Source: a virus | Lineage: Duplodnaviria > Caudoviricetes | IMG/VR virus record: IMGVR_UViG_3300033072_000326 | Span: 24,043 to 88,042 of that record | Direction: 5' to 3' (one strand) | DNA: 64,000 nt | Position numbers and translations under genes: made by a program | Shown here: one piece after another, positions 1-64,000 of the stretch | Layout: each line of letters opens with the position of its first letter | Numbering within the stretch: the first letter of the stretch is position 1 | Notes under the pieces: generated by a model | Told to the model about the DNA's origin: nothing | Seen by the model: the letters and a program-made list of their open reading frames with translations, nothing else | Database searches by the model: none

Positions 1-1
1 T

Positions 2-1018
2 TCTGTTCTAGCCTCTTACGCTTACAAGTTCACAATCAACGGTCAAGAGCTGACATTCACCTCCGATAGTACACCAACTGGTGCTGAAATTGCAACTGGC
101 TTGAAAGCAGCTTTTGATGCAGCCTCTCCTGCTATTGTTGGTGTAACAGCTACAGTAGCTGGTGCAACACTTGTTCTGGCTGCTGCTAGTAGTTGGAGTG
201 TTAAAGTTGGCACCAATCTGTCCCTGACCTACGATGTTGCAACTGAAACTTGGACTGACGCTCTGAATGCTGTTGGTGCTGCTAACAACAACTGGTATGC
301 ATTTGCCGCCAACACCCACCTGAAAGCTGACCAGCTGGCTCTTGCTGCTGCTGTAGAAGCTCGCAAACAACTCTACTTCACTTCCAGCTCTGACAGTACA
401 GCCAAGGCAACCACCACCACTGATATTGGTCAAGCACTGAAAGACCTTGATCGTGATCGTACTCTTGTAATTTGGTCGTCTGTTGCAGACACTGAAGAAC
501 CAGAAGTGGCAGTGATGAGCAAGTTCCTGCAATACACTCCCGGCTCTGCTGATCTGTGCTACAAGCAATTCTCTGGCGTCACTGTTCAGTCTCTCACTGA
601 TAATGAAGTGGCTAACCTGAAAGCCAAGAATTACAACGTATACGAAACTGTTGGCGGTGTCAACATGTTCTCTGACGGTAATATGGCATCTTCGGAACCA
701 TGCGACAACATGATTGTATCCGACTGGTGTGAGAGCCGTATGCGTGAGCGTGTGTTCTTCAAGCTGGTTAATCTGCTGAAACTTGGTTACACCCGTTCTG
801 GTGCCGCAATCATTGAGAATGAAATTCGTGCTGTACACCAAGAAGGTGTGTTGTCCGGTGCATTTAGCCCCGATGTTCCTCCGATTATCTCTGTGCCAGA
901 CCCTGTAACTATTGACCCTAATCTGCGTGCTCAACGTAAGCTGGAGAACATCCAATTTGAGTTCCGCTTGGGCTCGGCCATCCGTCGCATTGGGATTAAG
1001 GGCACACTCACCGTATAA
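2..1018 (+). CDS. Contractile tail sheath protein (DUF3383-like), 5'-truncated by window edge
   Basis: Frame is open from base 2, upstream of the track start at 101. C-terminus has sheath-type motifs (NYNVYETVGG..F.DG, DWCESRM, I.I.GT) and it precedes tube, chaperone and TMP genes. Confidence 0.85.
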   Translation, partial: SVLASYAYKFTINGQELTFTSDSTPTGAEIATGLKAAFDAASPAIVGVTATVAGATLVLAAASSWSVKVGTNLSLTYDVATETWTDALNAVGAANNNWYAFAANTHLKADQLALAAAVEARKQLYFTSSSDSTAKATTTTDIGQALKDLDRDRTLVIWSSVADTEEPEVAVMSKFLQYTPGSADLCYKQFSGVTVQSLTDNEVANLKAKNYNVYETVGGVNMFSDGNMASSEPCDNMIVSDWCESRMRERVFFKLVNLLKLGYTRSGAAIIENEIRAVHQEGVLSGAFSPDVPPIISVPDPVTIDPNLRAQRKLENIQFEFRLGSAIRRIGIKGTLTV

Positions 1019-1030
1019 TAGGAGAATAAT

Positions 1031-1555
1031 ATGGCAACACAAACTCTAGCTACATTTGCCCCAGAAGACGTAAAGGTGATTGTTAGTCGTGGCGATTTCA
1101 CCCACGTAATTTCTGGCTACTCGGAAGATGCAATGGTGGGGATTGCCCGTAACTCCCCTACTTTTGAAATGTTTGTCTCGGCTGATAACCAATCTACCCG
1201 TGTATACAAAGCAAACACATCCGCCACTGTAACACTGACACTGAATCAAACCTCTGTGTCGAATGATGTTCTGTCTCAGCTTTATCTGAATGACAAAGCC
1301 TCTCGTAACAGCTCCGGTTTGTTTGAAGTGCAAATCTTGGATATGTCGGGTCGTTCCCGTTACACTTCCAAGCAAGCATTCATTGCTGTTGTTCCAGACA
1401 GCTCGTTCTCCAACTCTGTTCAAACTCGTGAATGGCAAATCTTCTGCGACAGCCTTGACACCATCATTGGCGGTAATGCTCTGATTGGTGAAGATGATGC
1501 TGCCACCCTGACAGCTCTTGGTGCAACAGTAGATGCTAAATGGCGTAGCAATTAA
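1031..1555 (+). CDS. Tail tube protein (DUF3277-like)
   Basis: SD AGGAG. N-terminal TFAPEDV.V....ISG motif; directly follows sheath. Confidence 0.75.
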   Translation: MATQTLATFAPEDVKVIVSRGDFTHVISGYSEDAMVGIARNSPTFEMFVSADNQSTRVYKANTSATVTLTLNQTSVSNDVLSQLYLNDKASRNSSGLFEVQILDMSGRSRYTSKQAFIAVVPDSSFSNSVQTREWQIFCDSLDTIIGGNALIGEDDAATLTALGATVDAKWRSN

Positions 1556-1572
1556 TATTTAGCTGTAAAGGT

Positions 1573-1606
1573 GAGGAAGAGGACATTGTTCCACTTCCTC
1601 CTTTTC
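1573..1606 (+). terminator. Rho-independent terminator after tail tube
   Basis: GAGGAAG...CTTCCTC stem followed by CTTTTCT. Confidence 0.6.
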
Positions 1607-1627
1607 TGTTATAACGTAAGCGTTCTA

Positions 1628-1655
1628 TTGACAAATAGAATTTTCATGCTATAAT
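1628..1655 (+). promoter_or_regulatory. Sigma70-like promoter
   Basis: TTGACA-16 nt-TATAAT with extended -10 TG. Confidence 0.7.
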
Positions 1656-1680
1656 AGAAAGAAAAGAAGGGACACAAAAC

Positions 1681-2196
1681 GTGTATACATATTCTCCTTC
1701 TGACGTTTCGATTCTAATTGCCGGACATGAAATCAGTGGACTGGCAGATGGAACATTCGTCACGATTGAACCAGAAGAGAAATTCTTCAAATCTAAACGT
1801 AATGCTGATGGCTCTATTTCTAGGACATTGCAACGTACACAACCACATAAACTAACACTGTCTATTACACAAACTTCTCCCTCAAACGACTATCTCAACC
1901 TTCTACTTAATCTAGATAAGACATTTGCTGATGCTATTGTTCCAGCTTACATTAAAGACTGGAGTAGCGGGACAAGCATTCTTATTGCTCAAATCTGGAT
2001 TGACAGCTTACCACAGATTGTCTACGCAAATGGGATGGAGATGCGTGAATGGGAGTTGTGCTTCACATCTGAAATCATTAGCTTGTCTGGTGAAAACCAA
2101 GATGGACTATATCAGACATTCCTCAAAACTGTAAGTAGTGGGTTGCCATCTTTTGACAATCTTCGCACTTATGCTTCTTCCTTGATTGGTGGCTAA
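1681..2196 (+). CDS. Tail tube-like paralog 2
   Basis: GTG start. TYSPSDVSILIAG..ISG motif shared with the 1031 gene. Confidence 0.65.
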   Translation: MYTYSPSDVSILIAGHEISGLADGTFVTIEPEEKFFKSKRNADGSISRTLQRTQPHKLTLSITQTSPSNDYLNLLLNLDKTFADAIVPAYIKDWSSGTSILIAQIWIDSLPQIVYANGMEMREWELCFTSEIISLSGENQDGLYQTFLKTVSSGLPSFDNLRTYASSLIGG

Positions 2197-2197
2197 T

Positions 2198-2764
2198 ATG
2201 GGATACGTTCGTACATACTCCCCAGAAGACCTCATCATTCAGGTGGGAGGTAATGAGGTTGTGGGATGGAACAGTGTTAAGGTGGAGCGCACAACACCTG
2301 TTTTCAAACAGATTGAAGGCATTAGAGGTAGTGTAGCTCGCGCACAAACACTACGTTCTTCGGCAACAATTACACTGTCTATCGACCAAAATTCAACATC
2401 TAATTTGATGCTAAATACGTTGTTGAAATTAGATGAACGTGGGCAAGGTAAATTGCTCAATGTGTTCATCAAAGATAGCACAATGCCTGCAACAGTTGGT
2501 GGAATGTTGGTTGATGGCGGTACAACAATTCAAAGCTTGAGCTGCTACATTGACGGCTATCCAGATGTTGAATTCACAGATGAAAGTGTGGACAGAGTTT
2601 GGACAATTAGAGCATTGTCTGTAACAACAATGAACATTGGTCAAGGGTATTCCATGCGTGAATACTTGATTGAGCAAGGATTGGCTGTTCTCTCTCCATA
2701 CATTAATTCTGCAACGTCTGCAATTTCTGAAAGCCTTCCAAGCATTACACGACTATTTAAATAA
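2198..2764 (+). CDS. Tail tube-like paralog 3
   Basis: TYSPEDLIIQVGG..VVG motif; ATG 1 nt after the previous stop. Confidence 0.65.
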   Translation: MGYVRTYSPEDLIIQVGGNEVVGWNSVKVERTTPVFKQIEGIRGSVARAQTLRSSATITLSIDQNSTSNLMLNTLLKLDERGQGKLLNVFIKDSTMPATVGGMLVDGGTTIQSLSCYIDGYPDVEFTDESVDRVWTIRALSVTTMNIGQGYSMREYLIEQGLAVLSPYINSATSAISESLPSITRLFK

Positions 2765-2782
2765 TTCAAGGAGCAAAGAATA

Positions 2783-3205
2783 ATGAACGAACTTCCTCAA
2801 ACAGAAGTGGTGGTAAAAGGTAAAACCTATCTGATTACAGCATTTGGTGGTGTAACATCTGCCAACTATTACAAACGATTGATGCGTCTTGTTGGCCCTG
2901 CGTTCGTAGCAATGCAAGGCGAAGGTGATGTGCTAGAGGGTAAGAGTGCAGCACAAGTGGCTATGGAAGTGCTGATGGATTCTACAGATAAAGTAGAAGT
3001 GGAGCCACTACTAATCGACTTGATTAAAGGTGCAACTTTTGCAGGTAAAACCATTGACGCTGAAACTCATTTTGCTGGTAATCTAGGCGGTCTTTTCACT
3101 CTTGTACTTGAAATTGTCAAGTTCAACTTTGAAGATGTTTTTACCGATCTCGTTACCGCCGTGGGTGGGGTGGTAGCGGGCAAGATGCTCAACTCCCAAG
3201 AGTAA
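2783..3205 (+). CDS. Tail assembly chaperone (G-like)
   Basis: 140 aa between tube genes and TMP; ends FNFEDVF, typical of this chaperone type. Confidence 0.7.
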   Translation: MNELPQTEVVVKGKTYLITAFGGVTSANYYKRLMRLVGPAFVAMQGEGDVLEGKSAAQVAMEVLMDSTDKVEVEPLLIDLIKGATFAGKTIDAETHFAGNLGGLFTLVLEIVKFNFEDVFTDLVTAVGGVVAGKMLNSQE

Positions 3206-3420
3206 GTAAGAAGATAAAAGAAGTAGAAGATAATTTGTCCGTTGACCCGATTGTTTTCACAATAGTTACATCAGAGAAACCTCTTGCAACTTATTGGGAA
3301 CTACACAATCGGTATACATTCAGCCAAATGCTTGATCTGTACGAGATGATGGAGGCAAGAGCCACTATTGCAGATGAGGCGCACAAAGAGGCTGAACGAA
3401 ACAGCGGAGGTGGTAGTTAA
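3133..3420 (+). CDS. Tail assembly chaperone frameshift extension (GT-like), -1 frame
   Basis: The -1 frame is open from 3133 to 3420, overlaps the chaperone end, and has a T5 run at 3138-3142. Confidence 0.6.
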   Translation, partial: RCFYRSRYRRGWGGSGQDAQLPRVSKKIKEVEDNLSVDPIVFTIVTSEKPLATYWELHNRYTFSQMLDLYEMMEARATIADEAHKEAERNSGGGS

Positions 3421-3424
3421 AATT

Positions 3425-3456
3425 GCCCTTGCCTTTATGGCAGGGGCTTTTACTTT
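3425..3456 (+). terminator. Rho-independent terminator before TMP
   Basis: GCCCTTGCC/GGCAGGGGC stem then TTTTACTTT. Confidence 0.65.
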
Positions 3457-3467
3457 TAAGGAATATA

Positions 3468-4910
3468 ATGGCTGAAAAAATAGCTGATTATTTTGGGCAG
3501 CTTGGGTTTAGAGTTGATGATAAAGGGTTAAAGGAATTTGTCGCTAAACTTGATGCCTTGGCTAAACAGATGAAGGGTCTGACGAAAGCAGCTGGCACTA
3601 CCAATGCAATACAAAAAGTTGCAGACGGAATGAAGTCTATTGGTGACAAGGCTAAGGTTGCTGGTGATGCTGTTGATAAAGCAGCAGATAAGATGGTGAG
3701 GGCTAATAAGAAGGTTACGCAAGCTCAAATAAAAGAGCAACAAAAACTGGATAAAGCTCTCAGCAGAGGTAACGCATCTAACCCATTAACAGAATTACAA
3801 AATAGAATTAAGGCAAACACAGCTAAACGAGCCGGTATGCAAGGTGGCGCAAGTGCTGCCGAACAAGCCCGTCTCGATGCTTGGTTTGCCGCAGCCGCTA
3901 AAAAAGAACAAGCGTTAATGCGAAGTAGCAGTGCTGCATACAGACGATCTTCTCTGCTTGGCAGTAGGCAAGTTGCGGGTATTGTTGGTGGTGCTAGTCG
4001 AAGTGTTGCTGCCAGAAGCGCAGCAGATGCCGCAGAGCTTGCACGTTATGAAGCTTGGTTTGGTAAGGCAGAAAGTAGAGACGCTGCATTAGGTATTGCT
4101 GGTGGTAAAGACTACCGTCGTTCTGTAAATGCAGGTCAAGCAAACATCCGTAGTGTAATGGCAGACATTCGTGCTGCAAAAGTACAACGAGAGAAAGCCA
4201 GTGCTGTTCGTGTTGACAGAGATGCCCTACGGGTACAACGTCGTGCAGAAACAGCTGCTCGTGAAGATGAACGTCGTTTCCAAAACCGCGTATCACGTAC
4301 ATACTCTCCCACCACATCTAAGCTGATGCGTCAGCAAGCTGACTTCACTAAAGTGCAAGAGCGGTATAACACAGCCGTAGCAACAGGTAATAAGTTGGAG
4401 GCAGAACGCTACCGCCATGCAATGAAATACCTTCGTTCAAACATTCGTGATTTGAACAGAGAGCGTTTCGAGAAGAACTTAGGTGTGTTCGGAAGAGCCG
4501 GTAGAGCAATGGGGTACGGCAGAGGTGCTACAGGTGCTCTCGCAATGCTTCAACCTTCTCTTGGTATGGTGGCAGCTGGTGGTGCCGCTGGTGCTGGCTA
4601 TTTCCTGACAGATGCTTTCCGTCAGACGATGGATATTCAATCGTACAAGCAGCAGTTTCAAGCGTTGTATGGTACGGAAGACTCTGGTAAAGCAGGTATG
4701 CAATCCTATCTGGATTATAGCAATAAGATGGGTACGAATGCAAGTAAGAACATGCAAGAATACCTACGTTTCATGTTTGCATCTAAAGATACAGTTGGTT
4801 TGGATACAGGTAGAGGTATTTACGAATCCTTCTCTGTTCTTGCTAAAACCCGTGGTGTAAAAGGTGATGCGTATAGCCGCTCCCTCACTTCCCTCTCACA
4901 AATGTTGAGT
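3468..4910 (+). CDS. Tape measure protein, exon 1 (481 aa)
   Basis: ATG at 3468 after AAGGA. Ala/Lys/Arg-rich helical sequence ending ..SLSQMLS at the intron 5' splice site. Confidence 0.9.
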
Positions 4911-4982
4911 TAACCCTTGGCTCAACTAAAACCTTATTAATTGCTGGAACACCCTAAAGACCCAGATACTCTTAGTCAGATG

Positions 4983-5011
4983 TTGACAGAGTGACAATTC
5001 TGTGGTATAAT
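4983..5011 (+). promoter_or_regulatory. Sigma70 promoter inside intron
   Basis: TTGACA-17 nt-TATAAT with extended -10 TG, 34 nt upstream of the HNH ATG. Confidence 0.75.
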
Positions 5012-5044
5012 ATGTTTTTAACATAGAAATGGGCAATCAGCAGC

Positions 5045-5704
5045 ATGAAACCACATCCGATTTATACAAAATACCTTATTACGCAAGATGGTCGAGTTGT
5101 AAACTCTATAACTGGAAAAGAGTGTAAACAACGAGAAAACGACTTTGGCTACATGCTAGTGTCTGTCGAAAAGAGTTCCAAAAGGGTTCACAGGCTTGTT
5201 GCAGAAACTTATTTAGAAAATCCTCAAAACAAGAGAGAAGTCAATCACAAAGATTGTGATAAGAAAAACAATCATGTTGACAATCTTGAATGGGTGTCTA
5301 GTAAAGAGAACAAAGCACACGCTTGGGAACACAACCTCTATTCAGACATAGCAGAAGACCATTATGCGGCTATCTGGTCTAACGACGAAATCCATCAAAT
5401 ATGTAAAATGCTTGAAGATGGTGTAAGTAATAAAGTAATTTCAGAAATAACGGGTATGCACAAAGATCAAGTGGCACACATAAAACGTGGCGACTTGTGG
5501 GCAAGTATTTCATCACAGTACAATATCATCAGAAAGTCAAAAGAACGTTGGTCTGATGATTTGATTGAGACTGTGTGTAGAATGTTATCTGAAGGTGTTC
5601 ATTACGCGGAAATAGCAAGAACTCTGTCACTACCGGACAGAAGCGTAAATAGGATACAAAACAGAAAACTACATACTCGTATATCGGATAAATATAAGTG
5701 GTGA
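5045..5704 (+). CDS. Intron-encoded HNH homing endonuclease
   Basis: VHRLVAETY...EVNHKDCDKKNNHVDNLEW HNH motif plus C-terminal HTH-like repeats; lies between Q and R (L6). Confidence 0.92.
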   Translation: MKPHPIYTKYLITQDGRVVNSITGKECKQRENDFGYMLVSVEKSSKRVHRLVAETYLENPQNKREVNHKDCDKKNNHVDNLEWVSSKENKAHAWEHNLYSDIAEDHYAAIWSNDEIHQICKMLEDGVSNKVISEITGMHKDQVAHIKRGDLWASISSQYNIIRKSKERWSDDLIETVCRMLSEGVHYAEIARTLSLPDRSVNRIQNRKLHTRISDKYKW

Positions 5705-5874
5705 TGTTCAACGACTATCGAAAACACGTAGAAATACGGAAGTGAGTAGAGTACACTCAAGCGAGTGGAAACATAAGGCACCGAAAGGTGAAGATATAGT
5801 CTGATCTTGTGTGAAAGCACAAGCTGCACGTAGTGGTGCGGGGGAGGTGTAGCGAGCCTCCTTGAACAACAATG

Positions 5875-6969
5875 AAAGGCAGCCTGATGAGCGAAGAAGT
5901 TAAGTCACAGTTTAGCGAACATATGGGAGGAGGTTTGTCCATCTTTGCTGAAGCAATTACAGGTAAGAAAGGTGTAGAAGCAACAAAAACCTTCATGGAT
6001 GGTATGAAGAAGGGTTTGTACGACAGTGCTAAATGGCTGCCAATTGTAGCTGAACGCATGAAGAAAATGGCGTATGAAAGTGGTGTTGTTGACAAGAGTA
6101 CAAAGAACCTTGAGTCTTCTGTCAACCGCTTGAGCAATGCTTGGTTTGAATTGATGTCCAACAGCGAAGAGAATGGATTGGGTGGTGTGATGGCTCGTGT
6201 CATTGACTACACAACAGAGAAACTTCGTGACTTGGATAAATGGCTACAGAACAACAAAGAGACGATTGACACGATTGGTGCTGCATTTGATGTTGCATTC
6301 GCAGCAGCTAAGTTGTTGTTCAACTATCTCGTAAGCGACACAGGTGTTCTCATCCTTCTCATCACATTGGCAAGTAAAGCCGGTAAGATATTGAAAGGGA
6401 TGTTGCCTATGGCACGTCTACTTCCATTCTTCATTCTGGCAGGTTTGTTCACCGAGATTAAGAGTACAATTGAAGGTGCAGACACCATCTTTACGCGGAT
6501 GGGTATTACAGCTAAGCAGATGGCTGACCACTTCGATAAGTATGGGAAGATGTACGGCATTGTTGGTGGTGCTGTAGTCGGTGCAAATACAGGCAAGGTG
6601 GGCGGTGCATACGGGGCAGCTGGTGGTGCAATTATTGGCGGTGTTCTTGGTGCTAACATTATGTCTGATGAGCAGGCACGCCGTCGCACTATCATCCGCG
6701 AAGCATTCAAAGAGAAAGGTGCAGCACTTTGGAACAATGCTAAGGTGATTAACAATGCACTTGGTGCAGGTATGACACCTGAAGAACTTCAAAGCATGGG
6801 TGCAACCCCTTATCAAATGAAGGCAGCCACAGGGGATATTCCACGCCCTGCAACAAAAGGCGGTGTTGTTATCAACGGGAATGTGAACGTAACAGCTGAT
6901 AATGTCGAAGCGTTCCAGAAATCTTTGGAAGCGGAAGCAGCAAAAGCAGGAGCAAAAGGTAAACAATAA
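5875..6969 (+). CDS. Tape measure protein, exon 2 (364 aa)
   Basis: KGSLMSEEVKSQFSE continues the tape-measure QM.SKG...EE motif; hydrophobic/Gly-rich segments. Confidence 0.9.
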   Translation, partial: KGSLMSEEVKSQFSEHMGGGLSIFAEAITGKKGVEATKTFMDGMKKGLYDSAKWLPIVAERMKKMAYESGVVDKSTKNLESSVNRLSNAWFELMSNSEENGLGGVMARVIDYTTEKLRDLDKWLQNNKETIDTIGAAFDVAFAAAKLLFNYLVSDTGVLILLITLASKAGKILKGMLPMARLLPFFILAGLFTEIKSTIEGADTIFTRMGITAKQMADHFDKYGKMYGIVGGAVVGANTGKVGGAYGAAGGAIIGGVLGANIMSDEQARRRTIIREAFKEKGAALWNNAKVINNALGAGMTPEELQSMGATPYQMKAATGDIPRPATKGGVVINGNVNVTADNVEAFQKSLEAEAAKAGAKGKQ

Positions 6970-7718
6970 TGAGTGCCATAAGTATTAAAAGGAAAAACGG
7001 CGACATTATCCATTTAACAGAGGTTGTGCGTTATGGGAAGGATTTTATCAATTCTGTAACAAACAACCCTGTCGAGAATGGTAGCAAGATTGCCGATCAC
7101 GTTCAAAGCGAAAATGCCCGTTTTTCAATTAACGGGTATATTGCTTGGATAGATATTACAAATCAAACAGGTATTACAGCAGGAAGAAATGTTCAATCAC
7201 AGACAGAGGATGTAACAATTCTTGGTCAAAAGGCTCCTACGTTGTTTGGTGGTGGTGAGGTGTATAGAGCACTCAAGGCTATCAGAGACAATAAAGAGCT
7301 TGTAGATATTATTGAAACATCTGTACGCTCCAGTGCCTTATATAGTCAATCTGGAACAGAGGGATTCACTCTTCACAAAAATTGTATACTTACTTCTCTG
7401 TCTTTTGACGAGGATAGTGAAACAGGTGATGGTACTAATGTTTCTCTTAGTTTTGAACAAATTCGTCTTGTAACACTTCGTGAAGTTGTGGTGAAAGTGC
7501 CAGTACAGTCTAAAGGGAACGGGGACAAGGGTACAAACAAGGGAAATAAAACGAGTTCCAACAAACCCTCCACTAACCCAGCAGCACAGGGTTCAAAAAC
7601 ACAGGATAAAGGTGAGCTGGCCGGTGGTGGAGATGATTTTGGAAATCTACAAAATACTGTAAAAGTGCTTGGTGACAAGCTTAAATTCAATACCAAAAAA
7701 GACACCTATTTTGAGTAG
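6969..7718 (+). CDS. Tail tube initiator / Dit-like baseplate protein
   Basis: Follows TMP; T.NPVENGS.IADHV motif and .FEQIR.V. Confidence 0.65.
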   Translation: MSAISIKRKNGDIIHLTEVVRYGKDFINSVTNNPVENGSKIADHVQSENARFSINGYIAWIDITNQTGITAGRNVQSQTEDVTILGQKAPTLFGGGEVYRALKAIRDNKELVDIIETSVRSSALYSQSGTEGFTLHKNCILTSLSFDEDSETGDGTNVSLSFEQIRLVTLREVVVKVPVQSKGNGDKGTNKGNKTSSNKPSTNPAAQGSKTQDKGELAGGGDDFGNLQNTVKVLGDKLKFNTKKDTYFE

Positions 7719-7722
7719 TATA

Positions 7723-7750
7723 TTGACTTATTTGAAATATGTGGTATAAT
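7723..7750 (+). promoter_or_regulatory. Sigma70-like promoter
   Basis: TTGACT-16 nt-TATAAT, TGTGGTATAAT extended -10. Confidence 0.6.
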
Positions 7751-7761
7751 AGAGGATATAC

Positions 7762-8130
7762 ATGGCTTATAATGATTTAAAAGATTTGGACACCTCTTTA
7801 TTGTCCATTCAACCTCTTTATTTGTTCCCCGATGTTTCGTATTCTTATACTACAACACTGGAACAAAAAACATACAAAATATCTATTCTATGGACAGCGT
7901 TTAGTGAGTCATGGTCTTTCTCTCTTTATGATGAAGACGAAGAACCAATCCTGCTAAATCAAGCTCTTGTCCCCTCGTTTCCAATTGATGTTCCAATACT
8001 AGCAGGGTTGGCAGGGTATTTCACTCTTGTACCCGTTGCAGATAATTCAGATGGGAAGTGGGACAATTTAAAATGGGATTTACATAAAAACTACAATCTT
8101 GTCTATGTAACTAAGACAGAATTAATTTAA
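7762..8130 (+). CDS. Baseplate/virion structural protein
   Basis: Position in the baseplate module; W.FSLYD....IL motif typical of these small proteins. Confidence 0.55.
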   Translation: MAYNDLKDLDTSLLSIQPLYLFPDVSYSYTTTLEQKTYKISILWTAFSESWSFSLYDEDEEPILLNQALVPSFPIDVPILAGLAGYFTLVPVADNSDGKWDNLKWDLHKNYNLVYVTKTELI

Positions 8131-8139
8131 GGAGATAGG

Positions 8140-9192
8140 ATGTCTGCAAACGAAGAATTTATCTATCTCGCAGAGGATGGTAGTAAGACAGAAGTGCCAG
8201 AGAATAGCACTTTGAATTTAGAGTACGCAGACTACTATCCTGAAGATACAACAGCATACCAATTCATGCGGATATATGAGTTGGTTATTGCTGATGGTTA
8301 CGAAAGTAAGGGCGTTGCCATTCAAGATTTACAAGTGAACTTCACCGTAAAGAAAGTGAGCAACGATGCTGAAACACCAAGTGAAGCTACTATCTCCATC
8401 ACCAACCTTGCCGAAGACACTATCAAAATACTGTCTAAGAAGTGGCCTGTTGTTAGCCTCAAGGTAGGTTATTTGAAAACGGGACTCAACTCCTTGTTTG
8501 TCGGGGAGGTGTATGATCTTGAAACTAAACGACAAGGAACAGATAGGATTACAACATTCAAAGCTGTTCCGTTGAAGAGCAAGGTGGATTATGAGTATGT
8601 CTCTAGTTTTGTACCTGCCGGTGGTACACTTGCAGATGCGTTAGAGAGTATTAGAAAAGTGTTAGGTGCTGCTAAAGGTATTTGGCGGAGCGATAAATTA
8701 AACTACTCTGCACCGTTTGGTTGGTCTGTGGCTGGAAGTCCTAAACAAGAACTTCAGCGCCTATGTGATGCCTACAATTTAGAATATCGCATAGAGAAGA
8801 ATGCTTTGTACGTTAATGATATTGCCGTCTCCTCTGATAGCACACTTTCTCAAGCTCCATTGCTTACATACGAAACAGGATTGCTTGAAGGGCCGTATGA
8901 CAGTACAACACGAATTAAACGCGGAAAACTCGACCCTCTTCGCAAGAAATCCTTCTACGTGAAAGCACTCCTCAACCCTTCAGTTAAAGCTGGTTGGATG
9001 GTGAAGATTAGCGGTACAGGGGATGACGATGGTGTCTACAAAGTAGAGAGTGCAAACTTCCGTGGAGATTATCGGGGCGGGGATTGGATAATGGAGCTTG
9101 ATCTTGTAACCACTGACGAGTTTGCAAAACTACGTGCAGAGGATGCACGCAAACAAGAGAAGAAAAAAGATAAGAAAGAAGAGGTGAAGTAA
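8140..9192 (+). CDS. Baseplate hub protein (gp27-like)
   Basis: VNFTVKK...SEATISITNL, LF.GEV, ALLNP.VK.G, G.YKV......GD..G.DW. Confidence 0.75.
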   Translation: MSANEEFIYLAEDGSKTEVPENSTLNLEYADYYPEDTTAYQFMRIYELVIADGYESKGVAIQDLQVNFTVKKVSNDAETPSEATISITNLAEDTIKILSKKWPVVSLKVGYLKTGLNSLFVGEVYDLETKRQGTDRITTFKAVPLKSKVDYEYVSSFVPAGGTLADALESIRKVLGAAKGIWRSDKLNYSAPFGWSVAGSPKQELQRLCDAYNLEYRIEKNALYVNDIAVSSDSTLSQAPLLTYETGLLEGPYDSTTRIKRGKLDPLRKKSFYVKALLNPSVKAGWMVKISGTGDDDGVYKVESANFRGDYRGGDWIMELDLVTTDEFAKLRAEDARKQEKKKDKKEEVK

Positions 9193-9914
9193 TGTCCTAC
9201 CTGCATTCAATTGCCGCTGGTTGGATGGTGAATAAATACACGTCTATGCCTGCAAAGGTGGTGAGATTTGATTTTGAGAACCAGTGTGTAGATATCATCC
9301 CTTGGATTAATGTAGTCGATACAGGCACTAATGATGAACTACAGCGACCTATGGTGGCAGCTGTGCCTATCTTGTTTCCTTGCTCCAGTACCAGCGCAAT
9401 TACTTTCCCAATTAAAGAGGGTGACTTTGTTTTAGCTGTTTGGTCAATGCGTGCTGTTGATTTGTGGAAACAAAATGGCTCTTCTTCTCCAACAGACTTT
9501 CGAATGTTTGACATTCAAGATGCATTTGCAATCCCTTGTACATTCCCGCGTGACCGAGCAAAGACGAGACACGGACAATCTCCTGACGATTTAGTGTTGG
9601 TGCATAATATCGGTGGTAGTCAGAATGAAATTCATCTGAAAGCCAATGGAGACATTGTAGCAAGGAGCCCTACAACATTCAAGGTGGAATGCTCTGAGTT
9701 TGTTGTAGATGCTTCTAACGCAACAATCAATGCTCCAACAGCCGTGAATGGAACAGCATCAATTAGCGGCAAGACAACAATGTCTGCTGGCTTTGACAGC
9801 AATGCGGCTTCCACTGTAACTGGTGGTATTGGTATTGACGGAATCCAATTTGGTGATCACAGACACCATTACGACGATGATGGTAATGATGAAATTACGG
9901 GAGTACCTGTTTAA
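9192..9914 (+). CDS. Baseplate central spike (gp138-like)
   Basis: VPILFP......FPIKEGD N-domain, beta-helix region and C-terminal HRH metal site. Confidence 0.8.
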   Translation: MSYLHSIAAGWMVNKYTSMPAKVVRFDFENQCVDIIPWINVVDTGTNDELQRPMVAAVPILFPCSSTSAITFPIKEGDFVLAVWSMRAVDLWKQNGSSSPTDFRMFDIQDAFAIPCTFPRDRAKTRHGQSPDDLVLVHNIGGSQNEIHLKANGDIVARSPTTFKVECSEFVVDASNATINAPTAVNGTASISGKTTMSAGFDSNAASTVTGGIGIDGIQFGDHRHHYDDDGNDEITGVPV

Positions 9915-10279
9915 TGGACATTCTACTGATTAAAGAAACAGGTGATGCTGCCTTCCAGAATGGAGCAATTCCAGTAACAGATGAAGCAAGACAGAGTGTT
10001 GCACAGCGATTGACAATTCTTTTGTCTACATTCAAAGCTGAGTGGTTTATAGATCAAGACTACGGCATCGACTACATTGGTCAAGTAATGGGACGTAAGC
10101 GCAGTAAGAGTGCAATTGATACATTGTTCCAATCTGCTATCCTCTCTGAACCACTCGTTAAATCCATTGCTTCATTCTCTTCTGATATTGGCAGCGATAG
10201 AAAATATTCTGTTACATTCACAGCTATTACAGACACAGGTGAAATAACAGAGCCTATAACAATTAACTTAGGACTCTAA
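9914..10279 (+). CDS. Baseplate wedge protein (gp25/DUF2634-like)
   Basis: QRL.I.L.TF..EWF.D..YG motif. Confidence 0.75.
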   Translation: MDILLIKETGDAAFQNGAIPVTDEARQSVAQRLTILLSTFKAEWFIDQDYGIDYIGQVMGRKRSKSAIDTLFQSAILSEPLVKSIASFSSDIGSDRKYSVTFTAITDTGEITEPITINLGL

Positions 10280-10280
10280 T

Positions 10281-11726
10281 ATGGCAGGAATCACAGAGCA
10301 AGGGTTTGACATTAAACGCCTTGACACTCTGCTAGCAGAAAGACGAGCGCAAGCTGTAGCTCTGTTCCAAGAGCTTGTTCCAGAGGGTGAGGTGGTGGAT
10401 ACATCCAACTCTTCTCTTCTAGGACGATTGATTGCTCTCGTCACTCCTTCTGAAGCAGACCTGTGGGAAGCAATGCTTTCTACATACCAATCTTTTGACC
10501 CTGAACAAGCCTTTGGTGTTTCTCTGGATAACATTGTAACACTGTCTGGTTTGACACGATTTGCAGCTAAGGCAACAACAGCTCAATGTCTGTTTGAAAT
10601 TGCTCCAGCAACAACGCTGACAACAGCACAGCAAGTGAGTAGTAGTGTTAGTGGGAAACGCTTTGCTCTTACAGAAACTGTTACATTCTCTCTTGCAGCA
10701 GCTAGTTCTGTCAAGATTGTTGTTCCAACAATTAGCAATTCCACAACATACAGCGTTGCATATAAAGCTTCCGGTACAACAGATTCCCCAACTGTACGTT
10801 CTTATACATCCGATAGTTCTGCAACACAAGACGAGGTGTTGAATGGCATTGTAGCCGCTTTTGCTTCAGATGCATCCTTTACGGCTACGCGAGATGGTAC
10901 AACCATTTACATTAAAGCCAACGACCCTCTGTTGCGCCGTGACTTTACGCTTACCAACACAGCAGCTTCATTCGTATTCCGCGTAGCCACTGTTGAGTGT
11001 ACAGAAACTGGCATTGTAGAGCAAGCTCCAAACACCATTGCAACGATTGATACACCTGTTATTGGTTGGGCAAGCGTAAACAACCCAGTTGCAGCTGTTG
11101 TTGGTAATGATTTAGAAACAGACGAAGAGTTGCGTCTACGCTTCAAACAGAACAAAGCACGTAGTTCTACAGGCACTGTAACAGCTCTTTATTCTGCTTT
11201 GACAGCTCTTGACAGCGTAGCAGAAGTTAAGGTGGTAGAGAACGATACAAACGCAACAGACAGTAATGGTCTGCCTGCTAAATCGTTTATGTGTATTGTG
11301 GATGGCGGTAATAGCTCCGACATTGCTAATGCAATCTGGCAGAAGAAACCAGCTGGCGTGTTGGCTTATGGGAATACATCTGTTTCTGTCGTAGACAGCC
11401 AAGGCTTTAGCCATAACATCAGCTTCCAACGTGCAGCTGATGTGAACGTGTATATTGATCTGAACATCTCCACATACACTGGCGCTCCACCAACAGCTGT
11501 TGCAGACATCAAGGCTGCTCTTGTTGCTTATATTGATGCGCTGAAGATTGGTGATGATGTTGTTTACTCACGCCTATTCACACCTATCAACACTGTTGCT
11601 GGCGTTCAAGTGAACAGCATGTTCATTGGTACAAGTGCAAGTCCAACAGGTACGGCAAACATTCCTGTGTCTCTGACACAAAAAGCATTCACACAAAATA
11701 CATTCATCACCATCACTGTTGTGTAA
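10281..11726 (+). CDS. Baseplate J-like protein
   Basis: G.SLD.I..L.GL.R and ETDEELR.R motifs; C-terminal IGDDV.YSRL. Confidence 0.85.
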   Translation: MAGITEQGFDIKRLDTLLAERRAQAVALFQELVPEGEVVDTSNSSLLGRLIALVTPSEADLWEAMLSTYQSFDPEQAFGVSLDNIVTLSGLTRFAAKATTAQCLFEIAPATTLTTAQQVSSSVSGKRFALTETVTFSLAAASSVKIVVPTISNSTTYSVAYKASGTTDSPTVRSYTSDSSATQDEVLNGIVAAFASDASFTATRDGTTIYIKANDPLLRRDFTLTNTAASFVFRVATVECTETGIVEQAPNTIATIDTPVIGWASVNNPVAAVVGNDLETDEELRLRFKQNKARSSTGTVTALYSALTALDSVAEVKVVENDTNATDSNGLPAKSFMCIVDGGNSSDIANAIWQKKPAGVLAYGNTSVSVVDSQGFSHNISFQRAADVNVYIDLNISTYTGAPPTAVADIKAALVAYIDALKIGDDVVYSRLFTPINTVAGVQVNSMFIGTSASPTGTANIPVSLTQKAFTQNTFITITVV

Positions 11727-11735
11727 GGAGAGAAT

Positions 11736-12458
11736 ATGGCTCTGAACACATTTAACAAGGTGGAATACTATGATGAAGCCAAAACACGGTATACAGATTT
11801 CCTAACAGATAAGCCCGTCTTTGATAAGTATGTACAGCTGATGTTGAACGAGAAAATCAACATTCAAAAAGCTATGCAAGACTTGATGCAACTGAGAAGC
11901 TTGGACACAGCCAAAGGTGTTCATCTTGACAATATCGGTAACATTGTTGGACAAGAACGCATTCTAGTTGACACTGGACTGTACATATATTTCGGTTGGG
12001 AAGAAGACCCTACAGCTGGTACTTGGGCTGATGATAATGTTCCCTCTTCTGGTTATCAATGGATTAGTGAAGATACAGCAGAAAATCTCACAGACTTTGT
12101 TTACATTGATGATGATACATATCGTTTGTTCATTCGCAGTAAAATATTGAAGAACATCTCAGGTATTAGTCCAGAAGAAATTATTCAATTCTTCAATTTC
12201 CTCTTCAACACCACATCTACAAAACTGACAGAACTTTACCCTAACACCTGCATTATTGGTATTGGTAAAGAGTTGTCATTCCAAGAAAAACAATTCCTCA
12301 ATTACAGCGTTGCCAATCCATCCTATTCAGATAAGTTGTTCCCAAAACCTGCCGGTGTTAGCTTTCAATTCCTAGAGCTACAAACTCCGTTCTTCGGTTT
12401 TGCAGGGACGACAGGTGCTGCTGGGTTTGGTGTTGGTAAGCTTTCGGGAGCTATTTAA
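11736..12458 (+). CDS. Baseplate wedge protein (DUF2612-like)
   Basis: LDTAKG.HLD.IG.IVG and DD..YR..IR.KI motifs; PKPAGV. Confidence 0.8.
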   Translation: MALNTFNKVEYYDEAKTRYTDFLTDKPVFDKYVQLMLNEKINIQKAMQDLMQLRSLDTAKGVHLDNIGNIVGQERILVDTGLYIYFGWEEDPTAGTWADDNVPSSGYQWISEDTAENLTDFVYIDDDTYRLFIRSKILKNISGISPEEIIQFFNFLFNTTSTKLTELYPNTCIIGIGKELSFQEKQFLNYSVANPSYSDKLFPKPAGVSFQFLELQTPFFGFAGTTGAAGFGVGKLSGAI

Positions 12459-13309
12459 TGGCAGAGACAAGTAAGCCAAGTTATGCATACACATGGGCGT
12501 CTGGTGGTGATAAACAGACGCTTACACAAACAATCATACAACAAGGTTGGACAGTAGCAAAACCTTCTTTCCAACGCGCAAATGCTGTCGAGAGTCGTCA
12601 AGACTTGATGCTCCAACACATCGACCAACATGGTGTTCCGGTTTGGAGCAGTGACACAGAGTATTTTGCAAATAAGAGTTGGGTGACAGGCAGTAATGGT
12701 GAACTATATCGGGCTGTAGCCGACTCCGTAGGCGTAAACCCTGTTGGGGATACAAGCAATAAATGGTATCGTGTACTAGATGAATTCTTCACTAAGACAC
12801 AATCCGACGCCCGTTATCTGGGGTTAGCTGTCCCTAGTGGTGCAGTATTTCACTTCGCTATGCAGACAGCTCCGGCTGGCTATTTGGTATGTAACGGCGC
12901 TGCCGTGTCTCGTGCAGCCTTCCCAGCTCTGTTTGCTGCTATTGGTACATTGTACGGCAACGGTGATGGTAGTACAACATTCAATCTCCCTGATTTACGC
13001 GGGGAGTTTATTCGTGGTGTTGACCTTGGGAAAGGTATAGACAGCGGTCGAGTGTTTGGTAGCAAGCAAAAAGGCAGTTTGGTGGGAGGTTATGACGACA
13101 ACAGCACTGCCTCCGATATTGCACCTCTTCCTAACAAAGCAACAAACGATTACGGCACAGATACTTTCCTACCCTCCGATTACGGTATCACTGCTGTTGG
13201 GTACGGTAGTGTAGTTGGGGGAGGTACTTATCCTGTTACACAAGCAAACAGCTGGTATGGTGTTACTAGACCAACCAACGTGGCGCTACTTCCGTGTATT
13301 AAGGTGTAA
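12458..13309 (+). CDS. Tail fibre protein 1 with tail collar domain
   Basis: VPSGAV.HFA...APAGYL.CNG..VSR..FP.LF.AIG..YG.GDGSTTFNLPDLRGEFIRG collar motif. Confidence 0.85.
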   Translation: MAETSKPSYAYTWASGGDKQTLTQTIIQQGWTVAKPSFQRANAVESRQDLMLQHIDQHGVPVWSSDTEYFANKSWVTGSNGELYRAVADSVGVNPVGDTSNKWYRVLDEFFTKTQSDARYLGLAVPSGAVFHFAMQTAPAGYLVCNGAAVSRAAFPALFAAIGTLYGNGDGSTTFNLPDLRGEFIRGVDLGKGIDSGRVFGSKQKGSLVGGYDDNSTASDIAPLPNKATNDYGTDTFLPSDYGITAVGYGSVVGGGTYPVTQANSWYGVTRPTNVALLPCIKV

Positions 13310-13315
13310 AGCAAT

Positions 13316-13753
13316 ATGGATGCACTACTGGCAACTCTAACACCAGAAACACTGGATGTTGTATTTAAATACGGTGGTGCATCACTGTTTCTTCTGATTA
13401 TCTTCTACTGGCTTGCAAACAACTTGAAAATGAGTATGTTTGAGCAGGGGATGAAACAGGATGCATATACAGCTTTAACAAAACAGCTTACAGATTTACG
13501 GGAAGATTTTGATAAAGAGCGGGACAAGCTCGAAGAAGCTTATAAGCAACGTAATGAAGCCATTTCAGAGCTGAAGAAATGGCAAATGCTTGCCGAACGA
13601 ATGGAAGTGGAGATGCAAGAGATGAAGGAAGAGCTTCGCGCTAATAACGAGTTTATTCGTGAAGTGTTGAACTCCATATATGTATTTGCAGCAACGCACC
13701 CCCAAGAGGCATCTCTTTTACATATCCCTGTGCTTCCACAGAAAAACAAATAA
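13316..13753 (+). CDS. Membrane protein with coiled coil (putative holin/antiholin)
   Basis: One N-terminal hydrophobic segment then a long charged helix. Confidence 0.45.
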   Translation: MDALLATLTPETLDVVFKYGGASLFLLIIFYWLANNLKMSMFEQGMKQDAYTALTKQLTDLREDFDKERDKLEEAYKQRNEAISELKKWQMLAERMEVEMQEMKEELRANNEFIREVLNSIYVFAATHPQEASLLHIPVLPQKNK

Positions 13754-13762
13754 GGAATAAAT

Positions 13763-15022
13763 ATGGCAGACATTCAAAAACCTGACATGGCAAAGACATG
13801 GGCAAATGCGGGAGATAAAACACCGCCTGCTGATAGCTTAATCAATACTGGTTGGAATAGTGGAGATATTCCGGCAAATACTGATTTTAACTTTATTGAT
13901 GCACGCCAAGATCAGGGTGTTGCATATATGTTGCAAAAAGGTATTCCCGAGTGGGATAGTGCAACTGAATATCAGGCAAATAAAAGTTGGGTGCAATATG
14001 GTGGTAAAATTTATAAGGCAATCCAAACAGGTGTAAACAAGCAACCAAATACACAGACAGCTTACTGGCAGGATGCCACTTTCAGCAACGTCACCGCCCC
14101 TGATGTTGACCCGTCTAGGAAGCTCCGAGTGGTTGCCGGTGTACTTAGGAATACTGGTACTGGCTGGGATTGGATTAATAATAGCGGACATACACCCGTA
14201 GGTTTTGGTGCCGTATCTGTCGTTGGTAATGCTATACGTGTAAATTACACATTTACTGCTAATAAAGTAGTGTCCTTGGTTGTATGTCCTGATGAGACAT
14301 TTGCTCTCCAAGGATTATCTTGTGGTGCCAGTGTAGGTACGACTTATTCCGACATCTTCTTGGCTGCTCCTCTGAAATTTACAGTGGACTGTGCTACCAA
14401 TGCAGTAATATCGCCAGATATTTTCTCCGGTCTAGTAACCTCAAGCAATGCATCTGGTGTCACTACCATCTCCCACCCTTCGTGTACAGCAAACTATGCA
14501 CCATCTTCATCGCAACTTCGGAAGACAAACGGGGATATGGGGCTGTACCCAACATTTGGTTATGCTAGTAATGCCACATATATAGAGCACAATACTGGCT
14601 TGTCAGGCTTATATCAATATAGCAGTGGTTGGGCACTTTTTACAGATATAGACACAACAAGACATCCATTTACTGCAACATGGAATGCGGTAGCAGGTGC
14701 TCTGGATATAACCCACCCAGCATGTGGTAATAATTACGATATCCAATTAACATCTCGTGGCACGCTTATCCCAGTCATCTCCTCCACAGCAGGTACTTTT
14801 GATAAGACAAAGTTTCGTGTTGAGTTTTACGACTACGCCGGTGTTAAAGTTACAGCACAATCTTCTGCTATGAATTTTTCATTCGCAAGACAAGCAGTTT
14901 GTCGTTCTCTAACTGTGTCAAATGGCCTTTACTCTATAGATAGAGGTTATGCAACATTAGACCCATCGCAATTGGTATCCAGCACAGGAAACCTGTGGGT
15001 GTACGGTATTATGGAGGTATGA
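13763..15022 (+). CDS. Tail fibre/spike protein 2
   Basis: N-terminus homologous to fibre 1 (KP....TWA..GDK; W...TEY.ANKSWV); beta-rich C-terminal part. Confidence 0.75.
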   Translation: MADIQKPDMAKTWANAGDKTPPADSLINTGWNSGDIPANTDFNFIDARQDQGVAYMLQKGIPEWDSATEYQANKSWVQYGGKIYKAIQTGVNKQPNTQTAYWQDATFSNVTAPDVDPSRKLRVVAGVLRNTGTGWDWINNSGHTPVGFGAVSVVGNAIRVNYTFTANKVVSLVVCPDETFALQGLSCGASVGTTYSDIFLAAPLKFTVDCATNAVISPDIFSGLVTSSNASGVTTISHPSCTANYAPSSSQLRKTNGDMGLYPTFGYASNATYIEHNTGLSGLYQYSSGWALFTDIDTTRHPFTATWNAVAGALDITHPACGNNYDIQLTSRGTLIPVISSTAGTFDKTKFRVEFYDYAGVKVTAQSSAMNFSFARQAVCRSLTVSNGLYSIDRGYATLDPSQLVSSTGNLWVYGIMEV

Positions 15023-15023
15023 T

Positions 15024-15458
15024 ATGACAACTAAAAAACAATTCACCCTATCTGAGCGTTCTATCAAATCCTTGACGGGTGTAGACAAACGCCTTCAAGA
15101 TGTTGTAAAACTGGCTCTATCTTATAGCACAGAAGACTTCTTTGTCAACGAAGGGAAGCGTTCTGTCGAACGGCAACGTCTCCTTGTCTCTCAAGGTGCA
15201 AGTAAGACAATGAACAGCAAACACATTACAGGCCATGCTGTCGATTTGGTTCCTGTTGCTGTCAAAGGTGTTATTCCTTGGAACGACAGTAAGAAGTTTG
15301 ACGCCATTGGTAAGGCGATGTTCAAAGCGGCAGCAGAACTTGGTGTTAAGATTCGCTGGGGTAAGGATTGGAATGGGAACGGTATTGCGGACGAGAAGTT
15401 TGTAGACTCTCCTCATTTCGAGTTGCTTGACACAGCAACATTCCAGAAGGGATTTTGA
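15024..15458 (+). CDS. Endolysin, peptidase M15 (L-Ala-D-Glu type)
   Basis: EG.RS.ERQ, SKHITGHAVDL, RWG.DW, DSPHFEL. Confidence 0.9.
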   Translation: MTTKKQFTLSERSIKSLTGVDKRLQDVVKLALSYSTEDFFVNEGKRSVERQRLLVSQGASKTMNSKHITGHAVDLVPVAVKGVIPWNDSKKFDAIGKAMFKAAAELGVKIRWGKDWNGNGIADEKFVDSPHFELLDTATFQKGF

Positions 15459-15461
15459 ACG

Positions 15462-15653
15462 ATGACTAAGTTACAGCGAATGAAGCAGCATTGTATTGAC
15501 TTGCTTGCTGAAGCCAGTACATGGCGTTCTCTGATGTTCTTTGCTGCTTTGGCTTGTGGACATAACCTAGATTGGCCTGAAGAACAGCAACTATTTGTTG
15601 CAACATCAGCTGCCTATGCTATTGGTTTGTTCTTCAAGGACAAGACAAAATGA
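15462..15653 (+). CDS. Small membrane protein, putative holin
   Basis: 63 aa with two hydrophobic segments, between endolysin and spanins. Confidence 0.5.
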   Translation: MTKLQRMKQHCIDLLAEASTWRSLMFFAALACGHNLDWPEEQQLFVATSAAYAIGLFFKDKTK

Positions 15654-15985
15654 ACTTCATGACGGAGGGTTTGTACAAGGCTGTACCTGCCCTTCTCATT
15701 GTCATTGCTCTGTTTGCTTCAGGGTGGATGGTGAGAGGGTGGAGTGATGCTGAAGAGAATAGGCAGCAAGAACAGGCTATTGCAGAGAAACGCATTGCTA
15801 TTGAAACAATGTCTAAAGATGTTCTTGTGCAGCTTAAAGATACGTTGTCTAACATTGAAAAGCAAGGTGTTAAAGAGCGTACAATTATTCAGAAGGAAAC
15901 AGAGAAGCCAGTTTACAAACAACAATGCATTGAACAAAGCGGTATGGACATGGTGAATAACATGGCGAAAGGAACGGGCAAATGA
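15650..15985 (+). CDS. i-spanin (Rz-like)
   Basis: N-terminal TM ..ASGWMVRGW, coiled coil, C-terminal VY..QCI...G. Confidence 0.8.
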   Translation: MNFMTEGLYKAVPALLIVIALFASGWMVRGWSDAEENRQQEQAIAEKRIAIETMSKDVLVQLKDTLSNIEKQGVKERTIIQKETEKPVYKQQCIEQSGMDMVNNMAKGTGK

Positions 15986-16260
15986 AACAACTTCTTCTTG
16001 TGTTCTCCATGCTGCTGTTGTCTGCATGTGCTACACAACGCGTTGTTCTTCCCCCTGAAGTGTTTAAGCAAGAAATGACGCAAATGTGTGAGCCACAACT
16101 TGCACAGCTTCAAGGGAAAGATGGAAAGGCTGTTATGGTGACATTTCAGCTTTGGCACGAAAGCTACAGGCAATGTGAGGCTTTGAACAATAGCAAAGCT
16201 CAATACATGCTCAAGCTGCAAGAGATTTTTAAACAAAACAACAAGCTGTTTGAATATTAA
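15982..16260 (+). CDS. o-spanin lipoprotein (Rz1-like)
   Basis: Signal peptide with lipobox LSAC; further cysteines; 4-nt overlap with i-spanin. Confidence 0.8.
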   Translation: MKQLLLVFSMLLLSACATQRVVLPPEVFKQEMTQMCEPQLAQLQGKDGKAVMVTFQLWHESYRQCEALNNSKAQYMLKLQEIFKQNNKLFEY

Positions 16261-16265
16261 ACAAA

Positions 16266-16287
16266 GCCCCTCCGTAATTGGAGGGGC
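16266..16287. terminator. Bidirectional terminator at convergent junction
   Basis: GCCCCTCC-GTAATT-GGAGGGGC flanked by AAA and TTTT. Confidence 0.8.
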
Positions 16288-16307
16288 ATTTTCCTATTGT
16301 TTAAATT

Positions 16308-16628
16308 TTAAAAGGACAGGTACACAAGAAGCCAACCAAGTGTCAGGGCGAGCGGAACTTGCCCTGTGGTCTGAATTGCCTCTTCACCTGACAACTCACC
16401 TTTAACCTTTTGCCAGATATTGTACAAACTCATGTGATGATGAACAAACAGCATTTGGAAAAGAGACAGAAGGCCAAACATTTCCCAGAATGTAGGGACA
16501 TACCATCCAAACTTCGCTGCTGCAATTGCATAAGCTTTCAGTGTAATCCACGGGTTGTAAAAGATTGAGCCAATGAAAATTGACAATACAATAAGTGCTA
16601 CTACGATATTTGCCTTGTTTTCTTTCAT
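16308..16628 (-). CDS. Hypothetical membrane protein
   Basis: SD present; several hydrophobic segments. Confidence 0.6.
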   Translation of the reverse strand: MKENKANIVVALIVLSIFIGSIFYNPWITLKAYAIAAAKFGWYVPTFWEMFGLLSLFQMLFVHHHMSLYNIWQKVKGELSGEEAIQTTGQVPLALTLGWLLVYLSF

Positions 16629-16638
16629 TCTTCTCTCC

Positions 16639-16917
16639 TTACAGACCAGCCAGTGTAGCGGCTTCGTTAATCAGCGCCTGTTGCGTCTTAGCTTGAGACT
16701 TGGCGTACAAACTTAGAGATTTCTTCAGTGCCTTAATTTGATTCTTATGTTCCTTCTTGTCCCAACCCAATGTTTCAATAAGTGACTCAACCTCGTCCTT
16801 CTGGAGTTGCTTAGTTTTGTCAATATCTCGTTGACTCTGGTTATATGCAGCTCGTGCTGCTTTGTACAGTTCCAGTTGATGCGGATTCAGCATTACAGCA
16901 AAGTTCAGTTCGTTCAT
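16639..16917 (-). CDS. Hypothetical helical protein (possible dsDNA-binding)
   Basis: SD AGGAG; all-helical and basic; function is a guess. Confidence 0.55.
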   Translation of the reverse strand: MNELNFAVMLNPHQLELYKAARAAYNQSQRDIDKTKQLQKDEVESLIETLGWDKKEHKNQIKALKKSLSLYAKSQAKTQQALINEAATLAGL

Positions 16918-16931
16918 TGTGTTTCTCCTTC

Positions 16932-17132
16932 TTAGTTGTTAATAATTTGTTTCAGACGAGCTGCAATATCGAGGGCTTTGAAATCGTCACCTACAGACAT
17001 ACCCATCTCAAAAGCATCATCGTAATTACCACTGTCCCAATACTGAAGTTCACCGTTCTCGTATTGTTCCAGCATTTCATCGTCAACACCGTTAAGTAGT
17101 TCATCAATCAGGGCTTGGATTTGGTCTTTCAT
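16932..17132 (-). CDS. Small acidic hypothetical protein
   Basis: SD AGGAG; D/E-rich 66 aa. Confidence 0.6.
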   Translation of the reverse strand: MKDQIQALIDELLNGVDDEMLEQYENGELQYWDSGNYDDAFEMGMSVGDDFKALDIAARLKQIINN

Positions 17133-17352
17133 GACTATTTCTCCTCTATATTAAAAGTAAAACTACCAGTAGCATTCTTACGAGCATTGTACGCTTTGTA
17201 AACTTCTACAACATGCTCATTAGGCGCTGGTGGATTATCAATCAACTCCTGCACGAAGTCAACATCTTCTTGCGTTAGTTTCAAGTTAATATCTTCCACA
17301 ATCTCTCCTTTAATTTGGAAGCCACACCATGTGGCCTCCCGTCATGTTTTAC

Positions 17353-17381
17353 ATCTTACTCGGTGTAGCTTCAGTTGTCAA
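17353..17381 (-). promoter_or_regulatory. Sigma70-like promoter
   Basis: TTGACA-17 nt-TAAGAT. Confidence 0.55.
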
Positions 17382-17396
17382 GGATTTCTTTACAAC

Positions 17397-19118
17397 TCAT
17401 TGGCAAGCCAAGCATTCACCAGAGCTACTACTCACAACACCACGACTGCTGTAGATGTAATAGAGCGATAGAATGTCTTCGTTTTCAAAAGCCTCTTGAT
17501 GCACTTCAGCAATCTGCTCTTCAGAGGCATTACCTGCAAAGAACAAGTTGAGTGACTGACCTTGGCAAACGCGACGTTGACGAGCTGCTGCCATACGCAC
17601 AATTGCTTTCTGGTCAATCTCAAAAGCTGTCTTGAACACAAGCTTCTCTTCTGGAGTGAGCCAATCAACATGCTGTACACTGCCCTGACCAACAACAGTA
17701 TCGCTGATACACTTCTCTACGTCAAGACCTTTCTTCTTAATCAGTTCAAGAAGCACAGGGTTAATACGATCTACTTCACCAGCAGACGTGAGCTGTGTGA
17801 ACGACATAGCCATATCTGGGTTAATGCCTTCGCTAATGCCGCCATAAATCAGTGCTGTACTCTTCGTAGGCGCAATTGCTGTGCGATGTGTAAACCGCAC
17901 ACCGTAACCTTCGCACCACTCAGGTTCCCCAAGAACAGACGCAAGCCACTTAGATGCTTCTAGAGACTGTTTATCAATCTGCCCCGCAATCTGATTGGAG
18001 AGCATGTGAGCTTCCAAACCTTCAAACGGAATCATCTTCTTCTGGAACAGAGTGTGTAGCCCACCTTGCCCCAAACCAATTGCTCGACCTTTAATAGTAG
18101 AAGCAATGGCTTTCTCCAGACCTTTCACTTTGCTGCCATTTTCAATGAAATCGCTGACAACACAATCTAAGAAAACAGTGGCAATAAACACAGCATCTGT
18201 ATCTTTCCATTCATCCCATTTGCTGTCATTCATCCAAGACAGCACGCAAGTGTAGGTGTAGTCTTTGGAGGAGTGCAGGAAGATTTCAGAACAAAGTTGA
18301 CTTGCTTTTACATCCAACCCTTTGTCAATGTACATTTGTGGCCGTTGACGATTTGCTTTGTCTACGAACATGAAGTAGCCACGCCCAAAAATCATCTTCA
18401 GCTTCAGAGCTTTCTTGAAACGACGATGTGCTTCTTTATCACCAGCATTCAGTTTGTCAATAAACTTGTCACGGATAATCCAACCAATATTACGACCATC
18501 AGGCTCTTTCTCAATAACACCAACAAGCTCATCAAAGTCACCATGTTCGATGTCAACATAGCCAGCCCATCCACCTCGACGGTTAGCCCCTTGGCTCACA
18601 TCTTCCATGTCCTGAACAAAGTGATTGTATACAGGAACCAGACCAGCTGCCGTACCACCACGAGAGATGATACTACCACGAGGCCGAATACTGCTCAAAT
18701 CAGTTGCAGTACCAAAACCTTCCTTGGTGAGCATAGCAACTTCACGATAGGCGTCGTAGAAACCTAACACACTATCTTCGATAACGCTGCCTGCACAACT
18801 GACAGAACAACCACGATCAGTCCCCATGTTGGCAAGGATTGGTGTACTACCTGCCATCCAGCCCTTCCACATAATCTCGAAGAAGGCAGACTCCCAAGTA
18901 CGACCTACAGGCCAGTTTGGAGGATAGACAGATGGGGCATGTTTTGCTGCTGTCTTTGCAATCCGCTCAAATTGTTCTCGGACGTTAGTTGCTTTGTAGA
19001 GGTATTTGTTCTTGAACATCTGCCAACCTGCTGTAGCCATCCAGTCCGGAATCAAACCCTCTTGCTGCATCACCTTACGTTCCATGCTTAGTGCTTCATA
19101 CGCATTCACTACAGTCAT
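17397..19118 (-). CDS. nrdA: Ribonucleotide reductase class Ia alpha subunit (no ATP cone)
   Basis: STPILAN, SCAG, SQLCSEI, AIAPT.ST, CQGQSLNLF, C-terminal CLAC. Confidence 0.95.
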   Translation of the reverse strand: MTVVNAYEALSMERKVMQQEGLIPDWMATAGWQMFKNKYLYKATNVREQFERIAKTAAKHAPSVYPPNWPVGRTWESAFFEIMWKGWMAGSTPILANMGTDRGCSVSCAGSVIEDSVLGFYDAYREVAMLTKEGFGTATDLSSIRPRGSIISRGGTAAGLVPVYNHFVQDMEDVSQGANRRGGWAGYVDIEHGDFDELVGVIEKEPDGRNIGWIIRDKFIDKLNAGDKEAHRRFKKALKLKMIFGRGYFMFVDKANRQRPQMYIDKGLDVKASQLCSEIFLHSSKDYTYTCVLSWMNDSKWDEWKDTDAVFIATVFLDCVVSDFIENGSKVKGLEKAIASTIKGRAIGLGQGGLHTLFQKKMIPFEGLEAHMLSNQIAGQIDKQSLEASKWLASVLGEPEWCEGYGVRFTHRTAIAPTKSTALIYGGISEGINPDMAMSFTQLTSAGEVDRINPVLLELIKKKGLDVEKCISDTVVGQGSVQHVDWLTPEEKLVFKTAFEIDQKAIVRMAAARQRRVCQGQSLNLFFAGNASEEQIAEVHQEAFENEDILSLYYIYSSRGVVSSSSGECLACQ

Positions 19119-20125
19119 TACATCCCTCCTTTAGCTTTCCACACAAAGCCTTCTTCATTCCAACCACGTTGATATTCACGACCAACGCCAGAAGTGAAGA
19201 AGTCAATCATTTGAATTTTTTGTACACCACTGTAAAACCATTTAGCAATCGGATTATCGCCTACTTGGAACATTGCGTCAATACCTACATCACTCAGGCA
19301 AATGTTGAGGCGACTACGAACAAACTCTTTCAACTGATGCGCGTTTGTTCCGCGAGGGTCGCCTTTGGCACACAACATGTCACAGATACGTTCTTCATGT
19401 TCCAGAATAACGATAGCGGCTTGTTTAATCTTATCTTGAATCTCAGCCACTTTCTCTGCTGGCAGCTGCAATTCCTGCATCGCAATGTTGTACAGCAAAG
19501 CTCCAGCTGTTTGGTGCAAACCCTCATCAATGGCAGATTGGTTAATGCCCCGCACAGTGTTGGAAATCAGGTTGTTACCGTTACTCTGGAAGTTCTTGAA
19601 CAAAGCAAAGCTACTGAACAACACAGCGCCCTCTACAAGAGAGAAAACAGCCAAGTCAACCAAGTCGTCAGAAGTATCTACAAGCTGGTCAAGGAAGTCC
19701 ATTCGTGCTTTCAACACAGGGTCTTCGATGTAGCTTTCGTAGAAAGAGTCAACATTCAATCCCAACACTTGGTTTAGCTTGTCATAAAAAACTGCATGTA
19801 TACCCTCTTCCACCATACCAAACACGGAACAAAGACGCTGCACTTCTGGGCGAGGAAACATCTTACGAACACGACCATTCCAGTGCTCCCCGCCGACAAA
19901 CAGCTCATATTTAACAAACAGTTTTAGTGCCGTAGACACAGCATGCTTCTCTGCCTCTGTCATATTGACTAGAAGGTCTTGCTTATCCTTCTCAACATCC
20001 ATCTCTGTTGCTGTCCAGAAACAATCTACAAGCTGTTTATCTGCCAACTCCACAATGGCAGGATAATAGGTTACATAACTTTCTGTTGGTGTAAAAATAC
20101 GGCTGTTGTATTTAGTCGTGGTCAT
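19118..20125 (-). CDS. nrdB: Ribonucleotide reductase beta subunit
   Basis: E..H..FY, VEGAVLFSSF, DE..H di-iron motifs; start set at ATG 20125 after GAGG. Confidence 0.95.
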   Translation of the reverse strand: MTTTKYNSRIFTPTESYVTYYPAIVELADKQLVDCFWTATEMDVEKDKQDLLVNMTEAEKHAVSTALKLFVKYELFVGGEHWNGRVRKMFPRPEVQRLCSVFGMVEEGIHAVFYDKLNQVLGLNVDSFYESYIEDPVLKARMDFLDQLVDTSDDLVDLAVFSLVEGAVLFSSFALFKNFQSNGNNLISNTVRGINQSAIDEGLHQTAGALLYNIAMQELQLPAEKVAEIQDKIKQAAIVILEHEERICDMLCAKGDPRGTNAHQLKEFVRSRLNICLSDVGIDAMFQVGDNPIAKWFYSGVQKIQMIDFFTSGVGREYQRGWNEEGFVWKAKGGM

Positions 20126-20636
20126 ATTCTTCCTCATCTCGTACATCAATAATCATTTGTTTCATTGCATTCAGCATTACAACTGTCTGCTCATAATCAT
20201 CTTCTTGTCCTACACTCTTACTACTTTTCATTACCTTATCAGCTGAATATGTGCGTAGAGCAAAAGCCATCAAATCTCTGTCACCAACACCTTCAGAGCT
20301 AGCACGAAGCAAATCACTCTTCAGTTCATTATCACTCTGAGAAGCAATGAGAGCTTGCATTGTACTGTATTTGCTTTCAATCCAAGGAGCATCTGTTCGT
20401 TCACTACCAACAATGGAGAAATCAATTACAACATCTCCATCAAAATTACGATGCTTGTTAGCTTGATAGCCATATTGCTTGTTAATATCCAGTCCTAGAT
20501 CATGGAGAAAAGGGACAAGAGATTCATCTGTTTCTCGTGACAACAGCTTAACGCTAGGCCATTTAAAGAAATGTGGAATCTTCTTCAAATCTGAGAAGCT
20601 AATTCGTCGTACAGCATGTGCTTGGTATTTGTCCAT
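20112..20636 (-). CDS. Hypothetical protein
   Basis: 174 aa ORF coupled to its neighbours. Confidence 0.65.
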   Translation of the reverse strand: MDKYQAHAVRRISFSDLKKIPHFFKWPSVKLLSRETDESLVPFLHDLGLDINKQYGYQANKHRNFDGDVVIDFSIVGSERTDAPWIESKYSTMQALIASQSDNELKSDLLRASSEGVGDRDLMAFALRTYSADKVMKSSKSVGQEDDYEQTVVMLNAMKQMIIDVRDEEEYDHD

Positions 20637-20818
20637 CAGTGTTTCTCCGCGTTTTTCAGATACTCGATAGCCATCAGAACAATATCGTGCATGTGCTCCA
20701 CATCAACTTGCACCTTCGCGTGTCCCATTTCTTTGTAAATACACATCAGACCAAACATGTCGCCAAGATCAGCTTCGCTCCAACGTTCAAGCAGGTTTAG
20801 GGCTTCTTGTGTTTTCAT
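20636..20818 (-). CDS. Hypothetical protein
   Basis: Translationally coupled ORF in operon. Confidence 0.6.
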   Translation of the reverse strand: MKTQEALNLLERWSEADLGDMFGLMCIYKEMGHAKVQVDVEHMHDIVLMAIEYLKNAEKH

Positions 20819-21078
20819 TGTGTCATTTCCTTCATCATCTGTTTAGCACGTTTAACAGCCTCTTCCCATTCTGTCTTTGTACACTGCTCACTACTTTGCA
20901 GAATGTATTTCATTGAATTGTCGTATTCTCGCTTCTGAAGAACAACAGAAGATTCTACAGGAGATTCAAATTGTCGCTCTTCAATACAATAAACACACTC
21001 CTCAACATTGTCTCCAATGACAAATTTGAAATAGCTGTTAATACAGCTGCCTAGTTGTTTTCGATAGAGGGTTTGCAT
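20815..21078 (-). CDS. Hypothetical protein
   Basis: SD GGAG; coupled ORF. Confidence 0.6.
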   Translation of the reverse strand: MQTLYRKQLGSCINSYFKFVIGDNVEECVYCIEERQFESPVESSVVLQKREYDNSMKYILQSSEQCTKTEWEEAVKRAKQMMKEMTQ

Positions 21079-21306
21079 TTAATTCTCCTCCCATTTCCAA
21101 AGAGGAAGAAGACAAGCCTCGGTGATACTTAGCGCCTTGTTACCGTGGTATAGTTCATCTAACAGCACGATATAGTGATGTGGTGCTGGATGCAGGTGGT
21201 GGCAAGGAAGACCAATAATCTCCCCATGTTTACCATTCAAATTCCCATCCCCTGTGCTATAGAACACTATACTATCATACAGTTGGAAGTTTTGTGATTG
21301 GTACAT
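21079..21306 (-). CDS. Hypothetical protein (SH3-like fold possible)
   Basis: Coupled ORF. Confidence 0.55.
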   Translation of the reverse strand: MYQSQNFQLYDSIVFYSTGDGNLNGKHGEIIGLPCHHLHPAPHHYIVLLDELYHGNKALSITEACLLPLWKWEEN

Positions 21307-21821
21307 TATACAGCCTCCTTCGGAAGAAATTGGTCAAGAACAACACTCTTGTAGCCTTTTGGTTTGAGTAATTTGAAATCGCTCTTACGAACAACAGCAA
21401 ACACATCATACTCCTCATTGTAACGAATGTCAACAGCAATGTTCTGCTCTTCGTACATTACAGCAGTTTCATTTGCTTCTTCAATTGTTTTTACAAATTT
21501 GCTGTCGTTGTTCTTACATACAGCTTCTAGAGCACCAAACACGTCGTAGCCGAGTTGTTCAGCAATTTGCATCAGACCAAATAGTGTATAAGCAACGTCT
21601 ACAACACCGTCTAGAAGTTCTTTACTGTTTACGTCAATGTCCTCTGGTGAGATAACGCGATTGCCACAACACTCCTCCCATGCTCCCAGAGAGTCGAACG
21701 CTTCCCTTACCTCCTCGTCAACACGTTCAAGTTTCTGTACCAATGTTTCGTAAGACACATCAGAGCCAACAATAGTGTTGAATTTGTATGCCATTTCTTT
21801 TGCTTGTTCCAACTTGTTCAT
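21306..21821 (-). CDS. MazG/PRA-PH-like NTP pyrophosphohydrolase
   Basis: EEVRE...ELLDG..D..Y..FG, V...N.SK motifs. Confidence 0.8.
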   Translation of the reverse strand: MNKLEQAKEMAYKFNTIVGSDVSYETLVQKLERVDEEVREAFDSLGAWEECCGNRVISPEDIDVNSKELLDGVVDVAYTLFGLMQIAEQLGYDVFGALEAVCKNNDSKFVKTIEEANETAVMYEEQNIAVDIRYNEEYDVFAVVRKSDFKLLKPKGYKSVVLDQFLPKEAV

Positions 21822-22078
21822 TTCTTCTCCTTGTTATCCAGCTTCTTCATCAGTTCAATAAGAAGTTCTGTACCTTTATCACTGTCTTCAATATAGGCAG
21901 CAATTTCGGCATTAATTTTCTCAGACATAAATCGCTCTCCCCACTCCTTGAGAAACGCTACAAACTTAGATTCTTTTTCATCAGTTTCAAAACCATCGTT
22001 CATACGAGCTTCAAGAACAACAGCCAAGCTGCACTTCAAGATGTACAGTTCTGCACCTGTGAGTTTCAATGTCTTCAT
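21818..22078 (-). CDS. Hypothetical protein
   Basis: SD GGAG; coupled ORF. Confidence 0.6.
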   Translation of the reverse strand: MKTLKLTGAELYILKCSLAVVLEARMNDGFETDEKESKFVAFLKEWGERFMSEKINAEIAAYIEDSDKGTELLIELMKKLDNKEKK

Positions 22079-22317
22079 TATTTCTTCTCCTTGTTCAATT
22101 TAACTAGTGTATCAACAAACAGCTTCAACATCTGTTCATCTGTCTCATATTCTACAAGAGCTTCCACATTCTTGTCAAGCAATTTGTCACACATTTGTTT
22201 CTGTTCTTCCGACAACATGTGAGGACGTGTTTCAAGCCATTCAGCGATGTTGTTCAACAGTCCAAGAGAAATAACAGCTTTCTCTGTTGGTGTTATAGTG
22301 TAACGTTTGTTCTTCAT
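22078..22317 (-). CDS. Hypothetical protein
   Basis: Coupled ORF. Confidence 0.6.
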   Translation of the reverse strand: MKNKRYTITPTEKAVISLGLLNNIAEWLETRPHMLSEEQKQMCDKLLDKNVEALVEYETDEQMLKLFVDTLVKLNKEKK

Positions 22318-22514
22318 TTCTTAACGCACTCACTAACACGAATACGAGAACTTACTTCCAACTTACCAACCATCTGTTTTGCAGCAGCAACACAGTTTTC
22401 CTTGGTTGTAAATTCTTGCGTAATGGCAGCTGCACTGTCACCACCAGCGAACGTAGCGAATACAATCAAAACCCACATAATTCTCTCCTTCTTGTTTTCC
22501 AGCGACAGATGAAT

Positions 22515-22542
22515 ATTATACCACAGATATTCAACTTGTCAA
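22515..22542 (-). promoter_or_regulatory. Sigma70-like promoter
   Basis: TTGACA-16 nt-TATAAT, TGTGGTATAAT. Confidence 0.65.
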
Positions 22543-22741
22543 CACACGTTATAAAGAAATATAAACAACAGATGCAACAAACAACACAAGAAGAATGCAC
22601 AAGAAAGTTGCTTGTAAGACATTTAGCTGCCGCTCTTCCAGGTGTTTTGTATTTCCATTATCCATTGTTTTCCTGATGTTGTCAACAATTTCCATTGCTT
22701 TCTTTTGACTCTCGTTCATTGTTCTCTCCTTACGTTTAAAT

Positions 22742-22763
22742 GAGCCACCCCGAAAGGTGGCTC
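22742..22763 (-). terminator. Terminator-like hairpin
   Basis: GAGCCACCT-TTCG-GGGTGGCTC just after the 22770 stop; weak U tract. Confidence 0.55.
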
Positions 22764-22769
22764 AAATAG

Positions 22770-23726
22770 CTACATTACATTTGTCAACGTCGCTTGCATC
22801 TCTTCTTTGCTACGCACATTATGTCGTGTACGCATCACTTTCCCACAACACTTACAACGCATTGTATGGAAGGATGATAGCGCAGTGTGAGATAGTTTGT
22901 CAAGATTTTCTAGCTTATCACTGGCACAAACAACACAACGAGGGAGAACGCTTCCCTTATACAAAGCCATGTTAGGGGCAAACTTATCCCAGCTACGCAG
23001 CTTCTCATACACTTTCTCAAGCACAAGAATGTCTTGGATGTTGTATTCTTCCATTTCATTCCATGCCTCTTCATCCATCTGCATTACACGTTTCCACAAG
23101 CCGAAGCCAGAATGTTTCATCTTCTGCTCATTCAGGCCAAGATAGGCAGCAATGGATTCAAGAGAATTGGAAGGGAAACGGAATTGCTGTTTCGCAATCT
23201 TCAATGTGTCCACCACTTTATGGGGAGCAAATGGCGTCATACCATGAAACAACATACGTGTTGCAATTGTCGGCATGTCGAATTTAACAGCGTTGTGCGC
23301 AACAACAATGTCAGCTTGGTCAATAAGAGTTTTCATCTCCTTGACGATTTCAAAGTCGCTCTCTGGCTCTTGCACACGAGAGAAAATGATGTTGTCGTCA
23401 CCAAACCACTTAGCAGCATAGCACAGAATATAGCCTTCTTTCTCTACATTCTCTTGTCCAATATTTGCTTTCCAACGACGGAATGTATAGGCAAGAAATG
23501 GAGCTGTCTCAATGTCGATGATGAGGATACGTGCTGGTGGTTTTTCCTTCTGCTCTGTGGCGTATTTAACACCCTCCAACACCTCTTGCCCAGTATTACG
23601 TTGTGCAGCAAGGAAATCGTTTACAGTGGATTTGCCAATGTTCAAGACACGGCCAATGCTCCGCGAGGAGTATCCTTGTGCCTTCATTGTTAGAATAGCA
23701 TCTTTTGTCGATTGTGTCAGTTTCAT
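22770..23726 (-). CDS. HTH + DnaQ/RNase H-like 3'-5' exonuclease with C-terminal Zn ribbon
   Basis: IIDIET, AHN...FD, YN.QD..L; CxxC...CxCC. Confidence 0.8.
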   Translation of the reverse strand: MKLTQSTKDAILTMKAQGYSSRSIGRVLNIGKSTVNDFLAAQRNTGQEVLEGVKYATEQKEKPPARILIIDIETAPFLAYTFRRWKANIGQENVEKEGYILCYAAKWFGDDNIIFSRVQEPESDFEIVKEMKTLIDQADIVVAHNAVKFDMPTIATRMLFHGMTPFAPHKVVDTLKIAKQQFRFPSNSLESIAAYLGLNEQKMKHSGFGLWKRVMQMDEEAWNEMEEYNIQDILVLEKVYEKLRSWDKFAPNMALYKGSVLPRCVVCASDKLENLDKLSHTALSSFHTMRCKCCGKVMRTRHNVRSKEEMQATLTNVM

Positions 23727-24085
23727 TCTCGTACCTCGCTCACTTTAATATGTGCCAAACCAGCTTTCCAAGCCTCTTCAAATGTCATATCTACGCACGC
23801 CATCAATGCACGATTCAGGTTCTTCTCGGCAGCTTCGTAAGATGCAAAGATGTAGTCATTAATACCCAAATCCCATTCAGCCCAGATAGTGTAAACTTTC
23901 ATTATTTCTCCTCACATTCCCATATCAACAATGGCAGTATCATCACAACCTTCGGAATACCCTGCATCGTAAATAGCTTCTACGACATCTTCAAACTCGT
24001 TCAACCATTCATAAGCATCTTGCAAATGCCAACCTTTACGACAAAGCAAAGTGGCAATTTCGTGATACCGTTCACATTTAAGCAT

Positions 24086-24658
24086 TTATTTCTCTCCTTT
24101 AAGAATATCTCTCAACAACGCTCTACGTTTCGCTTCACTATTGATAGCAACACCAGTATACCCTTTTTCTTGAAGGTAGGCAAGTGTTTTTGACTTATTT
24201 TTTAACATGTCAATAACGGTTGCCTCAATCTTAGCTTCCTCAAAGGATACACCAAGACGCTGCCCAAGACTTACAATTCTGTGGCACCCTTTACACAAAA
24301 TCCTCAAATCACTATCAGCTACCACAAGTAGCTTCTCTACACAAGATCGTACATCATCCAGAGATGTAAGGGAAGCTGTTTCTTCAAGAATGTGGTCAAC
24401 CTCCACTTCGTTCTGCTTAAACACTTGCTGACAAATTTCGCACTTATACGCATTGACAAAGGGGAAGCGTTTCATTGAGCGAGGGTTTGTGTTTGGAACA
24501 CGCATTGCTCTCTTCTTCAAATGCTTCAGACGTACAGGGGATTTAGACCACCCTTTCCTGATAATCCCCTTGAGCCACGAGAAGAATGCAGAACGTGTTT
24601 TCCAAACATCTTGGTTTTCTGCAACGATGATGTCGATTTTGTCAGTCATATTCAACAC
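24086..24658 (-). CDS. HNH endonuclease (conserved replication-module type)
   Basis: CEICQ..F...EVEVDHI...LCKGCH. Confidence 0.8.
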   Translation of the reverse strand: MLNMTDKIDIIVAENQDVWKTRSAFFSWLKGIIRKGWSKSPVRLKHLKKRAMRVPNTNPRSMKRFPFVNAYKCEICQQVFKQNEVEVDHILEETASLTSLDDVRSCVEKLLVVADSDLRILCKGCHRIVSLGQRLGVSFEEAKIEATVIDMLKNKSKTLAYLQEKGYTGVAINSEAKRRALLRDILKGEK

Positions 24659-25631
24659 CCAACTCTTTCAGATAGCTGTCCAAATCAAACATCTGTCCTT
24701 CCCATCTGCGCATCCACAAAAAGAAACACATCTCCTTCATACGCTCATAACCATCTTCAGGCCAAGCAAGTTGATATGCCTCTAGAACACGTTCAGCAGC
24801 TTCTTTCTCTGTTGTACAACCATCAAGAATAGTATCTGCTGTCTTGCCACCAACACCTTTTGTCTTGATGCTGTATTTGTCTTTTGTTTCTTGTGCAAGA
24901 TGGACAATGCCGTCAATGTTATCACCACTATCCCCACAAAGAGTTTGCCACCAATATTTCTTCCAGCGTTGCTCGTCTGTCCAGACAAACACGCCATCTT
25001 CAGGCTTCATGTAATTATAAAACAAACCATAAGAGTTGGCAAACACATCTTTATCGCACGCGCTTACAATGTTACCTGCCAGTGCAGCACGCACAACATA
25101 GTCATCCGTTTCTTCGCCATCTACAACAACACAACGATGTTTATACTTCACTTTCACCCAGTCGTAAAGTTCTTTGAATAGGATGGGTTTCTCTCCTCTT
25201 TGTGCCTTATATTGTACATACTTGGCTGGGCAGGTCTTACGGAAATTACCTTCACCTTGGATGCAAACGAAGTAATCTTTCGCACCAACAGCTTCAACAA
25301 TACTTGCTACCTTTTGCTTAAAAGAGTAACAGGCGTTTGCTATTCGGCTGACAGGTTTTGTGTAAGTCTGGATATTACCTTCTTCGTCCTCTTCTTCCCA
25401 AGTCTCGTAGTCTGGTTTAAGCTCTTTTACGACAGTGAATTCAAAGTCTTCTTTGTTCCACTTGGTGTTTGCTTTTAGCCATGTGTTGAATTCTGTCTTG
25501 CTTTCAAACAGCTTCTCGCGACCTGTTGGAACATGTTTTGCAAGACATTTATTAACTTCCTCTTTCGCTGCACTTGAAAAAAGCAAAGTGTCAGCGTCGA
25601 TCATTAAAAGTTTATCAGAGCAGTCTATCAT
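24642..25631 (-). CDS. 5'-3' exonuclease (T7 gp6-like)
   Basis: IDADTL, G.GNFR, Y..QR, GEETDD, DKD, GDSGDNI.G, GVG.KTA. Confidence 0.88.
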   Translation of the reverse strand: MIDCSDKLLMIDADTLLFSSAAKEEVNKCLAKHVPTGREKLFESKTEFNTWLKANTKWNKEDFEFTVVKELKPDYETWEEEDEEGNIQTYTKPVSRIANACYSFKQKVASIVEAVGAKDYFVCIQGEGNFRKTCPAKYVQYKAQRGEKPILFKELYDWVKVKYKHRCVVVDGEETDDYVVRAALAGNIVSACDKDVFANSYGLFYNYMKPEDGVFVWTDEQRWKKYWWQTLCGDSGDNIDGIVHLAQETKDKYSIKTKGVGGKTADTILDGCTTEKEAAERVLEAYQLAWPEDGYERMKEMCFFLWMRRWEGQMFDLDSYLKELGVEYD

Positions 25632-26316
25632 TTAGTTTCTCCTTGTGGTATTTATTCTCAGCAGATTTTCTGGCGCAAACAGCATCAAACCAGTCTGAAA
25701 AACGCCCTAAGTATCTATTCTTATACTCGTCACCTATCTGCGCTACCCACTTACCTTTGTAGAAAGTAATCCCTTTCACCCCGCTTGTGTTGTTACGACT
25801 TAAACCCCTATTCAACACAGATGTTGTATCTGTTACCCATCTACAATTGCTCTTGCAGTAACCTCTTGTGTTGTCAACTCTGTCTAGTTTTGCTGCTCTA
25901 TCGGGCTTAACACCCATATCTTCAGTGAAGTTGCTAAAACCCTGTGAGAATGGTAACAACCACCGCTCATCTTCGACTCTTATTTCAGAACCTCCATATT
26001 GCTGGTAAGAGTCATGATTTTCTTCGTAGCACCGCTGAATCATCATACTCCAAGTATTATAGTTGGGATGTTCCCTATCACACCCAACACGAAGATTTGC
26101 AAATAAACGACTTTCCCTGTCATGGTATTGTGTACAACCGCAAGACACCACTGTCTCTGCATATAGGCTTGGAGAATGCAGCAGTTTTATGTTACCACAA
26201 TCACATTGACACAAGTACATTCTCACCTTTGCTTTTCCAGACGCAGATGTTGCCATTTTATCTTTAGATAGTACAACCAACTTTCCAACTCGTTTACCCA
26301 GTAACGAGTTCCCCAT
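25615..26316 (-). CDS. Free-standing HNH/AP2-type homing endonuclease
   Basis: Start at ATG 26316 after AGGAGG. C.CDCG..SCGC, W..M.QRC, LDR.DN..GY.K.NCRW, NNTSGVKG..W.A.I..LG.F. Confidence 0.85.
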   Translation of the reverse strand: MGNSLLGKRVGKLVVLSKDKMATSASGKAKVRMYLCQCDCGNIKLLHSPSLYAETVVSCGCTQYHDRESRLFANLRVGCDREHPNYNTWSMMIQRCYEENHDSYQQYGGSEIRVEDERWLLPFSQGFSNFTEDMGVKPDRAAKLDRVDNTRGYCKSNCRWVTDTTSVLNRGLSRNNTSGVKGITFYKGKWVAQIGDEYKNRYLGRFSDWFDAVCARKSAENKYHKEKLNDRLL

Positions 26317-26330
26317 ACTAACCTCCTTGC

Positions 26331-26362
26331 AAAGAAAAAACCCTTGCCACAAGGACAAGGGC
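26331..26362 (-). terminator. Rho-independent terminator after SSB
   Basis: GCCCTTGTC/GGCAAGGGT stem plus TTTTTT. Confidence 0.8.
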
Positions 26363-26382
26363 TTCTTAGTTGTCACATCAGC

Positions 26383-27030
26383 TTAAAACGGTGTATCTTC
26401 CATGTCATCTTCTTGAGCAGCTTGTCGAGCTTCATTACGACTACGTTTTGCTTCACCTTCCTCGTTTGCTTTCTTACGATCAGCAATCACGGCAGGGTTG
26501 GTTGGAGCAACACCGGCAGAAGGGACGCCAAACACATTGTTGTTCTGACTAGCAGGAACATATTCAATGAAGTGCTCGACCAAGATCGAGTGCAGGTATG
26601 GGTGAGCACCGTTCTTGCCTTCTGTGGCTTTATAAGCCAGTTTACCTTTACTGCCATTTGCTACCAGCTTTGCAGTGGTAATGTCAAGGCTAGTGCCATC
26701 TTCTTGCATCAGCATCACTTTAGGACGGAACTTAGTGTTTACAACACCGTTCTTCTCAGCTGGTTGTTTGAAGGTCAGAACAAACTGATTCTTCTGGTCT
26801 GGGCAAGGAGCGTCAATCTTATACTTGTCTTTGAAATCGACAGTTTTGATCTTCTTAACGCTTAGTTTCTGGAACTTGTCGCACAGATCATCAGCGGTGT
26901 CCTCGTCAACAATAACGGAGGTGGTGTATTCAGTACCGTCTTTGTTGAAGTTAGGGGACGGTTCTGCCATCTTCACAAATACGAAAGTGACGTTGTTCAG
27001 AACTTCGATGGTTGCTTTTGCGTTTGCCAT
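26383..27030 (-). CDS. Single-stranded DNA-binding protein (T7 gp2.5-like)
   Basis: OB-fold-like sequence, NGSKGKL, acidic tail ending EDDMEDTPF. Confidence 0.75.
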   Translation of the reverse strand: MANAKATIEVLNNVTFVFVKMAEPSPNFNKDGTEYTTSVIVDEDTADDLCDKFQKLSVKKIKTVDFKDKYKIDAPCPDQKNQFVLTFKQPAEKNGVVNTKFRPKVMLMQEDGTSLDITTAKLVANGSKGKLAYKATEGKNGAHPYLHSILVEHFIEYVPASQNNNVFGVPSAGVAPTNPAVIADRKKANEEGEAKRSRNEARQAAQEDDMEDTPF

Positions 27031-27143
27031 TTGTTTTATTTCCTTTTGGTTAGATTTTCAATGAGGAGACCATCTCCCCGCTGAGAGGTGTAGACATTTC
27101 TGTCTACATAATACACGTCCTGTTCATTCAGTGTATGGTGAGC

Positions 27144-27172
27144 ATTATAACACAAATCGTCTTACATGTCAA
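27144..27172 (-). promoter_or_regulatory. Consensus sigma70 promoter for SSB
   Basis: TTGACA-17 nt-TATAAT. Confidence 0.8.
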
Positions 27173-27789
27173 GCATTATCGTCATCTTTACTCTCCTTCT
27201 GTTTAATTTGATTGGAAATGAAATTCTCCACTTCCGTCTCATCTCCGTATGTTAAAACAAATTGCGTGTGTTCATCAAGCTCTGTTTCATCCAAAGCTGC
27301 CTCAAAATCTGTATACCATTTCTCAACAATGCCGATTTGTCTACGCAACATCGAGCTGTTATATCCACTATACCCAGATTCGTAACAGAAGTCAAGCAAC
27401 TTACAAGCATTAATTCGGAACAACAACGTAAGGACAGTGGGGACATCAATCAATGTTCCAACAGGAAACCCTTTACACACTTTCCTGTAGTTGAAAGGGA
27501 GGAGGACATTGATTGTAGCTCTATCTGTTCTATGTGTATTGTTCTTTTTAACAATAGCTTCCGTACACGCCATCACTATAGCATTCCAGTCTTTACGTGT
27601 CAATGGCTTTGTTTGACTTTCAATCCACCGAGAAAGCCTCCCAGCTCCACGAACATCTGTAGCAGCTAGAACAAGCTCTCTTGGTGTTTTACAGCCTTCA
27701 CGCCAGCTTGTATCTGTGAAGCTGTCGATGATTCGTTGATCGCGTGGTGTTATTTTGAGAGGGCGTATGCGTCGTTTAGCCTTTGCCAT
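27169..27789 (-). CDS. Hypothetical protein
   Basis: ~206 aa ORF in replication operon. Confidence 0.65.
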   Translation of the reverse strand: MAKAKRRIRPLKITPRDQRIIDSFTDTSWREGCKTPRELVLAATDVRGAGRLSRWIESQTKPLTRKDWNAIVMACTEAIVKKNNTHRTDRATINVLLPFNYRKVCKGFPVGTLIDVPTVLTLLFRINACKLLDFCYESGYSGYNSSMLRRQIGIVEKWYTDFEAALDETELDEHTQFVLTYGDETEVENFISNQIKQKESKDDDNA

Positions 27790-28408
27790 ACCATTCCTCA
27801 TACGAGTAACGTTTCTTTAATGCCTCCACAACACGAGGGTCTGTTTCGAGTTCAGCAACAAGTTGAGCATACTCGTGCTTGCGCTTACGCCAAGCTTCGT
27901 GTGCTTCTTCTGGCGTATCGAAATAGGCTATGTAAGTAGGCTTCATACCAAACGGGTGACGGCAGCCTGCCTTGAACCTACCACTGTTTTTATCTCTACT
28001 TACTCCCAGAGGCCACTCACCCCTTGACGCATCAGATGCCGTTAGGAATGTGTTTGTTATAGGATTAACAAACACACAAAAGTCTGGGGCATACATCTTA
28101 TTGGCTGGGAAGAGAATATCCTTGTCTAAATGCTTCCCTTCCCACTCCTGTTGTTCCATCCAACGTTTGAAGTTGGACAAATATTTCCATTCATCACAAC
28201 ATGTCACATCTTTGTAGGTAGGAAACCGTTCTTTAAGTGTACGAGAAAAAGAACGTTGAATAATGCCAGTCCATGCAGAGTAGTATGGACAAGTCCATAT
28301 AACCTTTCTCCTTCGTACCCCTCCGTTATCTGTGACATACGCAGTGTGCCTTGTCAGGTACTCCACGTCATCGTAAGCAACATCAAACAATTTTTTAGTT
28401 TGTCTCAT
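27776..28408 (-). CDS. Free-standing HNH-family homing endonuclease
   Basis: Y.AW..I.QR, EW....NF..W, LDKDIL...N..Y.P..C.FV, AP2-like C-terminus. Confidence 0.85.
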   Translation of the reverse strand: MRQTKKLFDVAYDDVEYLTRHTAYVTDNGGVRRRKVIWTCPYYSAWTGIIQRSFSRTLKERFPTYKDVTCCDEWKYLSNFKRWMEQQEWEGKHLDKDILFPANKMYAPDFCVFVNPITNTFLTASDASRGEWPLGVSRDKNSGRFKAGCRHPFGMKPTYIAYFDTPEEAHEAWRKRKHEYAQLVAELETDPRVVEALKKRYSYEEWYGKG

Positions 28409-28420
28409 AAAATACTCCCC

Positions 28421-30829
28421 TCAATGGCAGCTTGCCCAATCCAAACCTAGCTGTGGGTCAATACCCAATTGTACATTCAGTTTGTAAGCTTTGGAAGTGA
28501 GTGCTACGCTTTCACGGCAAATAGCAAAAACCTCACTGTAAGCTGCAAACCAACCTTTTTCTGTATGCAACACCAACCACTCATCTTGTTGCTGACTTAT
28601 CCATTCTTTGCAAGATGCTTCATCTTCAAAGCGTTTGTATGTTAGCAGTTTATGCTTCATTTCAAACTGAGCTTCGTCATGGTATGCTATCATTTGCTGA
28701 ATATAAGGTTTATTCTTCCAATCTTCAGTCCAGAAGTTGACAGAAATGTCCCGTTCACGGAAAGCAATGTCCTGATAAACCATACTACGCTTGGCACAAA
28801 TAACACCCGCACTTTGGAACAATGCATTCACCAGCGAGTGTTTGGAACGAGTCATAATCTTACGCCCGTCCAAACCTAAGATGAATTTCTTACCCCCACG
28901 AGTTTCCCAATAACGTGTCAAGGCTTCTTTCAAAGCAGCGAGAGGTGCAGCAGCATCCCAATATGCAGTGAAGATACGTTCACCTAGCACAACTGAACAA
29001 CCAACCGTCTTAGCCACCTTCGGCGCTTGTGCACCATATGCACATGCGTATTTTACCGATTTTGCGTTGCCACGACTGAAAGCTTGCCCAATCATCTCAG
29101 AAATCTTCTCCGAGGTTTTGGTGTGTACATCATTCGGTTTCTCTTGAATAAGGGAGTTGCAATACTCCTTGCCTTCAGATTCATCATAACGCCAGCAATA
29201 GTGACTCTCAATCATAGCCTCCAGAGAAGCAAAGTCAAATGCAAATTGCACATATTCCTTGCCATCACCAACACCAAACAACTTACGAATTGGCTCACCG
29301 TACAAACTAGTTACTCGTGCAATATTGCAAATGAGTTTGTGTTTCATTCGCCCTGTTGCAGCACCATTAGTGTCTGCCGGTGTAGGAACCCGCCCGTCTC
29401 GACGCATGTTAGGCAGGAAACCAGTTTCTGCTTCTTCCTCGTCTTCAACATCAAACCCACCGCCAAGAATACTATTCCGTCGGTGACTGTATGTCAGATA
29501 CTCAACAATGTTCTGCACATACGGAAAACTGCCATTCAACTTCTCAAGTTCAGGGTCGATCTGCTTCTCTTGACCTACAGTGAATGTCGGGTTGGTTAGC
29601 ACTTTCAACGGCTTACTCAAATCATGCTTTAGCAGCTTGTCTCTCAAAGTGGTGCGTGTTGCATTGACACGTTCCAAACGAATATCACAGAAAGGGGATG
29701 ACAATGTTTGTTCCACATACCGATCAACAGTCTCTGCAAACTTCTCCTTGGACAACTTCTTTTTCTTGCTATCTAGTGTAAGGTCTTTTTCCTTGGTGTT
29801 AGAAGGATTCCAACCTTGTTCTACCAGAAAGCCTTTGATGAATGTGCTATCCGAAATAGAAGCTGGCTCGTGTGTTTTGACAGGCTCTGTGATAGGAAGT
29901 TTCCAATCTTTGCCATATAAACCAATAGCCCACCAACCATCTTCCCGTTGTTCAAGAGTTGCACCATGCTTTTCTGCCCACTTACCAATGTTGGCACTTG
30001 TTTCTCCGTTCTTTTTGAATTGAATGGAAGGTGGTGTAAACTCCTTCAGCTTGGTTTTGCCCATAGGTTTAGGTGGTAGATGTGGCTCCACGATAGCACG
30101 ATGATGCGCCATCAAACCATCAAGTTCTTCTACGTTCTTAATTGCCAACTCTTTATCAAACCAAAAACCTCGATGTGACTGACGGGCAATTACCCAAGCA
30201 ACGTATTGCTCCAACTCAAATGCCCCACTCCAATCCCAATCTCCCCATTCTTTCATGAGGTAGTTGTAGGCACGAATATTCACCGTCACATCTCGACGGT
30301 TGTACACCAACATCTCTGGATGATAGACAGCAAACTCTGCACCTTTAGGAGCATTCCACTCAATCAAACCAAGTTCAACAGCCTTAGCACGCCAATCAAT
30401 TTTCTCTTCACCCAAGATAGAGCCGAAGTATTCAATACTGTGTGCAGGGCGATCAGGCCACAATACTTTGCTCAGAACGAATGTGTCACAGATGGTGACA
30501 GGCTTACCGTCCCATGTGGAAGGCTTATCTTCAAAACCAAGCGTATATTCCATCCCAAGAACAGCCTGCAACACCATCAAGTCGAAGTTGATTTGGTTGT
30601 GTGCAACAATTGTAGATACGTTCTCTTTTACCCAAGGACGGAACTTGGTGTAGCACTCTTCCTGCACCCACTCAAATACTTCCTTGGTGTCTAGGTCTAT
30701 TGCCACAATACAGTGAATCTTGTAGCCATCTCGCATCTTCCAAGGAGACGCTGTGTAGTCAACAGTGCTGTCATCTAGAAGCCCTGTCGTCTCAATATCG
30801 AAGCAATATCTGCCCTTGCTTTGTTCCAT
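28421..30829 (-). CDS. DNA polymerase family A (T7 gp5-like)
   Basis: FDIET exo motif, T.GAATGR..H, D.ASLE, HT, R..AK...YA..YGA, HDE; uninterrupted. Confidence 0.95.
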   Translation of the reverse strand: MEQSKGRYCFDIETTGLLDDSTVDYTASPWKMRDGYKIHCIVAIDLDTKEVFEWVQEECYTKFRPWVKENVSTIVAHNQINFDLMVLQAVLGMEYTLGFEDKPSTWDGKPVTICDTFVLSKVLWPDRPAHSIEYFGSILGEEKIDWRAKAVELGLIEWNAPKGAEFAVYHPEMLVYNRRDVTVNIRAYNYLMKEWGDWDWSGAFELEQYVAWVIARQSHRGFWFDKELAIKNVEELDGLMAHHRAIVEPHLPPKPMGKTKLKEFTPPSIQFKKNGETSANIGKWAEKHGATLEQREDGWWAIGLYGKDWKLPITEPVKTHEPASISDSTFIKGFLVEQGWNPSNTKEKDLTLDSKKKKLSKEKFAETVDRYVEQTLSSPFCDIRLERVNATRTTLRDKLLKHDLSKPLKVLTNPTFTVGQEKQIDPELEKLNGSFPYVQNIVEYLTYSHRRNSILGGGFDVEDEEEAETGFLPNMRRDGRVPTPADTNGAATGRMKHKLICNIARVTSLYGEPIRKLFGVGDGKEYVQFAFDFASLEAMIESHYCWRYDESEGKEYCNSLIQEKPNDVHTKTSEKISEMIGQAFSRGNAKSVKYACAYGAQAPKVAKTVGCSVVLGERIFTAYWDAAAPLAALKEALTRYWETRGGKKFILGLDGRKIMTRSKHSLVNALFQSAGVICAKRSMVYQDIAFRERDISVNFWTEDWKNKPYIQQMIAYHDEAQFEMKHKLLTYKRFEDEASCKEWISQQQDEWLVLHTEKGWFAAYSEVFAICRESVALTSKAYKLNVQLGIDPQLGLDWASCH

Positions 30830-30859
30830 ATCTTCTCCTTTGTACATAAACACTTACAA

Positions 30860-30889
30860 CAAAAGAGCAATCACGGGTTGCGATTGCCC
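30860..30889 (-). terminator. Rho-independent terminator upstream of polymerase
   Basis: GGGCAATCGC/GTGATTGCTC plus TTTT. Confidence 0.7.
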
Positions 30890-30931
30890 TTTTCCAATAA
30901 CCATTCACGTTATCACAGAAACGTCTATTTG

Positions 30932-31258
30932 TCAACCACCTTTACGGTATTTCTCCGTGACTTCGGCCACACTCTTCTTCAACTCAGACATGTTCCGCTT
31001 GTGTGCATGATAGCGACGTTCACTGTCTTTCTCTGCCTCTTCTTTTGTAGCAAACAAGAAACGCTCTTCAATTGTGTCAAAATAATTGTCAATGTGCGTA
31101 AACACTTTAACAACGTAATGCACATGCTCAGAAACGTCATTGTCAAAGAATGGTGTTACGACAACAACGTCATAGGCTTCTTGGGGTTTGCTAGGCCACA
31201 GCTTCATAGCACCGGCTGTACGCCACATTCTATCACCTGCTTTATATTTTGGATTCAT
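30932..31258 (-). CDS. Hypothetical protein
   Basis: Coupled ORF in small-gene array. Confidence 0.6.
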   Translation of the reverse strand: MNPKYKAGDRMWRTAGAMKLWPSKPQEAYDVVVVTPFFDNDVSEHVHYVVKVFTHIDNYFDTIEERFLFATKEEAEKDSERRYHAHKRNMSELKKSVAEVTEKYRKGG

Positions 31259-31524
31259 TCTTCATCTCCAATAATACCAGATGGCAAAAGTTCTTCCGTG
31301 AATGCCAACAGGGCTGGCTCCTCTTCTTCAAACACAGCAATCGACTCTGGCAGCATCATACCTGTGTAACGTACACCACTGCTGTCATGAGGATGCTCAT
31401 TTTCTTTCTTCCCAAAAATATCTTCCCAACCTTTAGCATATTTCTCTTGACCAGAAACTTTTGTCTTAATCAAATCCCCTGTGCTGTCATTAATAGCTGT
31501 TGTAAATCGTTCGTGTTTAGACAT
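31255..31524 (-). CDS. Hypothetical protein
   Basis: Start at ATG 31524 after AGGAG. Confidence 0.55.
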   Translation of the reverse strand: MSKHERFTTAINDSTGDLIKTKVSGQEKYAKGWEDIFGKKENEHPHDSSGVRYTGMMLPESIAVFEEEEPALLAFTEELLPSGIIGDEE

Positions 31525-31783
31525 TTTGTTTCTCCTTGTAATAATCAGCAATAGCAATGATGCCATTCTCAAGATGATAGTCACGTTCATCTTCTTCAAG
31601 AAAACAATAACCCTCTGTGTGAGAAACAAGTACCAACTCTCCATCTCTTGCGTAAGCCTTAAAAACCTTACTGCCTACCCTGAAGTGTCCGACATACTCC
31701 CCAGTCAAGTTACGTACTTCATGAACTTCTGGACAAAAACTTTGTAATTTTAAAATATAGTCGCCAATTCTCATCTTGTCCAT
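31517..31783 (-). CDS. Hypothetical protein
   Basis: Coupled ORF. Confidence 0.55.
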   Translation of the reverse strand: MDKMRIGDYILKLQSFCPEVHEVRNLTGEYVGHFRVGSKVFKAYARDGELVLVSHTEGYCFLEEDERDYHLENGIIAIADYYKEKQNV

Positions 31784-32013
31784 TATACAAAAGTCCTACC
31801 AAGAAATTTATTTACAAACCATTTCTGACAGATTTCTTCCACTGTTTCAGTCCAATCCACAACACGTTGAAACACAACATCATCTTGCCATGTGATTGTC
31901 AAGACATTGTGGTAGTCGTCGCCCCATTTGTTCGAATATAGAACATCCTCCTCGTACACAATTACAAAACCGAGGGCTTTTAGCACATCAGTGCTAGATA
32001 GTTCAATTTGCAT
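31783..32013 (-). CDS. Hypothetical protein
   Basis: Start at ATG 32013 after AGGAG. Confidence 0.55.
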   Translation of the reverse strand: MQIELSSTDVLKALGFVIVYEEDVLYSNKWGDDYHNVLTITWQDDVVFQRVVDWTETVEEICQKWFVNKFLGRTFV

Positions 32014-32014
32014 T

Positions 32015-32359
32015 TCACTTCTCCTTAAAAGGTAGGCCACCAAAACTGCCAATGGCAATCTCTTGCTTTTCCTTACAAGCATCTTGTTGCACAGTCCACC
32101 AGTCCCAGCTTATGTCCCAACTAGCTTTCCCAGCAGCCTGTGCTGCCTCTTGTGAGTCAAACACATATCTCACTGTCTTCTTGAGGACAAACTTCTCATC
32201 ACCCTCTACCACCTCTCCTCGTGACGTAAGACGGTTTGCCTCTTTCAAGTATACTCGTTTACCTTTTACATCTGTCACTAGCCAAGGGTGTTTGTTACAA
32301 ATAGAGCCTATACTGTTTGCTTCAAGTAACACCCACTTACCAATCAAGCTCTCATCCAT
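32015..32359 (-). CDS. Hypothetical protein
   Basis: Start at ATG 32359 after AAGGGA; track start lies in non-coding repeat. Confidence 0.6.
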   Translation of the reverse strand: MDESLIGKWVLLEANSIGSICNKHPWLVTDVKGKRVYLKEANRLTSRGEVVEGDEKFVLKKTVRYVFDSQEAAQAAGKASWDISWDWWTVQQDACKEKQEIAIGSFGGLPFKEK

Positions 32360-32380
32360 TTTATCCCTTTCTGTTGTTGG

Positions 32381-32431
32381 AGCAGCCATAAAGGCTGCGA
32401 CAGCACATTCGCGTAAGCGTTGTGCTACTCC
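32381..32431 (-). repeat. Twin-hairpin junction element, copy 1
   Basis: GGAGT AGCACA-ACGCTTACGCGAA-TGTGCT GTC GCAGCC-TTTAT-GGCTGC. Confidence 0.85.
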
Positions 32432-32796
32432 TTTGTTTTTACAATATGCAGGTGACAATAAGCTAGGCTTCGCTCTGCCTCCATTCCTTTGTGCATTATT
32501 ACATATTCTGGAAGAGCTTTGCAAACAAATTTTGCTACACGTTCATAAGGACACTCATCTTTTGTTATGTGCGCTTTAATCGTTTGTGGTGTGTCAATAA
32601 CACGCTCCACAGGTTCATCAACACTTGGGTTGTCGAATGTGACAATGGACAACTTGTAATGCACCTCACCTACTGTCCTCTTCACAAATTCCAGCTTAAA
32701 TATCAACCCTCCCAAATGCATTGCAAGAAAATTGTTCCCATCTCCAATCGAAGGGAGGAGATAGCGTAGAAGCTTTTCTGGTTGGCTAGAAATCAT
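32425..32796 (-). CDS. Hypothetical protein
   Basis: Stop TAG lies inside the repeat element. Confidence 0.55.
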   Translation of the reverse strand: MISSQPEKLLRYLLPSIGDGNNFLAMHLGGLIFKLEFVKRTVGEVHYKLSIVTFDNPSVDEPVERVIDTPQTIKAHITKDECPYERVAKFVCKALPEYVIMHKGMEAERSLAYCHLHIVKTKE

Positions 32797-32807
32797 TTCA
32801 TTCCTTT

Positions 32808-33191
32808 CTATCGAGTTTCAACAGCTTCGTCAGCAAGCTTCTTCAACAGCTTATCTGCTATGTTACGATTTGCTTCGCAGTCGAACATCTGCCAACGCAA
32901 AGCAGAAAGCTCAAGACGAGCATTTTCCATTCTCAAATCAAACAATTGCTGCTCATATTGTTTGTTGATTTCAATAGCCCCTTCAAGCTGCTCTTTCAGG
33001 CGTTTGTTTTCATTGTCAGCAAAAGGATGACGCTCTTCAACACGTTCCAAATAAACTAGAATTGCTTCACGCAGAGCAGGCTTCACTGTGTTAAACAGTA
33101 ATGCACTCTTCTCTGGACAATTATCAAGAAAAGCCCAACCTGCGTCGTTCAATGCATTGCCCCATTCTTGGGCATCTTTTGCGTAGTTCAT
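32808..33191 (-). CDS. Hypothetical coiled-coil protein
   Basis: SD; co-oriented. Confidence 0.6.
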   Translation of the reverse strand: MNYAKDAQEWGNALNDAGWAFLDNCPEKSALLFNTVKPALREAILVYLERVEERHPFADNENKRLKEQLEGAIEINKQYEQQLFDLRMENARLELSALRWQMFDCEANRNIADKLLKKLADEAVETR

Positions 33192-33202
33192 TTCTATTCC
33201 TT

Positions 33203-33394
33203 TCAGTGTGGTTGGATGTTTGCTAGCAATGTAACGACAGTGTAATTGCCCTCTTTCAAGAAGTCAAGAGCTGCTTGTCGTGATGTTGCAATTTCTTCTT
33301 CGTCGGGACACCCTTGGGTGGACATACCGTCGTTCATTTTGATGGCTCCACCATCTTTCAATTTCCCATGCCATGTAATTTTAGAGGGAATCAT
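33203..33394 (-). CDS. Hypothetical protein
   Basis: Coupled ORF. Confidence 0.55.
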   Translation of the reverse strand: MIPSKITWHGKLKDGGAIKMNDGMSTQGCPDEEEIATSRQAALDFLKEGNYTVVTLLANIQPH

Positions 33395-33762
33395 TTGTTT
33401 GGCTCCTGTGGCAGTGGCATCCAGTGGGTTGCGTCATAAAAATGTGTCACAGGGCCGCCGCCAACTATCACATCAAACCACTCTGCACCCTCTTCATTTT
33501 CACGATAGAACCTAGCCTCCCTAGCGCCGCGCCTCTCTGAAAATATTATAATTCGCGTGCCATCCTTCGGTGCTGTCTTAATCGGCTGCCACGACAACTT
33601 GTTGTCCTCCTGCGCTGCAATGGCTGCTTGCCATGAGTCCCAGTCACTTTGAACGTTGTTCAGCGCATAGCGGTTGTCTTTTTCACTGTACACAAGGTAC
33701 ATTGGGTCAGTACGACCAGAATCTAGTTGCCAAGTCTCAAACATCTCTCGTTGAGTGTTCAT
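33391..33762 (-). CDS. DUF551-like protein
   Basis: WQPIKTAPKDGT...THWMPLP..P. Confidence 0.75.
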   Translation of the reverse strand: MNTQREMFETWQLDSGRTDPMYLVYSEKDNRYALNNVQSDWDSWQAAIAAQEDNKLSWQPIKTAPKDGTRIIIFSERRGAREARFYRENEEGAEWFDVIVGGGPVTHFYDATHWMPLPQEPNK

Positions 33763-33888
33763 TATTCATCTCCTTCTTTAATATTAAAAACACGCATTAA
33801 TGCTTCTTGAATGCTGTTGAATACATTATACATCAATTCTGTAAATTGTGTCAGCATCTTGTTGTCCTTCTTGTTTGTTGATGTACGT

Positions 33889-33917
33889 ATCATAGCCCAT
33901 TTGAGCGAGCTTGTCAA
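33889..33917 (-). promoter_or_regulatory. Sigma70-like promoter overlapping endonuclease stop
   Basis: TTGACA-17 nt-TATGAT. Confidence 0.65.
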
Positions 33918-35212
33918 GACATTTCTACCTTGAAGTTGTACAGCGCGTTGTAAGCAACATCTGTCAGCTTGTGCTTCCACCGTTCAGCCAACACCTTGGC
34001 ATGAGCTTCTTTGCATTGTTTGTACGCCTCAAAAGCTTGCTCCGGTGTTGGATAGAAACCGAGGTATTTACGCTCACCGTCCACATTACACCTTGCTATA
34101 TAACCTACAGTCTCGTTTGGTGTTTTCGGTGTAATCTCGTGAACACCCTTCGGATACTTTCCGCTCCGTTTATCTACAAGAAACACGTTAATCTCCGCAG
34201 GTAAGAAACAACACGTCGATTCGCTGTACACATCATTACCTTTCACCAGAAGGTCTTTATCAAGCTCAAAACCCTCTTCATCCCAGTTCGGTTGACTCAA
34301 CGCCCACTCTGCAAAATTCTGGAAGTTGTGCCAGTGCTCATGAACATACTTATCTGCATAGCTTCTACCTGTACTCTTCCGGAGTTCAAATTCGTTGTAA
34401 CACCGACTAAACATCCGCACCCAATACCCATACACTTTTTCGGGAGCCACCTCACCTTTTGCATACGAGTTAGGAACAAAACGGCCTATCCCAAAGTAAC
34501 CAATGCCCTCTACACTAGGTTGCATTGGGGGCTTTACAGAACCACACAGTAAGTTAGAGGCACTGTGCCAACTCTCACTACCATCTTGCCAACGTACAAG
34601 TACATTGTGTGCGTCCTTATACTCAATAGCCACACCCTTCCAGCCACTGTTTGTTACATACTCTTTTCCGAGTCGTATTTTTCTTGTTGGGTGTGCAACA
34701 TTCCCCAAACCAAGGCTGCTTACAGTGGTGATAACCTCTGTGCCATCGTCAAAAGCAACACGAACATTTGTTGCGTTTTTGAACTCCTTAACAACAACGT
34801 CTCCGTGATTGTTTGTCTTAAAAACTTGCCCAACTTTCGGTACATTCTTGGTTGGATGACGATTGTGTCCTTCTTTCAGTGCTGGAAGAGTTCTGTATGT
34901 CTCTGTGCCATCACTCAACCATTTCACCTTGATTCTTGAGGTGGACTCTATCTCCACAATCTCAACAACGTCCCCATCGTGGCAAGAAAACTGCTGTCCG
35001 ATAAAGGGCTTATCTAATGTTGGGTGCATCGGAAGACCCTTCTTGATATAGGCTCCGGTTGTTACCTTACGAGCGCCGTCCGTCTTGAACTCTACAGTGA
35101 TGTCTTTCCGACCACGGTACTCCACAACCTCTACGTCCAATCCTTGTTTGTTGACGTACTTATATCCTACGTAGAATGTAGGTGTTTTAGTTCCACTCAT
35201 ATCTTCCTCCAT
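33914..35212 (-). CDS. HNH-family homing endonuclease with four N-terminal repeats
   Basis: Y.YW..M..RCY, WHNFQNFAEW, ELDKDLL...N.VYS..TC.F, AP2-like tail. Confidence 0.85.
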   Translation of the reverse strand: MEEDMSGTKTPTFYVGYKYVNKQGLDVEVVEYRGRKDITVEFKTDGARKVTTGAYIKKGLPMHPTLDKPFIGQQFSCHDGDVVEIVEIESTSRIKVKWLSDGTETYRTLPALKEGHNRHPTKNVPKVGQVFKTNNHGDVVVKEFKNATNVRVAFDDGTEVITTVSSLGLGNVAHPTRKIRLGKEYVTNSGWKGVAIEYKDAHNVLVRWQDGSESWHSASNLLCGSVKPPMQPSVEGIGYFGIGRFVPNSYAKGEVAPEKVYGYWVRMFSRCYNEFELRKSTGRSYADKYVHEHWHNFQNFAEWALSQPNWDEEGFELDKDLLVKGNDVYSESTCCFLPAEINVFLVDKRSGKYPKGVHEITPKTPNETVGYIARCNVDGERKYLGFYPTPEQAFEAYKQCKEAHAKVLAERWKHKLTDVAYNALYNFKVEMS

Positions 35213-35224
35213 TAGTAATATTCT

Positions 35225-35253
35225 ATTTTACCACATAAATACGTATTTGTCAA
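35225..35253 (-). promoter_or_regulatory. Sigma70-like promoter for endonuclease
   Basis: TTGACA-17 nt-TAAAAT with TG extension. Confidence 0.7.
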
Positions 35254-35291
35254 TATACTCAGGACATATTTTCGTAATCCGCGATAGCCAT

Positions 35292-35317
35292 AAAAAGAAG
35301 CCAGCACAAAGGCTGGC
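35292..35317 (-). terminator. Rho-independent terminator after primase-helicase
   Basis: GCCAGC/GCTGGC plus TTCTTTTT. Confidence 0.75.
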
Positions 35318-35323
35318 ATTCTC

Positions 35324-37063
35324 TTAGAAGCTAACGTCTTGCTTACCTACCCAATCATCAAAATCGTGAAGAGTGTGTGTCTGTCCATCATAAAACAGCT
35401 TTCCACATTCACCTGTTGTACCAGCTCCACGGTTTTTAGGCATGAACAGATTGGTTGTATTTCGAATTATCGGGTCTTCGTTCATCTTGTCACGACTGGC
35501 AATAACAATCCATGCAGCAGACTTAACGAGCGTACTACTACCCTGTACGCCGCTTTCTGTACCAATACCGCCTTGACTACCGTCCTTTTCACCGCTACCA
35601 ACCTTACGTTGATGTGCAATCAGAACAAAGCTAACTGGGTAGTTAGTCACCATCCCTTTCATCCACATCATGAACTGTGCCTGTTCATCAATCGTCAGCA
35701 TATCAAAACTGTCAGAGATGGTGTCCCATACAATAATCTGACACTCACACTGGATGATTAGTTGCTCAACCCGCTGCTTCATTATGTCAATGTGACAATC
35801 ACGGTCATCAATAACAAACCAACGATCAGAACCATCTGGTGTGCGGAACAGCTCATTTGCCTTGTCAATCACCCACTGTTCTTCAAGAAGTTTTATCTTC
35901 TCTTGCTGGGTCAGTGCACCAAGCTTAACACCAATATGACGAGAGAGAACAAGTTCACCGTATTGTCCGAGATTCTGCTCAGTCGAAATGACGCCAACGC
36001 GGAGTTGGCCGTTCATCAGCCAGTGGTAGCAGCTCTCATTCACGATAGTTGACTTAGCTGCACCTGTAAATGCAGAGATTAGGCCAATTGTACCAAGAGC
36101 AGGGCCACCGGCAGTCATGGCATTAAACTTCTTCATGAACGGTGGAAACTCAATACGTGGTGCATGTGCCTCCTTAATCACTGCATCAAGGAAGCTACTA
36201 CTACCTGCGATACCTTGTGGAACATAAGGTTTAGCTTTCAAATACGCATTGAGAAAGTGCTTATCTCGCCCTTGCACCAACATCTCATTTGCATCCTTCA
36301 GGTCAATGCTCATCACAAACATCTTGCCTTTCGGGATTACATCAACAAGCTTCCTGATTGCCTCTTGTCCAGCCTTGTCATTGTCGTAACAAACGATGAT
36401 TTGCTCAAAACGATTTAGCCATTCGTAGTGGTTTTTGAGTTGCTTGTAGCTAGCCGTCTCCCCAACAACAGCTGATACAACAGGTGTTGGCTCATACTCA
36501 CTGTCAGGCTTGTTCAACATAGCGTATGCAGACATAGCATCCACTTCACCAGCCGTAATCAGAAGTTTCTTGCTGTTGCTGTTACGGAACTTATATTGAC
36601 CAAACAAATCACTTTCGCTGCTCATGCTGCCAACAGTGAAGAATGTCTTCGGTAGTTGCCTTACTTTGAAACCTGTCAGTTGGTGGTCTTTAAAGATTGG
36701 ATAGTATTGCTCTACAGGCTCACCTGTTGCTGTGTCCACTTTGTGCCGTACAAAATAAGCGGAATACGCCCAATCTGGAATGCTACGCAGCTTAAAACCA
36801 GATGGTGTCGTATACCCCTTGATCTTGTCAATCTCTTCTTTAGTTAGTGGTTCTTTACTGCTCACCTCTTCCTCCATTTCATCTGTCCAATTGAATACAT
36901 TAAGTCCACGACGTTCTGCTTCCTCATCAGAGAGGACGGAATAGCCACAAGAGAAACAATGACCACCCCGCCCTTCCCCGTACCAATGGAAGTTGTCCCC
37001 TTTTGCGTCATTACCTTCTTCACGACAACGGGGACATGGATTAGCTCCAACCTTGTATTCCAT
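35324..37063 (-). CDS. DNA primase-helicase (T7 gp4-like)
   Basis: CPRC..HCFSC Zn ribbon, ITAGEVDAM and YDND.AG TOPRIM, AFTGAAKST Walker A variant, HQRK, KNR..G.TG. Confidence 0.93.
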   Translation of the reverse strand: MEYKVGANPCPRCREEGNDAKGDNFHWYGEGRGGHCFSCGYSVLSDEEAERRGLNVFNWTDEMEEEVSSKEPLTKEEIDKIKGYTTPSGFKLRSIPDWAYSAYFVRHKVDTATGEPVEQYYPIFKDHQLTGFKVRQLPKTFFTVGSMSSESDLFGQYKFRNSNSKKLLITAGEVDAMSAYAMLNKPDSEYEPTPVVSAVVGETASYKQLKNHYEWLNRFEQIIVCYDNDKAGQEAIRKLVDVIPKGKMFVMSIDLKDANEMLVQGRDKHFLNAYLKAKPYVPQGIAGSSSFLDAVIKEAHAPRIEFPPFMKKFNAMTAGGPALGTIGLISAFTGAAKSTIVNESCYHWLMNGQLRVGVISTEQNLGQYGELVLSRHIGVKLGALTQQEKIKLLEEQWVIDKANELFRTPDGSDRWFVIDDRDCHIDIMKQRVEQLIIQCECQIIVWDTISDSFDMLTIDEQAQFMMWMKGMVTNYPVSFVLIAHQRKVGSGEKDGSQGGIGTESGVQGSSTLVKSAAWIVIASRDKMNEDPIIRNTTNLFMPKNRGAGTTGECGKLFYDGQTHTLHDFDDWVGKQDVSF

Positions 37064-37281
37064 TAAATCTCCTCAGCCCTGTAAAACCGATCAAGAATTA
37101 CATCACGCTCTTTCAATTCACGACGTAATCGAACAATTTCAGCAAGAATGCGTTTGTCTAGTTTTTGTTGCCCAACTGCGTGCCAAAAGTAATGATTGTA
37201 GATTTGGGCACGTTCAAACAAAGCCAGAGCATTTTGTCGTTTCGCTATACGGCTTTGCAGAATAGAAATTACGTCTTTCAT
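37063..37281 (-). CDS. Hypothetical protein
   Basis: SD GGAG; coupled. Confidence 0.55.
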   Translation of the reverse strand: MKDVISILQSRIAKRQNALALFERAQIYNHYFWHAVGQQKLDKRILAEIVRLRRELKERDVILDRFYRAEEI

Positions 37282-37466
37282 TGCTTCTCTCCTTTGTACG
37301 TTGCTTTGATGTAATAAGTTGGTGTAACAGGTTTCCCCATGTATTTGCGGTTGTTTTCTTCAACAGCAGCCAATGCCTGAGCCTCGGAGCTGTATTCAGT
37401 TGTCCATGTCTCACTGCCCCAACCAGCCTCACTCTCGTAATATTCTACAACATATTTCTTAGACAT
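37278..37466 (-). CDS. Hypothetical protein
   Basis: Coupled ORF. Confidence 0.6.
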   Translation of the reverse strand: MSKKYVVEYYESEAGWGSETWTTEYSSEAQALAAVEENNRKYMGKPVTPTYYIKATYKGEKQ

Positions 37467-37873
37467 TATTTCTTCTCCTCTTGTTTAGCTTGTTCATTAT
37501 CACCTGTCTTACCTTGCTTGTCGAGCCAATTTTCAATAACACTAACACTCTTAGAAGCAAGACGTTGTGCTGTCTCACTCTTCACAGCTTCTGTAATACC
37601 AACACCTGCTGCAATGAAATAAGCATCTTCTTTGGAAGGCAGCAAAGCTTTTGCTGTAGAGAACAACAGGGCAAGGAGTATGAAGATTACGCCCCATCGT
37701 TTGCTTGTCTTCAGTGTGCTTTGATTAGGTTTACTATAAATACTACCAGCCTCACAACCATAAACCACTGCACAACCAAAAGCTCCGAAGGCAAACACAG
37801 TAGCAAGAAACACAAACAAGGTGCCAAGGCTGTCAAGACGTGTAATCCAATATAAAGTCCAGAAAGAGTCCAT
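37466..37873 (-). CDS. Hypothetical membrane protein
   Basis: Start at 37873 after AGGAG; two to three TM segments. Confidence 0.65.
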   Translation of the reverse strand: MDSFWTLYWITRLDSLGTLFVFLATVFAFGAFGCAVVYGCEAGSIYSKPNQSTLKTSKRWGVIFILLALLFSTAKALLPSKEDAYFIAAGVGITEAVKSETAQRLASKSVSVIENWLDKQGKTGDNEQAKQEEKK

Positions 37874-37892
37874 GTTTAATTCTCCTTTGATT

Positions 37893-37942
37893 AGCAGCCT
37901 AAATGGCTGCGAAAGCACATAAGCGTAGCGTTGTGCTACTCC
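37893..37942 (-). repeat. Twin-hairpin junction element, copy 2
   Basis: GGAGT AGCACA-ACGCTACGCTTA-TGTGCT TTC GCAGCC-ATTTA-GGCTGC. Confidence 0.85.
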
Positions 37943-38409
37943 TTCAATTTATAAAATGTATGTCCAGATTGCTTGCTAACTCTTTGGAGTTTGCTGTAGT
38001 CCCAGCTTGGCTTCACATTGTTAGCATGAAAGTATTGTACATTGTTGTATGTGCTTTGTCTACCCTTTAAGCTGTTTGCAAGGACATTCAGCACAACAGC
38101 CAAGCTGTCTTTATGTAAAGCTTGCTTGTTCCAATTGTAGCCAGCTTTGTAGAAAGAAAACTGTGCTTTCTGTTTCAGAACAGAGCATACGTGCATATTG
38201 TTGGCAACAGCCCTATTGAGGATGGATATAAGCACAAGTTCCTTGTCCATTCTATCCTCCAAATTAGCCTCAGAGAACACAGCAGATGTAAGACAAGCTA
38301 TTGCTCCATTCTGCGTCATAGCGTGAACGTATGCGTTGTTGCTGTGTGCCACATTGCTAACGAAGAACAACATAACACACAGCAGAAGATTTGTCAAGCT
38401 TTTATTCAT
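37936..38409 (-). CDS. Cell wall hydrolase (SleB/Hydrolase_2 family)
   Basis: Signal peptide, CL...VF.EA, ILNR, QFSF, YFHA..V.P.W, GH.FY. Confidence 0.85.
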   Translation of the reverse strand: MNKSLTNLLLCVMLFFVSNVAHSNNAYVHAMTQNGAIACLTSAVFSEANLEDRMDKELVLISILNRAVANNMHVCSVLKQKAQFSFYKAGYNWNKQALHKDSLAVVLNVLANSLKGRQSTYNNVQYFHANNVKPSWDYSKLQRVSKQSGHTFYKLKE

Positions 38410-38704
38410 CTGTCCATCGCCCACGTTTTACTGCCTGCACCGCATCCCACACAGCTTCTAGGCCGTATTTGCCCACCAGCTCGTACATGGTGGACGTTGC
38501 TTGTGTTTTTCGTTCTGCCTCTTTCTCTGCTTCTTCTACAGCTTTACGTGCTGCATCTACACGCGGTTGAATAGCTTCTGCACAACCTTCCCACTTGCTG
38601 TCATACAACGCTGCCTGTCGCATATTATTTTGTGCAAGCGTCATGTCAATAAGAAGCTCTTTCAGAGCACTCAGCAGTTTTTGATTTACATCACTCATAA
38701 TCAA
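38402..38704 (-). CDS. Hypothetical protein
   Basis: SD AGGAG; coupled. Confidence 0.6.
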   Translation of the reverse strand: MIMSDVNQKLLSALKELLIDMTLAQNNMRQAALYDSKWEGCAEAIQPRVDAARKAVEEAEKEAERKTQATSTMYELVGKYGLEAVWDAVQAVKRGRWTDE

Positions 38705-38921
38705 TCTCCTTTAGATATTCTTTGACAATATCATAATACAACTTACTCAAACTCCACTTATCTGTCACACCATATTCTTCCATATCTGACACAGAAGGGC
38801 AAATGTCTGTCCCATCGAACACACATTCATTGACATAAATTTCAATGTCTCCTTCGTAGATTTCGTAGGCAATAATGATGCCTGTATTATCGTCGTACAA
38901 ACGTGAAATGTTCTTAGCCAT
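38691..38921 (-). CDS. Hypothetical acidic protein
   Basis: Start at 38921 after GGAGG. Confidence 0.6.
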   Translation of the reverse strand: MAKNISRLYDDNTGIIIAYEIYEGDIEIYVNECVFDGTDICPSVSDMEEYGVTDKWSLSKLYYDIVKEYLKEIDYE

Positions 38922-39168
38922 GTTCATCCTCCTTTGGTTTCCTAGCAGCCTCAACGGCTGCGTCAGCGTATAAGCGCAGCGTTACGCTCTCTACGACGTC
39001 AAACGTATTATACACAAACAACACAGAGTGTGCAACACCTGTCCGTAATGTTGCCTCTTTTGCCACAGCTTCTGCCTCTTCTTTTGTTGTGTAGCATTTG
39101 CTGTGAAATGTCTTGAAAGAAATAGAGGATGTGTCAGCAGAATAATTTAAACGTGCAATAATGTACAT
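38914..39168 (-). CDS. Hypothetical protein, reads through repeat copy 3
   Basis: SD AGGAG. Confidence 0.55.
   Translation of the reverse strand: MYIIARLNYSADTSSISFKTFHSKCYTTKEEAEAVAKEATLRTGVAHSVLFVYNTFDVVESVTLRLYADAAVEAARKPKEDEHG
38944..38990 (-). repeat. Twin-hairpin junction element, copy 3
   Basis: AGCGTA-ACGCTGCGCTTA-TACGCT GAC GCAGCC-GTTGA-GGCTGC. Confidence 0.8.
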
Positions 39169-39305
39169 TTTCTCTCCTTACATGATGATGATTTGCACAC
39201 GTTTGCTATGTGCTGCTTTGAATAATTTCATTGTACGTTCTGGCATTGCTTTTGTAAAGCGTTTTCCAACAATGGGACGTATGTCCATGTAAGCTGTTGT
39301 GTATT

Positions 39306-39581
39306 TCACTGTTCACCTTTCATGCAGTGGATTTGTTGACGATAGGCTTTGCTATCTCCGCCAAGTTTGTCTATATAGTTACACATACCGATCATGGTGA
39401 GCAGCATGTCAGACTGCACCTTCTCGGCTTCGGTAACGACTTCCTTAGCATTCTCGATGCAATACTTCTCAGCCAACATTACAGCACGATGTACAGCGTC
39501 TTCCTTGCTGGTATCCCAAGCCAACACTTGTCGGTCATTCACACAATTCATCCATTGTGTGTCGTATAAACCAAGTTTCAT
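39306..39581 (-). CDS. Hypothetical protein
   Basis: SD AGGAG. Confidence 0.6.
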   Translation of the reverse strand: MKLGLYDTQWMNCVNDRQVLAWDTSKEDAVHRAVMLAEKYCIENAKEVVTEAEKVQSDMLLTMIGMCNYIDKLGGDSKAYRQQIHCMKGEQ

Positions 39582-39600
39582 TATTTCTCTCCTGTTAAGT

Positions 39601-39652
39601 GCTAGCAGCCTTTGAGCTGCTAGAGTACATAAGCGTTAGCGTTGTACTACTT
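39601..39652 (-). repeat. Twin-hairpin junction element, copy 4
   Basis: GAAGT AGTACA-ACGCTAACGCTTA-TGTACT CTA GCAGC-TCAAAG-GCTGC. Confidence 0.85.
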
Positions 39653-39790
39653 CAAATATAGCACTCTTTTGTTTGGCTTGCAACTGGATGATGAAATTAT
39701 CCGCTTCTACTTTCGTCTCACGATAGCCACACAACATACGACGTGGCGTTAGTTGCCAAATTATATACATCAATGTTCTCCTGTTTACGG

Positions 39791-39841
39791 GAGCAGCATA
39801 AAAGCTGCGAAAGCGTATAAACAAAGTGTTACGCTACTCCT
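39791..39841 (-). repeat. Twin-hairpin junction element, copy 5
   Basis: GGAGT AGCGTA-ACACTTTGTTTA-TACGCT TTC GCAGC-TTTTAT-GCTGC. Confidence 0.8.
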
Positions 39842-39968
39842 CCGATGTGTAAAATGTCTTCACATAAATATTGTCAACAACAGCATTATACTCGTTGTCA
39901 AACTCCGTGTCAATGTTGTCTAGCTCGTCTTGTGCTAGCAGAGTGTCAATTGATTCTTGCATGTTCAT
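39834..39968 (-). CDS. 44-aa acidic micro-protein (not in ORF track)
   Basis: SD AAGGA; MNMQESIDTLLAQDELDNIDTEFDNEYNAVVDNIYVKTFYTSEE. Confidence 0.5.
   Translation of the reverse strand: MNMQESIDTLLAQDELDNIDTEFDNEYNAVVDNIYVKTFYTSEE
39885..39913 (-). promoter_or_regulatory. Consensus sigma70 promoter (within small ORF)
   Basis: TTGACA-17 nt-TATAAT. Confidence 0.6.
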
Positions 39969-40055
39969 TCCTTGTGTTAACGAATAATGTCTGGGATGAA
40001 TGTATTATGCTTTGGATTGCGATGTTTGTCAATCTCTTTCAGCACAATTCTCACA

Positions 40056-40247
40056 TTAGCGAAGCGTTGTGGTATCTTTCTTCATGCACTCAGGGCAAGG
40101 AATGTAGCCAGTTTTACGCCAAACACTGTTGTCATGCTCTTGCTTCTCTTCTGGAGACAATGTGCAGAATACACGTCCGTTGCAGAAGCTGTCAATGCAA
40201 CATTGTGGATAGCCGAAGTCGAGTCCTGTTTCTCTCCAATTGTTCAT
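40056..40247 (-). CDS. Small Cys-rich hypothetical protein
   Basis: G..FGYP.CCI..F...GY.PC..C. Confidence 0.6.
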   Translation of the reverse strand: MNNWRETGLDFGYPQCCIDSFCNGRVFCTLSPEEKQEHDNSVWRKTGYIPCPECMKKDTTTLR

Positions 40248-40549
40248 TTCATTCTCCGTTGTTCAGCAATCATCTTTTGTAACTCCTTACAAAACTCATC
40301 CAATGCTTCGATGTCTTTGTTAAGGTACTTTTCAATCTCTTTCAAATCTGCAGGCTTGTCTTTAACCTCTGCCACAACATCACCCTTGATTGGGCACCAA
40401 GAGGCAATACGTTCTCCGTCTTCAAGAATATTCTCATAGAATTTGGGAGCTTTTGGATGACTGCAATAGTCCCAGCTTTCTCCATGACCTCGATGGTAGG
40501 TTTTGCATGGGCAATCGGAACAACCAGTCACTTCTATTGATAGTTTCAT
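40244..40549 (-). CDS. Hypothetical protein with Cys motif
   Basis: GCSDCP...YCSH...WCP. Confidence 0.6.
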   Translation of the reverse strand: MKLSIEVTGCSDCPCKTYHRGHGESWDYCSHPKAPKFYENILEDGERIASWCPIKGDVVAEVKDKPADLKEIEKYLNKDIEALDEFCKELQKMIAEQRRMK

Positions 40550-40581
40550 TCTTCAATCCTCCGTTCGTTAAGTATGTGGGT

Positions 40582-40643
40582 ACAATAGCACAGGCACACT
40601 CCTGTGTCAACCCCTTGACAAAAATTCTTTTCCATGTTATAGT
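40582..40643. promoter_or_regulatory. Back-to-back divergent sigma70 promoters at the strand switch
   Basis: Minus: TTGACA (40605-10)-17-TATTGT. Plus: TTGACA (40615-20)-17-TATAGT. Confidence 0.75.
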
Positions 40644-40649
40644 GGCTCT

Positions 40650-40845
40650 CATGAATAACGGGTGGCTCACGTAAGAGCACTGCCGAATTATAGGGGGAGG
40701 GTGGTTGATTGCAACTGTCCTCGGCAGAAAGGTGTTTCGATTCTCAAGTTGGATGTGACTGAGAAGAGCACACTTCTTCAGACTTTCTTAGTTTTCACTA
40801 AGGGGGTTTGGGGGATTGTGTTCTCAAACTCAGTTGGATGTATAC
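40650..40845 (+). ncRNA. Candidate structured RNA / long leader
   Basis: Follows the plus promoter, has no credible ORF, and forms several helices with G.U pairs on the + strand. Confidence 0.5.
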
Positions 40846-40900
40846 TCTACTACCTACATACAGAATAAGACAATACACTCTAAGACAACAAACAAAGATG

Positions 40901-40929
40901 TTGACAGACACAAAGACAAGAGCTAACAT
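40901..40929 (+). promoter_or_regulatory. Sigma70-like promoter
   Basis: TTGACA-17 nt-TAACAT. Confidence 0.55.
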
Positions 40930-40966
40930 GTACACATCAACCTGAACAACAAAGGAGAAGCATGAC

Positions 40967-41368
40967 ATGTCACAATTCATCATCAACAGAAACAACATGC
41001 AAGATGTACGAGAGATGTGTGCATTCTTTGCTAAAGAACACAAATACGAAATTGAACGTCTTGCTTGGCAACATGATGTGTTGGAGGTAAAGCAATTAAA
41101 GTATTGGAGTGTACATTCTAGCAATAGACTTAAGAATGTAAAGAAGATTGAAGACGGGTTGAACAGCTGGCTTAAACAAGTTAAGGCTCGTTACAACTAC
41201 CTCATTGATGCTGTGCAAATGTGTTTGCTTGTTGAACGTCTTACGGATGAATATGCGTTTGAAGAAATGCACGTAGACAGTAGGGACATGGATATTGTTG
41301 TGTCCTACTATCGCCTACACAACCTTGTTGAACACGTTGTTTACGACGACGATTTTATTCCATATTGA
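40967..41368 (+). CDS. Hypothetical protein
   Basis: SD AGGAG. Confidence 0.65.
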   Translation: MSQFIINRNNMQDVREMCAFFAKEHKYEIERLAWQHDVLEVKQLKYWSVHSSNRLKNVKKIEDGLNSWLKQVKARYNYLIDAVQMCLLVERLTDEYAFEEMHVDSRDMDIVVSYYRLHNLVEHVVYDDDFIPY

Positions 41369-41377
41369 GGAGAGAAC

Positions 41378-41596
41378 ATGAAATACATTATTTGTGCATT
41401 AGCTTTGTTTCTTACAGCTTGCTCTGATATGTCTGCTAAAGAAATTGCAGGACGTAAAGCATATTGTCAGAAGCAAGGGGCTGTGAATATTGCATACATA
41501 CAAGCAAGTTTTAGTCGGAAAGGGCGTGTTTCTGGTGTAACATGTGTGTTCAACGGGTATGAAACAGACAGTGAGTATGTGGAGGAGAAGAAATGA
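41378..41596 (+). CDS. Small lipoprotein
   Basis: Signal peptide with LTAC lipobox. Confidence 0.6.
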   Translation: MKYIICALALFLTACSDMSAKEIAGRKAYCQKQGAVNIAYIQASFSRKGRVSGVTCVFNGYETDSEYVEEKK

Positions 41597-41835
41597 AACT
41601 GATTAACGAAAGCAATTGGAAGCAAGAGATTGCAAGATTGAAGGCAGAGCGTATTGTCAGCAACAAAGAGCTTCGGTATTTTGAAAACTTGTACGAAGAT
41701 CAGGACACAAGTGATGGATTGATTATTGTTGGTGCTTTGTTGTCTTACACACATGAACATATAAAACGCCTTGACAAAGCCATTGAAACAATAGAGAATG
41801 TGTTTGTACATAAACAATGTTACATTGAAAGCTGA
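41593..41835 (+). CDS. Hypothetical protein
   Basis: SD GGAG; coupled. Confidence 0.55.
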   Translation: MKLINESNWKQEIARLKAERIVSNKELRYFENLYEDQDTSDGLIIVGALLSYTHEHIKRLDKAIETIENVFVHKQCYIES

Positions 41836-41847
41836 CAGGAGACATTC

Positions 41848-42039
41848 ATGAACACACCATACGTTTCTGACAAACCATTCCCAAACAGCTATTATGTAGC
41901 TTCTGTTGGGGAGGCTGTTGTGCGCGAAAGCATGTTCTTCTCTACATTGCAACAAGCTATTGCATTCAAGCAAGCTGTTGAGAAAGAATATAAGGATGAA
42001 ACATTCATTGTTGTTGACACAGCAGCAGAGATGTGCTAA
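41848..42039 (+). CDS. Hypothetical protein
   Basis: SD AGGAG. Confidence 0.55.
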   Translation: MNTPYVSDKPFPNSYYVASVGEAVVRESMFFSTLQQAIAFKQAVEKEYKDETFIVVDTAAEMC

Positions 42040-42073
42040 TATTCAAACACTAAATGTTTAAGGAGAGAAACAA

Positions 42074-42784
42074 ATGAAACAACAATTTTTTGTTGGTGAT
42101 GTTGTTAAAATCACAGGCGTGCCTGCACCAGTTCAAGGTGCAGTATGGACAAGTACCATGGATGATTGCTATGGACGTACTGGCACAATTGTAGATGTTG
42201 TGGAGTACAATAGTGGTTGCATTGGCTACCTTGTGAATGTGAGTTTTGAACATTACAATTTCGCTCCAGAGTGGTTGACAATTGTAGAACGTCAGTGGCA
42301 GAAAAATATAGGGGTGCAGCCTGTTGATGGGAAGATTGAGGTAGAAATTAAGTTACCTTCATGCGCTACAGATAAAGCCCCTGCTTACCAATATAGATGG
42401 GATTTTGAAGACTCTTCAGGTGATATTGTGGAGTGGCGTATTGCTGATAGCGTATCTTTTAGTAAAGAGCAGCCAGAAGGTATTCCTCCGTCACATGTTG
42501 CTCTTGGTGAGGAGCTTGCATCTACAGATGCAACACCTACTAGCGTATCTACCGAACAGGACAAAAAGCATTCCCATTATTTCAAGAAATGTGGTTACGA
42601 CTACGTTGATGTTTATCGCGTGTTAAAAATGTTCGATGTTACAGACCCGTGTATTAGTCATGCTTGCAAAAAATTGCTCGTAACAGGGGGACGCGGATTT
42701 AAGGACATTGACCATGACATTCAAGATGTGATTGACACACTTGTACGTTGGCAAGAAATGCGGAAGGAGGATAGCGATGGCTAA
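42074..42784 (+). CDS. Multi-domain protein with C-terminal DUF3310-like (T7 gp1.7-related) domain
   Basis: HSHYFK...DVY.V...F.VTDP...HA.KKLL..G.RG.KD..D....ID. Confidence 0.6.
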   Translation: MKQQFFVGDVVKITGVPAPVQGAVWTSTMDDCYGRTGTIVDVVEYNSGCIGYLVNVSFEHYNFAPEWLTIVERQWQKNIGVQPVDGKIEVEIKLPSCATDKAPAYQYRWDFEDSSGDIVEWRIADSVSFSKEQPEGIPPSHVALGEELASTDATPTSVSTEQDKKHSHYFKKCGYDYVDVYRVLKMFDVTDPCISHACKKLLVTGGRGFKDIDHDIQDVIDTLVRWQEMRKEDSDG

Positions 42785-42913
42785 AACAATGTCTATGATG
42801 CAAGAAGAGCTTGACTATCTCTATAGCTTGCTGGATTATCTGGACGACAATGTTCCGTGTCTTGATGTTTTGACTGAACAGTTTAATGAACAACTTGAAG
42901 AAGGAGAGAAATA

Positions 42914-43207
42914 ATGGACATGCTTAAAATTGTACAACAATGGCACAATGATGATGGTGATGGTACAGAGGAGGAGTTTGAATATTGCTCGCAACATCTC
43001 GAAGAGATTGAGTCATCAGAAGATGTCGATGGAAAATACGTTCACTACTCCACTGTATACAAGGACAACAACACAGGTAAGTATTACAGAGCAACAACAG
43101 AACGCACAAACAATGGATATTGGGGAGATAGTGAGAAAACAAATGAGTGGTGCTATGAAGTAGTGCCGAAGGAAATTACAAAGACAATTTACGTTGCTAT
43201 TAAATAA
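42914..43207 (+). CDS. Hypothetical acidic protein
   Basis: SD AGGAG. Confidence 0.6.
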   Translation: MDMLKIVQQWHNDDGDGTEEEFEYCSQHLEEIESSEDVDGKYVHYSTVYKDNNTGKYYRATTERTNNGYWGDSEKTNEWCYEVVPKEITKTIYVAIK

Positions 43208-43216
43208 GGAGAGAAT

Positions 43217-43951
43217 ATGCGTAACAAAGAAATCAGTGTAGAATTTATTGACAAAATGGGCAGTGACAAACGTATCTGTAACGCAGCTCGTGTTTCGTTT
43301 GCCAAATGGGATGATGAGAACGAGATTACAGAGGTAGACAAAGGTTTGCTTCGTTACCTTGCAACTGGTCTACCAAAAGCGGAACGAGATGACTGGGAGA
43401 AGCGTGCAAGAGCACACACCCACTTTACGCCGTTCTGTCATGCAACATTGTCTGTTCGTGTCACTGTACCTATTTTTGTGGCACGCCAGCTTCACAAGCA
43501 CGTAATTGGTTTGGTGATTAACGAAGAGTCTCGTCGTTATACGACAAATGATGTTGGTTTGTTTATCCCCGACGTTATTCACAAAGCCCCAGACCACAAG
43601 AAACAAGGCGCAAGTAGTGAGGAACATACAGACATTGTTGCCAAAGAGGGTAAATTTGGCGGGAAAGATATGACAGCAAAAGAGCTTATTCAGCAACAGA
43701 CAGAATCTGCTGTGGATGCATACGAAACCCTTCTTGCTGCCGGTGTTGCTCCTGAAGAAGCTCGTATTGTTCTTCCGTTGAACATGATGGTGACTTGGAT
43801 TTGGACGGGGTCGCTGCTAGCATTCAACCGTGTATACCAACAGCGAGCAGACAGTCATGCACAAATCACCGGCACACAAGAGTTTGCTGAGAAGCTGGGC
43901 AAGATTCTATACGAGCACTTCCCACACAGCATGGAGGCACTGAACAGCTGA
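43217..43951 (+). CDS. thyX: Flavin-dependent thymidylate synthase
   Basis: MGSD..I.NAARVSF, H.TPF.H, PIFVARQL.KH, NEESRRY, PEEAR.VLP. Confidence 0.93.
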   Translation: MRNKEISVEFIDKMGSDKRICNAARVSFAKWDDENEITEVDKGLLRYLATGLPKAERDDWEKRARAHTHFTPFCHATLSVRVTVPIFVARQLHKHVIGLVINEESRRYTTNDVGLFIPDVIHKAPDHKKQGASSEEHTDIVAKEGKFGGKDMTAKELIQQQTESAVDAYETLLAAGVAPEEARIVLPLNMMVTWIWTGSLLAFNRVYQQRADSHAQITGTQEFAEKLGKILYEHFPHSMEALNS

Positions 43952-44535
43952 TGGCAAAACCGAAAGAACTCCCACCTTTGGAATTTCTCAAGGAGTGTTT
44001 TGAGATTAGGGAAGGTATATTGTATTGGAAAACAAGACCAATACACCATTTTAAATCTGCCACCGGTTGTAAAAGTTTTAACACTCAGTTTTCGGGCAAA
44101 CCTTGTAGTGAAAAGCCTATGAAAGGGCAAAGGTATTTGAAAGTGAAAGTAATGGATTCTTTATTTCCACAACACCGAATAATGTTGAGTCTTTACATAG
44201 ACAGACTTCTGACTAGTGAGGAAATTGTAGACCATGTGGACGGAAACTGCTTGAATAATGCAATGGAAAATTTAAGGGTGGCCACCTATCTTGACAATTC
44301 TAGAAACCAAAAGAAAAATGTCAGGAACACAACAGGGAAAAGTGGGGTGTACTTTTTACAAAACACGGACGGCTCTACTTTCTATAGAGCGCAGTGGAAT
44401 GTTCAGGGCAAACGTAAGAATAAGTCATTCTCAATCAAACGATTCGGGGAAGATATTGCTTTCAGGTTAGCTTGCGACTTCATAGATAAAGTACGATTTG
44501 AGCTTGGAGGTTACACCGAAAGACACGGGGTTTAA
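43951..44535 (+). CDS. Free-standing HNH/AP2 homing endonuclease
   Basis: HR....L...IVDHVDGN.LNN...NLR, N.T.GKSGV, K.FS...FG...AF..A. Confidence 0.88.
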   Translation: MAKPKELPPLEFLKECFEIREGILYWKTRPIHHFKSATGCKSFNTQFSGKPCSEKPMKGQRYLKVKVMDSLFPQHRIMLSLYIDRLLTSEEIVDHVDGNCLNNAMENLRVATYLDNSRNQKKNVRNTTGKSGVYFLQNTDGSTFYRAQWNVQGKRKNKSFSIKRFGEDIAFRLACDFIDKVRFELGGYTERHGV

Positions 44536-44616
44536 CAGGAGCATGTCATTCTTGCAACAGTTATTGCAGAACAGATTTGCCAAGCATTTGATGTGAAGTC
44601 TGTGCTGAATAAATAA
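44536..44616 (+). pseudogene. Possible orphaned 3' end of an earlier thyX allele
   Basis: No start codon; reads QEHVILATVIAEQICQAFDVKSVLNK-stop, resembling the ThyX terminal helix Q.EH...A..I...I...F. Confidence 0.4.
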
Positions 44617-44632
44617 GATGTGACATAAGAGG

Positions 44633-44670
44633 GGAGGCACGCTTTATGCGTAGCCTCCTGTTTTCTTTTT
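44633..44670 (+). terminator. Rho-independent terminator
   Basis: GGAGGC-ACGC/GCGT-A-GCCTCC plus TGTTTTCTTTTT. Confidence 0.75.
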
Positions 44671-44701
44671 CCCTCACAACAAAAGTATTTTGAGAAATGT
44701 G

Positions 44702-44730
44702 TTGACATGTCGTCAGACATCCACTATGAT
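44702..44730 (+). promoter_or_regulatory. Sigma70-like promoter
   Basis: TTGACA-17 nt-TATGAT. Confidence 0.7.
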
Positions 44731-44761
44731 ACATACATCAACTCAATGCAAGGGGAAACAA

Positions 44762-44944
44762 ATGACTACTAAATGGAAATTTTACACTTTCAAAGTTACA
44801 CTGAAATATGACGACAGTGGTGAGGAGGTTGTACGCACACTACAGGTTCCGGCCTTTGATGTTGTAACTGCTGCTGTTGAAGTTGGTAGGGTATATAAAG
44901 GTGAGCACTATGAAGTAGTGAAGGTTGAGTGGAAAGAAGGTTGA
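44762..44944 (+). CDS. Hypothetical protein
   Basis: Start at 44762 after AGGGG. Confidence 0.55.
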   Translation: MTTKWKFYTFKVTLKYDDSGEEVVRTLQVPAFDVVTAAVEVGRVYKGEHYEVVKVEWKEG

Positions 44945-44948
44945 CAAC

Positions 44949-45131
44949 ATGTACAAAAGCGGATATTATTTTGTGCAACTGAACAAACATCTTCCAGCCA
45001 TTCCAATGTACGTCGTGAATATTAATGACGACTTGTACGTTTATCAATCTGCTGTCGGTAAGTGGAGGCAAGTGATGGAATGGGATGTAGAAGAAATCAC
45101 CCCACCTGCACGTCTTGTAGTTAAACACTAA
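44949..45131 (+). CDS. Hypothetical protein
   Basis: Co-oriented small ORF. Confidence 0.5.
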   Translation: MYKSGYYFVQLNKHLPAIPMYVVNINDDLYVYQSAVGKWRQVMEWDVEEITPPARLVVKH

Positions 45132-45142
45132 GGAGAATACAA

Positions 45143-45376
45143 ATGAAACAATTCCCATACACACAACAAATCATTTGGGAGAATGATGTTGAGCAGATTG
45201 AATGGGCAAGTAGGCTTGTTTACTCGGATTACAGTGATTTGTACCTGATTAAAACACATCACAGTGGTGTTCACGTAGGTAATTGGCGAAGGTACTTTGG
45301 AGGTGATCTACCTCATTTTGTATCAAACGAGCATGTGTTTCATCCAGAAGAAGTTGAGTGCTGGGCTAAGCTTTAA
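45143..45376 (+). CDS. Hypothetical protein
   Basis: SD AGGAG. Confidence 0.55.
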   Translation: MKQFPYTQQIIWENDVEQIEWASRLVYSDYSDLYLIKTHHSGVHVGNWRRYFGGDLPHFVSNEHVFHPEEVECWAKL

Positions 45377-45398
45377 TCCATACAGTAAGGAGAACATA

Positions 45399-46880
45399 AT
45401 GCTATACAACATCATCAAACAACTTCAAGATACACCAAGTACAAACGATAAGCTTTCTATTTTGAAAGCAAACAAAGACAATGAATTGTTGAGAGAGTAC
45501 ATGCGTCTTGTTTGTTGCCCTTCTGTCTCGTTCTACATTACAGCAAAGACGCTTCCTGTTATATCTAAGATAGGGACGTATACATTCCAGTCCCTCATGA
45601 ATGCTGGGTATTCTCTTGGCACAAAAGAACTTTCTCAACGTCATGTTACAGGACAGGCAGCAAAGAATTTTATTGTTGCTACAATGGAAGACCTTGACGA
45701 AGAACACCAACAACTGTACAAAATGCTCCTCCTCAAAGACATTCGTGCGAAAGTGGGGGCAACACTTGTAAACAAGGTGTGGCCTAATTTGTGTGTTTCT
45801 GTTCCCTATATGCGTTGCTCATTACCTGATGAGAAGGCATTGGAGAAGTTTAAGAAAGTAGAGAAATTCATTGTCCAGACAAAAGGTGATGGTATGTTTG
45901 CTTCCCTTGTGCTGGATGGAACAGACTGGAAAGAGGACGTGCAATTATTTACACGCAACGGGAATAAGTTTCCACAGCAGTTTGCAGAATACATTGCCAC
46001 CAGCCTTAATGACAGCACCAGTGTTTACGAAGGTGAGCTTATTTGTTTCCGTGGGAATGAAATGCTTTCTCGAAAAGAAGGTAATGGCATTCTGAACTCT
46101 GTCATGCAAGGTGGTGAGATTCCTAACGGTATTCGTGTCCACTACTACGTGTGGAATCGTCTGCCACTTGACGACTGGAAGGTAGGTAAAACAGACCTGC
46201 CATACTCCACATGCTTGCGAATGTGCTTCCAAAAGGTGAAACAAGGTATGTCTACATGCGGGAGGAAAGCTCCTATCAACATGTCTCTCATTGAATTCGA
46301 TTATGCAGCTAGTTTGGAAGAAGCATATACGTTTAACAACAAACAGCTTGCTAAAGGGTTGGAAGGTTCTATCATCAAAACATTGACACACAAATGGCGT
46401 GATGGTACAAGCAAAGAGTGTCTGAAGCTCAAGCTTGCTGTTGAGATTGATTTGATTGTAGAGGAGATTGAAGAGGCGACAGGGAAAGACGCGGGGTGTG
46501 CTGGACGTATTCAGGCAAAAAGTAGTTGCGGCATTCTTGAGACTGGTATAAACTGCACAGGTGAGTATGCACACCGTAAGTTTGTGTTTGAAAACAAAGA
46601 GCAGTATATTGGCAGGGTGTTTACGTGTGTAGCGAACGACATTGTTGACAACGAGCTAAAGCCAGACAAGAAGAGTTTGTTCCTTGGTCGCTCTGATCTT
46701 TACAACGAGGTCAGATACGACAAGACACAGGCTGACGATGTGGAACGTATCCACGCAATGTTTAATGCTGCTAAAGGGGCATGTCCTAAATCGACATGCA
46801 ACGCTATCGCTTATACACAGGCAGCAGCGACTTGTCGCAAACCTTTCATGGCTGCCAAATACAAAGGAGAAGAGAAATGA
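45399..46880 (+). CDS. ATP-dependent DNA ligase
   Basis: Start at 45399 after AGGAG. QTKGDG (KxDG), TRNGN, YEGEL, EGSIIK, LKLK motifs. Confidence 0.92.
   Translation: MLYNIIKQLQDTPSTNDKLSILKANKDNELLREYMRLVCCPSVSFYITAKTLPVISKIGTYTFQSLMNAGYSLGTKELSQRHVTGQAAKNFIVATMEDLDEEHQQLYKMLLLKDIRAKVGATLVNKVWPNLCVSVPYMRCSLPDEKALEKFKKVEKFIVQTKGDGMFASLVLDGTDWKEDVQLFTRNGNKFPQQFAEYIATSLNDSTSVYEGELICFRGNEMLSRKEGNGILNSVMQGGEIPNGIRVHYYVWNRLPLDDWKVGKTDLPYSTCLRMCFQKVKQGMSTCGRKAPINMSLIEFDYAASLEEAYTFNNKQLAKGLEGSIIKTLTHKWRDGTSKECLKLKLAVEIDLIVEEIEEATGKDAGCAGRIQAKSSCGILETGINCTGEYAHRKFVFENKEQYIGRVFTCVANDIVDNELKPDKKSLFLGRSDLYNEVRYDKTQADDVERIHAMFNAAKGACPKSTCNAIAYTQAAATCRKPFMAAKYKGEEK
46797..46856 (+). repeat. Degenerate twin-hairpin element inside ligase 3' end
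   Basis: TGCA-ACGCTATCGCTTA-TACA CAG GCAGC...GGCTGC. Confidence 0.5.
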
Positions 46881-47248
46881 GTGTAACAATTACGTTTTAC
46901 AGCACAAAAGAAAAACTGCCACAACACGGTCAAGAAATCATCTATCTTCGTCGCGTTAGCTGCTTTGACCAATATGGTTTTGAACCAACCACAGAGCAAG
47001 TTGTGTATACATGGATTGGTATTGATGAGGATGGTGAGTGGGACGGCAATGGTGCTGGCTACTACCCTGACACAGAGGGTGGATACAAGATTGGAGACAC
47101 CCTTAAAGTGACTGATTCTGATGGAGAATGTATCTGGAAGCTTGTAATGGAAGTTGATGGCTATGTATTCGATGGGAAGAAGGATTCGTTCCTGTGGGTT
47201 GACCTAGAAACGTATTGGTCTTGTTTTGAGAAGGAGCTAACCTCATGA
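46877..47248 (+). CDS. Hypothetical protein
   Basis: Start at 46877 after AGGAG. Confidence 0.65.
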   Translation: MSVTITFYSTKEKLPQHGQEIIYLRRVSCFDQYGFEPTTEQVVYTWIGIDEDGEWDGNGAGYYPDTEGGYKIGDTLKVTDSDGECIWKLVMEVDGYVFDGKKDSFLWVDLETYWSCFEKELTS

Positions 47249-47508
47249 GTGTAGAACGAGAAACAAATGAACATCTGTTCGATATGTTAGCTAACATCAA
47301 TTCAGATTTCTATGCAGAGAATAAGGGAGCAGGCCATGTTTCTTGGCAGCCCTCTTGCTTTGTCATGAATAATATGCTAGCATTAGATTATTGGGACATG
47401 AAGAGAGCTGACACAATGTCTCTTGTACATGAAGAATTCTTTGACATTTTGTTCGATGCTGTAGCAGAATGTGATGAGTTGTTATTCGACATGTGTTCTA
47501 GACAATAG
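47245..47508 (+). CDS. Hypothetical protein
   Basis: SD AGGAG; coupled. Confidence 0.55.
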   Translation: MSVERETNEHLFDMLANINSDFYAENKGAGHVSWQPSCFVMNNMLALDYWDMKRADTMSLVHEEFFDILFDAVAECDELLFDMCSRQ

Positions 47509-47517
47509 GGGAACAGA

Positions 47518-47859
47518 GTGAAAGAGCAAGATTGGATTGATGCAGGTTATAAGAAATACAGTTGCAAACACTGGAAAGAATACGCAGACTACGCACTACA
47601 GAAGATTGTGTATGACGAAGAAGAAAATAAAGCCTATTTCATCAACGTCTTTGCGTATGACTGGACAAAAGCAGAGTGGGCGACACGAGGGATGGCTGAT
47701 CGAGGCGTTACATTCTCTTACGAAGTGTGCTTGTTTACACAAGAAGAGAAAGAGTTTCGTGTCTCTGGCGAAGTGGAGGGTAGTGTTGAAGAGCTTGAAA
47801 AGTGGATTGCACGTCTGTATTCCACATTGAATTGTATTCCTGACGTGCATAACAATTAA
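47518..47859 (+). CDS. Hypothetical protein
   Basis: GTG start after GGGG. Confidence 0.6.
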   Translation: MKEQDWIDAGYKKYSCKHWKEYADYALQKIVYDEEENKAYFINVFAYDWTKAEWATRGMADRGVTFSYEVCLFTQEEKEFRVSGEVEGSVEELEKWIARLYSTLNCIPDVHNN

Positions 47860-47869
47860 GGAGAAATAA

Positions 47870-48214
47870 ATGCTTTCTAATCAACTGGGTAGTATGCGTG
47901 TAATGCATTTGAATTTCATTAGACGTTATGCTCCCCAGATTATCTCTGGTGAATTAAAACTTACGTTCTATAATGGCAACCCTTTTCTTATCAACCCGCT
48001 GAATAACGGTGTCTACGATTTTGAATGGTATAACCCGAATGAAGAGAATGGTGATAATGAACCTAATTACACTGCAATAGTAAATGATCTTGTAATTAAA
48101 TGTGAGATGTTTAAATGGTGGGTAGAGCCACAAAATATAATCACCCATGAGTTATTTGAAAATGAAGTGAATGACTTTATGTACGCTTTTTGGGAAGAGA
48201 ATAAGCCAGATTAA
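47870..48214 (+). CDS. Hypothetical protein
   Basis: SD AGGAG. Confidence 0.6.
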   Translation: MLSNQLGSMRVMHLNFIRRYAPQIISGELKLTFYNGNPFLINPLNNGVYDFEWYNPNEENGDNEPNYTAIVNDLVIKCEMFKWWVEPQNIITHELFENEVNDFMYAFWEENKPD

Positions 48215-48303
48215 AAGCTATTTTAATAGTCCTCCCCGCCTATTAAAACAAAGCCCCGTCCTTTTAAATAAGGCGGGGTATTCGCATTAAAGAAAGGTAT
48301 TAT

Positions 48304-49416
48304 ATGGAGAAAAAGTTTTACACAAAAGAAGAGGCTTTGAAGTTAATTAACTACGACTACAAAGTGAATAAAAATTCTAAAGATTTAACAGGATACAAGC
48401 ACGAGCAAATAACTGTACTTGGAAGATCGCACAAAGATAGTCAAAAACATTGGTTTGTATGGGTTGAGTGTTCTTGTGGTAATTGTTTCCAAATGCGCGT
48501 ATCTTCTTTGAAAACAACACAAAGTTGCGGGTGTATGAAAGGCCACTATCACAGGCTGAATAGGAAACCTAAAGAAAAAGTATATGATAATTTGACATAC
48601 AAAGATGCTCAATTCGGTATTCTTAAAATGTCCGGCGAATATGAAGTAACCTATAAGTATTCAGAAGAAGGTTTGCGTTTATATGAATGTAATTGTGTTA
48701 TTTGTGATAGTAAATACAAGTTAAGTTTGTCAAATATAAAAGCAGGTTTCTCGCAAAAGTGTGAATGTTGGAAAGAATATGCTGTTGATTGGATTAAATC
48801 TAGTCCGGCAAATAGTCAGCACCATTTGTACGGTACATTTGCAGCGATGCGCTCACGTTGTTATAATAAGAAAAACAAAAATTATGTTCGTTACGGCGGC
48901 GTCGGTGTGACGGTTTGTGGTGAGTGGGAAAAGTCTAATAAGGGCTTTGCAAAGTTCTTAGAAGACATGCTCCCATCTTGGAAACCTGACCTGTCTCTAC
49001 ACAGGATTGACAATATACCTCTTTACTCTAAAGACACTTGTGTATGGGAGACAAACAGTGTGCAGGGGCATGTGCAGAAAAAGCGAGAACTTAAAAACAG
49101 GGAGATGACCTCGGTGTTCTTAGGTGTTTCTAAAGTCACCAACTCTCCCCTCTATACTGCACAGGTATCGAGACATGGTGAAACCGTATTAGCTGGGCAC
49201 CACAAGTCGGAGCTGGCAGCTGCCCTTGCTTATGATATACTCGCTACCAACCTGTATGGAGAGCACGCCAACGTGAATGGGGAGGAGCAATGGGAGGCAT
49301 ATAAAAAGAAGGTGGGTGAAGAAAGGGCAAAGGCTGAAATGAATGCCTTGATTGGTATGTCAAAAGAGCAACGTAAGAATTATGTGTGGCAAGACTCGAC
49401 CGACTCTTCCAGCTAA
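48304..49416 (+). CDS. Free-standing HNH-like/AP2 homing endonuclease with duplicated Cys module
   Basis: ECSCG..SCGC and ECNC..KCEC, M.SRCYN.....Y..YGG.G..VC.EW, SL.RIDN...YS...C.W, AP2 tail. Confidence 0.85.
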   Translation: MEKKFYTKEEALKLINYDYKVNKNSKDLTGYKHEQITVLGRSHKDSQKHWFVWVECSCGNCFQMRVSSLKTTQSCGCMKGHYHRLNRKPKEKVYDNLTYKDAQFGILKMSGEYEVTYKYSEEGLRLYECNCVICDSKYKLSLSNIKAGFSQKCECWKEYAVDWIKSSPANSQHHLYGTFAAMRSRCYNKKNKNYVRYGGVGVTVCGEWEKSNKGFAKFLEDMLPSWKPDLSLHRIDNIPLYSKDTCVWETNSVQGHVQKKRELKNREMTSVFLGVSKVTNSPLYTAQVSRHGETVLAGHHKSELAAALAYDILATNLYGEHANVNGEEQWEAYKKKVGEERAKAEMNALIGMSKEQRKNYVWQDSTDSSS

Positions 49417-49729
49417 GACATTGGCGCTGTTTCTGTGTACAGAGCGGCGCTACTTTCTTTTCTTCTACCCTGAACATCTTTTTGTGTTTTCCTGCTAGGA
49501 GCAGAGCTTTCTGTTTTCCAATAGGGCTGGTGATGTTTTTACAAAACTACTCGACCGAGTTTGTTTCTTGAATGGCTGAACAGGTATACAGAAAATCGCC
49601 GGAGGTCTCGGGTCGATCTTTCCTATAAAACCCTGACTGTGTTTTTACGTTTTTGTACAGAGAATTAGAATTCTGTAATTATATTGGCGTATATAATGTA
49701 TTTAAATAAAATACAAAAATACAGATTTT

Positions 49730-49910
49730 CAGCCAGAATTCCGCACAGTGGAAAGCTGTTCCGACAAGCGGAACAAGGCCATGCCGCACCCGCTGGCGTT
49801 TCGCCAGATGAAATACAGTTCCGCATAGTGGGACAATATAGTCCCCGCACAATGCGCCGTTCCGCATTGTGAAACCCTATTCTGTACAGCGGCACAATAT
49901 GCCGTCACAA
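49730..49910. repeat. Hairpin and direct-repeat cluster in non-coding DNA
   Basis: Several TTCCGCA-type repeats and five short hairpins. Confidence 0.6.
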
Positions 49911-50132
49911 CATACGCTTATAAATCCACAACAATTCCATTTAAAATATTACATAAACGACAGGCGCGCATCACCCTGCTCGGGTCAGCATCGCAAGTGA
50001 AATATAGCACAGGTAAAGGGTAGATACAAGCTTTATTTTGCTTTTATTTTCTTGACGTATAAGACAAAGTGTGCTATTTGCGTGTGCGCGCTCCTATACA
50101 CATGGCACACAAAAATAATTTGCTTTCCTGTC

Positions 50133-50161
50133 TTGACATAGGCGTCAGCCTGTCCGATAAT
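50133..50161 (+). promoter_or_regulatory. Early sigma70 promoter
   Basis: AAAATAATT UP-like tract, TTGACA-17-GATAAT. Confidence 0.7.
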
Positions 50162-50196
50162 CAAAACATACAAACAAGCCAGACAAAGGATTTGTC

Positions 50197-50778
50197 GTGA
50201 ACCTGTTCATCCTAGATTTTGACCCAATTCGCGCTGCCGAATTTTCTTTTGATTCTCACACAATCAAGATGTGTCTAGAAGGTATGCAAATGCTTTGCAC
50301 AAATGCACGTCTGCTGGGTTTTGAACACGACAGTATGATTAAAAGCACGCACACAAATCACCCAAGCACAATTTGGGGTCGCACATCCTCGCATAACTTT
50401 GCTTGGCTTGTAACGAATACAGGCGCTTTGTTTGCAGAATATACAAAACGTTACGGTAAACGCCATGCCATGCAAAATGCTTATGAATCGCTGATTCCCT
50501 TGTTTGACCAGTGTTGTGACACACTAGAATCACAAGGTAAAATTGATATGACACCTTTTGCACTGGCAATGCCCGAAGCTTGCAAACTGGCTTGTCCAGT
50601 GGCAAGCTATCGCAAGTATTACGCACACAAGGCAAAGCAAGAATGCGACAAGCTGGCAGTTTATAATGTGCTGGTAAAACGTGGCTGCAATCCGCGTAAG
50701 CCGGCCTTACGTTTTGTCTGGCAACGTGGGGCAAGGCCAGAATGGGCTGTATTCCCCACGGCACAACATACAAAATAA
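50197..50778 (+). CDS. Pyrimidine-dimer DNA glycosylase-like protein (DenV-related family)
   Basis: MN.F.LD.DP..AA....D.H..KM..E..QML, TH.NHPST.W, F..AMP, ..YR.YY. Confidence 0.7.
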   Translation: MNLFILDFDPIRAAEFSFDSHTIKMCLEGMQMLCTNARLLGFEHDSMIKSTHTNHPSTIWGRTSSHNFAWLVTNTGALFAEYTKRYGKRHAMQNAYESLIPLFDQCCDTLESQGKIDMTPFALAMPEACKLACPVASYRKYYAHKAKQECDKLAVYNVLVKRGCNPRKPALRFVWQRGARPEWAVFPTAQHTK

Positions 50779-50781
50779 TTC

Positions 50782-50810
50782 TTGACAGGCATCAGAGTGT
50801 ATGCGACAAT
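50782..50810 (+). promoter_or_regulatory. Early sigma70 promoter
   Basis: AAAATAATT UP-like tract, TTGACA-17-GACAAT. Confidence 0.65.
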
Positions 50811-50846
50811 GCCTTATCAAAACAGCAAACAACAGGACGTCACATT

Positions 50847-51107
50847 ATGTTTTTCAATGGCGAAAAGATTACACAAGAATCAATCATTGCTACCCGTCAA
50901 CACTTTGCAGACATTTATCAAGCTTGCATCAATGGCGCTTTGGATGGTACGGAACCACCTGCAAGCCACGTTAATATTGCGGAGTATGTTGCACAACATG
51001 AAGAGAATATCCGCGCCATGCTTGCCGGTGAAAGACAAAACAATTTTACCTTCATGCAACGGGCTTATTGGATTCAGACAGGCAAATGTATTGCCTTGTT
51101 GCCTTAA
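50847..51107 (+). CDS. Early hypothetical protein
   Basis: Start at 50847 after AGGA. Confidence 0.6.
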   Translation: MFFNGEKITQESIIATRQHFADIYQACINGALDGTEPPASHVNIAEYVAQHEENIRAMLAGERQNNFTFMQRAYWIQTGKCIALLP

Positions 51108-51121
51108 AAGGACGTTACATT

Positions 51122-51325
51122 ATGAAAGCACTTAAATACACCTATCTACTGGTATTGCAAGGCAATTATGGTTATGGTTGGGAAGATTTGACCGCCGAAG
51201 ATAAAAACAGTGGTAAAAACGAGTATGGTACACCGTGGCAACGCATCAAAGCAAACAAGAAAGACTATCAAGAAAATGAAGGCGGTGTATATCGCATTAT
51301 TGAACGTCGGGAATTGAACAAATGA
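51122..51325 (+). CDS. Early hypothetical protein
   Basis: Start at 51122 after AGGA; LQGNYGYGWED motif. Confidence 0.6.
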   Translation: MKALKYTYLLVLQGNYGYGWEDLTAEDKNSGKNEYGTPWQRIKANKKDYQENEGGVYRIIERRELNK

Positions 51326-51498
51326 AATACATTCTTGTTTTCTTAGTTGGCCTTGTTTGTGGCGTGGCTTTCTTGTTGCAAACACAAAATGCCGCCTATC
51401 AAATTGAAGCAGATTGTCTGAACGCTGCACAACATAATGGCACGCTTACAAAGCAGTCATGCAAACAAGAATCGGCGTGGCTTGAAAAGATAACGTGA
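51322..51498 (+). CDS. Small secreted/membrane protein (58 aa, not in track)
   Basis: ATGA overlap with previous stop; hydrophobic N-terminus. Confidence 0.5.
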   Translation: MKYILVFLVGLVCGVAFLLQTQNAAYQIEADCLNAAQHNGTLTKQSCKQESAWLEKIT

Positions 51499-51505
51499 AA
51501 ACTAG

Positions 51506-51534
51506 TTGACAAGCTAGCATCCATACCCTAGAAT
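51506..51534 (+). promoter_or_regulatory. Early sigma70 promoter
   Basis: TTGACA-17-TAGAAT. Confidence 0.7.
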
Positions 51535-51572
51535 ACAAACATCAAACAACGTAACAAACAAAGGAAACACAA

Positions 51573-51803
51573 ATGCAAATTCATTTCCCTACCCGTCAAG
51601 CAGCCCGTCAAGCATCTTTCGGTAAACTTGTAGACAATGGTGCTACGGCACAACAAGGCAAACGTTTTGGCCGTGAAGTAGCGGATAAAGCATTGATTTA
51701 TGGCATGCAACCCGCTTGGCGCTCGGAACATCGTAAAATGGTTTATTGCCAAAATAGTGGCCGCTTTATTCCTGTTTTTGTACGTGGCAAGAATAAACTG
51801 TAA
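51573..51803 (+). CDS. Early basic hypothetical protein
   Basis: SD AAGGA. Confidence 0.65.
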   Translation: MQIHFPTRQAARQASFGKLVDNGATAQQGKRFGREVADKALIYGMQPAWRSEHRKMVYCQNSGRFIPVFVRGKNKL

Positions 51804-51829
51804 AAGATAGAATTTTTATCCGTAGTGGC

Positions 51830-51858
51830 TTGTCAAAATACAGATAGGCCATTACAAT
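51830..51858 (+). promoter_or_regulatory. Early sigma70 promoter
   Basis: TTGTCA-17-TACAAT. Confidence 0.6.
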
Positions 51859-51898
51859 AAACATTCTTTCAACGTAGCAACACAAATAAGGAACTATC

Positions 51899-52243
51899 AT
51901 GTTCAAATGCCGCCAGATTGTAAAACTTGCCCAAAAAGACGACTACGAAAACGGTTGCGAAGGGGAATACATGGAAAGCGTTTTTCAATATGATATCAAA
52001 GGAACTACCCTTGAAATGCTCAAAAAGCAAATAGTCGATTTTGTTGGGTGCGATGAACAGGACATTGAAGTAAACCCTTGTGATGATGATGCAAGCCGCA
52101 TTGACGCTAGCCGAATGGAAAACGCCGACGGTGAAGAACCAACCAAATCAGAATATGAAGCATGGAAACAAGGCAATGAAACCTTGTATTATGTAACGTA
52201 CAGTTTTTATTTTGATGAAACAAAGCCAGCTAATTTTAGTTGA
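51899..52243 (+). CDS. Early acidic hypothetical protein
   Basis: SD AAGGA; D/E-rich. Confidence 0.65.
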   Translation: MFKCRQIVKLAQKDDYENGCEGEYMESVFQYDIKGTTLEMLKKQIVDFVGCDEQDIEVNPCDDDASRIDASRMENADGEEPTKSEYEAWKQGNETLYYVTYSFYFDETKPANFS

Positions 52244-52269
52244 CAATCGAAACATTCTAGATTTACAAT
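52240..52269 (+). promoter_or_regulatory. Early sigma70 promoter
   Basis: TTGACA-18-TACAAT. Confidence 0.6.
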
Positions 52270-52307
52270 AAGCTTTCTTTCATTCCAAGTAACACAAAAG
52301 GTTTATC

Positions 52308-52727
52308 ATGGCTAAAACTACTCTGAAGTCTTTCCTGTCTTTCTCTCACATTGATGCATCTATTGTTCGTGCTGTAGTGAAACAGGTAGGCGGCTGGCAA
52401 GCGTTTCAGGAAATCGCAAGCGATGTTGCCAATCATGGTGCAAATGCTGGCTGGGTTGGTTTTACTTATTACACTGACACCGTGGCTTTCACCAAGCGTC
52501 ACAAACAAGCCATTGTTGCCTTTGTAGAACAAGAAGCCGAAAGCTTTAGTGAAGATGGTATTATCAGTTTTCTAGCTGGCTTTAACTGCCTGAAAGGTGA
52601 AACACAAAACGACATAGCAGATGGCTTGCACAATCCAAAATCCGACCATCAAGATTACGTATTTAATGCCCTTGCTTGGTATTGCTTAGAAGAAGTGGCA
52701 CGTTCTTTCGATAGCTTTAACAACTAA
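52308..52727 (+). CDS. Early hypothetical protein
   Basis: SD AAGG; HGA.AG..GF.YY.DT..F motif. Confidence 0.7.
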   Translation: MAKTTLKSFLSFSHIDASIVRAVVKQVGGWQAFQEIASDVANHGANAGWVGFTYYTDTVAFTKRHKQAIVAFVEQEAESFSEDGIISFLAGFNCLKGETQNDIADGLHNPKSDHQDYVFNALAWYCLEEVARSFDSFNN

Positions 52728-52741
52728 CAGGACAATACAAA

Positions 52742-52891
52742 ATGCACACAAACAATGGCAAAATTAGTGCAAAAGAAAGCCTTGCACTGGCAAAATCAAC
52801 AAAACAACGTAAACCCTACAATCAACAAGAAAAGCAAGAAAAAGCAAACAAGGCAAAGAGGATTGATAAACGTCAATTGCTTGTTTTGTAA
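52742..52891 (+). CDS. 49-aa basic micro-protein (not in track)
   Basis: SD AGGA; preferred to the overlapping 52755 ORF. Confidence 0.45.
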   Translation: MHTNNGKISAKESLALAKSTKQRKPYNQQEKQEKANKAKRIDKRQLLVL

Positions 52892-52980
52892 GGGAAAACA
52901 CAACAAGGCATATAGGCGGCAGATTTTGCCGCTTACAACAAAACAGCCGGCAATAATTGCCGCTTAAGAATGGAATTAAC

Positions 52981-53172
52981 ATGCAAAACAATCATGTTTA
53001 TGGTGTAGTAGGTAAAGACGGAACTCATCACGACGTTAGCAGGACAGAAAGGGGTGCAAAGCAATACGCTACAAAACACGGATACACTCAAGTAAGTGTA
53101 CGTTTCAATTGTGGCTATAACGTGGCCGTAGTAGCAGAAAAGATTGACGGCAAATGGGCAAAGGCGGAATAA
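52981..53172 (+). CDS. Early hypothetical protein
   Basis: Start at 52981 after GGA. Confidence 0.6.
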   Translation: MQNNHVYGVVGKDGTHHDVSRTERGAKQYATKHGYTQVSVRFNCGYNVAVVAEKIDGKWAKAE

Positions 53173-53174
53173 TC

Positions 53175-53483
53175 ATGTATAACAAACAATTTCACGAATT
53201 GACCATTGGTAATGTATTCCGCATGAACGGTAACATCTATGTAAAAGAATCTACCCGCACGGTATGGCTTGTAGAATACAATCGTTGGGGATACATTGGA
53301 AAGCGTGAAAGTGTAGAATTATTGCTTGATAATCGTTTTACATTCCAGACAATCGGCAAACATCCTTTTGATGTTCATTCAGTTTATTTTTGTGGGGAAT
53401 TCATTGCCAGTGAACAAACCCAAATTGAAGCCATTAACAAAGCCATTGCCTTTAACGTAGAACGCATGAAAGAATATAAATAA
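53175..53483 (+). CDS. Early hypothetical protein
   Basis: Start at 53175; coupled. Confidence 0.6.
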   Translation: MYNKQFHELTIGNVFRMNGNIYVKESTRTVWLVEYNRWGYIGKRESVELLLDNRFTFQTIGKHPFDVHSVYFCGEFIASEQTQIEAINKAIAFNVERMKEYK

Positions 53484-53692
53484 TGTATAGTATTCAACGC
53501 GTAGAAAACAGCAAGCCAGCTAGATACAAAGTGATGTTCGGCTCCCTTCCGTTCAGTAGAGCCATGACAAAGCGTGATGCTCAAGAATACCTCTATGCAC
53601 TAGAAAACAACATCCCACTGGCAGGGGCTTGGAAAGGGCTGAATAGCGGTTGCCATAGTTATTACGAACATGGCCAACGCGTTAATCAGTAG
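53483..53692 (+). CDS. Early hypothetical protein
   Basis: TAATG coupling. Confidence 0.55.
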   Translation: MYSIQRVENSKPARYKVMFGSLPFSRAMTKRDAQEYLYALENNIPLAGAWKGLNSGCHSYYEHGQRVNQ

Positions 53693-53766
53693 GCAAATAA
53701 AGCTTGTATGTTAGAACAGGCTGTGACATAATGACTCATCTACACCAGACAACGAAAGACAAAGCC

Positions 53767-53925
53767 ATGAACACATATCACGTGTTTTTCAAAAATGAGT
53801 TTCAAGGCGAATACAAAGCCAGCTGCGCAAGTGTTGCGCTTGACCAGTGGGTAAGAGAGTACCAAGCTCACAACATTGGCGTAGTGTATGGCAACTGGCC
53901 TGTTGTGAAACGCGTTTCAAAATAG
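53767..53925 (+). CDS. Early hypothetical protein
   Basis: Last ORF before terminator. Confidence 0.5.
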   Translation: MNTYHVFFKNEFQGEYKASCASVALDQWVREYQAHNIGVVYGNWPVVKRVSK

Positions 53926-53942
53926 CCACCCAGAAAGCAAAG

Positions 53943-53980
53943 AAAAGCCCCGAATACCGTTAAGGTGTAAGGGGCTTTTC
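53943..53980. terminator. Terminator closing the early block
   Basis: AAAAGCCCC...GGGGCTTTT. Confidence 0.75.
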
Positions 53981-54734
53981 TAATATATGAATATGTAAAT
54001 AATATGTGTAGATGTTCTATGCATGCCAGCCTATACAGACAATTGCGGCCAATGAAATAATGGCACAAAGAATAATTGTCAAGGTGTAACATCCCTCATT
54101 TCTTGCTTTTTGTCTAGTCTGGCCTGTTTGGTCTTCATTTCTGCTGTTTTGTCATTTTGGTCTAACCAACGCCCCTCCGCTCCTGTCAAGCTTTTCAGTC
54201 TTATATAAGAGTACAATCTTCTCTCCTGTACCTTCTAAGCCACATCTGGTAAGCCTTTCACAATATCCAATTCTCTACATCCCAATTACACAATATTCAT
54301 TTCAATATAATTTGAAACAATAGAATGAACATTCCACTAGCAGGGACTGGCCAGATAGATAGCGTCAGCTGGATGTTATAGCGTTATACCTGATAGGCTA
54401 GGTTAATGACTGGTGATGGCAAGGTATGTCCGCGATAATATATTATGACCAATATACATTTAGATAGAATGAGGTAATAGTATGAAGCAATGAAAAACTG
54501 GAAAGGACAGGGGGCAAGGGATTGATAGCCTATTGATATTTCAGGCGCTTAGACGATAGTGAAGGCGGGGGTGGGTCACTGCTTGACATCGCTTACGATA
54601 GATGCTCAATTCTCCATGTTGTACAAACGCTACTCGCAATAGATACCTATGATATTTACCCTCTATAGATTTCTAGACGACTCCAATGGACAGATATTTC
54701 TATAAAATTTTTCTAAAATTCACGTCAGAATATA

Positions 54735-54763
54735 TTGACAAATTTTTCAAAATGTATTATAGT
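54735..54763 (+). promoter_or_regulatory. Sigma70-like promoter
   Basis: TTGACA-17-TATAGT. Confidence 0.65.
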
Positions 54764-54791
54764 GATATTTTACAAATAGGAGGGTAGAGGT

Positions 54792-55040
54792 ATGAAGGGC
54801 TGCAAAACAAGGATATACAAGAGAGGACGTTTGTGGTATGCACATACAGAATTTGTACAAGGTGTATTTGATATGGAAACATGTGTCATAGCCGTAGGAG
54901 AGACGCCAGATCAGGCTTACAATGAATGGGAACGTCTAGTTGGGAGACGTATGGAGAATAGGAAGGAGGGTGCTTATGTGTGGTTGTGGCTTATTGTTCC
55001 ATCCCTCATAGCTGGCGTTCTTGTCTGGGTATTCGGGTAA
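54792..55040 (+). CDS. Hypothetical protein with C-terminal TM
   Basis: SD GGAGG; own promoter and terminator. Confidence 0.6.
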   Translation: MKGCKTRIYKRGRLWYAHTEFVQGVFDMETCVIAVGETPDQAYNEWERLVGRRMENRKEGAYVWLWLIVPSLIAGVLVWVFG

Positions 55041-55058
55041 GACTAACAAATAGAAAAT

Positions 55059-55078
55059 GCCCTCCGTAATTGGAGGGC
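55059..55078. terminator. Bidirectional terminator at convergent junction
   Basis: GCCCTCC-GTAATT-GGAGGGC flanked by AAAA and TTT. Confidence 0.8.
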
Positions 55079-55094
55079 TTTCTTACGTCATGTC

Positions 55095-55364
55095 TCAAAC
55101 TAGTTGTTCGATTTTACTGCCTTCTTTTATCGACTCCCTAATCCATTCAGCACTTGAATGTGGTCGTTGACGACGATTATGTATTTCAGCTTTCCATTCT
55201 TTAACGCTAGATATTTGTTTCCACATCTCATACGCCAACAGAGGCGTATCTCCATAAGCTTCCCATTTGTCAGTAGAGCATTTGTAATACGCCTTCCCAT
55301 CTAGCAACCGATAGTGTTTTGTAATGTGTGGTTTGTCTAAAGACTGTCTGCTGTCTTTCTTCAT
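55095..55364 (-). CDS. Hypothetical protein
   Basis: SD GGAG; coupled. Confidence 0.55.
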   Translation of the reverse strand: MKKDSRQSLDKPHITKHYRLLDGKAYYKCSTDKWEAYGDTPLLAYEMWKQISSVKEWKAEIHNRRQRPHSSAEWIRESIKEGSKIEQLV

Positions 55365-55576
55365 TTCAAATACTCCTCTCTCAAAGAACTCAACACTACA
55401 CTACTCCATCTAGCTTTCCGTTCCTCTTTATACCATCGCTCATAAGCTTCTTCTTTTGTAAATCCATTAGCTGTCAATGTTGAGGGAAGCAACCCAATAA
55501 CAGACTCACCAGAGCATTGCCACCAACCATGTCTAATTTTCCTAATATGTGGCTTATTACCAGAAACCTTATTCAT
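55361..55576 (-). CDS. Hypothetical protein
   Basis: KPHIRK..G.W.C motif, similar to its neighbour. Confidence 0.55.
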   Translation of the reverse strand: MNKVSGNKPHIRKIRHGWWQCSGESVIGLLPSTLTANGFTKEEAYERWYKEERKARWSSVVLSSLREEYLK

Positions 55577-55745
55577 TTCCAGTCATCCTCCATTAGCATT
55601 CGATATATTTCATCCAGTTTACGTATCTCCTCCTTTATCTCTTCTCTTATTTCCTTCACCTCTACCAATGATTTCTCAAGTTGGGTGATAACACCCTCCT
55701 CACTTGTGTCTGGGAACATCAAGGTTTTAATACTATTCCACATAT

Positions 55746-63998: not shown

Positions 63999-64000
63999 TT

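Follow-up and report, generated by a model that had tools for sequence, protein, structure and literature searches.

The window, the whole 64,000-nucleotide stretch of DNA analysed here, is taken from an 88-kb uncultured virus in IMG/VR that is estimated to be 71% complete. On its forward strand, a gene for a tail tape measure protein is present in two open pieces, and the segment between them holds a group I intron core and a gene for an HNH endonuclease (Table 1). The upstream frame is closed by the TAA at 4911-4913, which constitutes the first three bases of the intron, and the downstream frame is open again from A5875. Ligation at AGT/AAA leaves the frame open and results in a protein of 845 amino acids. 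The stop at TAA 4911, the resumption at 5875 and the terminal G are all part of the original prediction and hold at these coordinates in the window.

Table 1. Features of the interrupted tape measure gene and its intron, in window coordinates
Feature	Position	Strand	Details
Tape measure exon 1	3468..4910	+	481 codons from ATG 3468; last base U4910
Group I intron, td-like (IA2-type)	4911..5874	+	964 nt; final base G5874
Tape measure exon 2	5875..6969	+	364 codons plus stop; phrog_5255 match
P1	4904-4910/4920-4926	+	7 bp; exon GUUGAGU with internal guide GCUCAAC
P10	4915-4918/5876-5879	+	CCUU with exon 2 AAGG, 4 bp
P3	4932-4937/5773-5778	+	CCUUAU/AUAAGG, 6 bp
P4-P5 domain	4942..5042	+	Rfam partial match, model positions 60-96
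P4	4942-4947/5037-5042	+	pairing computed from window
P5	4952-4954/5031-5033	+	pairing computed from window
L5 insert, ~80 nt	4955-5030	+	folds as two hairpins
Perfect sigma-70 consensus promoter	4983..5011	+	TTGACA, 17 nt, TG, TATAAT; 12/12 match; in L5
P6	5043-5046/5704-5707	+	pairing computed from window
HNH homing endonuclease gene	5045..5704	+	219 aa, looped out of P6a
P6a	5051-5054/5698-5701	+	pairing computed from window
3' ribozyme half	5698..5874	+	P6a', P6', J6/7, P7, P7.1, P7.2, P3', P8, J8/7, P7', P9, P9.1, P9.2, terminal G
P7	5713-5718/5796-5801	+	pairing computed from window
P7.1	5727-5730/5735-5738	+	GAAA loop
P7.2	5754-5758/5763-5767	+	pairing computed from window
P8	5779-5782/5787-5790	+	GAAA loop
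P9	5806-5812/5817-5823	+	GAAA loop
P9.1	5825-5829/5836-5840	+	pairing computed from window
P9.2	5843-5847/5857-5861	+	pairing computed from window
Site 2, empty in window	5900..5901	+	GAAGAAGU/UAAG; 253-nt-class ORF-less group I intron in L005, L015, L016
Site 3, empty in window	5916..5917	+	258-nt group I intron in L016

The second exon belongs to the tail length tape measure protein family phrog_5255 (1.9e-13, PHROG search), and exon 1 alone matched no Pfam or PHROG family. A tblastn search with exon 1 against the phage collection gave no matches, and megablast with the whole gene against the same collection returned about 100 nt of the intron core as the sole match. The joined protein aligns with proteins annotated as tape measures in Pseudomonas phage PAK_P3 (3e-28) and Pectobacterium phage phiTE (3e-25). 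The gene is flanked by a tail assembly chaperone (phrog_1613) upstream and by a baseplate hub (phrog_196), and PAK_P3 and phiTE have their chaperone, tape measure and baseplate hub genes in this same order. Family membership and the position between chaperone and baseplate both identify the gene as a tail tape measure.

Alignments of the joined protein run gap-free over the junction against the uninterrupted tape measure proteins of PAK_P3 and phiTE and against proteins P0002 and P0016. The junction reads QMLS/KGSLMSEEVK here, QMMGKGQVMAEELK in phiTE, QMMNKEQVMSEELK in PAK_P3, QMTSKNRIYSEEL in P0002 and QMLNKNQLMAEEVKSQFSEH in P0016. The closest uninterrupted homologue is P0002 (753 aa), which shares 44.7% identity with the joined protein along 634 residues. 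Since the P0002 alignment begins at the methionine of ATG 3468 and passes the junction without a gap, the mature protein is taken to be 845 aa long, a length that presupposes translation from that ATG. A terminator-like hairpin with a U tract is located at 3425-3447, between a 61-aa ORF (3235-3420) and ATG 3468; the mechanically called start of the ORF, TTG 3423, is unlikely because the hairpin overlaps it. An exhaustive search of representative proteins with exon 2 as the query returned 84 proteins, and in dozens of them (most of the 84), ranging from about 440 to 1,940 aa, residue 1 of exon 2 maps to the interior of the protein. When longer relatives of exon 2 were sought by a word-indexed protein search, none appeared at 1e-10.

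The insertion point, hereafter site 1, lies inside the most conserved motif of the gene, and the residues that flank it are adjacent in all uninterrupted homologues. No intron-less site-1 allele was found among close relatives when IMG/VR was scanned with a degenerate pattern for the two exons in joined form; the junction therefore rests on homologues of at most 45% identity together with ORF-less introns at the same site in related phages. The predicted AGT/AAA junction, tape measure identity and 845-aa product are borne out by the gap-free alignments, by phrog_5255 and by gene order, the comparison with uninterrupted homologues having been proposed in advance.

The helices named in the original prediction all pair as described, and P5, P6, P6a, P9.1 and P9.2 can be added to them. 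The conserved core, consisting of P3-P8 and P4-P6, is present along with the P3/P7 pseudoknot and the terminal G. In P1, U4910 forms a wobble pair with G4920 at the 5' splice site, and the L1 loop (4911-4919) contains both the in-frame TAA and the intron strand of P10, a short helix that is offset by one base. The J8/7-P7' segment, AAGAUAUAGUC, matches the consensus of the Rfam model, and an unconstrained minimum free energy fold of the isolated P4-P5 region yields P4 and P5. P6 and P6a close round the open reading frame, which places the ATG of the endonuclease within P6 and its TGA within the P6/P6a internal loop.

P7.1 (5727-5738) and P7.2 (5754-5767) lie between P7 and P3', show compensatory changes in both helices, and are placed as in the annotated td intron of Aes508. 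A layout with P7.1 and P7.2 is reportedly what defines class IA2 in the classification of Michel and Westhof, and the order P7, P7.1, P7.2, P3', P8 is the td layout, in agreement with the IA2 (td-type) class first assigned to this intron. P2 is absent, with just 5 nt (4927-4931) separating P1 from P3; it is also missing in the same-site intron of the related phage L005 and present in the second intron of L005. Since P2 is a variable peripheral element, its absence does not exclude class IA2.

At the gathering score of Rfam Intron_gpI (RF00028; 50 bits), a search of the whole window gives no match. In E-value mode, a search of the sub-region aligns the model to 5553-5823 with 31.7 bits (E = 5e-6), where J6/7 to P9 align very well, and to a second piece that corresponds to the P4-P5 domain, the two being separated by the ORF. 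The Rfam search that had been put forward as a check on the intron thus recovers the core, at a score below the gathering cut-off. We ascribe the low score to interruption of the core by the 660-nt ORF and the ~80-nt L5 insert, given that introns without an ORF at this site exceed the cut-off (57.2 bits in L005, 66 in L015 and 61.6 in L016).

By blastn, 360 phage records contain homologues of the 3' half, among them the td intron annotated in Aeromonas phage Aes508; others are found in split terminase or DNA polymerase genes in phages of Klebsiella, Escherichia, Vibrio, Psychrobacter and Pseudomonas. An alignment of 12 related phage introns over the 3' domain was used to assess covariation. 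RNAalifold found P7, P7.2, P8, P9, P9.1 and P9.2 unaided, and 22 of the 30 pairs have changed on both sides. Once P7.1 is included, 94% of the cells are standard pairs and compensatory change is seen in 26 of 34 pairs, compared with 35-51% paired in a control in which the 3' partners were slid by 1-3 columns. None of 500 shuffles matched any of the five covariation measures. P3, which spans the ORF, pairs at six of six positions in each of the 11 introns for which both halves were available, and does so with nine different helix sequences. The structure is far beyond chance.

The open reading frame within the intron matches Pfam HNH_3 (4.5e-8; 33.1 bits vs a cut-off of 24.8) and PHROG 59 (phrog_59, 1e-42), and aligns with the structure of I-HmuI (PDB 1u3e, residues 10-97, E = 1.7e-6), as expected from the HNH gene originally proposed to lie there. 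The catalytic histidine and asparagine of 1u3e are conserved within an H..N..N motif of the pattern NHKD...NN...NL.WV...N, and the C-terminal half contains two helix-turn-helix modules (Pfam HTH_23). The gene has a weak Shine-Dalgarno sequence.

The L5 insert contains a perfect sigma-70 promoter with an extended -10 TG, located 34 nt upstream of the endonuclease ATG. With six perfect sites in the window vs 0.06 expected, host-type promoters seem to be in use in this phage, and host sigma-70 may transcribe several of its units. The five other perfect TTGACA-N16-18-TATAAT sites are at 1628-1655 (+), 22515-22542 (-), 27144-27172 (-), 39885-39913 (-) and 61507-61535 (-). The DNA polymerase intron of KP2025, read by eye, contains a similar L5 insert with TTGACA-17-TAACAT in the same place. 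The endonuclease would probably be transcribed from the host-type sigma-70 promoter in L5. A transcript started in L5 would lack the segment from P1 through the upstream strand of P5, and the endonuclease ATG would hence be unpaired. In the full ribozyme, the ATG would be buried in P6, so that translation off the late pre-mRNA would be low and folding would proceed undisturbed.

Three relatives, the IMG/VR contig L005 and the metagenome contigs L015 and L016, harbor an ORF-less intron of 244-245 nt at exactly the same phosphodiester bond as the window. Their identity to the window is 82% for exon 2 of L005, 97% (amino acid) and 94.7% (nucleotide) for exon 1 of L015, and 71% (amino acid) for L016. 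The first 22 intron nucleotides at site 1 are identical in the window and in all three relatives. The window intron and the ORF-less copies share the guide region and differ in the core, with about two-thirds of the positions in the 3' half identical.

The three relatives also contain a second intron (73-78 bits) 26 nt downstream of site 1, with its own P1 (GAGGU/GCCUC, read by eye in L005). L016 contains a third, 16 nt past the second site (Rfam 47.9 bits, E = 2e-11). The intron clusters span 5417-6213 in L016 (three introns), 5018-5541 in L015 (two) and 10-532 in L005 (two). The tape measure motif of these relatives accommodates two or three introns in a stretch of 42 coding nucleotides, with mini-exons of 26 and 16 nt left between them. 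With both introns removed, L015 aligns base for base with the full exon 2 of the window (81-99% identity per 100-nt block), which makes the window a natural intron-minus allele at sites 2 and 3.

We conclude, with a probability of about 0.93, that the tape measure gene of this PAK_P3/phiTE-like myovirus contains, within its most conserved motif, a mobile self-splicing group I intron belonging to the T4 td type. Judging from the structure, the intron would fold on the late pre-mRNA into P1-P10 with the P3/P7 pseudoknot, and an external guanosine bound in P7 would attack after U4910, at the U-G wobble of P1. Exon 2 would be positioned by P10, and the freed 3' OH of U4910 would attack after G5874. 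Ligation of ...CAAAUGUUGAGU to AAAGGCAGC... would then provide the message for a single tape measure protein. On unspliced RNA, ribosomes would halt at the TAA with which the intron begins, and it is reasonable to infer that tail assembly depends on splicing. The endonuclease, as an I-HmuI-like homing enzyme, is predicted to cut or nick tape measure alleles that lack the intron in co-infecting relatives, and repair of the cut allele would copy the intron in.

A different fate of the endonuclease can be envisaged, in which the ribozyme splices and the enzyme no longer acts in homing, being either inactive or re-used as a packaging-associated HNH protein or an anti-competitor weapon. The site-1 intron lacks any ORF in three of the four known relatives, as expected late in a homing cycle. 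The ORF in the window, however, is full length, its H-N-N residues align with those of I-HmuI, both C-terminal helix-turn-helix modules are in place, and it has a consensus promoter of its own, all of which make the loss of homing here unlikely.

Less probable still is a decayed or splicing-incompetent insertion, with the tape measure made as two polypeptides of 481 aa and 365 aa, the second starting at the AUG at 5872-5874, the last three bases of the intron. Insertions of HNH genes that do not splice are on record, such as mobE, which splits NrdA in Aeh1, and HNH_245 of CB7 (PMC7344957); an in-frame ATG is indeed found at 5872, and the window copy scores under the Rfam cut-off, for which the ORF and the L5 insert account. 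However, no Shine-Dalgarno sequence precedes ATG 5872, and the two polypeptides would be split within the most conserved motif, between residues that are neighbours in every uninterrupted homologue. Such a reading is rated very unlikely because the whole catalytic core, with all of its helices and the J8/7 consensus, is intact and under compensatory selection. An intein is ruled out by the stop codons that close the frame and by the ribozyme core found there, and a free-standing HNH gene between two real genes by the intact core and by the adjacency of the junction residues in homologues.

Given a mobile td-type intron at site 1, a wider proposal concerns the motif 'SQML-SKGxLMSEEVKxQFSEH', which may be a hot spot with three group I sites in 42 coding nucleotides. 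Near-identical phages (95% nt in exon 1) contain different sets of introns: the phage in the window has a single one, the armed intron at site 1, and its relatives have ORF-less introns that fill either the first two sites or all three. These sets could reflect ongoing competition, in which the armed intron would cut rival alleles in co-infection and neighbouring introns would disrupt each other's targets, with the endonuclease timed by the host-type promoter in L5 and its ATG masked in P6 on late transcripts. We consider this proposal possible rather than probable and put it forward tentatively.

The large terminase gene of the same phage likewise seems to be interrupted by a group I intron without an ORF, located outside the window (G000:C1:15943-16188; 1501-1746 of locus L003; Rfam 35.3 bits, E = 1.6e-7). 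The gene pieces encode a 70-aa N-terminal part with Walker A (L003 1344-1556) and a 413-aa C-terminal part (1794-3035), and a 250-aa ORF lies directly upstream (L003 626-1378). A cmscan run over the whole L003 locus missed this intron, and a narrower scan and a genome search both found it, which looks like a filter effect. The terminase gene of FKP3 (PP895363; L006 1335-2670) apparently contains two introns in tandem, of which one bears an HNH gene and the other lacks an ORF. Database entries for 18-1-2, KP2025 and Pseudomonas phage PaoP5 list the DNA polymerase as two pieces (L007, L009 and L013). For FKP3, 18-1-2 and KP2025, databases annotate the split genes only and not the td-like introns.

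As had been anticipated, gene callers turn the tape measure gene into two separate genes plus an HNH gene; the same applies to the relatives, in which the 355-aa protein P0001 resembles such a split call, and to the phage's own terminase. Split gene calls make tail-length predictions and protein clustering wrong for this group of phages unless the introns are removed first. A group I intron that bears an ORF may score well under the Rfam cut-off, yet be recoverable through ORF-less relatives at the same site. Relatives with one, two and three introns in one motif form a compact set, found in nature, in which the gain of introns, the loss of endonucleases and the competition for sites can be studied within a structural gene. 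The three-site cluster, variably occupied in near-identical phages, is the most interesting addition. The current understanding of group I introns is unchanged.

Tape measure introns are already known in other phages, and the intron in the window is a further example. In prophages of the Bacillus cereus group, group I introns of classes IA2 and IA1 occupy three sites in tape measure genes; TMP-IVS1 and TMP-IVS2 belong to class IA2, and one, TMP-IVS3a, has an HNH gene (PMC2504315). A tape measure intron is also listed for Lactobacillus delbrueckii phage JCL1032 (PMC2504315), and Cluster J mycobacteriophages contain spliced introns in tail genes (PMC3706429). The rarity implied by the original prediction was thus overstated. 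In the phiTE-like Certrevirus phages, introns bearing HNH genes have been shown to splice, none of them in tape measure genes (PMC7344957).

The window intron resembles those of the Bacillus cereus group in the type of host gene and, for IVS1 and IVS2, in class IA2. In both systems an in-frame stop codon lies at the start of the intron or close to it, one gene can offer several insertion sites, and the same site may hold different introns, as HNH-bearing or ORF-less copies. The Bacillus cereus-group elements belong to temperate prophages of the siphovirus type, which have Gram-positive hosts and tape measure proteins of more than 1,200 aa, whereas the uncultured phage here is a PAK_P3/phiTE-like myovirus with a protein of 845 aa, and the two are likened by description only. 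Unlike the Bacillus cereus-group genes, those of the relatives described here hold three sites within 42 coding nucleotides.

The td intron of Aes508 (NC_019543) is homologous in its 3' core, with 75.5% identity over 104 nt, and shares the order P7, P7.1, P7.2, P3', P8, P7', P9, P9.1, P9.2, with P3 covarying. Both loop out their endonuclease gene from the P6 region. The td intron encodes a GIY-YIG enzyme and interrupts a gene of nucleotide metabolism, whereas the intron here encodes an HNH enzyme in a structural gene. P2 is present in td; the window intron lacks it and has an additional L5 insert with a promoter.

I-HmuI, a nicking enzyme encoded in the DNA polymerase intron of Bacillus phage SPO1, shares with the endonuclease described here an N-terminal beta-hairpin and an HNH catalytic domain, and both are encoded within group I introns of phages. 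The similarity is distant and limited to residues 10-97, and the two helix-turn-helix modules in the C-terminal half set the window protein apart.

The nearest relatives of the ribozyme in the phage collection are in FKP3, Escherichia phage 18-1-2 (ORF-less, DNA polymerase) and KP2025. The HNH-bearing terminase intron of Klebsiella phage FKP3 is 78% identical over 92% of the 3' half, and the ORF-less DNA polymerase intron of Klebsiella phage KP2025 shares 62% of the 5' half, including the L5 insert. These three introns are present in different host genes and hence have different P1 and P10 guide sequences.
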